Source: Eukaryota sp. TZLM1-RC (Eukaryota; Protista; Metamonada: BaSk clade). From it: a stretch of 64,000 nt of DNA. The notes beneath the pieces are model-generated. The model was not told the DNA's origin, ran no database searches, and saw only the letters and a list, made by a program, of their open reading frames with translations. Shown here piece after piece: positions 1 to 64,000 of this stretch (position 1 is the first letter of the stretch; each line of letters opens with the position of its first letter). The position numbers and the translations under genes are program-made. The stretch spans positions 2,144,689 through 2,208,688 of the forward strand of contig JAUPSS010000007.1 in the NCBI GenBank assembly GCA_040285825.1. Direction: 5' to 3'.

Positions 1-3000
1 TATCAGGCCTGATAATTTGCCTCATAATTTAATTTGTAAATGTTCTCGGAATTTTTTTTTTCTTCCTCTACATATAACCGTTTAACTTAAAACCTGGCTG
101 AACCGAGATCATTGCTTCTATTCTTTCTTGTTGATGTCTGAATCAGTTTCTGATTCTAATGGAGTCAAAAGAAAGAACGATAGTCAACAAGATGCTCAAG
201 ACGTCCTTTCCACCTCTCCTCCTCAACCTCTTCTCTCTTCATTTTTGGACAAAAAAAATTCTGATCAAGAATTTTTAGACAATCACGATGAAAAAAAAGT
301 TTGTTCAAAAACAAAGCCACGCTCCTACAGATGCTCAAAGTGTCGACAACAGGGACATAATGCTCGAACATGCCCCAATGTTGGAAAAAATGATGCGGCA
401 AATTCTGAAACAAAATGTAAAAAGAAAATTTATTAGAAGGAAAGAGTCTAAGGTAGAACCCATAAATAATGCTCCACAAGTTGTTGCAAAACCAGTTAGC
501 AATCGATTGAAGCACAAAACGTGCAACACTTGTGGTATTTCTTTTAGAAAAAATGCAAAAGGAAAAACTTCTGATCGCTGCTTGAAATGCCGCATAGTTG
601 ATAACTACCATCCTCCTATAAGAATACCTCAAGAAATTCATCCGACCAAATGCAATGAATTTGCTTTCGTTTTTCAAAGATTTTTGGATCAATTATGTAA
701 AGGAAAGTATGCTATCAATATTATTTGGGAATTTTTTGGTTCTTTTTGTCCTCCTTTTGAACAAAATTTCGTTAATATTTCCGAAGATTTAACCAATATA
801 GCACCGAGAAATCAGTCATCCGAGAAATTAAGTAAAATTTTTGAAGACAAATGCTTTGACAACAAATGGTCCAAGGCTTTGTCAGCTTTAAGTCCCGGAG
901 TCAAAGCACCGAACAATGAAGATACAGTAGATAAACTGAAAATACTTCATCCTTATGAAGACCCTGTTATGGATCAAAATTTTTACGGCACATACTGGGA
1001 AAATTATCCATTGATGCCATCAGAAGTTTTTTCGGTTATCAAAAAGAGACCTCGTGGTAAGTCTGCCGGACTTTCTGGTATTACTATTGATCATGTAAAA
1101 GCCGCGATTATTTCTTCAGAAGATTGCCTTGGTTTAATGACCAAATTTTTCAACCAAATATTATCTGGTCAACGCAAGTACCCAGAAGAATTAAGAAGTT
1201 CTCGTTTGACTGCACTTGTCAAAAATTCAAAAATGGATGTTCGTCCTATTGCAGTCTCTGAGAGCTTACATAATATTTTTTCTGCGTGTTGCTTAAGCAG
1301 GTTCAATGAAAAAGCTAAAAAGATTGTATTACCCTTTCAATATGGTATAAATACTACAGATGGAGTCTCTTCAGCGATTTTTGCTACTGATGTCTTATTT
1401 CGTCAAAATGAATCCAATGTTTGCATGTCATTGGATTTTAGTAATGCTTTCAATTCGCTAAGTCGTCGCAGTATCCATGGTGCTCTATTGCAATATATGC
1501 CAGAATTAATACCATATTTTCAATCAACATATTGCACATATTCTAATTTACATTTTGGTAACAACATTTTGATTTCATCCAGTGGCGTAAAGCAAGGAGA
1601 TCCGTTAGGACCTCTTTTGTTTTGTTTGGCCATTCATCCTATTCTACTGCAAATTCAAGAGATGTTTCCTTCACTAAAAATGATTGCATATATGGATGAT
1701 GTTGTGCTTATTGGTGAATTAAATATTGTGAAAAAAGCAACTGTATGTTTTAAAGAATTATTTACCAAAATTGGTCTCCGACTTAATTTACTTAAATGTG
1801 TTTTGTTATCGAATTCTCCAGTTTCCACAATAATTGATGATATTGAAATTCAAGCAAAATTATATTCAATTGATGCTATTCGTCATTTGGGTTCGTTTTT
1901 AGGAAATAATGATGAAATTACCAAAAAATTGTTTGAAAAGTTGAACTCAATTTCTGACAAAATTGACCGAATGATGAATTTAGATATAAAAAAACACATC
2001 AAATTTACCATTATAAGACTGTGTTTTAGTTCCAATTTTAATCATATATTTCGATCTACAAATCCTCTCGTCACTAGACCTTTGGCTCAAAAGTTTAATG
2101 AGTTACGTGCAAAAGTTCTGTCTCAATTACTGGGATGTAAAATGTTTCAAATTCCAGATCATGCTTACCTTAGTCCACAATATGGTGGTTTAGGGTGGAC
2201 GAAGGCTTCTATTCTTACCTCGTGTGCTTTTTGTTGGTGGATGCAGAAATGCAATCTTTGAGTTCTCCGAAAGATTTGCAGATTGGGAAGATTTATTGAT
2301 GACAACGCAAAGTTCCACTGTTTTTGCATTAAATGAAGAAATTTCAAGAATTGATGTAGAAAAATGGGGTCGATGTTTTCCCCAATCATTCAATGGCAAT
2401 ATTCCAGAAAAAAATGTTTTAAATTTGAAGTACACTCTTCGAACATTACAGAAAAAGATTGACTGGAATGTATGAAAAAGATCTTTATAATAATATTTGC
2501 AGCTCGGCTGTTTTAAATCAAGATCTTCACTCATTGTTATTGGAAAAGGGTGTTTGTGAAAACAAGGTGTCAGATTCTTCACTTTTTGTAACCATTGTAC
2601 CACGAAGATTTGGATTGTGTGCTACTAATGAAGCATTTGTAACAAAAATGAGATTATATTTGAACATCCCCATTAACCAATTATTATCAAAAGAAAAATG
2701 TATTTGTTCGAATTCACCTCAACTCACTTTGCGCCATGCTCTAAATTGCTCTAAATTGATAACTTATCGTTCTTCATTACATGATGCTGTTAGAGACACT
2801 GTTTTCAATATGGCACAAACTGCAAGGATATCGTGTATCAAAGAGCCCCTGCTGAAAGAAACACTTTCTCTGAATAATTTTGGTTCTGATGATAGAGGTG
2901 ATGTATACTGTGATTGGATTGATAATTCTGAAGCTATTGTTGACTTTGTCTCATGTAATGTTGCAAACGATACTTTGGTTCACAGAAGAAAACTTAATCC

Positions 3001-3393
3001 TGTGGCTGCTCTGGATTTTAAAGCAAAAGAAAAACATAGAAAATATGATAAAGAAATTGAAGATGCAAATATCGATAGAAATACACAGCTGGTTTTTATT
3101 GCTTTTCCATTTTCGATAAATGGAAGATTATCAGTTGAAGCAGAAACTTTTTTTGGATGACTTCCAAAAAATGGTGAAAGAAAAAACAATGAAAAGATTT
3201 GATATTTTTTTATGGCGTTCACGGATTCAATTTGCCATTATTAATAGATTACCGCGGTTTTTCAATCGAATTAGAGAAGCTTTAGCTAGACAGCAAGCAA
3301 ATCAAGATTTTGTAGAGAAAATCTTGGTTTAATGATAGTCGTCCCATTAGTTATGATTTAATTTAATCAAGTGTGCAAATTCAATAAATAAAT
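1..3393 (+). mobile_element. Near-complete CRE-clade (RLE-type) non-LTR retrotransposon, family A
   Basis: Consecutive ORFs encode a CCHC knuckle (CSKCRQQGHNARTC), a CxxC..CxxC finger, RT (RPIAV, QYG, LDFSNAFN, GVKQGDPLGP, YMDD), a C-terminal CxC..HxxxC finger and a restriction-like endonuclease (HDAVRD..EP..RGD..D..K). Ends in AATAAATAAAT at about 3383-3393. The 5' boundary is uncertain. Confidence 0.93.
134..3332 (+). CDS. Single RT-RLE polyprotein of the CRE element, split by about 4 frameshifts
   Basis: ORFs 128-436, 288-2261, 2224-2475, 2459-3160 and 3120-3332 join into one domain series. Breaks fall mostly in A/T runs (about 420, 2230, 3150). First ATG at 134. Confidence 0.85.
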
Positions 3394-3394
3394 A

Positions 3395-3797
3395 GAAATT
3401 TCCAATTATTCATTTGCTAAATTGTCAAGATTTAATTACTTTAAGAAGTAAGGTTCACGATGCTGTAAGAGATCAATTACTTTGTATGTACAAGTCTCAT
3501 AGAATTGAATCCTGTTTGAAACCTTTGTTATCAAACCTGTTTGATTCTGAAGATGATTTTCATAAGAATAATTGAGGTGATGTCAATTTCAACAGATTAG
3601 AAATTTCAACAGATTGCTTTAGCAAAATAGCATTGTGTTTTCTATTTTTAAGAGGATGTTGAAGTTGGTTTCTGATGCTTTGCTTTCTCTTGGATCACAC
3701 TATGAGAGAGCTGCATCAAGTTGTTTTGTTTTGGGAAAGATGGATTATTTAGATGTTGATTTATAAGTTTTCTAATAAATAATTATAATTAAAAAAA
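3395..3797 (+). mobile_element. Decayed 3' fragment of a CRE-type element (family B)
   Basis: Reads VHDAVRDQL..SHRIES..QNSIVFSIF. Similar to 44940-45520. A-rich tail. Confidence 0.7.
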
Positions 3798-3949
3798 CCA
3801 TGAATATAAATCATTCACTGTAGGAAAATTTGTTATTTGATACAGCAACTCAATCACTTTGTGTGATATTAACAATCAGATTTTTTTAGTGGATATTGAG
3901 GTGTCCTAGAATCGACCTACAAGAATTTTTATTAAATGAACAAATTTTA

Positions 3950-5244
3950 TTTTTTTATTTATTTTCCACTTAATTTCAAAACAAAACAAAACAAATTAAA
4001 ACACATAAGAAACAAAATTCTCCACACTAACTCTTGAAGAATCCTTGTAAAGCTTGGACATCATTAAATTTACATACTTGGGAACACTTCTGTATAAAGC
4101 AAGAATGAACACGATTCTTCCATAAAAACCCAACAAAATTCTCATTAATTGAACGACAAAGATTATCAAAATCATCAGAACAATTCAAACCAGACTGACC
4201 AATATTACCAAAAATCGGGAAAGCAATAGGAACAAAAGAAAACTTCCAGTAAAGGTTCTTATTTAAATCATAACTAACTCAGCATATTTGTTTCGTTTAC
4301 GAACCTCAGCCTTGTCCAAATAGCAATTAGAACTAAGACATCATCACAACAAATTGAAGCAAAGGGATCAATAGTAGTAAAATCAACAACAACTTGAAAG
4401 GAATCCACAAAAGGAGCAATTAAATCACCACAACAAGAATCAAACAAATTATTATCGCTAAAATGCTTCAACAAGGGTTCTACTTTGCAACTGGAATTGT
4501 AACACTTAAACATTTCATAGGTCACATCACGAACAGCATTATTAAGAACTGACCGATATTGAAAAAACTTCTTACAACTCACAATATGACGAAAATTGGC
4601 AGACCGTTTTTACAAGCAGAATTATTCAAATGTGCACTCGGATACAACCCTGATCTCAACCACATGTTTTGTTTCCAAGCTTAACTTCTTAGGTGAAGAC
4701 CAAATCGCCTTGGTTGCTGAGAAATTAAACTAATTCATTTTTGAATGTCTGACAAAAAGGCAGCAAAGACATAATTATTAATCTTAGTCACACTAAATCG
4801 TTTAGAGAAGTCTAGGTCTTCAAAACCATTCAGAACAGACCTTTGTAATTTCACAACAGCATGATGAAGATTAGTCACAGATCTCGAAGGGACAGAAGGC
4901 AAATTTGAAGGAAAACACATATTCCACACATCATTAAATAATTCTTGTACCATATTTTTAGGAGACTTCAATAAAGGATGTGATTCTTTCAATTAGACTT
5001 CATCAAACCGAAGTTTCCACTAAAGTAGAAAATTTTTCATACCACCAATAAAAGCACTTTTGCATCAATATTCTGCTTTTGAAAAGCCGAATCTAGCAAA
5101 CATAGGACTAAGGTAGACATGATAAGGAATTTTTAACGGACATACTTGCACCAAATTACCTCAAAAATTGGATCTCAAAGCATTAAATTGACGTGCAAAA
5201 TCATGGGAAATTGTGGAGAATAAGGAACGGAAAAGGTGATTAAA
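3950..5244 (-). mobile_element. CRE-type element (family C), 3' part; interrupted by Gypsy-1
   Basis: Minus-strand remnants NAVRDVTYEMFK..VEP..GDL..DFT. Removing Gypsy-1 and one TAAA restores SKFNHLFRS, homologous to SNFNHIFRS in family A. Confidence 0.8.
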
Positions 5245-5323
5245 TGTTGCCTAAAGTCTATTGTAGTAAAGAAAAGTCTGATTTATTTTCTATTCATATT
5301 ATATAAGCCTTAGGGCGCCAACA
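5245..5323 (-). repeat. 3' LTR of Gypsy-1 (79 bp)
   Basis: Exact direct repeat of 12462-12540 with TGTTG...CAACA termini. Contains TATATAA and AATAAA on the element strand. Confidence 0.95.
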
Positions 5324-5471
5324 CTGCTTCTTCCCTTTTTCAAAATAAATCAGCTTATATGAATATGAAATAAAAACTATATACAATTAACAAAACAACT
5401 ATAATAAATACATATAATCGATATAATATAAATAATATAATATAATATAAATAATCGATATAAACTAAGAA

Positions 5472-8400
5472 TTAGCTCCTCTTCCTAATTCTATTACTGC
5501 GTCTAGGCTTCTTAGAAGGCGTAGACTCATTGGAGGTACCTTGTCGTCGACTAATGGTACGTTTTCCAATTTTCTTGTTATCCTTACTAAATAACTTATA
5601 AGCTTCTGAGTGTCTAACCGAATGGAGTGGCTCTTCTGTTGTCTCACCGCCAAACCACTGAACAGTACAGAAACTACCTGAATCAGAGTGGTATTCTGAG
5701 AGGATTTTCTCTATAACGTGTTTTTCGGAATCGCCCGCAGCGACTGCCTTGAGGAATTCAATGTCCTGTGGATTTTCTGCGTTATAGATTTTGCAATCTT
5801 TCTTGGCAGCTTTTAATTCTGAGCCAGTAGTAAGATTCTTCAATAATAAAGTGGATTTGGAAGGAAGGTCAATAACTAAAAATGGTCCATTCCAAGATCC
5901 ATGCAATATATTATTTTGCTTGGTTTTACGTAAGACGTAGTCACCAATATTAAATACTATAAAACACGAATTAGTATTATCTACTGAAGACGGAGTATTT
6001 AATGTTTGGTGACGCTCTGCTTCTTCCCTTTTTTCTTGTAGACGAGTGTTTTTCATTTTGATGTCATCTAATAAAGGGATATTAGTTTCAAATTTGGATA
6101 AATTTCCTAATATATTAGCAGGGTCTGTTCTTGGACTAATCGAAGAACCGAACATGAGTTCGTATGGGGTAAAACCAGTTTTTCTGCTTTTAGTAGAATT
6201 TATTAATAGTTGGGATATAGGTACGTATGTAGACCAATTTCCGTAATCATTGAAATCTATTAATAGTTTCCTTAAGCATTGAAGAACGTCTCTATGTTTA
6301 CGTTCTACAAGTCCATTACTTTCTGAATAGTGGGGAATTGAGTTACTCATCTCAATCGCTAATCTGTTACACACTATTTTGAAAGTCTCATTGGCGAACT
6401 CAGGTCCATTATCACTATGAATTAACATAGGTATGCCAAAGATAGCGCAAACATTCCAAATCAAGGCATCTGCGGTTTCTAAGGCATTGAGTTCTTTTAG
6501 AGGGACTAAAATTGTATATCCAGTAAAAGAGTCTACAAATACTAATAGATATTTATTTCCTTCGTTGTCAGAATTTAGGGGTCCAATTGTATCGACATTT
6601 AATCTGGCAAAGGACGATCTGCCCATAAAGATCCTGTGGAAGGTGTTTTGATCTTTTAACTGGAGCCGTTTTTTGACAAGTTGGGCATCTTTTGACATGA
6701 TTAATAAGGTCCTTTCTCATATTGGGCCAGTAGAAATCACTTTTGGACAGTTTGTGTAAACTATCGTTTTTGCTGGGGTGACCAGATTGAACCAAACCAT
6801 GTATTAATAATAGTGCCTGTTTTCTGAGGCTCTTTGGAATCAAAATTTTGTTTTTATTATTTTTCCAAATTTGAGTGTTTACATCTAGAATTGCGTTATC
6901 AAATAAAGAGTCGTTGTTGTTTTTGGCTATTTGTTGTTCAGATCTTATCTTAGACAGCCAAGAAGAAAAAATAGGTAGGTCTTGGTGTCTACTTAGAGAT
7001 GAGATTGAAGGGATGTCTTCAAGATCCGAATCAGAATCATCGTCTAGTGGAGGTATCTCGTAATTTGAAAGTAAAGTGTCTGGTATATTTATACTACAAA
7101 TAGAAGGAGTTTCCTCGTTTTGATCCAAATCAATATTCCTCGATAACATATCTGCCCAATGGTTGTCTTCACCAGGTTCGTGGACTATGTCAAAGTCGAA
7201 TTCAGATAGTATCGGCAGCCATCTCTTTACAATTCTATTTTTCTCTGGGGCTGTAGCCAGGAATGCAATGTTTTTATGATCTGTGAAAATTGTTAAATGT
7301 CTAGTCAACAAGTAGCTTTCTAAACAACTTTCAGTTAAAATCAGAAGTATTGCGTATAATTCTTTTTGTAAGGTGGACCATTTTCTTTGTGTTTCTGTAA
7401 GTAATCTACTATAGAATGACAAAGGTTTCACTTTCCTTTTATTTAGCGGGGTTCCTGCAGGAGAGTATGGTTCAATTTCTTGCCAAATAACACCTCCTAC
7501 TGCTACATCTGATGCGTCAGTACTTATTAATACGCGCTTGCCCGGAGCTGGTAATTCAAGGGGCATGTGGTTTACTATTAGGTCTTTTATTTGTTTTAAG
7601 TAATCGTCATGCTTGCAAGTCCATTTAATTATTCTGGGTTTTCCTTTAATTAGCTCGTTAATTGGAGCAATTAATTCAGAAATACCTGGAAGCCAATCTC
7701 TAATATAATTGATGGATCCTACCAATGAGCGAACTTCTTTCACTGTTTTTGGTCTAGGGATTCTCATCAAGGCTTCGATTTTTTTCTTACTTATAAATCT
7801 AGTTTTATCCTGGAAGGTACTTCCTAAAATGTCGATAGGGTGTTTTGATGTTACGAATTTACATTTACGTAAGCCTATATTTACACGTCTATTTCTGGCG
7901 CATTGGAGGACTCTTTGTAATCTCTTATAGAATTCTTCGAAAGTCGTTTCAACTATTATGATATCATCAATATATATAAAAACGCCATCAATTTGGAATA
8001 TTTCCATCATTACATTTTGGAAAACTGCTGGGATGTTCTTTAATCCGAAGCAAGCTCTTTTAAACATAATTGATCTTCCAGGGATTGAGATTGATGTTTT
8101 CTCAATATCCTTCTCAGCAACATTCATCTGCCAGAAAGCTTTTGGTAAATCAAGCGTGGCGATGTAATTTGCTCTACTCAAAAATTCTAATATATCACTA
8201 ATCCTAGGTAGATTAGGCTCTACTGAAATCGTATGGGCATTAACTCCATCTTTACCACTAAAGTCTCCAGTTAACCTGGGTTTTTTTGCCGTCAGGGTAT
8301 ATAACTAAGACAATAGGAGAGCTGAATTTATAATTAGATTCAACTGCATAGCCCATTTCGATCAGTTCATCAAATATTTTGTTTGCTATTTCCATTTTGC

Positions 8401-11400
8401 TGGGATTTAACCGTCTAGCAGGTTTATGTACTATAGCATTCTCATCTCTAAAGGGGATTGTTAGAGGATTACAATCGATTCCTTTTCTATTAGGAGTTTC
8501 ACTAAAAACATCGCTGAATAATTTTAGTAGACTCGTTAATTTTAATTTATTATTACTATCATCTAAATTTATCTCACATCCAGATCTTGCTAATTGCTCC
8601 TCAAAATCAGAAGGACTTGGTGATTGGTTATCTAAGTTCCCAATCGAATGTTGAGCGATCCTAGAGTCGAATTCTGATTCTGCATTTAGCAAAGTGCGGT
8701 GTTCTTTGTCTAATCTAATGAAAAGACCATCATCCGTCTGAAGCCCAAGTGCTTTTAACATGTCTGTCCCTATTAATAATTTGTTCGAACCCGGGATTAT
8801 GGGAAGAGTATGTTTATAGTGAACTTGTTGCGCAATGCTTCCTACGTTGAACGACAGAATACCAGTTGCACTCCCTAGCGATTTTGTGGATACGTTATTA
8901 GCTGGTAAGAACTTAATAGTATCCTTGCTATTGATTGACATATGGCATTGTTCAGCTAAATCTGCAGTAATAACTGAACAAAACGCAGCCGAATCTATAG
9001 TCGCAATCATTTTAATATCATTTATTGATATCTCCAGTCTTAGAAATGGAGAACGCTGGGACCTGACGTGGTTTTCACTAACCGTAGAATTAATATCAAA
9101 AATGCTATTGATATCAGAGCTGGTTTGGTGAATTTGTAGAGGAATTAAAAGATTTTGTTGAGCTGTTGGAAAGTTGTTGACTGGGTTTCCTAAATCGGTT
9201 GTTGATTGGTTGTGATTGATTGCGTTGATATGTACCCGATTAGGAAAGTTGCCTGTCCTGCTGTTCCGGTTGCTGTTGTTGATCCGTCTGTGAGGAACCG
9301 TACTCGAACGGGTCGGTTTTGACTCAGTAGGGGATGCGTTTGATGATATGTCCTCTGTTGTGTTTATGTTATGTATAGGTCTGTACTGACCTCTTCCTTT
9401 ATGACCTCTATAACGGCCTCCACGGCCTCTAAATTTGAATCTATGTACACGTCTACCACGGCCACCTCGGCCCCTTTCTACACTGCCTCTACTAGCAGGC
9501 GCCTCCTGTTCTCCTAATCTGAATCTTTCTTCTTTGGGAACTCTGCTTCTAGCACAACGAGGATCTTTGCATTCGAATACAGTGTGGCCAACAGGATTGT
9601 TACCTTCGACGTTGCTGCAGAATGTACAGAATTTTGACCCTTCTCGTTCATGCTTTTCAGGGATGTATTTGTGTTGAGGGGTTCCTCTTGACTTTCCACC
9701 TGATCGTCTTGCTCGTTTTGTTGGAGCCTGGGCTGATGGTGTTACTCCTCTTGAGTAAGTTCTCATTGCCGTGAGTCCCAAAGGAATATCTTCTTCGTTA
9801 GCCCTGTTCCTTAGTACATCCATTGTGGGCTTGTTTCCTGCTGTGTAACACCAAGCGAGGAAATGTCTTCTCGTTGTCGATATCAAATCGAGTAGAGTTG
9901 TTTTGTTCGGTGAGTCCCACAAGGATTCCCTAGTCCATACTGGGAGGAGTTCGCTTGATATAGCAAAGTTATCCAGACCCATAAGGAAGTACTCGGCTAT
10001 TAGAGCGGGAGATATGGTTATCAACCCACTGCTTCCTCTAATTAAATCGGGGATGGTTAGGTCGGTCATGTAGGTGGTCATTCTCAAGACGTCTCCAAAA
10101 TCTTCTACATAACGACCAAACTCGTTGTCAGCCTCATGCCTATTGTGGATTTTCCTCCAATTTATTCTAGGCTTCATTAGAGCTGTACAAGCCTCATGAT
10201 ATGATGTGAATTGCGTTCTTTTTAACAGAAATACCATGACGTCGGCGTCGGTATAATCAACACCGAGTAAACCTTGACTCTGCCATCTAGATAGAAGGCT
10301 AGGGTCGATCATGCTGGATATTCCTGTGGGGCAAGTGCTCATCATCATGCTCCTAAATAAATCATAATGGTGGATTGGGGGTCCGAGCTTATCTGTTATA
10401 GCTGGATCAATCCTTACCAAAGGCTGTGTTGTATCCCTGGTGATCTCGTCGCGTATATGTTTGGGGAGATCTTTAATCCTATCTTGGGTTATTTCTGCTT
10501 GGCCTTCTCCAAATAGCTGGGTAGCTATCATAAAGGCTCTGGTCCAATCTGATTGACCTGGGGCTTCGAAGCTTCTATTAGCTATCTTTCGCCCGTATTT
10601 ATCCCAAGTTTGATATTTTAAAAGAAAAGCTATGATAGACATTTTGTTAATAGGGTCATCAGCGGATAATCGAGGTCTTTTATAGTCGATATCCTTAGAC
10701 CGTGGATCAATCTGTCTATGAAGGCTACTAGCTATGCTCATGTCAATAGCTCTTCTTGAGGATTGTAGGTCCTCAATACGCATAGGTCTATCGGAAGAAG
10801 AGTCTCTTACTGAGGGTTGAGGAGGAGCCGTTTCTCCAACGACTGGCCCGTTCAACTCAATGTCTTCTCCAATTTCACTTTCCATGGGTTGACAGGAAGT
10901 TGGTTCTTCCTGAGGTGCAACGTCTTGTCTTGTTACAGGTTCCGGGTCGTTCACTGTTGGAACATGATCGGGTATGCTGTCGATAGAGCAGACCTGTATT
11001 GGTTGGCTTTTTTCAGAAATTATAGGGGCTACAACAGGCAGTTTGGGAAGGTGGAGAGATGTGGATGGATCTCCCGTTACCCATTGTCTAAACTCTCGTT
11101 GTTTTGTGAACGAGTTACCATGTTGTTGGGTGTAGTTGTTAGGACGGCTCCTATACGTGGATACAGCTGATCGTTCCGTATGAATGTTATTTAGAGCGTC
11201 TGCATCAAACCAGGGGGTTACTGGTTCAAGCTTGTCTTGTTCACTACTATCCTCCTGCTCCATAAATTCCCTAAAATATGTGGGAGCACCCTCTGTCAGC
11301 TCCGTGTAATTATGGATTTCCGTATCAAAGTTAGGATCAAACCAGGCAGGCAATTTGGATTGTAGGATGTCTTCCGAGTCGGTCCTACTTCTCTGTTCGA

Positions 11401-12384
11401 TGGAGAGAAACCTTATTCTCCTGCCGTATTGATCTAGGAAGGAGGCCTTCCAATCCAATCTATCTTTGATGGGAAGAGACATCAATTCATTGATTCTCTT
11501 GTCCATTCCAGAGATTCTGGGGCGGCGTTCTGCGTTACGCCCGAATGTCTCTCTACTCAATTTATCGAGTGCCTTTATGAGTTCATTCCTTTCATTGAGG
11601 GGAATTTCCAATACCTTTTGGGTATCCCCAATCATTCCGAGGGTCTGAAAACCAACGTTTCTGCCTCTTTTTGAACGTAACTCCATAAAGGGGGAAGTTG
11701 CTCGAACAGACAGAAATCTGTTGGTTCGAGGTAAGCCTCCGCGTCCTCTCTTAATAACTTGTAGAACCCCTCAGAAGAGTCGTCTTCTCCCTCCATTTCA
11801 TCTAGTTGAGATTGAATTTCTTCATATTCTCCTAATGGGGAAGACGTGTCTAAGGTGGGATCTCCATCCGTTCCCTTTGAGACAGGTTCTAGAATTGGGA
11901 GGGGAGAGGGAGCCAGGTCCGTTCTCGTTGCCTCTTCCATTGCTTTGAGGGGAGAGGGAGCCGGGTCCGTTCTCGTAACCTCATCTGTTTCTTTTTTCCT
12001 GAGGGGAGAGGGAGCCGGGTCCGTTCTCGTTGCCTCATCTGTTTCTTTTTTCCTGAGGGGAGAGGGAGCCAGGTCCGTTCTCGTAACCTCATCTGTTTCT
12101 TTTTTCCTGAGGGGAGAGGGAGCCGGGTCCGTTCTCGTAACCTCATCTGTTTCTTTTTTCCTGAGGGGAGAGGGAGCCGGGTCCGTTCTCGTTACCTCTT
12201 CTGTTGTTGAAGATGGAGGAACCTCGTCCACTCTTTCATCTTCTTCTACATTAAGGGAGGGGGAGGTGGGATCCGGGTCCGTTGCCTCGTTGCCCTCTAT
12301 ATCATGTGTATGTGACGCTGGTACCTGCTGCATATTAAGTGGTGGATTAGAGTCAGAGATATCTGGTTGGGAGATGTCTGACAT
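5472..12384 (-). CDS. Gypsy-1 gag-pol polyprotein (Gag with Zn finger and RGG tract, protease, RT, RNase H, integrase, chromodomain-like), with homopolymer-associated frameshifts
   Basis: Protease IDSAA; RT TLDLPKAFWQ and YIDD; RNase H ISTDASD..ELYA..TDHKN..WADMLSR; integrase H..H..CPTC, DTIGPL, HSDNGPEF, NGLVER; GPF motif; VIEKIL..VQWFG..TEEP. Confidence 0.9.
11895..12200 (-). repeat. 54-bp coding tandem repeat in the Gag N-terminus (VTRTDPAPSPLRKKETDE), 4 full plus 2 partial units
   Basis: Directly visible in the DNA and in the 250-aa ORF 11632-12384. Confidence 0.92.
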
Positions 12385-12461
12385 GCTGTAAAGTGTCTGA
12401 AGATGTTCGCTAATGCTGAAGTTATGGTATACCTTTTGACTTTAAAATGGCCAATAATTAT

Positions 12462-12540
12462 TGTTGCCTAAAGTCTATTGTAGTAAAGAAAAGTCTGATT
12501 TATTTTCTATTCATATTATATAAGCCTTAGGGCGCCAACA
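12462..12540 (-). repeat. 5' LTR of Gypsy-1 (79 bp)
   Basis: Exact direct repeat of 5245-5323. Confidence 0.95.
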
Positions 12541-12830
12541 TAAACTTTGATCCAAAACATACATTCAGGACCGAAAACGCTAAATGCATGTCAATGTTGG
12601 CTCCCTAAAACTTATATAAACTTATAAACTTAAGCGAAAAATTGAGTTGAAAGCATTTTTGAAATCAATAAGCAATAAATAATTTTCGCTTTCTTTGAAA
12701 AAGTGAATCTGTACACAAAGCAGCACAGGTTGTTCCATCAGGATCTCCAGGTGCAAACTTATAAGGCCGAAAGAAAGTAATTGCGGATAACTTAATTCTA
12801 TTAAAACAAATAATTGCCAACAAATTGATC
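12541..12830 (-). mobile_element. CRE-type element (family C), upstream part on the other side of Gypsy-1
   Basis: Reverse complement reads LNVCFGSK into the TSD, preceded by a GDPDG..LLCV remnant of the GDPLGPLLFC RT motif. Confidence 0.7.
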
Positions 12831-12886
12831 ATTCTTTGAATAGAATAAATCTATTCTTACGAGTTAAATATTTATACCAAATACTT

Positions 12887-13219
12887 ATGAATCCTGCTTC
12901 CTGCAGTCCTGTTCCAAGTCCAAAACCCTCGCTACCCAAGGGATCAGTTGATCTGAGTGATGAAGACGATGCGCTTTCACAAACCATTACAACTTCTTCT
13001 CCACTTTCCCATAAATCCACAGTGTCTCGCCGCAAACTCAACGAAATTGCAACCCGTAGGTACTCCACACTCAGTTCACAAACTCTTCCTGTGAAGTTTT
13101 TGATTGAGGACAATGTTGAACCATTGTACACTTCTGTCCATCTTTCTGCTCCAGATGTTCAACTGGATGATCCTCTTTTGAAACCACCATCGTATCGTGA
13201 CTGTCTACTTAACAGTTAG
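12887..13219 (+). CDS. Hypothetical Ser/Pro-rich protein (110 aa) with a PPxY motif
   Basis: ATG at 12887, higher GC than the flanks, open to TAG. No family recognised. Confidence 0.4.
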   Translation: MNPASCSPVPSPKPSLPKGSVDLSDEDDALSQTITTSSPLSHKSTVSRRKLNEIATRRYSTLSSQTLPVKFLIEDNVEPLYTSVHLSAPDVQLDDPLLKPPSYRDCLLNS

Positions 13220-13939
13220 ATCAGCTGCGTAGTTGGCTTGCAGCTTAGTGTTGGTCTCAATGACATGATTAGTTGGCACTTGAGGTCTTTGGGTTTTAAC
13301 AATGGGTTTTTCTGTTTTTAATCATTTGTTTTTTGAAATGATTTGTTGTGGAAATTTGTTTTCAACCTTGATTATTTGTCATTTTTTTGATTAAACTAAC
13401 CGTCTTATGATTTTCTTTGAAACTATCCAGAATTTTCTCATACACCTTACATGGAGAGTGTTTTTGCATTGTTTTTTGTGGTTATAAGAATTTTTATGCC
13501 TCATGAGTATTCAATTCCCAATCAATTGTGAATCATGACAATGAAATTTTGAGCTACAGCTCACTTTCACAATCGGGGTCAATTATTGTGGCTAATAGAT
13601 GTGTTCTTGAAATTCACAAACTAAACAAACATCACAAAAACTGATATTTAACAAAACAACCGAAGCATTCACTAATCTTACAAATTAATCCAATATGCCA
13701 GGATGAACACTGAAAATTCTTACATAGACATGCTTTGAAAAATAATGGACAAAAAATGACAAAAAATGACAGTTATAGCTGAAGATTAACGAGCCTTTTC
13801 TCACAGAACAGAAATTATTGTATGGCTTCTAATGTGAGGTCTGAGGAGAATATCGGTAGATAAGGTGCTTTGACTTTTATGAAAGATATGGTAGAACGAT
13901 AATCAAAAACTTGCAAACTTATGGAATAAAAAAAGGCTA

Positions 13940-14190
13940 TTTTATTCAACAACAAATATGAAAACATAAAATACACAATTAAAACTCCACATCCTCAAAA
14001 CCTGCCTCCCCTACATCAGAACAATTAGTTGCCAAAGATTCGGAAAATTTCCCAAAAGAAGAGAGTGAATAGGAAATTAGTTTTACCATTCCCTTAAAAA
14101 TAGAAAATACAATCCTGTTTTGCCAGTAAACACGATTGAAAATTCTTCCAGTTCTTTCCTTTACAACTGCAATAAATTCCTCAAGGAAAG
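13940..14190 (-). mobile_element. 3' terminal fragment of CRE family D
   Basis: Reverse-complement similarity to 20445-20700 (KERTGRIFNRVYWQNRIVFSIFKG). Confidence 0.75.
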
Positions 14191-14393
14191 GAACTTATGG
14201 AATTGAAATTCAAATTTCAATAGAATAGAATAGTTTTATCACAGTCAGGAAGTTCTTTTATAAGAGCATCAATTTGAATAATAATCGTGAATTCAAAACA
14301 AGGGGTTTGTGTGTAGAATTATTGAGACAATCTTCTATTTTTGATATGGGGATATAGGGAATCCGCCATTAATTCTCTTCACACCCCTCAAAG

Positions 14394-16007
14394 ATGATTG
14401 ATATACCTTTCGGGTGGAGTCTGGAAACTTTGACAGTTGTTCTTACATGGACTGTCATACCAACAATTGTCATTGGAGCTTGTCTCTCTGACTTTAGAAA
14501 TAATGTTTGTAAGCATCCTAAGCAATTTCAACGTCGTCGTTTTGCTAACTGGTTCACTATGGGTCTTACATATGCGCTCTCCTATTTCGGTCGATACTCG
14601 ATCAATGTCTTGAATGTTGAGTCTGTATACAAAACATATGGTACCACTAAGGAGGGTTACGGTAATATCATTGCGGCAGCTTTCTGGGTCTATGGTATTG
14701 CACATTTCCGCCAACTTAACCTCAGCCATCTTCATCATTGTCAATGGATTTGTTACTGATAAGCTCGGTCCACGTATGGGTATGTTGGTAGGATCTTTCG
14801 GTTGTGCGATCTCCAATCTTGCTGCTGGTGCGTATCTTCAATATTGTCCTTGGAGAGGGAACAAGTGGGTCTTTGGAATGGCTATCATCATTTGTGTTAT
14901 GAACTACTTCCAAACCTTCAGTGCGTGCTCTATTGTTAAGTTTGTACTTTCTGCATTCTTATTCCAGGCTTGGTGCTTATTGGTACAATCCTAGAGAACG
15001 TGGGTTCTTTGGATCAGTATTTGGTGTGCTCATTGCATTTGGTTTCTTCCTTGCTTACCAAGTTAATGGTCTTTTGATGAAACAAATCCCCTACCAATGG
15101 TTATTCTACAACCCTGGCATTGCTCTTTCAGTTATGTTTGTACTCAACTACCTTATAGTGAAGTCCAAGCCTACCGATTTATATTCCATTGATAATCCTC
15201 TCATTCGAAACCTCTATACCAAAGAGTTCAAACCCGTCACTGACAAATCTGAAGACGCTCGATCATTTGGTCAGATGGTTGCTCCAGTGTTGAGACAAGG
15301 TGTTTTCTACGTTTTCTTTGCCGCTGAATTTTTCCTCGGTTGGTTCAGAGACGGTATTCTTACTCATTTTGCCGGCTACTTTGATAGTTTAGGCATTGAC
15401 AGTGGCTCTGCGGTCTATACTCTGTCTTCTACTGGTATTACTGTTGGCTCAATGTTTGGTTCTCTGTTTGCTGGTATTGTCTCGGATTTGTTTTTCAAGT
15501 CCCGTCGTCAGCCCGTTGCTTTCCTTTGTTGTGTAATGGTCACCATACTGCTTACTGTATTATACTTCTTTGTTGATTCTATAGTTATTGGTCCAAGTGT
15601 GCTAGGTCTAACTGCTATTTTCTATCAAGGTATTCACGGGATACTTACTGCTACATGTTTGTTTTGTTTTCTATTTTCTAACATTAGGTGCAATGGACTT
15701 TGCTGGGTCTGGATCTGCTGGTATTGCTGTTGGTCTTCTTGACGCTTCCCAAAAAGTTGCATCTTCTCTTACAGGAAACGTTATGCCACTCATCATGAAG
15801 GTAGATGTTGATGATGAAGGTGATCCTGTTTACTCATGGCCACGCTGGGTTCTCTCCATGATTCCTGCCTCTGTTTGTTGTGGTATTTTGTTCTTGTTCA
15901 TTATGGGTCTTAAAGCAACTCACGGCAAAGTTGGCAAAAAATCTGATGATGAAAATAGTGCTCCTTTGCTTGTTCATGAAGAAGAAACGATTCAAGACAA
16001 AGTCTAG
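14394..16007 (+). CDS. MFS transporter, organophosphate:Pi antiporter (GlpT/UhpC-like) family. Exons 14394-14694, 14726-14939, 14968-15656, 15688-16007
   Basis: Three GT-AG introns (14695-14725, 14940-14967, 15657-15687) join four ORFs in frame. Motifs YFGRYS, GFVTDKLGPR, WYNPRERG, GIVSDLFFKSRRQPV, AMDFAG..AGIAVGLLD. About 12 hydrophobic segments. Confidence 0.9.
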
Positions 16008-16223
16008 TTGTTACCTTTTAGTTTGTTTTGTTTATAGTATTTATTTATTGTAAAGTTATTATTTCATTTTATAGTTTAGTAATTTACAAAATGGTCAAAT
16101 AATTTCCAAATAACACTGTTTTGATTGTAAGTCAAGACTTAATTAAAAATCTCAAAAAACATTGCTTATTACTTCTAATCATGTTTAACAATGTACAAAT
16201 AATAAACCAAATAAAAGCCAAAA

Positions 16224-17465
16224 CTACATTTTAAGCTCATCCATTTGCTTTTGAGTTCTCGCAAAGGCCATAGAGACTTTTAGCAATCGTGACTCCCGTT
16301 GACTACCACCTTTTTTGGGGGAATTTAATTTTAATTTGAAATTGTCTTCCAAGCTATCATTAATTTCACCAATAGAACTTTCCTTTTTCAGACAAAACCT
16401 ACTTTTTAGCAAATTAACCCTCGTTAGGAGATCAGGCTCACCTTCTGCCGCTTGCTCAGTGATTTCCAACAACGATTCAATTTCACCCCTATTGGCTTCA
16501 ATATTACCCAACAAATATTCAATATACTCACAGCTGAATAAAACTTTTTGAATAGAATTAACTGAACTTTCAATAGCAGAACAATAATGGTTGCTCGACT
16601 CTAGGGGATCTGATTCCAATAACGACCGAGCCAAAAACAAGTGAACAATAGGGGTCTTGTCGTCATTAATTCTTTCTGTTAATGACAGCGATTTACGACA
16701 GAATCCTACAATTTCCTTCTTGATTTCACTTGACTTATCTGGAAATAATTGGAAAAACTTTGATGCTTCAAAAACAACATTTCTAACTGCAACTATCAAA
16801 TCATCAAAGACAATATTATCCCGTGATTCGAACAATATCCCCAGTGCAACTTCGCCAAGATCAACAGCAGACCTATACAATAAACAAACTTCATTAAAAG
16901 ACTCTGAACCAACAAGGTTGGGGTAACTACAAGGAGTGAGATGGGCGTGTGAGGAGGGTGAAATGAGAGATAAATCAAAGCAAAAAAGGGGAGATGACAG
17001 AATTGAATGGATGAAATCATTGTACGTGGAGAGAGCTAGTAGTGAGAGTTTGTGGAGATTGTGTGAATCACGAGCTGATTCGGCAATAGATACTGCCTGT
17101 TCAGCCAGTTTAAGAGAAAGGGGGTAGAAAAGATGGGAGTTGAGAAGACGACAGACAGAGAGAGTGTGATGGTAAAGGTTGGTGTAATCGTTGGAAGAAA
17201 GAGCATCTTCTATGGAGCAGAGATGAGTAGAAAGAGTTTGTAGAGATGCAATGTCAGAGAAAAAAGGGTTGGATGTTGGGGAAATAGGGGCGTTACATGG
17301 GGGATCAGGGTGAAGTAGAGAGAAAAGGTCATAATAGGTATTCAGATGTCCAGTTTCAAGACAAGAAGTGCATAAATCTGTGATATTGGTGGAAATAGTA
17401 CATTCAGGTAAGACCGACGTGGTTGCTGGGACCGAAACGCTTGGTAGAATATCAGTAACATTCAT
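16224..17465 (-). CDS. TTC29-like (TPR, flagellar-associated) protein
   Basis: Intronless 413-aa ORF from ATG 17465. N-terminal LCTSCLETGHLNTYYDLFSLL..L..L..IEDA..D..Y pattern resembles TTC29. Helical composition. Confidence 0.6.
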   Translation of the reverse strand: MNVTDILPSVSVPATTSVLPECTISTNITDLCTSCLETGHLNTYYDLFSLLHPDPPCNAPISPTSNPFFSDIASLQTLSTHLCSIEDALSSNDYTNLYHHTLSVCRLLNSHLFYPLSLKLAEQAVSIAESARDSHNLHKLSLLALSTYNDFIHSILSSPLFCFDLSLISPSSHAHLTPCSYPNLVGSESFNEVCLLYRSAVDLGEVALGILFESRDNIVFDDLIVAVRNVVFEASKFFQLFPDKSSEIKKEIVGFCRKSLSLTERINDDKTPIVHLFLARSLLESDPLESSNHYCSAIESSVNSIQKVLFSCEYIEYLLGNIEANRGEIESLLEITEQAAEGEPDLLTRVNLLKSRFCLKKESSIGEINDSLEDNFKLKLNSPKKGGSQRESRLLKVSMAFARTQKQMDELKM

Positions 17466-17515
17466 TGACAAAAGTAAATGGAAAAATCTTTTTGAAATCT
17501 GTCATTCCTTTCAAA

Positions 17516-18334
17516 ATGGACAGCTCTCCACGCACACCTACAACTCCCCGTACACCTCTCAGTAGGTCTTTTTCTGATAGTGGCTCCATGGATAGTCCCA
17601 ATCGGGCGAAACTCTCACTTCTCAGTAGCCGCATTTCCAACTTACAAGCTACAATGGATTCGGAAAAGCAAACACGATGCACCACCATTGATTCACGCCT
17701 TTCAGATATTGAAGATTCAGTCAGCAATTCCATCTCACAAGACCAGAAGCGTTTACAGGCTATGAAAGAAAGTGTTGGCAAGCTTCAGGAACAGGTAGAA
17801 TCTGAGAAACGTGCTCTGGAGATGCTAAACACGACTAAGTCTAAGGAAACCCAAATTGCCGAGTCCAAGCTGCAAATGAGTCTTGAGCTCGAGCAACAAG
17901 GCCGAACAGACTCTCATGCCCGTTTATGTAAGACCTTTGAGGAAAGGATCAAAACCCTTCAATCAGAACTACACCTTGAAACACGGGCAAGGGAAGAAGC
18001 AACTGAACGTCAACGATTGGCTCTCCAAATTGATGTCCCCAAGCTCACGGAACAGGTGCGTAATCTAGGATCAAATAGGGAAGTTTCTGAGCAATCTGTT
18101 TTGGAAAAAATTAGTGAAAAACTCTCTGAATTGTCTTCTGATGTGGAAAAGGAACGTAAAACCAGAGAGGAGACGGAAGATAACATCATCAGGATGTTGG
18201 AAGATGTTTTTAGTCGTCTTTCTGATAGTGTTTCTACTGAGAAGCAAATTAGAGAGCAAACAGAGCAGCGATTGTTGGAGCTTTTGGAAGGAAGTTTGAC
18301 TAAATTGAATATGCAATCAACAGTTTCTTTGTAG
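17516..18334 (+). CDS. SF-assemblin/beta-giardin-like striated fibre protein
   Basis: 272-aa ORF from ATG 17516. Pro/Ser-rich head, then coiled coil with recurring E(K/R)xxRE motifs and LxxLE near the C-terminus. Confidence 0.72.
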   Translation: MDSSPRTPTTPRTPLSRSFSDSGSMDSPNRAKLSLLSSRISNLQATMDSEKQTRCTTIDSRLSDIEDSVSNSISQDQKRLQAMKESVGKLQEQVESEKRALEMLNTTKSKETQIAESKLQMSLELEQQGRTDSHARLCKTFEERIKTLQSELHLETRAREEATERQRLALQIDVPKLTEQVRNLGSNREVSEQSVLEKISEKLSELSSDVEKERKTREETEDNIIRMLEDVFSRLSDSVSTEKQIREQTEQRLLELLEGSLTKLNMQSTVSL

Positions 18335-18599
18335 GATATTGTAATATTTGAAATAAATATATTGTATTGTATTGTTTGGTTTGATTTGGTTTTATGAAAT
18401 GTTGTTTAAAAGGCGGCTTCTTTTAGAATTTTTGCAGAATTTTTAGATTTGTTTCATTTGTCACAAATGGACTTGACACTGGGACAAGCTCCTAGAAGAA
18501 GAGCATTACAAATAACATATTAACCTGTAAACAAAACTGAATTAAGTTTAATTTAAACAATTCTTTTTTATAATATTATATTATTAAACAAAAAAAGAG

Positions 18600-20120
18600 A
18601 CAACAGAATCAAGGTTCTGAGTAGAAGAACCAATAAAAAGGCATTTGCTCGCATTAAGATGAAGCCCAATATTTTCATATGAATCGGCAATTTCTGGAGC
18701 AAATCAATGTCAGTAACTCAAATGAACCAATCAGGGATAAATTATCCATATAAGCAACCAGTCTAAGAGAAGGGTATATTTGCTTGATCATATCTAAGGT
18801 TTTGTGATAGCTAAACGAAACATAGAGGGCCTAAAAGATCAACTTGTTATTTCACAGAAAATGACTTTAAAGCAAATGAAATTTAAATTGAATCTGGGTC
18901 TTTTCCATAACAATGATGGAAAAAACTTGAAAGTTCAAGAAAATCAGCTTCAGTTTTTTCAAAAATTGCTTTTTGCATCACATAATTGAATTGAATGCTT
19001 TTTTCAAGATCATAATCAAAAATAAAATTATTCTTTGTATGGAAAAAAGTAACAGAAGTAAGACCAGCAAAACACGCTTTCCCAATTGTTTTATTCCAAA
19101 TTACAAATCAGCCCGCAGCTTTTCATGTTGTGATATTTTAATTCCAACTTGTTGTTTAAAACATTTCTTGTTTTGTATGGCGAAATAGTTCCAAATCCAC
19201 TTCAGATGTAAAAGAACGCATTTCCATGGAAAAAGTAACTGTACTCAGAAGGATTAATTTCCACAGAAATCTGAATTGGTGGACGAACAGTATCAACAGT
19301 TTTACAACTGAGACAAAACAAATGTTTTTGTCTCTTTCTGTGATCTGAAACCAGTTTTCGGCAAAACGGACAACAATGATCACTATTTTCAGCAGGGGAA
19401 GGAGGGCTAGCACTGTTAGCATTTAAACGAAGACCAGTAAAATCATCATTTTCAGCAATATTCAAACTATCACTGATTGAAACAAACATTGGAGAACGTC
19501 TTGAGCAGAAATTAATTGACTGTTTCTTTTTGTTTTTCAGGGCATGTTATCGAATTATGACCGCTAATTTCATTCAGAAATTAAACAACATTTTTTAGAA
19601 TTTTTCAAAGATTTTTTTTGATTCAAGATTTTAAGATACAAATTTTTCTTTTTTTTCTTGCGAATTTTCAGAAACTGAATTATGCTTTCGAATAGGAAAA
19701 CAAAGAACAACAAACGAGCCATATTTATTATTAGGAGTAGTTTTGCAGTTCTGCCGATTCAAGATGGTCAAAACAGTTTTGGAAACTTGAAGTTGTTGAC
19801 TAAAGTGTAGAAAAATGAGAGGAACGAAATTGTGGTTTGAAAAGTGTGGAATATTTTTTCATTTTTTTAAATTCTTGGATTTTTGTTGAAAATTTGAAGA
19901 GAGAATACGGTGGACAATGAGACGATAAAAATGAAGTAGGAAGAAGTAAACATGGCGTATGAGATTCACAGGTATCATCAGTTATCCTTCGTTGACCAAA
20001 GTTAGCATCCCAATTAGTGTCACTGTCACTATCAGAACTCATCAAGAAAACTGTCACAGTTGAAGAAAGAAAGTGAGACTGATAGAAAGAAGAAAGTTGA
20101 TGTATGAGGGAAAGATACAA
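18600..20120 (-). mobile_element. Decayed 5' portion of a CRE-type element
   Basis: CPFCRK..CLSCKTVDTVRPPIQISVEINP aligns with CNTC..CLKCRIVDNYHPPIRIPQEIHP of family A. RT remnants lie downstream. Boundaries approximate. Confidence 0.6.
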
Positions 20121-20159
20121 ATCATATTAAATTTAAACAATCTGATATTGATAGTACGC

Positions 20160-20712
20160 GCTACAACAGAGCTTCTATGGGTCTGACAAGAGGTGATCTG
20201 GTTGTTCCCGGCTTAAATGGTAATTTTCCTATTTTAGACGCCATGTCTATTGACCCTTGTAATACTTCTAACGAACATTTCATTAACTCAGATGTAAATA
20301 ATCCTCTTCTTGCTGGCGGAAAATATAATATTACTAAATATGCGAAACCCATTTCTTCAGTTAATGAAAATTCTCATGCCCAATATAATTTATGTCCCTT
20401 TGTTTTTTTCTCTGCTTGGATCTCTAGGTAAGGCTGCTATGGCTTTCCTGGAAGATTTTGTTGTAGTTGTAAGGGAAAGAACTGGAAGAATTTTCAATCA
20501 TGTTTACTAACAAAACAGGATTGAATTTTCTATTTTTAAGGGAATGGTAAAACTAATTTCTGATTCGCTCTCTTCTTTTGGGAAATTTTCTGAATTTTTA
20601 GCAATTAATTGTTTCGAAGCAGGGGATGCAGATTTTGAGGATGTGGAGTTTTAATTGTGTATTTCATGTTTTCATATTCCTCATTAAATGAATAAAAATA
20701 ATAATAATAAAA
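20160..20712 (+). mobile_element. 5'-truncated CRE family D copy (RLE domain and 3' UTR)
   Basis: RGDLVVPG..DAMSIDPC..KY..CPFVFSLLGSLG. AATAAAAATAATAAT tail. Confidence 0.8.
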
Positions 20713-20797
20713 AATTTAAACAATCTATATTTTCAACCTGATTCAACTACATCCAATGCTTTTCTAATAGAGTTCCAACTTCCCACGCTATCTAGTC

Positions 20798-22939
20798 ATG
20801 TTTCCCAACTTCGTCCATTCTGTCATTTATTGTGAATTTGACCTTCAGCAAGGCCCATCAGTCCGCTTGCAGTATCCTACACCCCTTTCCAATGTTCCCC
20901 TGCTACTACTTGCGGACCAAATCTTGCCTGATGGTATACACGAACGTCCACAAGACTCAAATTACTTTATTATCAACCAAAAAGCCCTTCCTCCCCCTCT
21001 ACACCAATCATTTGCTGGTTGTCATGTCTCTAACAGCATTGAGTTTCCCCAGAAATATGAAAGATCTTGTTTTCACATGAACGAAATACCAATAACTTTG
21101 TTTTATTCCGTCAAAGCAAAAAATCCCTGCAAATTCTTGCCACTTTCTCAATTGAAAAGTCAGCTTCCTGATTGTGCTCATACTGTGATTCAATCAAAAA
21201 AAGGCCAAAATTTCCTCACTTTTCAATCAAAGTCTCGTGTTTTCTTTGAGATTCCAATCAACCATTCGCTTCAGCTTTCCTACCTTAACCCCTCTCACCT
21301 TCTCCTCTCCTCTCCTTCTTTTCCCTTTCATAAACACCTTCCTTCCTTCCTAGTGCTACGGTTTGGTTCTCATGCTTCACTTTTAGACTTTTACACAACA
21401 GTCTCCTTCCTCCTTTCCTCGCATCCCTATACCCCTTCTTCACCTTCCCCTACCCCCCACAAGGACAAGATCTCCCCTTCGAATTCACTGATAGGTTCTC
21501 CCCAGGAACCCACCCTGTACTGCTTTTCAACTGCCATTTGTAAGAAGAGTAACACCTACGAAAGGGGTTGTAGAGTTGCGGGTCTTTGTGTCACTTCTCC
21601 TTTTAACTTTATTAACTGTATCTCACCGTTGTTGGAATTTTGTGTGGAAAGTTTACTGAATGATGAAGTAGAGGCTTTAGATGTCTGTAGGGATCTGTAT
21701 GACGTGCTCAGTCAAGAAGAGTCTTGTGATTTGATTGGTGATTTGATTGATGGGGGTTTTGATGAGGATTCATATTTCAAATGCTTTTATAAACGTGTTA
21801 TGGGTGTAAATACTAGTAAAAGGGTCAAATTTGAGCTGAATTCTCTTGACTTTTGGCTCACTTTTGACCCATTCCGTCTTTTCGACGATTTTCCTCTTAA
21901 TTTGGTTGAATTAATTCCTGTTTTTAAGGAGAAATTAATGATTTTGTATAATGCCATTTTATTTAATAGAACTGTTGTCATTTTATTTCCTGAAGCTTCT
22001 GCTTGGGATTGTTGTTCTCTGGTGTTGATGCTTGTGCAGCTAGTTGCCCCTTTGAGAGGGTTTTTAACTACCAAAGTGTTTCCGTTTTCGACATTAATTA
22101 ATCAATCATATCTTGACTTCCCGGGAAGCATCACGTCAACTTCAAACCCTTTGTATTTGGAGCAAACCTCATGGTTTGACGTTCTTTTTAATGTATCTGA
22201 TGGGGAAATTGTGTATGGTACACATTCATCAACCCAGGTCAAAATGAATGGTCAAAACTCCTGGAGTCAAGAAGATTCTGATTTTATTTCCACCATATTA
22301 AGGGGAATTGCTGAAGGAAGTGCAACGACTCACTGGATTCGACAATGTTTCTACTACTACACCCGGAGAATAATTTCTTTTGCCCTGTCAAGTCCAAACG
22401 GAAATCCTAACCCTAATGCTAACCCTAACCCTATCTCCTTACCAATGGAACAAGACATCAAGGGACTTGCTAGTAATGAAGGTAGGATAGCTTTACTACA
22501 ATTAAATCCATTATTTGTCAATTACCAGAGAGATTTGTTTTATTACAATTCATGTTTAAAATCTGGAACTAATATTCAAGCCTTGGTCGTTCAATTGACA
22601 ACTGACATGTCCAAATTGACCCACAGTGCACGTCATAAAGGTCAGAAAGAGCTCAAAAAAGTGATTGATATAAGAATTGCTGATACATTTATTGCTCTTT
22701 CAAACATCATGGATTGTCACAACTCAATTTTGGAATTCACCACTCTCTTATCTCTCTCCTCAAATGGTATTGACATATTCTCTCTTGGACTATTCCATTG
22801 GGATTCTGTGGTTAGGAGGGCCGTCTGTACGTTGTTGGTTAATCTTGAATCATTACCAGAAGGAAATATTGTTATGGACAGGCTTAGTTCTTTCAGTAGA
22901 GCAGCATTTGAGAAAATCAAATTAGAACTGACAAGTTGA
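20798..22939 (+). CDS. Afi1/MesA-like (DENN-related) protein
   Basis: 713-aa ORF. N-terminal YCEFDLQQGPSVRLQYP..LADQILPDGIHER..D..YFII docking motif. Central LMILYNAIL..RTVV..VFPFS..NP DENN/SPA-like core. Confidence 0.8.
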   Translation: MFPNFVHSVIYCEFDLQQGPSVRLQYPTPLSNVPLLLLADQILPDGIHERPQDSNYFIINQKALPPPLHQSFAGCHVSNSIEFPQKYERSCFHMNEIPITLFYSVKAKNPCKFLPLSQLKSQLPDCAHTVIQSKKGQNFLTFQSKSRVFFEIPINHSLQLSYLNPSHLLLSSPSFPFHKHLPSFLVLRFGSHASLLDFYTTVSFLLSSHPYTPSSPSPTPHKDKISPSNSLIGSPQEPTLYCFSTAICKKSNTYERGCRVAGLCVTSPFNFINCISPLLEFCVESLLNDEVEALDVCRDLYDVLSQEESCDLIGDLIDGGFDEDSYFKCFYKRVMGVNTSKRVKFELNSLDFWLTFDPFRLFDDFPLNLVELIPVFKEKLMILYNAILFNRTVVILFPEASAWDCCSLVLMLVQLVAPLRGFLTTKVFPFSTLINQSYLDFPGSITSTSNPLYLEQTSWFDVLFNVSDGEIVYGTHSSTQVKMNGQNSWSQEDSDFISTILRGIAEGSATTHWIRQCFYYYTRRIISFALSSPNGNPNPNANPNPISLPMEQDIKGLASNEGRIALLQLNPLFVNYQRDLFYYNSCLKSGTNIQALVVQLTTDMSKLTHSARHKGQKELKKVIDIRIADTFIALSNIMDCHNSILEFTTLLSLSSNGIDIFSLGLFHWDSVVRRAVCTLLVNLESLPEGNIVMDRLSSFSRAAFEKIKLELTS

Positions 22940-23049
22940 TTTCAATCTAGCAATGGCCATATTTGTCAGAATTATTTGCTTTTTTTTCGAGTTTTATCTG
23001 TGGTTATTGTTTGCATTTTTTATTTATTTATTTGTATAATAAAACTTTT

Positions 23050-23835
23050 TTTTTGAAAAAACTGGAATATTTATTGAGATAAAAATAACCATCTAGAATT
23101 CAATATCCTCCAAACAAGCGTCACTATTACTGAACCTACTCACAGCATTACGTTCATATTCTACACCGATAGCTAAAAGTGCCTTTGAAATCATTGTAGG
23201 AATAGACTTGAAAATACAAAAAACAATTCTATTTAACCAGAAAGTGGAGTTCATTGTTTTACCAGACCTATTCAGTAACACTTATTTGAAGTTTTCAAAA
23301 AAAAGTGCAACCCTGAAGGTCCAATATTGCCAAAAAGAGAAATTCTAAACAGCACAAACTGATATTTCACATGTTCCACTCTACCTAACTGTGCCAAAGG
23401 TTCTTCATATTTTTTTATCTTCTTTTTTTCGGCGTTAGATAACGGCGAATCAGCGGAATACACTAAACGAGCAGCAGAATTTTTGCAAACATCAACTGAG
23501 ACAACATCTACAACATTGAGAACACCATCGACTCCTGGAGCTGCTAAATCTGCCCTTCTTTTACCAAAGGAATCATCAGTTTGATCTGAAGACAGCTGAC
23601 GTACTAGTGGCTCAATAAATGCCTCTATATTGAAACTTTTGCACATGGCATATAATTGATCACGAACTGAGTCATGAACAATTGAGCGATAAGTTATAAA
23701 ATACTTACAGTTTAAAATATGGGAAAGCGTAACAACACTCTTGCAGCCACAAATTAAATCATTTGGTAATGAACAAGGCCATAGAAAACATCTCATTCTC
23801 ATTGCAGTGGTCCATTGGTGATCATTAAGTAGAAG
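23050..23835 (-). mobile_element. 5'-truncated CRE family E copy
   Basis: CGC..HILNC..HDSVRD..EP..RADL. Near-identical inverted copy at 39425-40195. Confidence 0.88.
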
Positions 23836-24718
23836 TAAATAATATAATAAAACTTTTGAAATTATTTTTATTTCATTCAGCTATACAGAATCAAATGATG
23901 ATTCAAATTGATGATCCAGTAATTCTCCAATAGCAATGGAACTTGTAATTTTGCAAGCAACAGTAATTTTCTTCATTTACTCTTCCTTTATATGCAGTTC
24001 ATACTTCAATTATGTTGTTTAAATCAATGATTTTAACCAATTATGTCGAACTTTGATTTTGTCTTAACTGATCATTAGCATTGGCCAATGGTTCAAAATA
24101 GCATAATTTGTTTGGAAAGCTCAAGTTGTCAGACTTTTGGGTTGATTATCCCTGTTTCAAATTCATTATTGAAATTTTGGGATAGTAATTATAGTACATG
24201 TCTTCCTTGGCTAAATAGACTAATACTGCTGTCTTCGAAAACAACTTTATCAAATTTGGGTCTTTAGGAAAGAAAATGGTTAAAGTTCCTGAATCACGTA
24301 CTAAAGTGTCTTTTTAACTGTTTGTCAACATTTCTCATTTTTATAGATTTAAGAAGTTGTAAATAAACATAATTTTATTGTTGACTGACTGATCTTTTCT
24401 CGACTGTCACGCCCGCTGGTCTGATGACTACAACAGTGGCTGCATTATTGATTATTATATCAGTGGGTTGATTATTAAAAAAACGCTACAAACAAAGAAC
24501 TACTGTTCTATGAATGACAATCTCAAATAATGGTAAGCAATCCTTTTATTTAACCAAAAACTTCACAGTCAAGTTGACAATTGGAGTTCTTTTAACTTAT
24601 CTACTTTAACAACATCATGTATTGGATTGTTAGTCCATCTGAGTGTATCATGACTCATAACAGCAAGTAGGAATAGCTACAAAGTTTGATACAGTAGTTG
24701 AAAACCATCAAGGCCAAC

Positions 24719-25354
24719 TCAACCAATTCGGTTTTTCCGGCCAAGATAGTCCAATAAATAACCATAAACATCATGACGTTTGCTCTTTAATGCACAGTCG
24801 AATACGTTGAGCCCGTGTCCTGTATGCAAAGCTAGGTCCGCTCCACAGTCGATTAGGTACTTTAATACTTCAAGATTACCAGCACTTGCAGCTACATGGA
24901 CCGGAAAAACGTAGATAAAGTGGCGACCATGGTGGTAAACTGGGACAAGTGCAGGAACGTTGGGGTCTGCACCAGCCCATAACAAAAGTTTGGAGATGAA
25001 GAAATGCCCGTTGGAAATGGCAGCAACAAGTGCGGTTGTTCCATTATCGTTGGGCGTATCAATTTGAACACCGTGTTTAATAAGTTTGACAACAAAATCA
25101 AGATTCCCTTTGGTTGCAGAGGAAACTAAAACCTGTTGCGAAAAGGGTGCAATCACATCTAGTACGAGTGTATCATGGAAGTAGAGAGCTTCTGTTGCAA
25201 TTTCAGGAAGTTCATCTGTTTCTTCTGTTTCCAAAAGAAATTTTAAAAGTTCAAATTCTCGACGTCGAATTGCCAGTCTCAGTGGACTTAGCGAGAGTCT
25301 TTTTGAGCTCTCACATAGCCGGAGAGCACGAGATTCTAATGTTCGATCATACAT
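24719..25354 (-). CDS. Ankyrin-repeat protein
   Basis: GTTALVAA, ADPN, PVHVAASAGNLEVLKYLIDCGAD motifs. The true start may lie upstream. Confidence 0.85.
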   Translation of the reverse strand: MYDRTLESRALRLCESSKRLSLSPLRLAIRRREFELLKFLLETEETDELPEIATEALYFHDTLVLDVIAPFSQQVLVSSATKGNLDFVVKLIKHGVQIDTPNDNGTTALVAAISNGHFFISKLLLWAGADPNVPALVPVYHHGRHFIYVFPVHVAASAGNLEVLKYLIDCGADLALHTGHGLNVFDCALKSKRHDVYGYLLDYLGRKNRIG

Positions 25355-26325
25355 TTTGAATAGAGTAAAATCAAAACAAAAGTTCGCATCAAGAATAGCT
25401 AAAACTTCGCAATTATTCGCAGTTATTGAAGATGACTGAATCCATGCACTTCATTTGAAATACTTTCTGTGTTCAAGAAAGGAGAAAGAAGTCAAAAAGA
25501 CTGTCGATTTGTACATTCTAATGATGGAAACTCTCTCAAATGGAAAAGTTGTTGTGATTAGTTGTGAAATTGCTTAACTGATTTCACTTCAAAAAAAATT
25601 CACTTCAGTGATGAAGATTTTATCACAATCAAATTCAATCAAAAATGAAGGAGCAAGATCGTTAAATTTTCAAAGGCAAAAAAATGGAATGTAAGGGTTA
25701 TTTAGCTATTGATTCAGTAATTGCTGAAGAATATAATGACACAGTTGATTACCCAACCAGAGGGAAGTGGAGAAACTACATTAAGACACACCATACATTT
25801 CAAATTGAAAGAGGTCTCTACTCAACAATTATCCACCAAAAGATTGTGTGAGATGAAATTCTCGACACCCAGTGATAAGTTTGGCTTGATTTAGCTCGAT
25901 TGAAGTTCGATTTATGCTCTCATGTAGCCGGAGAGCCTTTGTTCTGAAAGTTTGAAATGTGCGGCGAACGTAAAAACGATAGCTGAATGTTGCTCTAACA
26001 GTAGTGTCTGAAGGTCTTGATTAGAAACAGAAATATCAAGCATTATCATAAATTAAAACAAAAATAGCTTTAAGTTCTGCAACTTTTACAAACTTGTAGA
26101 TACATAAGACTTCATCAAATACTACCACGACTGATTCCTAAAAACCAATGTAGAAATTTATTACTATTTAAGAACGATTTAAGTTTAATGAGTTCTAAAT
26201 AAATCCAAATATCTTCCACTAATTGTGTTGGTTGAAAGTCAAAGAAAAAACTGAGAATATTCTCCCAAAATAAGAAAAGTGAATGTTGAATTTTATTGTT
26301 ATTTTATCAGTAAAATTGAACTTAC

Positions 26326-27573
26326 TTACTTGTTCTTAAGTCTGATTCTGGTTAACAATCGTTTCAAATTGTTTCTGCAAATACATCTATGTTTACAAGC
26401 GCAATTAAAATCATTTTTACTGGTTTTAATACGTAAATGAGGTTTAAATACTTCCAAGTTGTTGAGTTTTTGTTTGAAATCATGTGAGCAAAAATCCACT
26501 AGTAAAATTGAACGCAATTCTAAATATTTAAGAAATTTACAATTATTATTAATTGAATTGATTAAATTTGGAGAAATAGTTAGGTTTGATAAATGAAAAG
26601 AGAGTACAGTAGAGTAATCAATTATTAATGATTGATAATCAAAAGTGCCAGAAATAGACAGACTTTCCCTAACAATAATAGACTCTTTTGGATTAATTAC
26701 CACATTCGAACCCACAAACTTGAGTGAATCAATAATAAATGGAGCTGAAGGACCAGTCATAAGACAATCAAGAGGCAAAAACAAACAAAGAGAACATATA
26801 GAATAAAATCTGTTTAAATCATCAAAATTAAAGACTGTAAAGGCTGTTGAAATTGATAATTTTTTAATAGTATTTGGTACTAGAGAAAAGTCTTCAACAT
26901 GACCATTAAAAGTTACCAAACTTAGATGATTTAAATCACAAATAGAATTTACTGACAAGGTTAAATGATTCAAATTTTGAAAAATGGACAGTTTCTCAAT
27001 CAAGGAAGAATTCACTTTACCATGAAGAGAAAGAGTAGAAACGCTAGGAGAGGAAAGCGAATCAAAATCAGAAAGATTTGATTGATCTGAACCAATCAAA
27101 AGTAAGTGAGAATGGTGAGGAAGGGGGTAAAAAGGAAGGTTTTGCAGACTTAAACAAACTTTTGAAGTCCATTCAAGAGTGGAGGGATTTTGGGTGTCTG
27201 TAACCACATCCTGAATAATTGTATGTTCAAAGGCGTTGGAAAACAAAGAGTTGAGCAAAGTTCCAAAGTCTAGATCTGGTACATTGGTAACATTTACCAG
27301 TGAGTCTAGGTGTAAAAAAAGAGGAGGTAGCTTTTGATAAAATCGAATGTAATGTACAAAGGGAAGGATTGATAATTGGGATATTCTCGATAGGTGAAGG
27401 GAACAGAACTGTTGAATTCGTTGGCTAATGCAGAACAGTCTACTTAAGGACAAAATTGATGAGTTACTGAGCACAAGATGTTTCAAAACATTGGTGAGAT
27501 GTTTAATCATCCGTTTATAGCAAATGGAACAACAATAGTTGTCACAATTAGACTTTCCCTTTCCCTTTCCCAA
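26326..27573 (-). CDS. Leucine-rich-repeat-like hypothetical protein; 5' end abuts a CRE fragment
   Basis: 415-codon open frame with LxxLxL repeats (LNHLTLS, IKKLSIS, LKYLELR). No ATG until codon 24. Confidence 0.55.
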   Translation of the reverse strand: MGKGKGKSNCDNYCCSICYKRMIKHLTNVLKHLVLSNSSILSLSRLFCISQRIQQFCSLHLSRISQLSILPFVHYIRFYQKLPPLFLHLDSLVNVTNVPDLDFGTLLNSLFSNAFEHTIIQDVVTDTQNPSTLEWTSKVCLSLQNLPFYPLPHHSHLLLIGSDQSNLSDFDSLSSPSVSTLSLHGKVNSSLIEKLSIFQNLNHLTLSVNSICDLNHLSLVTFNGHVEDFSLVPNTIKKLSISTAFTVFNFDDLNRFYSICSLCLFLPLDCLMTGPSAPFIIDSLKFVGSNVVINPKESIIVRESLSISGTFDYQSLIIDYSTVLSFHLSNLTISPNLINSINNNCKFLKYLELRSILLVDFCSHDFKQKLNNLEVFKPHLRIKTSKNDFNCACKHRCICRNNLKRLLTRIRLKNK

Positions 27574-27594
27574 ATTTCTCCTTTACATATCTAA

Positions 27595-29390
27595 AGAGGT
27601 ATAAACTACCTCTATCATCAGAACTGAAATTATTTAACGACAGTGCTTCTTTAAGAAAACGCTCCTTAATACCTGAGATTTTGGTATATTTTGCCATAAT
27701 TAAAACATTGTGCCTGATAGCATCATATAATGATGAGCGATAAGTTATCACTTTGAAACAATCTAAAGCATGATGTAAGGTGAGCTGCGATGAATTAGAA
27801 GAAATACATGTTTTTTGATAGAACTTGGCCAATGGGATTATTCAGTTATTGTTAGATGTTGGATAACATCAAATCACGTGCGATGACGTGGCAATAGTTC
27901 GAATTTAGTTTTTGTTAATATATAAAGCTTTTCATTTAATCACTGCAGTAAAAGCTCAGTATAACGCCATTGTTCCTGACCCTGTGCCAGTTTCTGTACC
28001 GTCAATGTTCTTGTTCCTTTCTTTAATAAAGCCATGCGATGCATCCTAATGAGCGTCTTTGAATCTGTCTGTTTGATTGGAGGAAGATGTAAGAATGTTG
28101 TTCACGCAAATTTAAAGTGCATCAGTCTGTCACTGATAGCACTAAAGTGGTTTTTTGAGGCTCTCAATATATCCCCTTATTATGAAGTCCTTATATTTGT
28201 ATGGACCTATGGTGAAGACTTCTGATAGTGTGTTACTCAATTATCTGGAATTGCTGAACAATTTGCCCTCTTATGAAGCTTTCAACGAGACGGTCTGTCG
28301 GTTGAAAATGAACCTAAAAATTCTTTTAGTGCTGAAGAAGGAATAAACGACCACTTAGATCCTTTTTGAGGGTGAAAGAAAAGGCTAAATGTCTCGTCAC
28401 TTCTAATGCTGTGTTGATGAAACAATTTGTCGTTGGTAATGCTTCCAAAGGACTTGTTGAATTCCTTGTCTCCTGTATCAATGACCAATAGTTTTCTGAT
28501 TTCAAAACCATTGTGCAAATTGCTACAAACAAACTTGTTGATTATGGTAGATCCAAACTTTTATCAAAATCTATATGACTTACAAATACCAGTTCAGCTG
28601 CGAGAGATACAGGTATTGCTGCCAAAACTTGCATAAACTTGCATTTAGATGTCAGAAGCCAATTTATACTGCTGCTCATTGCCCTCTCCGCAAAGATAAT
28701 GTCCAAAATTACAATGCCAAAAGATGCGCTAATGTACACAATATTATAGAACTAGAACAGATGAACGCTGTTCCTTGAACTGCTATTGACGCAGTTGTCA
28801 GAAGCTGTTCTGACTTATGCCTCGAAGACGTGCTGAATGTTTACGATAGTGTTTATCCGAATGAAGAGCCGTATGAAGTTATACACAATCCCTTAAGGGG
28901 GATTTTGCCATCACTGAAGAAGAGAAGCCAAAAAAGGTGCCAGAAGTTGGGTAACATCAAATCACGTGTGATGACGTGGAAATAGTTCAAATTTAGCTTT
29001 TGTTAATCAATAAAGCTTTTCCTTTGGTCATTGCAGTGGAACCAAACAAAATCAATTCATATTTGTTATAGAAACTTTATTATAGGCACATAGCCCAAAC
29101 CTTCGTGGCACTATGGTGACAATTAGTGAAGAATCTTGTGACTTAATTTCGCATACACCATTTTTTAATAACAATGAATGCAGATCTTGATCTAAAACAG
29201 CCAAGTTGCACATATTTTTAAAAAAGTTCATCTTCATACGTTTTGGTACATTCCTTATGTAATGGTTGACGCGTGTATTCATAATTCAAATAATTGTGTA
29301 TTCAAATAATTTTTTCAAGAATACTGCCGTTGAATGAATGAGGAAAACATCGATTCCATTTTTCAATATCAATTTTCAAAATTTCTTCAC
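27595..29390 (-). mobile_element. Decayed CRE family A fragment interrupted by a small LTR element
   Basis: TIVPRRFGLCAY (29052-29280) continues as CISSNSSQLTLHHALDC..DDRG (27600-27845), collinear with 2500-2900. Confidence 0.8.
27850..29048 (+). mobile_element. Non-autonomous gag-only LTR retroelement, decayed
   Basis: Diverged ~105-bp direct repeats start with TG at 27850 and 28938. A purine tract precedes the second. The interior encodes broken Gag-like text with a degenerate knuckle (FRCQKPIYTAAHCP). No pol is seen. Confidence 0.68.
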
Positions 29391-30014
29391 ATATAGTCTA
29401 AGTGTATTTACGAGTCTTAACTTTCATGTCCTAACCAACATGTTGGCTGCAACATTCACTGCACACAAAAAAATCTCAAAATAACTTCGGAGTTACCTAC
29501 CAATACGATCATTAACAATATAAAGTGAGGTATCAGATTCAAAAATATTCATGATGGGGGTTTTCCTCGGCAAAGATTTCTTTACACAAAAGATTCTTGT
29601 TTTGCATTATCGATTAAAAACGTGACTCTAACAGTTTTGGTCAATGAGAAGAAAGAGTGTTTTGTTTTGAGTGGTTGAGAGGATGTAGTTGAGCTCTGAA
29701 GAACTTGCAGATATGCAGTTTTCCTTCTTATATTTTGTTCAATATGGGTGCACATTATAGTATAATTTACTCAAAGTGTAAGAAAACATAACACACACCC
29801 TGTTGTAACCTCAATGAGAGAACATCTTGGTCTACAACACCCAAACAACATACTTTTATACATTGAATTGTTATGGGCCTAAAAAGAAGCATTTCAGTAC
29901 AGAAAGTTTCAATAGGATTATTTTCGGGAAACCGTGTTTTGTGAAAGTTGATTCATAAACGCCCAACAAACAGAATTTTTTCATTTTTGCATCCATCATC
30001 TTTTCAATTTGCAG

Positions 30015-31274
30015 ATGACTCATCGCAATGGATTCTTGTGTTTAGCTGGTGGTGCTTCTGCCAGGTTTTTTCCATGTAACAAAGTTTTCACTAGACTTGT
30101 TGATCCCAAGAGATCTATGATTCAACAAACTGTTGATCGTCTTGTTTCAGATACTCATAACGAACCTCCTCTTTGTTCTCCTGATGATTTTTTTCTAATA
30201 ACTGGTCCTTCTTTCGCAGATCGAATGAAATCAGAGTTGTCAGAAGTACCTTCTGGCAACATTCTCGTTGAACCTGCCCGTAGAAACACTCTACCTGCTA
30301 TACTCTGGGCCCTGTCTCAAATGAGGTCCAAGGGATTTGATCCGTCTTCTCTTATCACAGTAGTTACTGCTGATCACGTTATCCCAGACGTCAATAACTT
30401 TCGGCAATGCCTCTCAACTGCTGGTAAGGTAGCTTCCTCTTCTTTTTCCATTGTTACCATTGGTATTACTCCTTCTTCCGATCCTTGTGAATGGACTTCT
30501 TTCGGAACAATGAAAACAAAGAAAGCAACCAAACCTGCTTCATTATTGGCTCGTTTTGAGGAAAAACCCACAGTAGAGAGAGCCAACGAAATGGTTAACC
30601 AGGGTGGATGGTTTTGGAATTCAGGAATGTTTTTATTTACGATTGCCACTTTGGAATCTCTACTTCAGTCACTTCAGCCTTCAATTTATGAAGTTTATGC
30701 ATCCTTAGTAGATGCTCATGCCAAGGGTAATGATACCAAGGCCAGAGAACTTTTCAGTTGTTTTCCATCCAAAATCCAACACCCTCTTGTTCATGACTCT
30801 TTAGCTGATTGTTCTATAGATTATGCGTTAATGGTACCCCTCACCATGGAGGAGCATTTGATTGATGTCCAAGGACAAGTTGTCGAGGGTAGCTTTGATT
30901 GGATTGACATTGGCAGTTGGTCGGCTTTGAGAGGTGTGATCCAGCCAGATGATGAAAATAATATTGTTTTAGGGAAATGTGTTGTTGAAGATTGTAAAAA
31001 CTGTGTGATTGTTGCTGAAGAACCTTTTGTTATAAAGTGTACAGATCTTGATGGTTTGGTTGTTGTTGTAAATAGTAACGGTAGTGGTTTAGTTTGTCCA
31101 GAGAATAGGTCAGCAGAAGTCAAGAGAATAGCTGGATTGAGAGCTATGCAAGAGGAAGGTGTGGTGGAGTTTGACGTAAAAGATTGTGATGTGATAGGGA
31201 AAGTTGCCTTGTTTGGAGTTTCTGGATTGAAAATTTGTCTTGAAAATGAGGATTTTATTGTGCATAAACGTTAG
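30015..31274 (+). CDS. manC: Mannose-1-phosphate guanylyltransferase, bacterial ManC type
   Basis: LAGGxxxRFFP, SMIQQTVDRL, ILVEPARRNTLPAI, TADH, IVTIGITP, FEEKP, WNSGMFLF, SIDYALM, FDWIDIGSW, and a C-terminal beta-helix. ATG at 30015. Confidence 0.92.
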   Translation: MTHRNGFLCLAGGASARFFPCNKVFTRLVDPKRSMIQQTVDRLVSDTHNEPPLCSPDDFFLITGPSFADRMKSELSEVPSGNILVEPARRNTLPAILWALSQMRSKGFDPSSLITVVTADHVIPDVNNFRQCLSTAGKVASSSFSIVTIGITPSSDPCEWTSFGTMKTKKATKPASLLARFEEKPTVERANEMVNQGGWFWNSGMFLFTIATLESLLQSLQPSIYEVYASLVDAHAKGNDTKARELFSCFPSKIQHPLVHDSLADCSIDYALMVPLTMEEHLIDVQGQVVEGSFDWIDIGSWSALRGVIQPDDENNIVLGKCVVEDCKNCVIVAEEPFVIKCTDLDGLVVVVNSNGSGLVCPENRSAEVKRIAGLRAMQEEGVVEFDVKDCDVIGKVALFGVSGLKICLENEDFIVHKR

Positions 31275-31459
31275 TAGTTGCTCTTGTTTTTGTGAAGTAA
31301 TTTTCTTTGTTATTTCAATTTCAAGATATTTCATCTTTGAATATTTTCTTTAATTATAGATGTATGGTAACAATTCCCAAATGAAAACAAACCCCAACAG
31401 AGTAAATCAAGTTGCGTAAAGTCAAAATGTACAGATAATACAAGCAAAACTAGAAAATA

Positions 31460-31870
31460 CTAGTGCAACAACTCTCGTTCAACAAAGTCTAACAATTCTT
31501 GAGTAGTCTTCCTAGGTGGAAGAGTTAGTCCCTTATCGTGACAAAGCTTTTCCAAAAAGGTGTGAACTCGAGTGGTAAAGCAGGCAACTGTATCTACCCC
31601 TGCCTCCAGTTCACTCACTTCTTCTGTTAAATCGAGAACCTTACCAGCTAAAAGACTGTTTTCCTGATTCAATACAGTTCTTTCGTAGGTAAGTTGTTTA
31701 ACCTTGGCTTCAGACTCTGCTAGCTGGTGTTGGACTGTGTCAAGCTCTGTAAGCAACGTTTGAGAAAGTTCCTCTAAAAAATCATCTGATGACTGCTCTC
31801 TTGGGAGATCAGAAATGTCTACATTTTGCTGTGATCTTGAATTTAGGGAAACATCCATCTCTACATTCAT
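31460..31870 (-). CDS. Small coiled-coil hypothetical protein (may have upstream exons)
   Basis: 136-aa ORF with a heptad-rich central region. Confidence 0.55.
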   Translation of the reverse strand: MNVEMDVSLNSRSQQNVDISDLPREQSSDDFLEELSQTLLTELDTVQHQLAESEAKVKQLTYERTVLNQENSLLAGKVLDLTEEVSELEAGVDTVACFTTRVHTFLEKLCHDKGLTLPPRKTTQELLDFVERELLH

Positions 31871-32299
31871 TCTTTTGGCCTTTGACTATTTGATGAAGAG
31901 GGATTGATTTTGGGGGATTTTTGCTGGTTGAATTTTAGGTTGAATACCCTTTTCTTTTTCCTTCCCTACCTAATCCCCTTTTTGTGTTCCTGACTCAATC
32001 AGATGCTGCTCTCATTCCATTAACTCTTGATAGTATCTACTTTTGCTGACATTTTTCAATTTGTACCACTTTGTGTCACACTTAACTATATCTGATGGTC
32101 TTTGCTCGTTAATGTTAGACATACAGTAGAAAAGTAATGAAATTTATTACGAAGAGGAATTGTATTCTCTCTTCTTAAACTAATAGGCGGAATACTAATA
32201 AACTAGACAAATAAACTATAAATACTATTCAAGACTAACATATCTCGCTAGCTTAAACACTTTTTCTACAAAGATTAGTCAACGATTCGGCCTACCTTG

Positions 32300-34220
32300 A
32301 TAAAATGGTCTCATCGGACCTGTTTAAATGTAAAGACAATCTTCATCTCAACTATGAAGCATCACTTTATAGATGTTCGTTCGAGGAGCTCGTATCAGAT
32401 TTTGTTATAGAATAAAATGTTTATTAATTTTTTGAGTGCTAAAAATGTACACGTGGGTCAGCTGAACAACATGATATCTACATTAGCTGTTTTGTTTGTT
32501 GACATGGGGTACAAATAGAATCATTGGGTACACAAAAGCAAACTCAACGAAGAACTCCCGTTCATAACTCATCATAATCATAATGAAAACTTGAGCTTCA
32601 AACCAAGAAGTTCAGAAAAGTTGAAAGTGTCCCAAACATCAGGATAAACAGTGAAAATTGTTCCCATACCTGAATTTTCTGAAAAATCAACTCAACAAAG
32701 AACAAATCATCCAATGGATTTTCACTCGTTTTTGTGCACTTAACACGCTACTGATCCCTGTAGCAGTGCAACATATTCGGGCTGACCTTCCTTTGGTCGC
32801 CGAGATTTGTCATGAAGCTTCTTTATTGTTTCAATCTTCTGTTGAATTTGCCGTTGGGAGCTAGAATTCAAGTGGAACAGGATGTATGGTTTCTTTTCAT
32901 GACCGTCATCACCACTGGTTCTTTTCCAAACCCATCCACCTCTAAAGGACAACGCCAATTACTACATATCTTTTACAATGGAATGCTTCCTGAATGCCCA
33001 CAGGACAAGCCTCTTGTTTCTACATGAAGAAATTCTTTAGTTCTTCATGGAAATTCATTCAATATTTTCCTCAATGATTGGCTGCAGTCACAGACATGTA
33101 ATTTCATTAATAGAAAAGTACTTTCTCCTTACCTTGCCTGTTGGGCTCGTCAATTGACATCTTATGTTAACACAAGTTTACCTAAATTTGTGTTACATGC
33201 AACTGACCTGGCCATACCAATGACCATTCAACCAATCATACCGATGACTACTCAAAGGACCATAGTACGGACTCTAACACCGCAACTGTTATTTTAACTA
33301 TCCCAAAAAGGACTTTAAAGATTTGACCAATGATTGTAAAAAAACAACCAATATGGTCAAAATACGAAACTAGGAACAAATTGGAACAGTGTTCATAGGG
33401 TCAAACCTTTCTTTCTTTCAGTGGTCTATCGCGACAAAAGGAGTTACTCAAGCCATAATCCGCCCATAGCAACATAAGAGGCAATTGTGGTGATGACGAT
33501 GTTTTCTTTACCAGTGTATAGAGCGAGGGAGCAGATGTTGGTCAAGGCGTTTTTGATGCGTTCAAATGCTACTTGATGGGTGCTATTCCAGGCATGAGTC
33601 TTTTTTGGTGTCAGAATGCCCATGTCGTTGGACAAACTTGGATAAAATCGCGAAAGTAGTTAACTCCTGCAATAAAGGAACTCAATGACTACAAGTCATG
33701 AGAAAATGGACCACACAGATGACTTTTGAGGTTACGAAGATCAATTGAACCAAAAGAAATTTTGATAAACTGAACAAACAAAAGTAATTTTTTGGGCCGA
33801 AAAACAATTTTAGTCTTTGGGGCATAGAGACGAACACGGTGGTTTTTGGCACAACGTTGTACATCAATTATGCCTTCTGTTAATGATTCGAAAATTGGTG
33901 CCGAAACAACGATGTGATCAATGCAAACAAAAACAAGGTATGTAGAACCATTCTCAGGAGTAAGTATATTGGACACGAGATTCTGAAAAATACTTGGTAT
34001 GTTTTTGGAGCCAATAAACTCACATTTGAATTCAATGGCGTTTCTTATAATCCCAAAAGCAACTTTCGGCATATCTTCCTCGATGAAAACAACTTGGTAA
34101 AAATTACGTGGTAGGTCGAATTTGGCAATAAATAATGCAGTTCCTAGAGTTTGTCCGACATCAGAAACTAGGGAAAAGTGAGCAATATATGGCTTTAGTG
34201 TTGGTGTTAGTTTCGTCAAC
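32300..34220 (-). mobile_element. Highly decayed Ty3/Gypsy relic (RT-RH-IN)
   Basis: FIAKFDLPRNFYQ, KNIPSIFQN, VCIDHIVV, QVAFERIK, IASYVAMGG and ATKGRSA(NG.VER-like) remnants with many stops. Confidence 0.75.
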
Positions 34221-34404
34221 GCCGGAATGATTGCCTTTCAAGCTGCGTTTTTTTCTTTTTTCAAAATTCAAATTCGGAGATTGGTGGATACTAGTGGATT
34301 TCCAAGCCAAGCCTGTTTGGATGCTTTCTTTCATCAAATTTCTAGCAATTTTGAAACAATGAGAGTTCAGAGGTCGAAACTTTTTGAAGACGCGAACAGC
34401 TTCA

Positions 34405-35490
34405 TCTTTTGATACTAATTGATTTATGGGGATATTTAAATATAATCTCATTTTTGTTACAAACGCTTCATAAGTGGCACAAAGTCCAAATCTTCGTGGT
34501 ACAATAGTTACAAACAGTGAAGAATCTGATAACTGGTTTTCACAAACGCCCTTTTTCAATAACAATGAGTGAAGATCTTGACCTCCAAACGGACGAGCTG
34601 CATATATCATAACAAAGATCATTTTCATACATTCCAGTCAATCGTTTGTACACCAATAAAAGCACATGAAGTAAGAATAGAAGCATTTGTGCAACCCAAA
34701 CCGGCATAATGTGGACTAAGATCAGCATGATTTGGATTTCGGAACATTTTACATCCCAATAATTGTGACAAAACTTTTGCGCGTAATTCATTAAACTTCT
34801 GGGCCAAAGGCATAGTGATGAGAGATTTTGTAGATCGAAATATATGATTAAAGTTGAAACTAAAACACAGTTTTATAATGGTAAATTTGATATGTTTTTG
34901 TAAATCAAATGTCATCTTTCGGTCAATTTTTCGGAAATTGAGTTCAATCTTTTAAACAACTCTTTGGTAATTTCATCATTATTTCCTCAAAAGGAACCCA
35001 AATGACGAATGGCGTCAATTGGATATAATTTGGCTTGAATCTCAATACCATTAACTATTGTAGAAACTGGAGCATTTGAAAGTAAAACACATTTCAGTAA
35101 ATTAAGTTGGAGGCCAATTTTGTTAAATATTGCCTTGAAACATACAGTTGCATCTCTGGCAATCTTTAAATCACCTATAAAAACAACAACATCCATATAT
35201 GCAATCATTTTTAGTGAAGGAAACATCTCTTGAATTTGCAGTAAAATAGGATGAATGGCCAAACAAAACAAAAGAGCTCCTAAAGGATCTCCTTGATTTA
35301 CACACCTTGATGATTTCAAAATAGAATTACCAAAATGCAAATTAGCATTTGTGCTATATGTTGATTGGAAGTTAGGCATTAATTCCGGTGAATATTGTAA
35401 CAAAGCACCATGAATACTGCAACGACTGATTGAATTGAATACATTGCTGAAATCCAACAAAATACAAACATTGGACTCATTTTGACGAAT
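34405..35490 (-). mobile_element. Internal CRE family A fragment (RT to thumb), decayed
   Basis: LDFSNVFN, QGDPLGALLFCLAIHP, YMDV and TIVPRRFGLCAT, collinear with 1400-2690. Confidence 0.9.
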
Positions 35491-36717
35491 AATTTGAAAT
35501 TAAATTATGAAAAACATATTAATCGATTTATTAATGTTTATTTTGACAAACCAGATGCGGAAAATGTGTTAGCAAAAATGCACAAACTAGGTGGGTACGC
35601 AACGCCATTGTTTACTATAATTTTATTAAAGAGATTTAGACTTCGACAATTCAAAAACATGTTTTAGTTGACGATAGAGATTACTTGAATCCTTTAAGAG
35701 TTGCACCTGAAAATTTTTTAGACCTTTTTGGTGATGAGTTTTCAAATTTGTGTCAACATCATGATATTAGAAACAATGAAGGTAACGAAATCTTTTATGG
35801 TCTTATAACACCCTTTACTTGTCAAATTGAAAATTTAGCCACGGATGAAAGTCTGGTTGACAATATATGTCCAGTGGATGTACATTTTCTTACAGATGCT
35901 GTTGAGAAAGATCTTCAGATATTCTTAAAACCATCAATTACGATTGCTCAACATATTGCCAGTCGAGAGGGGAAACCTTATCAAATGACCTCTGTATCAA
36001 CCAACGTAGGTACGGGATATTTTCCAATTGACACAAGAACAATATGGACAATTATAAGACAAAGAATTACAATTATTAGAACAATTATTAGAGTCTAATG
36101 AAATGACAATCGAAGATGCAAACACCGAATCATCTGCGTTTGCAGCCAATTCAGCAACTTTTATAGATTTTTCCAACTTTGTGGTTGCCAAACTTCGGCA
36201 AGTTTTTTGACAATTGACTTTTACAGTCTTGACTTGTGGAGCACTCATAAAATGCAAGCTTTTATTCACAATTCAAAAGACTGTAAGTTGATTGTTAAAA
36301 AGCCTTGTTCAGAATTCTGGCAACTCAAAAGACAGTTCAATAGTAATGGGTAATTATGGTAAAAAAGGTTCCAACAAGTTGAAACATCAAAGACCTACTC
36401 GAGGCATTTGATGGATTCAATTTCTGAACAGCAATGGTTTTAAAGTGTTGATGATTAATGAAGCTTTCACTTCAGCAAAATGTCCTGTTTGTTGAAAAGG
36501 TTGCTACGTTTTTGAGAGTAACAAATTCCAGTTGCTAGAGAAAAGAAAAAACTCATGTCTGTCATGGTTAGCTTGTAACAGTAACAGTTGCAAATTCAGC
36601 AACAAAGGCTCAACAAAGCTTTTCAATAAAAATAGGCTGGCTTGTTTGAATATGTATGCAAGTGCTAAAACCAGAATGAGTGCCAATTAAAAGCCTCAGT
36701 ATCTGTGTAGTAGATAG
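35488..36717 (+). pseudogene. Fanzor1 (TnpB/Cas12-related RNA-guided nuclease) pseudogene, copy 1
   Basis: Ordered Fanzor1-type motifs: NNLKLNYEKHINRFINVYF; FLKP..EGKPY..YFPIDT; F..FV.AK..FY..HKMQAFI; IVMGNYG..KHQRPTRG; GFKVLMINEAFTSAKCPVC (RuvC-II plus Zn finger); CHG.LAC..C; KLFNKNRLACLNM; PQYLCSR*. The RuvC-I segment is missing, and there are stops and frameshifts. Confidence 0.85.
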
Positions 36718-36766
36718 TTTTTGTTATTATTCTGCACGAAAATTGTGTACTTATGGGAATTTCCCA
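36690..36766 (+). ncRNA. Candidate Fanzor omegaRNA scaffold / element right end, copy 1
   Basis: Non-coding sequence after the stop is conserved with copy 2 up to TGGGAATTTCCCA, then diverges. Two hairpins: TGCACGA-AAA-TTGTGTA and TGGGA-ATT-TCCCA. The 5' limit is unknown. Confidence 0.5.
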
Positions 36767-37290
36767 CCAATTTCTTGTTTCGTTAAATAGCGGAAACGGA
36801 GGAAGAGGAGATGGGTGAGCAGAGAACGGAGAAGGAGTGGACGGAAGCACTTCGGAAAGAGGCTGTTCATTGGAAATCTCAACTGGCGAGTCACCATAAA
36901 CAAAAGAGAAGGGGAAGGGAAGGAATACTGGATAGGTGGGGAAACTGAGCATACATGTTCTGGGTTGGAATTTTTGCCGGGGATTGAGATGAACTGAGGA
37001 TTTCCTTGACTTCGGTTGGAGTGGACTCTGGTGGTGGTGCAGTGCCTACAGCGTCGAAGGAGGAAAATAGAGTAAGCAGAAGAGGTTCAGATGGTGACTT
37101 TTTCAACGAATAGGTTGAAATGAAATCATTTTTGGAAAAAATGTCCTGTAGAGCGGCTTCAGCTTCGAAAATTGAAGCACTATGTCGGAAATCATAGAAA
37201 GAAAGCCATTTGGACACAAGATGTCGAACACAATCTTCTGTAATAGAAGGTGGTTTGTTCTTTGTCCAAAAGGCGATACACCTCCTGTTG
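36767..37290 (-). pseudogene. Disrupted LisH-domain (FOP/CEP20/OFD1-like) gene
   Basis: EVYRLLDKE and VRHLVSKWLSFYDFRHSASIFEAEA..SEPLLLTL lie in different frames. No normal start. The 3' end runs into the Fanzor end. Confidence 0.55.
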
Positions 37291-39169
37291 AGCACCAAAA
37301 GTTCCTGTTGTAGAAGGATGACTTGTTTGTTGGCCAAATGGACATGCAATTACTGAAGGTTGTCCAGGTTGTTGAGTTCCAAAAGAGGATGTTGTCGAAG
37401 ATGAAAATTTAGTCGAAACTAAATTGCTAAAAGTGAACGAAAAGTATAAGTGAAGAAATATAATTCAATCGCGAATCTTGAAAATGATGAAAACTCAACC
37501 AAACTCCACTCACCAACTTTTGTAGCATGTAGTTGTTGTCTGAAGAAAGGAAAACATTCGGAAAGTAATCTTAAACGATATGTATCATTAATAAACACTT
37601 GTAACTAACTTTACTTTGAATCGACAACTATAAGGTTAATTGATTTCAACAAATTTTCTATTTTAGGAAACAAATTTTCAATCATTTCTGACTGTTTCCG
37701 TTCTGTGTTGACGGTCATGGATATTGTTCCACAAACTACAACTGTGGGAGCGTTGGTCAACCAGTTCTTCAGATTCACAAAAAGCTAAGGAACGCCAGTT
37801 CCAAGTTCTTGAGTAGTATACGAGCTCATGCTACTCACCTAGCACAACTCTTTGTGCTCCATTACCCAGAACACTATATGTGGCTTACTCAAAGCCAGTT
37901 CTGGAGCCTTTGTTTCGACTTTGTGTGCCAAAGTGAGCCCAAACAAAGAAGGCCATTTGAGAACCATTTTTTGGTTTACCAAGCGCTGTAACACCTTGTT
38001 CAGCACTTTTGGCCCTGGCGACCGCTGAATGAAACCACCTCAGCCGACGGTGGTAGATTTTAGTGTCTTTCCACTCTTTTTGGCAGTCGAGCCATTCAAC
38101 TGCGAGAAGCCTTTTGTCAGTTGCTCGCTGACGGCCTTGTGGTCTGGAAACGCAATTTTTTCCAGAGCTGCTCTCAATTTCTGATTTGCTCCTGGCCCAA
38201 GAAGTACGCCGACTCTGTACTTCAAGGGATTTAGCCAGATGAGTCAATTTGGCAATGGTATCAAGAAATACACAAGCATATCTTGATCCATTGGCTCAAT
38301 ATAACAGCCAACGCATATATTGGTGGTGGTGAAAATTTGTTCGAAAATTCAATAAGAAACGAACGATTTCCCATCAATATGGAGTCTACGACAACAATCT
38401 TTTAATTTGGCTTGAATATTTTATCTTTTTTAGAAGATAACTGCCCTGACGTGATGAAAAGGCACTCTCTCACCACTGTCCAGTTGGTCTCCATGCTTCT
38501 GAAGCTTGACTAAAGAAGCAAAAGCTTATTTCACAAAGCTAAATGAAAACAAAAAGCTTCTGAACAGCCCTTATCGGTTTTTTAATAAATCCAAATTTAT
38601 TAACTCACCATTTTTTCAAATGGTGATTCCTTACGGTTTGCGTTTTCCAAAAAAAAACTTGTAATAAGTTAAGTAAAGCGGAATTTGAGCCCATGCGAGC
38701 CTCTGGGAACTATGATTTTCATAACTCTGAAAAGAAACAAAAATCCAATGTCCATAGAAAAGCAAATCCACTACGAAGACCACGGTTACCGGTGGATGAA
38801 CAGCCCAATTATCGAGATCCTGATGAAAATTTGTTTTTTGTAACCGTTGATCCCAACCACCGCAATCCTTTGGTTGGACTGCTGGTTCTTTCCAAAATTC
38901 TGCTACCGTTTCTGAACGTTCTGGACTGCTACTGAATCCAAAAAAATGAAGACTAAATCACCCTCCTCATCTCACTCAAGCAACTCCCAATACTTATTCC
39001 ACTCAGAGCTTCCAAGAGTATCTGATTGAAATAATTTTACCTTATGTTCCTGAATCTGAGTGAGAGCCTGAATATGCTTCAATTATGTCTGGAAATTCGC
39101 AGCGTGGTGTAAGAAAAAAGTTGAGAAGAAATAAGTTTGATTTTTTAAAAATAAGAAAAAGGCAAGAGA

Positions 39170-40200
39170 TAAACTCTTTCACCCAATATTTGGGCTAAAT
39201 GTTTCCCCTATGATATTGTGGAACTTCCTCCAAGAAGCTTGCTCTCCTTACCACTGACTTTTGCAATATTGCAGAAAAAAATCTTAAAAGTTTTAGAAAA
39301 CTTGGATTATATTGTACGTCTTAGCTTGGCTAAAGAAAAAATTCGCGTTTTTGAAAACTTTTTGATTGATCTTTAAGACAGTTGCTCAAATTGCCTAATC
39401 TCCCAAATTCCCAACATTTATGGCCTTCTACTTAATGATCACCAATGGACCACTGCAATGACAATGAGATGTTTTCTATGGCCTTGTTCATTACCAAATG
39501 ATTTAATTTGTCGCTGCAAGAGTGTTGTTACGCTTTCCCATATTTTAAACTGTAAGTATTTTATAACTTATCGCTCAATTGTTCATGACTCAGTTGGTGA
39601 TCAATTATATGCCATGTGCAAAAGTTTCAATATAGAGGCATTTATTGAGCCACTAGTACGTAAGCTGTCCTCAGATCAAACTGATGATTCCTTTGGTAAA
39701 AGAAGGGCAGATTTAGTAACTCCAGGGATCGATGGTGTTCTCAATGTTGTAGATGTTGTCTCAGTTGATGTTTGCAAAAATTCTGCTGCTCGTTTCGTGT
39801 ATTCCGCTGATTCGCCGTTATCTAACGCCGAAAACAGAAGATAAAAAATATGAAGAACCTTTGGCACAGTTAGGTAGAGTGGAACATGTGAAATATCAGT
39901 TTGTGCCGTTTGCAATTTCTCTTTTTGGCAATATTGGACTTTCAGGGTTGCACTTTTTTGAAAATTTTAAAAAAGTGTTACTGAATAGGTCTGGTAAAAC
40001 AATGAACTCCACTTTCTGGTTAAATAGAATTGTTTTTTGCATTTTCAAGTGTATTCCAACAATGATTTCAAAGGCACTTTTAGCTATTGGTGTAGAATAT
40101 GAACGTAATGCTGTGAGTAGGTTCAGTAATAGTGACGCTTGTTTGGAGGATATTGAATTCTAGATGCGTTTTTATCTCAAAATAAAAATAAATATTCCAA
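39170..40200 (+). mobile_element. 5'-truncated CRE family E copy
   Basis: CRC..HILNC, RADL, FVPFAISLFGNIG. Near-identical to 23050-23835. Followed by a short family A 3' UTR piece (about 40205-40250). Confidence 0.88.
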
Positions 40201-40290
40201 AAAAATTAGTTATGAGTTGATTGAATTAAGTGTGCAAATTCAATAAATACATATTCACTCTATGTGAATTCTCTGTTGCAATATTAGCTA

Positions 40291-41619
40291 ATGCAACAAC
40301 AACAATCCACAACTCCTTCATTTTCTTTCGGTGCTTCTCCACCAGGTTCTAGTGCATTTGGATCACAATCACAACCTCAATCTCAACAACAACAATCCAC
40401 AACTCCTTCATTTTCATTCGGTGCTTCTCAACCAGGTTCTAGTGCATTTGGATCACAATCACAACCTCAATCTCAACAACAACAATCCACAACTCCTTCA
40501 TTTTCATTCGGTGCTTCTCAACCAGGTTCTAGTGCATTTGGATCACAATCACAACCTCAATCTCAACAACAACAATCCACAACTCCTTCTTTTTCATTTG
40601 GGACATCACAACAATTTGGTTCATCACCGTTTGGAGCCACTCAACCTACCACTACCACACCCTCGTTTTCTTTCTCTTCCCAACCAGCTCAATCATCGTT
40701 CGGTACTTCCACATCAGGTACTCTTCCCCCCGCTGCACCCACTCTTTCACACATTACCTCTCATCGCCACTTAGCTGGACTATCTCCAATGGTAGCGATC
40801 CAGTTACTGGCTTCTGCCTATGATCCTGGACCTGCGGGCGTTTTCAAATGGTTATTCTACTCTCCAAAAACTGCCACCTCAGCACCTGCCACCTCAGCAC
40901 CTGCCACGTCATCGCTATTCGGTGCCTCAACATTTGGCGGTTCTTCTTTCGGGGGTTCTTCTTTTGGAGCCTTTGGACAGAATGCCACGTCAGCCATCGT
41001 CACCACTAAACCCAACGACATTGATGACGGTATGTGGGACAGGGCAGTCAAGAACAATCCTGATCCTAATAAATACGGGATTGTTGTTATTAGGGGACCT
41101 ACAGAATTGAAGAATAGAATTAAGAGTCAAACTGATTCTTGTAAACAACAAATGGAGAAGATTAATCAAAATAAGCAAATTTTAACACAATTGGAGGACA
41201 AGTTTAATAGCGAGCTCTTTTCGAAAATTTCAGAGTTTCAAACAACCCAGCAATCATTGTTGAGAAGATTGTTGAAGATAACGTGTCATTTTGACCGAGT
41301 TGCTGGCAAAGGAAAAGGTTTACAACCATCGGAAATTGCAATCAGATCAAAAATAGTGGACTTTTCAAGACACATTGATGGTCCTCAAGGTTTAAAAATT
41401 AAGTTAAAGGAATTTCAACCCCAAATTAAAAGTTTTGAGCATTATTTCAAGAAAAGTAAGTCAGGATCAAGAACTTTAATTGAGAAACAAGCTATTGATA
41501 CAGTTGTAGGGGTAATTGGGGAGCAAGCGACGGCTATTGAAGTTATTACTAACTTACTGCAAAAGCAGCAACTTGTGGTTAAGAAAATGAAAGAAGAGTT
41601 GGATTCGATTTCAAAGTAG
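40291..41619 (+). CDS. NUP54: FG-nucleoporin Nup54/Nup57-like
   Basis: N-terminal FSFG/AFG repeats, then KPNDIDDGMWDRAVKNNPDP..V.IRG..ELKNRIKSQ and a coiled coil. Confidence 0.85.
   Translation: MQQQQSTTPSFSFGASPPGSSAFGSQSQPQSQQQQSTTPSFSFGASQPGSSAFGSQSQPQSQQQQSTTPSFSFGASQPGSSAFGSQSQPQSQQQQSTTPSFSFGTSQQFGSSPFGATQPTTTTPSFSFSSQPAQSSFGTSTSGTLPPAAPTLSHITSHRHLAGLSPMVAIQLLASAYDPGPAGVFKWLFYSPKTATSAPATSAPATSSLFGASTFGGSSFGGSSFGAFGQNATSAIVTTKPNDIDDGMWDRAVKNNPDPNKYGIVVIRGPTELKNRIKSQTDSCKQQMEKINQNKQILTQLEDKFNSELFSKISEFQTTQQSLLRRLLKITCHFDRVAGKGKGLQPSEIAIRSKIVDFSRHIDGPQGLKIKLKEFQPQIKSFEHYFKKSKSGSRTLIEKQAIDTVVGVIGEQATAIEVITNLLQKQQLVVKKMKEELDSISK
40294..40600 (+). repeat. 90-bp near-perfect coding tandem repeat (30-aa FG unit, 3.4 copies)
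   Basis: Units start at 40294, 40384, 40474 and 40564. Confidence 0.92.
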
Positions 41620-42189
41620 ATTTAATAAAAAAAAGTCTTAAGAAAGTCTTTTTGTTGAGCTTTTTGGATAAGCAAAAACTTTTTTTGCTATTTATCATTG
41701 TTCAAAATATATTTTGAGTTCAACAGGAAATTATTTTATTATTTTATTATTTGAGTTCAACATTTTAAACTTCAACACTTAACATAATAACCAGGGCTAG
41801 AAAGTTTTGAATTGGCATCGAATTGGCTGCTCAAAATTTTCACCATTCAATAATTGCAATTGTTGCATTTACTCCGCAAAATTTGGCAATTGGTTCAGCT
41901 CAAAAATAGACAGATCATGTTGGTGCTATTTAAAATTGTGTAATCAAAGATAAATATGTTTTATTTAAAACTAATTTATTAAGTAAAAACATAGTGTTGA
42001 ATTGACATATAATCACCGAGACTATTGTTCAGCTAACTGCTCCTTCTTTTTGAGGCATCCTGTTGATTGGTGCAAATCTTTTTGAAGGCCTGGATATTCC
42101 ACAGCGAGCTGTTTCATTTCAGAAACAGAGAAATGTTGACGTTTTCATCAAACAAACAATGAAGACAATGAAGACCATACGATAACATC

Positions 42190-43925
42190 ACCTTTAATGT
42201 GTGAATTAAAACAAGAATTTCCAGTTGTTCATATAACTGCTTATATGGATGACATATCAATAATTGGTCCAATTGATTCATTGAGAACAATTGCTGAAAT
42301 TGTTTAACAGCGCTGTTATCAAATTAATCTTTCTCTAAATATCTTCAAATGTTTATTGATTGGTAGAGAGTCTGCTGATTTCATTATTGATGATCAAAGT
42401 GTTCCTTTAATCAATTATTTTGAATCAGGATTTCGTTTTTTAGGTTGTTATTTAGGCAATTTTGATGAAATTCGAAATCAACTGTCCTCTCTTTTGGATA
42501 ATATTGAAGAGGAATTGATTGTTCTTTCAGATTTAAATATTGAAAAACATCTTAAATTTTTCTTCCTCAGAATTTGTTATTCAGGGAAATTTACTCATTT
42601 CCTACGATCAACATCACCATCTATCTCTTTCGAATTTTGCAGAATTTTCAATGAATTAAGAACAAAATTTTTGGGCTAATTTGCTTGACATTGATTCTTC
42701 TTATTTACGCAGTCATATTTTTTATATCACAGAATTGGGATGTCTAGATTTTCACAAATCTAAATATTTGTGTAAAGCTGCATTTATCGGTGGAGGCAAA
42801 AATTTCGTTTTTGAATTTTTGAAACGTTTTCCTGAAAACCAACATTTAATCGAATATTGTGTCAGTGACTATTTTGTGTCCTTGCAGAATGAAATTGAAT
42901 GCATCTCTCCTCACATATGGTCCAAATGCTTTTCTGCTGATATTCAAGAAATTCCACCCAGGAGTTTGATTTCCTTGAAATTTGCACATGCTAAATTGCA
43001 GAAAAAGATATTAAATGTTTTTGAAAACTTGGATTTCACTGTTCGTCTTAGTTTGGCTTAAGAAAAAAAATCCCGTTTTTGCAAACTTTTTAATTGATCA
43101 TATGGAATAGCTCAATTTGTTTCATTTCCCAGATTCCAAATGTATTTGGTTTATTATTAAATGATCATGAATGGTTAATTGCTTTCAGGATGAGCTCTTT
43201 TCTTTGGCCATGTAGTGTGCCCAAATGATTTGATTTGTCGTTGTGGTCAGCTCATCAATCTGAATCATTTATTTAATTGCAAATTTAATATTACATATCG
43301 CTCAGTTGTTCACAATGCTGTTAGAGACCAACTATACGCTATGTGCAAAAGTCATCACATTGAAGCTTTTGTGGAAACACTTGTGCGAAGGTTGTCATCT
43401 GAAAATGAAGATGAAAATCCTTTGGCAAACGCCGAGCTGATTTAATTACCCCTGGGTCTGATGGTGTGATTAAAGTTGTTGATGTTTGTAAAGACTCAGC
43501 AATTGATTTTTGCTAAAAAAAGTTAAAACTGTACTTTGCTTTGGTGAAAAGAGCAAAATCAAAAAGTACAATGAACCCTTATCTCAGCTAGGATGTGTTG
43601 AGCATGTCAAGTATCAGCTGGTTCCATTTGTTGTTTCTCTATTTGGTAACATTGGAATATCTGGCACTAAATTGTCGAAGGTTTAAGATGTTTAATAAAA
43701 GAAAGAGCAGAAAAAGAATTGAACTTCAATTTCTGGCACAATAGATTTGTTTTTAGTATTCTCAAAGCAATTCCAGAAGTGTTGACCAAAGCACTGTTAC
43801 AATTAGGAATGGAGTATGAAAATCGTGCGCTTAAAAGATTTGATGATGTTGATGCGTATATTGAGGATATTGAGTTCTAGTTTTTTGGTTTTATGTTTTC
43901 GTAGCGTTGAAAATAAATTTCATAT
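42190..43925 (+). mobile_element. 5'-truncated decayed CRE-type element (family F)
   Basis: AYMDDI, FRFLGCYLG, KFTHFLRST, CRC..HLFNC, HNAVRDQLY, RADL, FVFSI. AATAAA at the end. Confidence 0.85.
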
Positions 43926-44439
43926 TAAAACAATAACATCACTTCGACTCAACAGCATGCAAAATACAAATTGTATCCATTTGGATTTTCTCTATTTGGT
44001 TGTAGTTGGAGAAAATTTCTTTTGACAACGGAAATTCTTTCATTTAGGATTTATAATTTTAAAGAGTCCGACTTCTTTTCTTTTAATTATAAACTTTTAT
44101 TATTTGAAACAAAATGAATTTGTAAAACTCCAATTATTATGTTTATTTGCTAGTAATGCATTTTGTTTTCACATATGAATTGCTACAGTTTTCATTATGA
44201 CTTTTTCTATGAATATTTTTTTTGCGAAATTCAAATAAATTTAAATCCACTGATAATCTGAGTTGCACACAACCGATATTGTGATATTGTTGCTGAATTA
44301 TTGTTAGAATGCTTGACTAGGATCATATAATTGTTTGCCTACAGTTACCTTTTTGGCAATGATTTATCCAGTATGGTGAAATCTAACGTTGTAATTAAAT
44401 TATAGTTTCAACTGGAGCTATTTGTATAAATTTGGACAG

Positions 44440-45525
44440 TTCCGCGGAGGCAAGAATTGTATTTATGAATTTTCTTGTAGATGTCCTGAAGAATCTCATT
44501 TGTCAGATCCAAATACCAGTCCGTATTTGAATGAGTTATCTGTTAAGCTTGAAAGAATATGCCGCAGCTCTGAAGCAAATATTTTTCCCAAGCAATTCTA
44601 GAAATTCCGGACCAATTTCTTTTTAATTTGCAGTTTTGCTGTAAAAAAATCCAGTAAAAATGTTCAAAGAGTTTGGAAAGCTTGGATTATGATTTTAAAC
44701 TCCGCTTGGCTAAGCAAAACAATCTCGCATTTGCAAATCTTTTACAAGGTACGTGTGATAGACTTCGTCTACTTTAGTAACAAAAATTCCTCACGTTTGT
44801 GGCACAATCTTAACTGATACTGCCTACACTTTGAATATGAAACTTGGCTCCTCTACTGGTTTGATAATTTACCTCCTAATTTCATTTGTATACGAAGTCG
44901 AAAATTGACAAACTCGTTTGTTGCATTGTCAACATTTTACTACATTTAAATTCAAGATTTATGATAATGTAAGAGATCAATATGTTGTATGTGCAAGACT
45001 CATAGAATTGAATCTTTTTTGGATCCTCTGTTGTCAAATGTGTTTAATGCTGAAAATGATGTCAGTAAGAATGACGGAGATTATGTCATATTACATGGAA
45101 TAGATGGAACCTTCATTTTAGTGGATGTAATGTCTGTTGATCCTTGTCATGTCTCAAATGAAAGGCTAACTAATTCTAAAATTCCCCTTTCAAATGCTGA
45201 AAATTTCAAAATCAAAAATTACAGTGAAGCCTTGTCCAAATTGTTTACCCAACAGCATTCTCTGTTGAATTCACTTGCTCCCACGGCTATATGATTTTTT
45301 GTAGATTTTGAAATGATTCTAAGGAGAAGAACTAACAGAAATTTCAACAGATTGTTTTGACAAAATAGAATTGTGGAATTGTGTTTCATATTTTTGAGGG
45401 GATGTTGAAGATGGTTTCTGATACTTTGCTTTTTCTTGGATCTCACAATGACAGAATTGCATCTAGTTGTTTTGTTTTGGGAGAGATGGATTATTTAGAT
45501 GTTGATTTGTAGGTTTTTAAATGAA
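44440..45525 (+). mobile_element. Decayed CRE family B copy
   Basis: GGKNCIYEF, DNVRDQY..CKTHRIESFLDPLL, DVMSVDPC. 3' end similar to 3600-3770. Confidence 0.75.
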
Positions 45526-45641
45526 TCAAAGTAATATCACATTGACCTTTATAAGGAACTTCTATGCAAGAAAGAGTTTTTTGAGTCTTTTCAATGAAAA
45601 AAAGAAGGCAAAGACGTTTTCGATGTACTGGAAGGTTCATT

Positions 45642-45809
45642 TGTTGGCTTCAGTGCACGGTTTTCCATAAACTTAATAAAAACAGATGTTTATAAACGGA
45701 GGTAGAAAATCAACAATAAACTAAACAATAACAAATTTAAACTAATGATGACGTGATACATCACGTCATACTTTCCGAAATCGGCAAGAGGAGTTTAGCC
45801 TGGCTAACA
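45642..45809 (-). repeat. 3' LTR of Gypsy-2
   Basis: TG...CA termini, direct repeat of 52795-52962. Confidence 0.95.
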
Positions 45810-45829
45810 CTGCCTCTTCTTCCTTCTTT

Positions 45830-48800
45830 TTCGTTGTTTCTTGGCCGCAGGATCGGATAGTTTCACATAACGGGAATAGGCGGAAGTATTCTTAATGGAT
45901 GACAGGTTGTTTAGTGGTAGTCCCATCAGACCACAAAACGGTAGCTAGGTTACTAGAGATGTCGAGAATAGCGTCCAGGAAGGCCTCTCCGGAATCTGCA
46001 GCGGCATAGGCATCTAATACAGCGGGCGGCAAGGAAGAGTAGCAAGGCTTGATGAAGTGTACTGAGGTCTTCAAAGAAGAGCGGGTAACAGGATTCAGAA
46101 CAAGGATGGAGCTAGAGGACAGGATCTTCTGCACGGTGTAGGGTCCGACATAATGACCATGGAGTTTGTCTGGCTTCTGACGCAGAACAAAGACTCGGTC
46201 ATTCACCTGAGGACGATAAGAGGGCTCGGGCATATCAATAGTAGATTGGTCGAGCGATTGGCCTACAGCTTCCCAGGAAGAGATGAGCTTCTCTGTCAAC
46301 TTATGCAGATGTTCGATGAATTCTGGCTTGTCAGCAGGCAAGGAATGGGAGGCGAAGGAAGTCAATAGCTGGTTGGGCAGAAGACGAGGAGAGGTGTCAG
46401 ATCCGAAAATTAGACTATATGGAGAGGCGTTCAGAGCTTTCCTTTCTTGTGAGTTTAATACCATCTGGCAGAGGGCAACGTAATCAGACCAGTTAAGGTA
46501 ATCGGAGAAGTCGAGCAGCATACGTCGGATGACTTGAAGAAAGCTTCGGTGTTGGCGTTCTACTAATCCATTGGATTGATGGTAGTGGGGCAAGGATTGG
46601 GTATGTTCAACGTTCAGGAATTGGCATAGTAGACTGAATATCTTGTTGGCGAATTCGGGACCGTTATCAGAGTGTATACAACGTGGGGCACCGAAAACGG
46701 CGTAAACAGAGGAGATTAAGGAGTTGTCTACGGTTAATGCTTTAAGATCTTTCGTAGGAACTAGGATACTGAACTTGGAGAATGCATCAACAAAATGAAC
46801 AATATATCGGTAGCCATAGGAGTCAACGGACAGGGGTCAATGGAATCGCAGTGGAGACTTTCAAATGGGCGGCGAACGGAATTCAAAGATCCAGTGGAAG
46901 AGATCAATGTCTTGGGAACGGGAGCAGTCTTTTGGCAAGGGATACAAGTATTGACGTGGGTTTGCAGGTCGTTTCGCATGTCGGGCCAGTGGAAGTCGGA
47001 CTGTTGGAGGGACTTCCAACATTGGGCGAAGGGAGGATGGCTGGCTTCGGTAGATCCGTGAACCAGAAGGAGAATCTCGGATCGAAGAGAAGGCGGGACC
47101 AAGATCTTATTGGATTGGGTTAGTTTTAAACCCAGTTGAGGTTCGATCTTGCAGTCAACAAACAGAGGGTCACTATCGGGGATCTTTTGCTGTTCCTTGA
47201 ATAACTTGTCGAGGAATGAACGGGTGGGTGAGTTTCTGGCAAGGAGATTGCTGATCAAATCGGAACTGGCAGGAGATTCAGATAGGGAATGAACCAAGGA
47301 AGCAACGTGGTGAGAGTCGGAGTCAGAGGAGATCTCGATTATGGCTGAATCGGAACTGAATCTTCGATCAAGTTCGTCATCCTCAGACATGAACTGGGAA
47401 CGGAGAAAACGGGGATGATCAAATACTTCAGGGTGGAGTTCAAAGATCTCTTTGCGGGTAGGCAAGTGGAAGCGGGAGCTGGGGAGGTAGTAAGCCGGAG
47501 GAAGGTCTGGGGAGCGATTGACATTAACGAAGGCCTGACGACCATCACTATAATCAATGATATCGAGGACTTTATCTCGTAAAACGAAGTCAAGACGGGA
47601 GTGATATTGAGTAGGGCCGTCAAACAGAAGAGAACGGATGTCCTCGAAGTGAGAGCAAACTTGAGAGGTTTCTAGTATGAACTGAGGTTCGTTTTCGGTT
47701 CCGAGGACGGAGCGATAATCCAGCGGCAAATAGTGGTAGTGAATTCTTCTATCATGAGGGTCTATTTGAAGGCCATGAACCATCTCCAGGCATGGAATGG
47801 CTATAGGGCAGGGAGTGATCTCGTCATCGTCGTAGTGGTAGACTGAGTGGATCTCGGGCTTGATTAGGCAAAGGGGAATGAAGGAAGTGATGTCTCGAGA
47901 TGAAGGTAGAGTATGCTTGGCGTAAAAAGAGTCAGGGAGAGTTTGATGATCAGTTAAGGCGGGGCGTCTAGAGGAAGGTCTCAGGTCAGAATATGTCAGA
48001 GCAGTAGGATGTAAACAGAAGTCATATAGCTGTTCACCAAAAGGGGTACCAGTATGCGTATCAGGGATCCAAGGGAAATGATCACATTTGGGGGAGTTGG
48101 GACATTCTCTGGGGCTGCATGGAGGAGGGGTTGAATCATGAAAGCAGCGGCTACTTTGGTCAGCGCGTTTCCATAGGCTGGGGAAATACAACGGTGGTGG
48201 GTCCTTATTCAGATACGATTGATTGATTAGAAAGTGGTATCGGTGAGTGAGGTGACGGTTTCTTTCCCAGCTAAAAGGGACCATGTGAGTAGGGAGAGGA
48301 ATCAAGTGGAAAATATGCGCGTGGTTAATCAGAGAACCTAGGGTGACATCGGGATGAATGTAGTTGAAGATAATGAGGTGAGCGTTCAGGGGCATAACCT
48401 TGGGAAGGTAGTCTAAATGGGGCATCTTGGGATGGTGGAAGTATATACGAAAGTTCCAATTGGCATGTTGAACCAAATCATTAACCTTGAAGTTTCTAGC
48501 ATATAGACCAAGGGGTTCAGCTTCGGGATCAGTAGGAACGGACACGGGTCGAGGGTCGAAAGCAGCTTTGCCAAAATCTCTTGGAGCGATTGTGTTGTTA
48601 AACAGAAGTGGTAAATCAGTTGAGAGGACGAAGAGACGAGCAGACGAGGGAGAGAGTAGTTCGTGAGGTTCGGGATTCAGATTATATTGAATGAAGTGTT
48701 TGCGGGAGTTGAGGTAAGCAGTCACAGAATGCTCAGGACGGAGGGCGGAAGGATGATGGGTTCTACGAGCGGTATCAAAGTCAATGTCGTACCAATGAGG

Positions 48801-48875
48801 GGAGGAGTGCGTCAGATCGTCGAGGTTCAAGTAATTCCACAGGGGAGATCTAGCCGATCTTCGATGAGTCATCAT
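45830..48875 (-). CDS. Gypsy-2 unknown ~495-aa insert followed by integrase and chromodomain-like region (frameshifted)
   Basis: 704-aa ORF 46761-48875 ends in the integrase Zn finger. The integrase core continues to 45892, and the chromodomain-like tail continues in another frame. Confidence 0.85.
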
Positions 48876-50351
48876 GCAGCACAGGGCGGGCGCAGGGTTG
48901 TCAAAGACACTTCTGGTCTTCTTCTCTTCTTTTTTTTCTTCTTTGAAACGGTTTCGACATAGTTAGCCCTAGATAAGTAGTCAGCCCAGTAGTTCTTAGT
49001 TCCTTCATTGTGAACGCAGTCGAAGGAGAAGGACTGAAGGACAGGGATCCATCGGAGAACAACTCGATTGTTGTCGGGGCAGGAGAACAAATAAGCAAGG
49101 TTCTTGTGATCACAGAAAATGGTTAGATGCTTAGTGAGGAGATATGATGAGAGATTGGGCTGGTTCAACGTCATTACAATAGCGAAAAGCTCTTTCTGGA
49201 GGGTGGACCAGCGCTGTTGTGAAGGGGTTAGGATACGTGAATAGAAGGACACGGGCATTACCTTGCGTTTTGAAGGGCAGGTTCCTGGGGGGGAAGGTTC
49301 TAACTCTTTCCAGACAATACCAGCGATAGCTCTGTCAGATGCGTCGGTGGACACAAGAATTGTGTCATCAGGGTCAGGCAGGGCGAGGGGAAGGCTGTTA
49401 ATCACCATATCTTTGATATTGTTAAAGCATTGGAGTTCTTGAGGTCCTAACTTGATGCGTCTGGGTTTGTTCTTCAATAGAGCGGTTAGGGGAGCAAGTT
49501 CTTTGGACACAGAGGGGAGCCAGTCACGGAGAAAATTGATCGAGCCAGTGAAAGATCGGAGTTCGGGGACGGAAGTCGGAGGGGCTAAGTTACGTACGGT
49601 TTCTATCTTGGAGGGATCGATGCGGCGCTTTCCATCTTCAAAGATGGTTCCAAGTATCTTGATTGGATGTCGGTCGGTCTGGAAGGAACACTTGTGGAGA
49701 CCGATTCTCACACGATAACGGCGAGCACGAGACAGGAAGTAGTCTATTCTATGTAAGAAGACTTCTTTCGTTGAGGCGGCTACGATGATATCATCCATAT
49801 AGATGAATACTCCTTCAGAGTCAAAAATACCTTTCATGAGGTTTTGAAACACAGCAGGGACATTCTTTAGGCCAAAAGCAGCACGAGTGTATTTGATCTT
49901 TCTTCCAGGGATGGCTATGGCCGATTTTTCTTGATCGTCGGGATGCAGATTTAACTGCCAGAAGGCTTTTGGCAAATCCAGCGTGGCAATGTATTTATTA
50001 CCAGAGAGGAACTCACAGACATCAGAAATTTTGGGCAGATCAGCTGGATCAGGGACAGTTAGGTCGTTGGTGCCTTCAGCACCGGAGTAATCTCCAGTTA
50101 AGCGAAGGGGGTTTCCCAGGGCGTTGGACAAGACATATGGGTGAGCTCCAGGGTCCATCATAAGGCACAGCAAAACCATTGTTTACGAGCACGTCCATTT
50201 CTTCGTTGGCAACTTTGAGCTTATCTGGGGGCAGGTATCGGAACTTTTTAGAGACAATCTTGGACTTGTCGTGGAAGGGAATGCGCATCGGCGGGCAGTC
50301 TATACCTTCAGGGGCTGGGAGCTTAGAAAATACTTCAGGATACTTGAACAA
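48872..50351 (-). CDS. Gypsy-2 reverse transcriptase-RNase H (frameshifted near 50110)
   Basis: PWSSPICLV, RLTGDYS, YMDD, STDASD, CDHKNL, WADYLSR. Confidence 0.9.
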
Positions 50352-50766
50352 TAAATCTTTGATAGAAGTTTCCAGAGCAAGTGTCGTTCAGCAAAAACGA
50401 GGTTTTGTCCAGATCAGGGAGAGCGGAGAGAGCAGAGATTCGGTCAGACGGGGGAATGAACTGGTCAGGGATTGATTCGTCTTCCATTAACTGATAGTTC
50501 TTATCAGATAGGTTGAGGAAGAGGTAGTCGTTGGTTAGAATGCCTAGCCTTTTGAGGAGGTCACAACCAATAATACACTAATTCTGGCAAGGGAGTACTG
50601 CAAGGGTTACATCGATAAAGGTAAGCTTGGCGGCGCCTCCGAGAGAGAAGGCGAGTTTTCCAGAGAGAAGGGGGCAGACAACTTTAGTCCGGTCAGCTAA
50701 TCCTACTTCAAGAGAGTTATTCGTGGGTTTGAGCTTAGCCTTCTTGGTTAGATCTTCAGAAATGCA

Positions 50767-52821
50767 TCAGATAGTGGCTCCAGTGTCTACCATTCCGTAC
50801 AGGAAGGTCTGTTCATCGACCAGAATCTTCAAATGGAGCAGCTTTTTGTCTACAGGCTTGTTGAGTTCTTTCTTAAATAGTGAGATCATGGACTCAGCGG
50901 AGGAGTCGTCCTTCTTGAACAATTCCTTAGATCCTTTGGTCTTGTTCCTAGAGCGTTTCTTGGTTAATTCAGAGGCATCATGCGTTACTCCACCGTCGGC
51001 GTAAGCACAGTCGGCGTCGACCAGCCCAGACTCAGTGTCGAGGTCGGGACTAGCTTCCAACGACAAAGAGTCTATGTTACGGGAGGGAGCCTTTCCTGGC
51101 GGTACCACATGAGATGAGCCTGAGGAAACTTTCGAAACTAACTCGTTAGAATTAGACACTGGATTGGGGGATAGTTCAGAGGAGGATGAAGGAGATCGAG
51201 AGATAAGAGCGTGATTGGCATCTACAACAGGAGGGGTTATTGAATCTAAGTTGTCGAAGAGTTCTTGAGACTCTAGCGCTTCAGAGAATGATAAGGAAGG
51301 TGTGGAGCTTCTGGATGTGGATGGAGATGTCGTATAGTTATAAAGGATTATTGAGGAGAAAGGATTGAGGGTCAAACTATAAGAATCATTATCAGAACTA
51401 GAGGGGGACGAGGACATTACTCCATGCGGGAAGATGCTCTCGACGGCAGCATCTTCTTTCAAAGCAGACTGAATCGAATCGACGATTGAATTAACTTGGG
51501 GCTTTTCAGAGTTGGCGTCGGTTACTTGATTGACTTGGCGGTGAAGGTTGTGCTTTCTTTGGAGGGTAGGATTGTTTCCATATTTTCGAGGTTTGCTAGC
51601 TTTGCATCCAGGCTTTGGGCAGTCTTTCACCATATGGCCGGGTTCCTTGCAATAAAAGCAAGTTATGGGAGAGGGAGACTTCTGAAGGGAGATATATTTT
51701 TGCTCAGAACGAGGACTTTGACGGGAAGGCGAGGACTTAGGGGTAGAACGGACAGAATAAGACTTGTTAGCAGAGCGGTGAGCCTGGGGAGTTCGAGAGT
51801 TCTGACGAGAGGGTTGAGATCTAGGAGGAGGGTTTGGGCCATGCAGAGTATAGTAAGCAGAGTACGGGAGGTGATAGGAAGGGAGAAGCTGACGGAGACG
51901 AGAGACTAAGGAGGAGAAGCCATCAATAGAGCCAGTTTCTATGTCGGTTCGGATGATAAAGCGGAGTCTCTCGGGACGTATTCCATTCGTAAAGAACTTC
52001 ATACGAGCAGATTCGGGTAATTCGGAGGGACAGAGTCGGAGTTTCTTGAGGAAGACAGAGATATAGGATGTAATAGCTTCTTCAGCGGTTGGGGCGGACA
52101 GATTGAGTTTCAGAGATTGAAGCTTGTGATAAGCCTCAGCAGAGTCTTCAAAACGGCAAAAGGATAACAAGTGGGAAAGGACGGCTTCAGGGTCGTTGAA
52201 GTCGATTCCTTCGAAGATCTCGAAGGTTTCCAACACCACGGGGGCAATAGTACATAACACGTACGGCAGCATGGCTTGATGAAGCTGATTTTCAGAGACG
52301 AGGCGACGCTTTTCAAAAGTAGCAACATTGGTCGTGTCAGAAGAGTCAGAAAGCGGGTCTTGGCTATCTTCGTAATTCATCTCAGATGGAAGTTTGAAAG
52401 TTCGAGGGTTCAGGGACGAGCTAGACTTTCTCGTACCAGTGGAGGCAGAAGTGGATTCGGAGGGGTTTTCAGTACCCAGTTCGGAATTCTCATTGAGAGA
52501 AAGTTGGGATTTCAGAGCAGCGACTTCTTGAGCGAGAGCCTTGATAGCTTCTCGGTCAGAATCGCAGGAGGAGGACTCGGATGCCTTCGTACTGGAAGGA
52601 GACTGAGAGTGAGTGGAAGACGGATATCTTCTTGTCATGTCTGACGAGACATGATTGGAGGACATACGGGATACGTACACCTTAAGCGCTTCCACATACT
52701 GGGAGATGGCTTCTCGACCAGTGTGTTGTAAATATGGAGCGACTTGAGGGTACCTGGCTACGGAGGTGGATTCTCTGGGGTCCACAGTAATTACTGTTGG
52801 CTTCAGTGCACGGTTTTCCAT
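50767..52821 (-). CDS. Gypsy-2 Gag and start of protease
   Basis: 684-aa ORF with a CCHC knuckle, ending at MVDTGATI*. The first ATG lies inside the LTR. Confidence 0.85.
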   Translation of the reverse strand: MENRALKPTVITVDPRESTSVARYPQVAPYLQHTGREAISQYVEALKVYVSRMSSNHVSSDMTRRYPSSTHSQSPSSTKASESSSCDSDREAIKALAQEVAALKSQLSLNENSELGTENPSESTSASTGTRKSSSSLNPRTFKLPSEMNYEDSQDPLSDSSDTTNVATFEKRRLVSENQLHQAMLPYVLCTIAPVVLETFEIFEGIDFNDPEAVLSHLLSFCRFEDSAEAYHKLQSLKLNLSAPTAEEAITSYISVFLKKLRLCPSELPESARMKFFTNGIRPERLRFIIRTDIETGSIDGFSSLVSRLRQLLPSYHLPYSAYYTLHGPNPPPRSQPSRQNSRTPQAHRSANKSYSVRSTPKSSPSRQSPRSEQKYISLQKSPSPITCFYCKEPGHMVKDCPKPGCKASKPRKYGNNPTLQRKHNLHRQVNQVTDANSEKPQVNSIVDSIQSALKEDAAVESIFPHGVMSSSPSSSDNDSYSLTLNPFSSIILYNYTTSPSTSRSSTPSLSFSEALESQELFDNLDSITPPVVDANHALISRSPSSSSELSPNPVSNSNELVSKVSSGSSHVVPPGKAPSRNIDSLSLEASPDLDTESGLVDADCAYADGGVTHDASELTKKRSRNKTKGSKELFKKDDSSAESMISLFKKELNKPVDKKLLHLKILVDEQTFLYGMVDTGATI

Positions 52822-52962
52822 AAACTTAATAAAAACAGATGTTTATAGACGGAGGTAGAAAATCAACAATAAACTAAACAATAACAAATTTAAACTAATG
52901 ATGACGTGATACATCACGTCATACTTTCCGAAATCGGCAGGAGGAGTTTAGCCTGGCTAACA
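52795..52962 (-). repeat. Shared middle LTR (5' LTR of Gypsy-2 and 3' LTR of the upstream partial copy)
   Basis: Flanked by gag on one side and by PPT plus integrase on the other. Confidence 0.93.
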
Positions 52963-54072
52963 CTGCCTCTTCTTCCTTCTTTTTCGTTGTTTCTTGGCCG
53001 GAGGATCGGATAATTTCACATAACGGGAATAGGCGGAAGTATTCTTAATGGATGACAGGTTGTTTAGTGGTAGTCCCATCAGACCACAAAACGGTAGCTA
53101 GGTTACTAGAGATGTCGAGAATAGCGTCCAGGAAGGCCTCTCCGGAATCTGCAGCGGCATAGGCATCTAATACAGCGGGCGGCAAGGAAGAGTAACAAGG
53201 CTTGATGAGGTGTACTGAGGTCTTCAAAGAAGAGCGGGTAACAGGATTCAGAACAAGGATGGAGCTAGAGGACAGGATCTTCTGCACGGTGTAGGGTCCG
53301 ACATAATGACCATGGAGTTTGTCTGGGTTCTGGCGCAGAACAAAGACTCGGTCATTCCATTGAGGACGATAAGAGGGCTCGGGCATATCAATAGTAGATT
53401 GGTCGAGGGATTGGCCTACAGCTTCCCAGGATGAGATGAGCTTCTCTGTCAACTTATGCAGATGTTCGATGAATGGGAGGAATGGGAGGCGAAGGAAGTC
53501 AATAGCTGGTTGGGCAGAAGACGAGGAGAGGTGTCAGATCCGAAAATTAGACTATATGGAGAGGCGTTCAGAGCTTTCCTTTCTTGTGAGTTTAATACCA
53601 TCTGGCAGAGAGCAACGTAATCAGACCAGTTATGGTAATCGGAGAAGTCGAGCAGCATACGTCGGATGACTTGAAGAAAGCTTCGGTGTTGGCGTTCTAC
53701 TAATCCATTGGATTGATGGTAGTGGGGCAAGGATTGGGTATGTTCAACGTTCAGGAATTGGCATAGTAGACTGAATATCTTGTTGGCGAATTCGGGACCG
53801 TTATCAGAGTGTATACAACGTGGGGCACCGAAAACGGCGAAAACAGAGGAGATTAAGGAGTTGTCTACGGTTAATGCTTTAAGATCTTTCGTAGGAACTA
53901 GGATACTGAACTTGGAGAATGCATCAACAAAATGAACAATATATCGGTAGCCATAGGAGTCAACGGACAGGGGGCCAATGGAATCGCAGTGGAGACTTTC
54001 AAATGGGCGGCGAACGGAATTCAAAGATCCAGTGGAAGAGATCAATGTCTTGGGAACGGGAGCAGTCTAACA
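52963..54072 (-). mobile_element. Tandem partial second copy of Gypsy-2 (integrase only) ending in a residual LTR terminus
   Basis: Near-identical to 45810-46930. Ends in CTAACA followed by CATT (54073-54076), which matches CATT at 45638-45641. Confidence 0.88.
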
Positions 54073-54461
54073 CATTACAACGAAAAGCTCAATGTGTATT
54101 AAATATAAGAAAAAATGTCGGAATTGAGCAGAATAATAATGGACATTGTACATTCCTTTGTTTAATGGTTGCAGTTTGTCATCAATAAGTGTTCTATATT
54201 GAGTTTATATCTGCCCAAATAGTGTATATTTATGGCAAAACTGATTAACAACTCATACTGAAAATTGTCAATTAATTCCGAATAATTGTAATTTGGAAAA
54301 TAGTACCAATTAATAATTGCAATTAACTGATTGGCAATTATTGTATTGCCAATTCAATTTTCCTAGCCCCGATCATAACTAGTCAAAATGATCTGTAACA
54401 AAAATTACGATGGTACGACGCCTCCAAACTTATTCGAGTCACCGGACCATTGTGAAAAATC

Positions 54462-54774
54462 TTTCTGAAAAGAAATGGTTTTAAAGTGTTGATGATTAAA
54501 GAAGCTTTCACTTCAGCAAAATGTCCTGATTGTTTTGAAAAGGTTGCTACGTTTTTGAGAGTAACAAATCCCAGATTCTATAGAAGTATAGAAGTGAAAA
54601 GACTCCATTTACTACATGTCATTGTTTATTAGCTTGTAACAGTGAGAGTTGCAAATTCAGCAATATAGAACAAAGCTTTTCAATAGAAATAAACTGGCTT
54701 GTCTGAATATGTTTGCAATTGCTGAAGCGAGGATGAGTGGTAATGAAAGGCCTCAGTATCTGTGCAGTAGATAG
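54462..54774 (+). pseudogene. Fanzor1 C-terminal fragment, copy 2
   Basis: FLKRNGFKVLMIKEAFTSAKCPDCFEKVATFLRVTNPRFYR..TCHCLLACNSESC..KLFNRNKLACLNMFAIAEARMSGNERPQYLCSR*. Clear DNA similarity to 36421-36717. Confidence 0.88.
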
Positions 54775-54823
54775 TTTTTGTAATTATTCTGTACGAAAAT
54801 TGTGTAATTATGGGAATTTCCCA
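54747..54823 (+). ncRNA. Candidate Fanzor omegaRNA scaffold / element right end, copy 2
   Basis: Conserved with 36690-36766 and has the same two hairpins. The terminal A is the A of the ATG at 54823. Confidence 0.5.
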
Positions 54824-57327
54824 TGCCTAGCTTTACCACTGTTCAAGTAGTTGCCCTTCTACATGTTTTAATCATTGCTTATATTAGTGCTACATCCTCT
54901 CGATTTGACCTTCATGATCCATTGTCTTCTGTAGTTCCTGAGTATCACTTTTCCGAAGGACGTGCTTTTGATCTGTTGTCCTCTTTCTCTACGCATGTTG
55001 GAAAGCGTGTAGTAGGCTCCCCAAGCTCTTCATTAGCTGTCAAATGGATTGTATCTCAAGTAGAAGCCATTCAAGCATTGTATCCTGGGTCAAATATTTC
55101 CTATCAGATCGTCTCCGAAAATACCACAATCCCTCAATCCAATCCTTATGTATCTTATGTAACAGAAGGTATTGAGTCAGTAGTAGTCTGCTTATCTCCT
55201 TCTTCCTCTTGTACACCCTTCCTCTCGTACTCCGCACATTTTGATTCTGTGAGTACTTCTTTTGGCGCTTTGGATGACGCATCGGGCACAGTTCTCCTTC
55301 TTGAACTCCTTCGTACCTTAGCCAACTCTCCCCCCTCTCAAGCTACGTCTTTCATCTTCCTCAATGGAGAGGAACTAGGTTTATTAGGTTCGTCTTCTAT
55401 ATCAACCCATTCTTGGACCAAGCCGTCAAAAGGATTAATTAATCTTGATTGTAGTTCAGGATATACCACCCCTGCTTCTTGGTTTGTTTCTTCATCTTCT
55501 GGCCCTCTTGGTAAGTGTCTGTCTAGGTCCTCAATAGATAAACGACCTTGGGTAAGTACGTTTGTTTATGGCAGAACTGATGGTGCAGTGTTTGTAAGGG
55601 AAGGCATCCATGTCTTGGAGATTGGTATAATGGATGCAATGCAGAATTATCATACTCCAATTGATGATGTTTACAATCTTTTACCAGGTCAACTTCAAAC
55701 TTTTGGTGATTATGCTCTAGAAATTGGAAACTGCGTTTTGGGAGAGTCTGGGGATGTAGATGAAGTAAAAGAATCTTATTGTCCCTCTATTGTTGGTTTT
55801 GTTTCATTTAATCTTAGTTCTAGAACCTTTGTTTTCTTGAGTCTAGGATTGTTATTAATTTCTTTGGTTTTACGAATTGTCTATAATTTAACTACTACCG
55901 AACCATTTCCTTCTTCTGGTTGGTTGAGTTATATTGCTTACTATTTGCTCCCAATCTGTTTATTAATACTTACCGCATTGATTTATGGTTTTGGTGGTTT
56001 GGTTTCTAATTCAAATCCCCTTGCTTCGTATTTTATTTTCACTGGCTTTATTTTTATTCTCTCTTTATTGTATATTAGGAGAGGAACCTTTGACATTGTT
56101 GATACAAACTTGGGGCTTTTGTTGGTTGCTTTAGTATTATCACTTTTTGGTTGCTTAGGTGCACCATTTGCTATTTTGGGCGTGTTTAGTACAATTCACA
56201 CTAGTATTTTGTTTTATATTCATATCAAAGTATTCAAACTTAATGAAAGTCTGTCCTCAGAAGTTCATATGAATCAACTAAATAAGATTGAGAGTCAATT
56301 TGATAAAGAAAAGGACACTTTTAGTGAAAAATCTCAACTTATATTTTCTAAATTTTCATTAAATGATGTTCCCTTCATCAGGTTTATTGTTTCGCTTCCT
56401 TTTATGTTTATCTACTTCATTATTTTAGTTCCATTTGCCCACTCAATTATTGCTTTCAGCACTGGAGTTGCTCCTGATATTGAAGGACTTTCCTTACTTT
56501 TAATTGGATTTTTCGTTACTGGTTTAATTAATGGAATGTTCTATATTGATAATTCTAATTTTCCTAAACGTTTGTTAAATGTTTTATACGGATTGCTTGT
56601 ACTATTGGCATTGTTATTCATTATTGTCCCATTGATTTTCTCCTATACGCCGGTTTATCCCCAGTTGTTAACTGTTTCCGCTCTTGACAGCCAAAGTCCA
56701 CGTGATCACTCGTCCGTCAGCACTTCAATTACAGACTTGACGATCACCCCTGTTGTTGACTCTGTAGTATTTGGATCAAAAGCAAGGTTAGGTCAACTGG
56801 AAGGGTATTGGAAGGACAATGGTTTCAAGTATTCTTCAACTCCAAGTCAAATCTCTCTTGATGGAGTACCTTTTGATTGGAGTGAGTTTATGGCATTCAG
56901 GCATATGAAGCTGCAACTACCAAATGATGTGGAGTTGGCAAGTATTAATCTCAATACTTTTTCTGAAACCATTGAAGACAAACGCAAAGTCACTGTTTAT
57001 TTGGATCATGCTGGTTATGGCGTCTTTCAAGTTTCGGTAATTGATCCCCTCAAGCCTGTTCGCATTGAGCCTGGTTTTAGTGAATTAATGGAAGAATCAT
57101 TTGAAGTTCTCTTCTTCAAGGGTGATTCAAGCAAAGATTCAGAAACTACTTTTGAATTAACCTTTAGCGATGATAAATGTCAAGAAGTGGTTATTGGGTT
57201 TTTTGGTCTATTTGAACAGTTGTTCGATGAAGATACTATTAGGTTTATTCACAATGCCACTCCTACCACAATGGCTCCTAATTTCCCAGGATGGTACGTT
57301 GGTACTTCTGTTCAACTTTGTTTGTAA
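54823..57327 (+). CDS. Multi-pass membrane M28 family metallopeptidase (ERMP1/Pff1-like)
   Basis: 834 aa. Signal/anchor, SAHFDSV, GALDDASG, FLNGEELGLLGS, INLD, TDGAVF, YHTPIDD, then about 8 TM segments. Confidence 0.92.
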   Translation: MPSFTTVQVVALLHVLIIAYISATSSRFDLHDPLSSVVPEYHFSEGRAFDLLSSFSTHVGKRVVGSPSSSLAVKWIVSQVEAIQALYPGSNISYQIVSENTTIPQSNPYVSYVTEGIESVVVCLSPSSSCTPFLSYSAHFDSVSTSFGALDDASGTVLLLELLRTLANSPPSQATSFIFLNGEELGLLGSSSISTHSWTKPSKGLINLDCSSGYTTPASWFVSSSSGPLGKCLSRSSIDKRPWVSTFVYGRTDGAVFVREGIHVLEIGIMDAMQNYHTPIDDVYNLLPGQLQTFGDYALEIGNCVLGESGDVDEVKESYCPSIVGFVSFNLSSRTFVFLSLGLLLISLVLRIVYNLTTTEPFPSSGWLSYIAYYLLPICLLILTALIYGFGGLVSNSNPLASYFIFTGFIFILSLLYIRRGTFDIVDTNLGLLLVALVLSLFGCLGAPFAILGVFSTIHTSILFYIHIKVFKLNESLSSEVHMNQLNKIESQFDKEKDTFSEKSQLIFSKFSLNDVPFIRFIVSLPFMFIYFIILVPFAHSIIAFSTGVAPDIEGLSLLLIGFFVTGLINGMFYIDNSNFPKRLLNVLYGLLVLLALLFIIVPLIFSYTPVYPQLLTVSALDSQSPRDHSSVSTSITDLTITPVVDSVVFGSKARLGQLEGYWKDNGFKYSSTPSQISLDGVPFDWSEFMAFRHMKLQLPNDVELASINLNTFSETIEDKRKVTVYLDHAGYGVFQVSVIDPLKPVRIEPGFSELMEESFEVLFFKGDSSKDSETTFELTFSDDKCQEVVIGFFGLFEQLFDEDTIRFIHNATPTTMAPNFPGWYVGTSVQLCL

Positions 57328-57697
57328 GTATTGTGTATTCTTTTTTTTTCTAGTTTAACGATAATCATGTTTCATAAAGAATCTTTGGCAAATATAGTGG
57401 AAGTGTTCAACAAAAATTCAAAGGAAAGTTTCCCCTATTTTTGACATAAATCAGTTTTTGTTTTTTTACAATAGTTTTTATTAATTTTCATTCTCTGTTA
57501 TGTGTCAGGTTTTGATTCTCTTAACAACAACATATAGAATGTTTATCACCATTATTTATAGGTGAATAAACTTTGAAAACAGAACAATAAAGGATTGGTT
57601 TTAATTGTTCAGCTGCTTTTTGATCTATTTTCTTAATAACAACTGTTGAAGATAACCACTTCAACACAAATTAAAACAAACAATAAGAAATACAAAT

Positions 57698-60196
57698 TTA
57701 TTCATCAATTGAATACTGTACAACACAAAATAAAAACACTCTTGCCACAATACAACTACCTACACTATCAATACCAACCACACATCCAGTTTTACAATCT
57801 CTACTGTGACCCTCAATAAAATTACTCAATGCAGAAACAACTCCATCACGAATGATTCTGGGATAACAGCTCTTAACATTGGCGACTTGACCAGAAAGCG
57901 AAACCCCTGTAGGTAACTTGGTGCGAATCAAGGAGAGAAGAACACTAAGATCATCTTCCTGACAAGGGGAAATGAGCAAAAATTTGCGAATATTTCGTTC
58001 AAGTTCGGGATCACATCTGAAAATTTGGTGGTTTTTTACAGAGAACCAACCAGTAATTTCCACTTGAGCTTTTCTGGCTAATTCAGTAGTTTCGACAAGA
58101 GGAAGATCAGGACAAGGTGAAATTTTCAGTGGAATGTTGACAGGATCAAATTCAAATGATTGACATATTTCAGAATGATCTCCTTTTAGAATTGCTTGGA
58201 CTAGTTGAGCATTAGCTGACTGCTGAGGCAGCAAAATTTGAGACGCAGTGATAAAGAAATCAACACGCGACAAGAAAGAGATCAAATCGTCGTCTCTGGT
58301 GAAAATTTCGCCAACAATGTCCAAAATGTCATCAGAAACATCCCCAATTGAGCTGAATTTTGATTGTAACGCATCAAATAGCACTATTCCACCACCAAAT
58401 AATACACAATTAATAGAAAAACAATCATTATGATTACCCTTGATTGCTATGGTCGATGAAAAGTCAAGCGAAGTCAATAAACAACTCAATAATAATGACC
58501 TTGTGAGAGAACAGCAGTGACCTAATAACACAGCTAAGTGAGGTAAAATGTTAACGTCGTTGCACACATAATTACCATCATCACGAAGACTTCCACAAAA
58601 GTCAAGAGCATATTTGAGCGAGTCACAAGGGATTGATGTGACCAAATTAGGAAGGTATAACGTGTTGAAAGGCTCAGAAAGGTTGAATTTGATAGGAAAC
58701 TCGATATTGATTGATGTAATTGATCTATCAATATTCTGCTCTGATGATGGTTCAAATTTTGCATCCTTGAAATTTTGGAATTCCTGTCCTGACATCTGCT
58801 GTGACACCAAGAAAAGATCAACATAAACTTTCATTTTCCCAACTTCCAAAACAACTGAGCTTGACTTTCCTTGACTTTCCACATCACCATTCCTGCGTCT
58901 TCCGATGCAGAAAAGAGAGGATAGACCGCACAAAGTAGGGGGATGAGGCGATGCAAGTTTGAACCCTGGAATATCACTTAATGGGCGATTATCAGCATCT
59001 AATAAGTCTAAAAGGTCAGATTTCTTGAGAAGTCCTGTCGAAATTAAGCGTTTGCCACGTGTCACCAACACAACAACATCTTTAACAGGCATATAAGGGA
59101 GTAAACAAAATCCCAAATTTTCATCCCCAATATTTGAGCTTGTGCTGATCCCTTCTATATGACAAATAAGGCTCAAGTCTGAAACTCCATTTGCAGCATC
59201 TTCGTGGGTTTCCAAAGGTGGATTCGTCACTCTTTTTGGTACTATCACGAGTATCTTGGACCTTATCACTTGCCCTTCTGGGAAAGAAGGTAATGGACAA
59301 GAAGAAGGGATCAGTGGTGGATCAGGGTATGAAATATTTAGGTGAAAAGACACTAGAAATGTTTTCTTTGTGTTTGGATGAATACAACAAACAGTGACAA
59401 CACCTGATCTCAACATTGTAAACATTGAGCTCATCCCCAAAATTTCATCCCCTGACATTTTCAAGCAAACTTCTAAATTACCATTACTAAACACTGAGGG
59501 TGGGGTTCCGTCTATAGTAATCTGACCGGCTAATTTGCTTACAACTCCTTCTTTAATAACCCCAACCAGCATACCACTACTGGTAGCATTCCCATGATTG
59601 AATCCTACTTTGGCAGTAACTTCAGCTCTTTCTGGCATTGGAGAGAGGGAAAGACCATTGGATTTGAATGTTAGATCGGACGACACAATGGGCTCAAGGA
59701 GAAGAGAGAAATTGATTGTAGCAATCGCCTTTTCAGCACCTTCTTTTTTTGCGTACTCATCGGTGTAGTTCACAGGTCCCTTTTTCAATGGTGTTTTAAT
59801 ACTCCCTAGTGAGTTAATGAGATCGGTGACAGGGATAACAGCATGGGCAAGAGTCTTGCGTTTCCATTTGCGAATCAGAGGACGGGATTCGAGAGTGATG
59901 GTGAGGTTCTCGGAGACGAATGCTTTGGGATTAACCGAGAAGCGACGGGCTACTATATAGGAATAGTTGTGGGAGGTGCCTGAAGAGAGGGAAGATATGA
60001 TGGATGTAGAGAGACGATGGCCACGGTCTCCTTCAGTGACAATACCCTTACCTTCATGGCGTAGATCTAAACGTTTGAAGGTTCCACCAAATTCGAATCG
60101 GATGATACAACGAGAGACTCCTTTATGAGCTGAGAGTTTAAGATCTTTGATAAGAACACGGAAGGCCTGAGAGGGCTCTTGTGTGAGCTCATTCAT
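57698..60196 (-). CDS. C2-domain protein, CEP76/CC2D2A-like (tentative)
   Basis: 832-aa ORF. Beta-rich C2-like N-terminus, GHCCSLTRSLLLSCLLTSLDF transglutaminase-like segment, and a hydrophobic beta C-terminus resembling CEP76/CC2D2A. Confidence 0.5.
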   Translation of the reverse strand: MNELTQEPSQAFRVLIKDLKLSAHKGVSRCIIRFEFGGTFKRLDLRHEGKGIVTEGDRGHRLSTSIISSLSSGTSHNYSYIVARRFSVNPKAFVSENLTITLESRPLIRKWKRKTLAHAVIPVTDLINSLGSIKTPLKKGPVNYTDEYAKKEGAEKAIATINFSLLLEPIVSSDLTFKSNGLSLSPMPERAEVTAKVGFNHGNATSSGMLVGVIKEGVVSKLAGQITIDGTPPSVFSNGNLEVCLKMSGDEILGMSSMFTMLRSGVVTVCCIHPNTKKTFLVSFHLNISYPDPPLIPSSCPLPSFPEGQVIRSKILVIVPKRVTNPPLETHEDAANGVSDLSLICHIEGISTSSNIGDENLGFCLLPYMPVKDVVVLVTRGKRLISTGLLKKSDLLDLLDADNRPLSDIPGFKLASPHPPTLCGLSSLFCIGRRRNGDVESQGKSSSVVLEVGKMKVYVDLFLVSQQMSGQEFQNFKDAKFEPSSEQNIDRSITSINIEFPIKFNLSEPFNTLYLPNLVTSIPCDSLKYALDFCGSLRDDGNYVCNDVNILPHLAVLLGHCCSLTRSLLLSCLLTSLDFSSTIAIKGNHNDCFSINCVLFGGGIVLFDALQSKFSSIGDVSDDILDIVGEIFTRDDDLISFLSRVDFFITASQILLPQQSANAQLVQAILKGDHSEICQSFEFDPVNIPLKISPCPDLPLVETTELARKAQVEITGWFSVKNHQIFRCDPELERNIRKFLLISPCQEDDLSVLLSLIRTKLPTGVSLSGQVANVKSCYPRIIRDGVVSALSNFIEGHSRDCKTGCVVGIDSVGSCIVARVFLFCVVQYSIDE

Positions 60197-61079
60197 TAGA
60201 TGTTGTCTATAACAATGAAATAAGTGTCCTTTTTACAGCGATGCAAATGGACTGAGTTTTTAAGAATGACTTTCTTCTTCACACCACCCTTTCATTGAAC
60301 CTTTTCATTCACCGTGTTTTTGAGAAGATTGACTCCTTTTTCATTTGTTGAATATTTCTGAGTTTTATTGTAAATGTATTTTGTAAATTTATGGTCTTTT
60401 GAAACCTTCAACAAACATGGCTATTTGCAGGTATATTGGTCTATCTACACTATCTACATGTGTTTCCATCACTTTCATTTTATTCAGACAAGCATTGCGA
60501 CCTCTGTTCCACAAACTTTCCAATGAGGAATAGATACGTCATGTATCGTCCAGAACCTGGAATTCCTGCACCATGGAATTTTTCAACTGTTTTCTCCGTT
60601 TTCTTACAATTGAAACAGCAACAACAGGTTCAAAACTCATCTAATAAGAGGACCTTAAATTCAGCCTGTAAAATTTCAGTTCTCAAACTGTTTGCTTTCA
60701 TAGGTTTTTTAGTTTTTTGTTTCATGTGTTCGCTGGTGCCAGTCCACAATTCCAATAACAACTTGGATTGAGTCACTAATTACTGATATGAATATTGTAT
60801 CATTTTTGCCTTAGATCGTGTGCGTTTTATCTCAGCCCACCATCTCAGTTTGCTAAATTTCATGCTAAATATCACCAAGTAATACTGTGAAATCATTAAT
60901 ATTGTTCAAGATTCTCCTTAAATCTCTCAAATCTGAAGCTTTTGGATTTGAGCTGGGATAAAATTCCCATTCTGCTACAGATTTAGTTGTTTGATCATTA
61001 TTATTCCAAGTTCAATGAGTTTCATTCCGTATATTATCTTTTTCTTCTTTTTTAAAACTACTTCATTTATTACTTCCAC

Positions 61080-61810
61080 AATATATGAAAATGATTTTCT
61101 TGAAAGTATTCACTCATTGTTATTGAAAAAAGATCTATGTGAGAATTAGTCATACAAAATTCTGTAAAATTCTGCACGATTGTTCCCTATTCTATTCTTG
61201 TTTTTGCGAAGGTTTGGCCTCTTTAACAGTACTGAAGGGTGTAACAAAATGAGATTACATGTGAGTATTTTAATGGTCCAACTTCTGTTCAAAGCCAACT
61301 GTATTTGTTCTAATTCATTACAGCTCCTGTTACATCATATTGTCAATTATTATTAATTCATAACGTTTCGGTCTTCATTACATGATGCTGTCGAAGAAAC
61401 AATTTTCAATATGGCAAGAAATGCAAGTATCAAAGAGCCCTTGCTTAGAGTAACTATACATTATCATTCTATCATTGGAAAGTTTTGGTTTTGATGACAG
61501 ATGTGTCACTTACTGCCATTGAAATGATTATTGTAAAGTTATTGTTGCGTTTGTTTCACGTAATGTTGCAAATGAAAATTTGGTTTAGAGAAAAAGCCTA
61601 AATCCTATAGATACACATGAACTGAAAGCAAAAGGAAAGCAGATGTGATAATATTGAAGAAGCAGATGCTGGTATAAATAATCAACTTGTATTTATGTTT
61701 TCACATATTCTATCAACGGAACACTATCAGTAGAAAGGGCAATTTTTTGAATGGCTTCCAAAGAATGGTTCAAGAAATAAACGAAAAAGAGCAAGAATAA
61801 ATAGAATAAA
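61080..61810 (+). mobile_element. Highly decayed CRE family A 3' part
   Basis: HSLLLKK, RRFGL, FRSSLHDAV, KEPLL, NVANENLV remnants. Confidence 0.75.
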
Positions 61811-61999
61811 TGTATCTTTTGATGATGTTCGCCATTTCTAGTGCTGTGATTTTTAATTAAGTGTTGAAAAAAGTTTGATTATTACCAACTTTTGTTTGAA
61901 TCCCCAATAGTTTGGATAATAAAAATGCATTGAATTTTGCCAAAAGGTAGTTGATATATTCTGACCTTTACATCAACATTTTTTCACTCATTTATTGAT

Positions 62000-62274
62000 T
62001 CAGTGGTGATGTAGCTTCAACATCGAGGGTAAAGACAGAATCTGACTTCCACCAAGAACACGGAGTACAAGATGCAGAGTGGATTCCTTTTGAATATTGT
62101 AATCTTGTAGAATGTGATCATCTTGCAGTTGTTTTCCTTCAAATATGAGACGTTGTAGATTCACAGGAATTCCTGCCTTTTCTTCGACTTTAGACTTTGC
62201 CGTCTCAGTGGTATCAAATTCTTCAACATCTAGGGTGATTGTCTTGCCAGTGATGGACTTACAAAAATTTGCAT
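62000..62274 (-). pseudogene. Divergent ubiquitin-like unit plus a decayed start of a second unit
   Basis: MQIFV / [47 protein letters not shown] with a 1-nt frameshift after codon 5. Followed by SQIL and, in another frame, FTLDVE. Confidence 0.8.
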
Positions 62275-62769
62275 CATTGAGAATTTGAAATTTTGATGCA
62301 AATTCAACTAACACAGATAAATAAAGGTATCAGGGATATCCTTATTATCAACACTAGATATCTTCATCAATTGGAAGTCAAAGTGGTGTTGATACGATCT
62401 AGAGTATATATCACCGAAGCTAATCACACCGAAATTGCAACAAGTCTATCACATTCTGCACCAGAGAAAACATCATCTACGTTCAGGGCGGGGGTAGCCT
62501 GTGTGGGAATGCAAAATTAATAACAGCAGAGTTATATCCACTAAAACAAAGACTCCTAAAACTAGAAGAAAAATAATCCTACTATACAATTCTCATGAAT
62601 ACAATTTGTTCAATGAAGGTTAACTGATGATGCCTGTGAATCTCATACGCTCTGTTCACGTCTTGCTACTTCATTTTCATTATTTCATTAAATACCCTGT
62701 TCTCCATTGCTTTACGTTTATTGTTTTGTTTTACGTTTAATATTTTGTTTTTGGGAAAAATGGATTATG

Positions 62770-64000
62770 TTTTTTATTCATCTTGCACACTTAATTAAAT
62801 TAACTCATAACTAATGGGACGAAATTCATTGAACCAAGATTTTCTCTACAAACTCTTGATCTGCTTGCTGTCTAGCTAAAGTTTCTCTTATTCGATTGAA
62901 AACCGAGGTAATCTATTAATAATGGCAAATTGAATTCGAGAGCGCTTTAAAAAAATATCAAATTTTTTCATTGTTTTTTCTTGAACCAATTTTTGGAAAT
63001 CATTCAAAAAAGTTACTGCTTCTACTGATAGTCTTTTGTTTATCGAAAATGGGAAAGCAATAAAACAAGTGGTCTATTTCTATCAGCATTAGCTTCTTCG
63101 ATATCTTTGTCATATTTTCTATGTTTTTCTTTAGCTTAAAATTCAAGAGCACTTACAGGATTAAGTTTTCTTCTTTGAACCAAAGTGTCATTTGCAACAT
63201 TACATGAGACAAAGTCAACAATAGCTTCCGACTTATCCATCCAATCACAGTATACATCACCTCTATCATCAGAACCAAAATTATTTAGAGACAGTGTTTC
63301 CTTCAGGAGAGGCTCTTTGATGCACGATATTCTTGCAGTTTGTGCCATATTGAAAACAGTGTCTCTAACAGCATCATGTAATGACGAACGAAAAGTCCTC
63401 AATTTCGAACAATTTAGAGCATGGCGTAAAGTGTGATGAGGTGAATTAGAACAAATACATTTTTCTTATGATAATAATTGATTAATGGGGAAATTCAAAT
63501 ATAATTTCATTTTTTGTTACAAATACTTCATTAGTAGCACACAGTCCAAATTTTCGTGGTACAATGGTTACAAACAATGAAGAATCTGATGACTTGCTTT
63601 CACAAACACCCATTTTCCAATAACAATGAGTGAAGATTTTGATTTAATACGGACGAGCTGCATATATTATTATAAAGATCTTTTTCATACATTCCAGTCA
63701 ATCGTTTCTGTAATGTTCGAAGAGTGTATTTTAAATTTAGAAAATTCTTTTCCGGAATATTGTCATTGAATGATTGGGGAAAGCATCGACCTTATTTTTC
63801 TACATCAATTTTTGAAATTTTTTCATTTAATGCAAAAACAGTGGAACTTTGCGATGTCATTAAATATTCCCCATCGGCAAATCTTTCAGAAAACTCAAAT
63901 ATTGCATTTCTGCATCCACCGATTGAAGCACATGAAGTAGCAAAAGAGGCCTTTGTCTAACCTAAACCGCCATAATGTGGACTAAGATAAGCATGATCAG
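62770..64000 (-). mobile_element. CRE family A copy, 3' part (runs off the window end)
   Basis: Reverse-complement similarity to about 2155-3390, including the 3' UTR. Multiple small indels. Confidence 0.92.

Follow-up and report, generated by a model that had tools for sequence, protein, structure and literature searches.

Comparison of LTR/leader junctions in two element families of the 64-kb window (the whole stretch of DNA that was analysed) and in their distant relatives indicates that a perfect palindrome at this junction is genuine and selected, and marks a palindromic primer site of a Gypsy lineage. In our judgement the case is evenly balanced that this palindrome is a self-priming signal acting in trans, in which element RNAs would pair and a 3' end at +4 to +10 of the leader would prime the partner. 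Such a site would explain why many protist elements yield nothing in PBS finders. With compensatory changes at many positions and three registers, the Gypsy cases make the priming question testable, and the 79-nt LTR of Gypsy-1 offers a very compact test substrate.

Gypsy-1, Gypsy-2 and their LTR/leader junctions

Gypsy-1 occupies the minus strand from 12540 down to 5245, and its features given below are on that strand. The 5' LTR (12462..12540) is 79 nt long, reads TG...CA and is identical to the 79-nt 3' LTR (5245..5323). The 4-bp TSD, TTTA, stands at 12541..12544 with its other copy at 5241-5244, and the polypurine tract (PPT) at 5324..5341 ends GCAG-TG. A TATA-like TATATAA in the LTR (12516..12522), recognized from the sequence, is a putative promoter element. 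Four frames share the coding region: a first frame (11632..12441, ATG at +78, position 12384) with 54-nt tandem repeats and no Pfam match; a gag-like region with an aspartic protease (weak Pfam match) and the start of the RT (8258..11770); RT, RNase H and an integrase zinc finger (6568..8304, Pfam); and the integrase core with a C-terminal extension (5472..6716, Pfam). The order protease (weak), RT, RNase H, integrase in Pfam is that of the Gypsy type, and the closest relative of solved structure for the RT frame 6568..8304 was Ty3 Gag-Pol (E 1e-45). By its TG...CA LTRs, TSD, PPT and domain order Gypsy-1 is a Ty3/Gypsy LTR retrotransposon, and it is a young one. Both breaks in pol fall at runs of A; because the LTRs are identical, these breaks are likely to be assembly errors or very recent damage. 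The best 79 protein matches all came from the isolates Eukaryota sp. TZLM1-RC, GEM-RC1 and TZLM3-RCL, which we take to be skoliomonad metamonads; a free-living flagellate from this group is therefore the likely host. Beyond these 79, most of the protein matches listed were about 26-33% identical.

Five of the 54-nt tandem repeats lie at 11892-12215 in the first frame and encode an 18-aa acidic/proline-rich repeat. The last 108 aa of the integrase C terminus gave no Pfam or PDB sequence match, and a chromodomain guessed there by eye was unsupported by these searches. The Gypsy-1 LTR starts with TGTTGGCGCCC (12531-12538, minus strand), which contains TGGCGCCC, the start of tRNA-Lys primer sites; this is the wrong end of the LTR for a primer-site role. 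Elsewhere in the window, at 279-2261 and 33641-35499, lies a non-LTR-type RT (Pfam RVT_1), of which diverged repeat copies are numerous throughout the 64 kb; the RT match at 33641-34168 is weak.

On the minus strand the 5' LTR of Gypsy-1 ends GACTTTAGGCAACA and the leader continues ATAATTATTGGCCATTTTAAAGTC. The junction therefore reads CA-ATAATTAT-TG GCC ATTT TAAAGTC, the first hyphen marking the LTR edge, and CA-ATAATTAT-TG, that is CAATAATTATTG, is a perfect 12-nt palindrome at 12452..12463 with its 8-nt core at 12454-12461. In the predicted fold the palindrome is enclosed by an outer stem, with a 5' arm in U5 (GACTTTA-GGC, 12466..12475) and a 3' arm in the leader (GCC-ATTT-TAAAGTC, 12438..12451) that is an imperfect complement of the LTR end. 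The sequence-only reading of this DNA had described both the palindrome and the imperfect stem (GACTTTA/TAAAGTC, GGC/GCC), and both were recovered. The 39-nt junction folded at -8.6 kcal/mol (z -2.9), with 2 of 200 shuffles equally good; in contexts of 67-141 nt the same hairpin was kept but was less remarkable, its z-score weakening to about -1. A search of 12300-12600 against Rfam returned just two matches (E 3.6-3.7), far under the gathering scores, which were taken as chance.

That reading had also found neither a TGG next to the LTR nor a Tf1-style complement inside it, and here too we agree. No TGG occurs in the Gypsy-1 leader before +9, so a canonical TGG-led site for a tRNA 3' end is lacking at the junction. 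When the leader start was compared with the LTR, its last 6 nt excluded, the longest Watson-Crick complement was 5 nt. The positive control, locus L146 (150-480), gave an 11-nt complement between leader start and LTR, a Tf1/sushi-type arrangement. No tRNA genes were found in the 64-kb window. Taken alone, the Gypsy-1 palindrome is modest, because the window holds 21 perfect palindromes of at least 12 nt (3.3e-4 per centre).

The second family in the window, Gypsy-2, is 55% identical to Gypsy-1 in RT/RNase H. Its LTR upstream of gag (52795..52962, minus strand) has 168 nt, and its 3' LTR (45642..45809, minus strand) differs from that copy by 2 mismatches. At the junction stands a 14-nt palindrome, ACA-GTAATTAC-TGT (52784..52797, minus strand), in the same register as in Gypsy-1. 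The +1/+8 pair, A-T in Gypsy-1, is G-C in Gypsy-2, a compensatory change that leaves the register as it was. Moreover, CARTAATTAYTG has two perfect matches in the 64 kb, both at 5' LTR junctions (Gypsy-1 and Gypsy-2), and the best local DNA alignment of the two LTR and leader regions was the stretch of LTR end and palindrome. The Gypsy-2 junction thus raises the Gypsy-1 palindrome above chance. As for other primer sites, the first TGG of the Gypsy-2 leader lies at +11, and the best Tf1-type complement to the leader start is 4 nt.

Gypsy-2 as a whole (54076-45638, minus strand) is a rearranged insertion flanked by a 4-bp duplication, AATG. Its left end has the first six bases of the LTR and then jumps into integrase coding sequence, and the full leader-gag-pol-LTR follows a partial integrase-PPT-LTR block. 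GCAG directly before the LTR TG ends the PPTs of both families (5324-5341, 45810-45830 and 52963-52983), and PPTs end TAG-TG in several metagenome relatives. Beside Gypsy-2, a repeat of about 360 nt (36421-36766 and 54462-54823, 84% identical) is possibly a transposase fragment.

The palindrome among relatives and within the family

A scan of metagenomes gave 76 Gypsy loci with 22-43% identity; for 10 distant proteins, protein clusters supplied no names. We examined 46 of these for LTRs and read heads and tails in a subset; the other 30 were short or had little DNA upstream of the match. In 15 of the 46, a palindrome of 10-14 nt lay at or adjoining an LTR-end-like CA or TA, this CA or TA itself serving to place the LTR end in most of the 15. 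The sequence-only reading had named the lack of a palindrome in related families as a refutation; the palindrome was found in Gypsy-2 and in these 15 loci. Where two copies fixed the LTR end independently, four of seven loci were palindromic (L126, L149, L154 and L164, the end of L164 being uncertain by 2 nt) and three were not (L122, L184 and L130); L160, L170, L178 and L195, which have repeats with no clean LTR end, were kept out of this count. L130 (125-165) is an AT-rich Gypsy locus in which a T-rich run after the LTR resembles the polypyrimidine site of Skipper.

Three registers were seen. The 8-nt register has GTTATAAC in L126 and TTGATCAA in L164. In the 10-nt register are ATTTCGAAAT (L127), GTAAATTTAC (L128), ATAACGTTAT (L132, L134 and L149), ATATCGATAT (L135), ATAAGCTTAT (L137) and ATAATATTAT (L138), while L133, L154, L165, L136 and L141 show a T followed by 12 nt. 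L126 reads CA-GTTATAAC-TG, in the same 8-nt register as Gypsy-1, with a 78-nt LTR and a 4-bp TSD; this element (3170-7698) is nested in the integrase of another Gypsy element.

In two trees, both quick searches with SH-aLRT support only, L126 and L127 joined the host clade (SH-aLRT 89 and 97), and the other palindromic elements occupied several deep branches; L140, being too short, was omitted, and neither L133 nor L164 was included. L122, L123, L146 and L184, which have a Tf1-type arrangement or no palindrome, formed a separate supported clade. The palindromic site may have had one origin or several. Inside one palindromic clade, L144 had no palindrome of at least 10 nt in the available DNA, its LTR end being undefined. 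In viral contigs, none of 120 loci from a scan for the junction-motif pattern encoded a related RT, and a scan for related loci gave 27 pattern matches, none of which was confirmed.

Among the 17 junction palindromes (two in the window and 15 from metagenomes) all four self-complementary centres, AT, CG, GC and TA, were found. The best fold contains the palindrome hairpin in nine (Gypsy-1, Gypsy-2, L126, L127, L128, L132, L137, L154 and L165) and lacks a palindrome-centred hairpin in the other eight (L134, L135, L138, L149, L164, L133, L136 and L141). The long outer stem, stressed by the sequence-only reading, did not prove universal. Judged across these junctions, the perfect palindrome appears as the conserved trait and the long outer stem as optional.

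Since scanning for perfect palindromes is biased towards them, a scan that leaves the two centre bases unconstrained was used to limit this bias; it covered 28 elements and 9765 nt of their LTR and leader sequence, with 300 shuffles, the regions having been picked after palindromes were already seen in many. There were 21 matches with a self-complementary centre against a shuffle mean of 3.2 (maximum 9), and 15 with a non-palindromic centre against a shuffle mean of 8.7 (maximum 20). The 21 comprise 16 distinct junctions, three second registers and two other sites; L127, at a contig edge, was missed.

Variation within the family was followed by mapping contigs of public DNA runs on the Gypsy-1 junction. 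Runs X1 and X2 come from a single sample and the three DNA sources from a single study, and hence they are not independent; in run X4 no contig matched the junction. Record 11 of run X2 had 36 letter differences and 22 gap places over 12169-12488, and an X2 contig of equal length and depth had just 2 differences over 12414-12488. Matches in X1 and X2 have loose ends at 12442 and 12477, which, if both belong to one contig, suggests another relative that matches across the hairpin alone. Diverged family members in these runs thus match around the junction with loose flanks, and they were counted in favour of self-priming. The contig with 2 differences (record 12 of run X2, depth 8) has one of them at 12458, which gives CA-ATAGTTAT-TG, by which the DNA palindrome is lost; an RNA duplex of this variant would have central G.U pairs. 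This variant counts against self-priming.

Priming by a partner RNA and its alternatives

A minus-strand primer pairs immediately 3' of U5 and points its 3' end toward the LTR. This is where the palindrome lies, and its position is what suggests a priming role; position, symmetry and compensatory change are seen in the sequences, and the stability of the duplex comes from folding. In the self-priming that we propose, two element RNAs would pair through the palindrome within the packaged RNA pair, with the U5 and leader arms as extra anchoring of the two-RNA duplex in Gypsy-1. One RNA would be cut, or would end, between +4 and +10 of the leader, and its 3' end would prime minus-strand DNA on the partner. 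A candidate nuclease is the element's own RNase H acting on RNA:RNA, as RNase H cleaves RNA:RNA in Tf1. The partner RNA would stay whole, so that the remaining reverse transcription could proceed normally. From the sequence, a primer end farther out than +10 is excluded: the leader arm complements U5 imperfectly, and the end of the LTR would then be miscopied. Copying of the primer into the plus strand would, owing to the symmetry of the palindrome, regenerate the same site.

Folding of Gypsy-1 sequences is consistent with this scheme. After a cut at +8, +9 or +10, the stem left in cis has 2-4 bp and predicted energies of +4.4, +3.5 and +0.7 kcal/mol, whereas pairing in trans with these ends gives -3.0, -5.4 and -11.4 kcal/mol. 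The 39-nt homodimer is predicted at -29.2 kcal/mol, compared with -8.6 kcal/mol per hairpin, and two separate hairpins are predicted to be less stable than the two-RNA duplex (a 12-bp core, plus the U5 and leader arms in Gypsy-1). Priming in trans is favoured because the cut cis stem is weak while the trans duplex and the homodimer are stable. Intermolecular pairing is likewise suggested by the compensatory changes, which affect many positions and span three registers. It may be noted that inheritance of the primer sequence by copying would be expected to give a perfect centre too; such a centre alone is no proof of a dimer.

The sequence-only reading had offered two routes, hairpin cleavage and pairing of two RNAs. 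Pairing of two RNAs fits better, because the centre, which would be the loop of a hairpin, is self-complementary in all four of its forms; a fold-back ending at +8 to +10 was unstable. A junction hairpin of a single RNA, cut in its 3' arm to yield a fold-back primer, is in our estimate decidedly unlikely. Such a hairpin is predicted in nine elements and is often bulged near the LTR end, as in GalEa (PMC5445492). However, a cut at +8..+10 leaves only the short stems of positive or near-zero energy given above, a cut farther out would place an imperfect complement over the LTR end, and cleavage would split the sole template. Moreover, eight junctions have no palindrome-centred hairpin in the best fold, and the loop bases are self-complementary though a hairpin has no need of it. 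Self-priming by the 5' end of the transcript, as in Tf1, is close to refuted and we give it very little weight: two GACTTT copies in the Gypsy-1 LTR could form pairs with AAAGTC at +19..+24, but this 6-nt match sits 18 nt from the LTR end, and the leader-start complements of 5 nt in Gypsy-1 and 4 nt in Gypsy-2 stand against 11 nt in the control. A palindrome by chance in AT-rich DNA would accord with the number of such palindromes in the window and with the all-A/T core of Gypsy-1. It is refuted by the compensatory change in Gypsy-2, and a second family in the same register (3.3e-4 per fixed centre) together with the distant relatives leaves it next to no probability.

Priming at +5 might instead use the 5' half of a host tRNA-Ile(AAU) cleaved within its anticodon loop, with the palindrome as an accessory dimer signal or a by-product; we think this unlikely. 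The pairings rest on proxies, 51 distinct tRNA genes taken from viral contigs and not from the host, 23 of them Ile(aat). In L149, positions +5..+15 are complementary to the anticodon arm over 11 nt by Watson-Crick pairing in 19 of these 23, ending at about position 40, and the corresponding proxy complements are 9 nt in L132 and 7 nt in L134. With G.U and inosine allowed, Gypsy-1 pairs at +5..+12 over 8 nt (21/23 proxies) or 9 nt (2/23), at -7.3 to -9 kcal/mol, and the +4 variant (12458) falls outside this stretch. Half-tRNA-Ile priming with inosine pairing is known in Bianca Copia elements, according to the accessible text of PMC6317226. The same proxies, however, pair over only 4 nt in Gypsy-2, 3 in L127, 4 in L128 and 5 in L135 and L138, and the Watson-Crick run of Gypsy-1 is at most 6 nt against any of the 51. 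Nor does a tRNA half explain the covariation of +1 with +8 or +10 and of +4 with +7. The 3' ends of the 51 non-host proxies had at most 4-5 nt of complement at the Gypsy-1 and Gypsy-2 junctions. Alternatively, the palindrome might serve only for dimer initiation or for binding of a protein (Gag, RT or integrase, on RNA or DNA), with another, unseen primer. We regard this as improbable, although our comparisons prove symmetry and nothing more, and palindromes mediate dimerization in retroviruses and are candidates for it in Ty1 (PMC3592414, in the portion available). Against it, known dimer palindromes sit beside the tRNA site and do not replace it, as far as the available text of PMC5445492 describes them; the palindrome here is fixed to the last base of the LTR, and no other primer site was found at the Gypsy-1 and Gypsy-2 junctions.

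LTR elements are known to be primed by whole tRNAs, by half tRNAs or, in the Tf1 type, by a self-primer from the 5' end (PMC6317226). Dimer priming, with one packaged genome sacrificed as primer, could be a fourth and widespread start, used in several deep Gypsy lineages and, by convergence, in GalEa Copia elements; we advance this tentatively, as rather less than an even prospect. The six bases that open the leader of L149, L132 and L134 are identical to the 3' end of the tRNA-Ile half. Speculatively, half-tRNA-Ile priming may have been the origin of dimer priming: a 5' fragment of the element's own RNA could have mimicked and replaced the tRNA half, and the palindrome may afterwards have been free to drift by paired changes.

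Comparison with known systems

No paper describing a palindromic primer site for Gypsy elements came up in our literature search, whose scope excluded most subscription journals and Repbase Reports. Such a site was reported previously, with no mechanism, in one fungal Copia clade (PMC5445492). The main text of the Skoliomonas genome preprint, as available, contains 'LTR' 0 times; its supplements may list repeats. The comparisons that follow draw on the accessible portions of the papers cited.

Dictyostelid Skipper (PMC5006619) is likewise a protist Gypsy element with no tRNA PBS, no LTR complement and priming that is unexplained, but it has a polypyrimidine run instead of a palindrome, and 'palindrom' occurs 0 times in the accessible text. 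The dimer initiation site of retroviruses and the PAL of Ty1 (PMC3592414) are, like the Gypsy-1 site, self-complementary and can pair two genomic RNAs; they differ in being apart from, and additional to, a tRNA PBS. Like Tf1/sushi elements (PMC4600332, PMC6317226), Gypsy-1 would prime at the LTR edge from its own RNA, independently of any tRNA. Tf1/sushi priming, however, needs a complement of the PBS at the 5' end of the transcript, inside the LTR, and neither Gypsy-1 nor Gypsy-2 has one. Half-tRNA priming is reported in Copia alone in what is available of PMC6317226 (1/2 tRNA-Ile in Bianca, 1/2 tRNA-Met in Osser). L149, L132 and, weakly, Gypsy-1 resemble it in complementing the tRNA-Ile(AAU) anticodon arm from +5, but it is a Copia trait, and the complement is not conserved across the palindromic Gypsy set.

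The closest precedent for the Gypsy-1 and Gypsy-2 site is the palindromic CHSeq1 of the fungal GalEa Copia elements, described in 2017 (PMC5445492). GalEa elements have no PBS; the 9-nt CHSeq1 is palindromic with the last A of the LTR, a CHSeq2 follows downstream, and the authors found no fitting model for priming. The Gypsy site shares with them the lack of a PBS and an 8-nt palindrome right after the LTR, followed by a T that pairs with the last A of the LTR. The GalEa forms A-CTGATCAG-T and A-CTAATTAG-T thus stand in the same register as A-ATAATTAT-T of Gypsy-1 and A-GTAATTAC-T of Gypsy-2, and the core TAATTA is common to both Gypsy forms and the second GalEa form. No CHSeq2-like motif was found within 70 nt in Gypsy-1 or Gypsy-2 (best 6/9); 5 of 44 GalEa families likewise have none (PMC5445492 supplement). 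Low-GC families account for most occurrences of the A/T-rich GalEa form (PMC5445492 supplement), which may reflect repeat-induced mutation. Gypsy-1 and Gypsy-2 differ in having the Ty3/Gypsy domain order and not that of the Ty1/Copia GalEa clade and, unlike in GalEa, variation in the Gypsy set is symmetric, affects many positions and extends over three registers (8, 10 and T+12).
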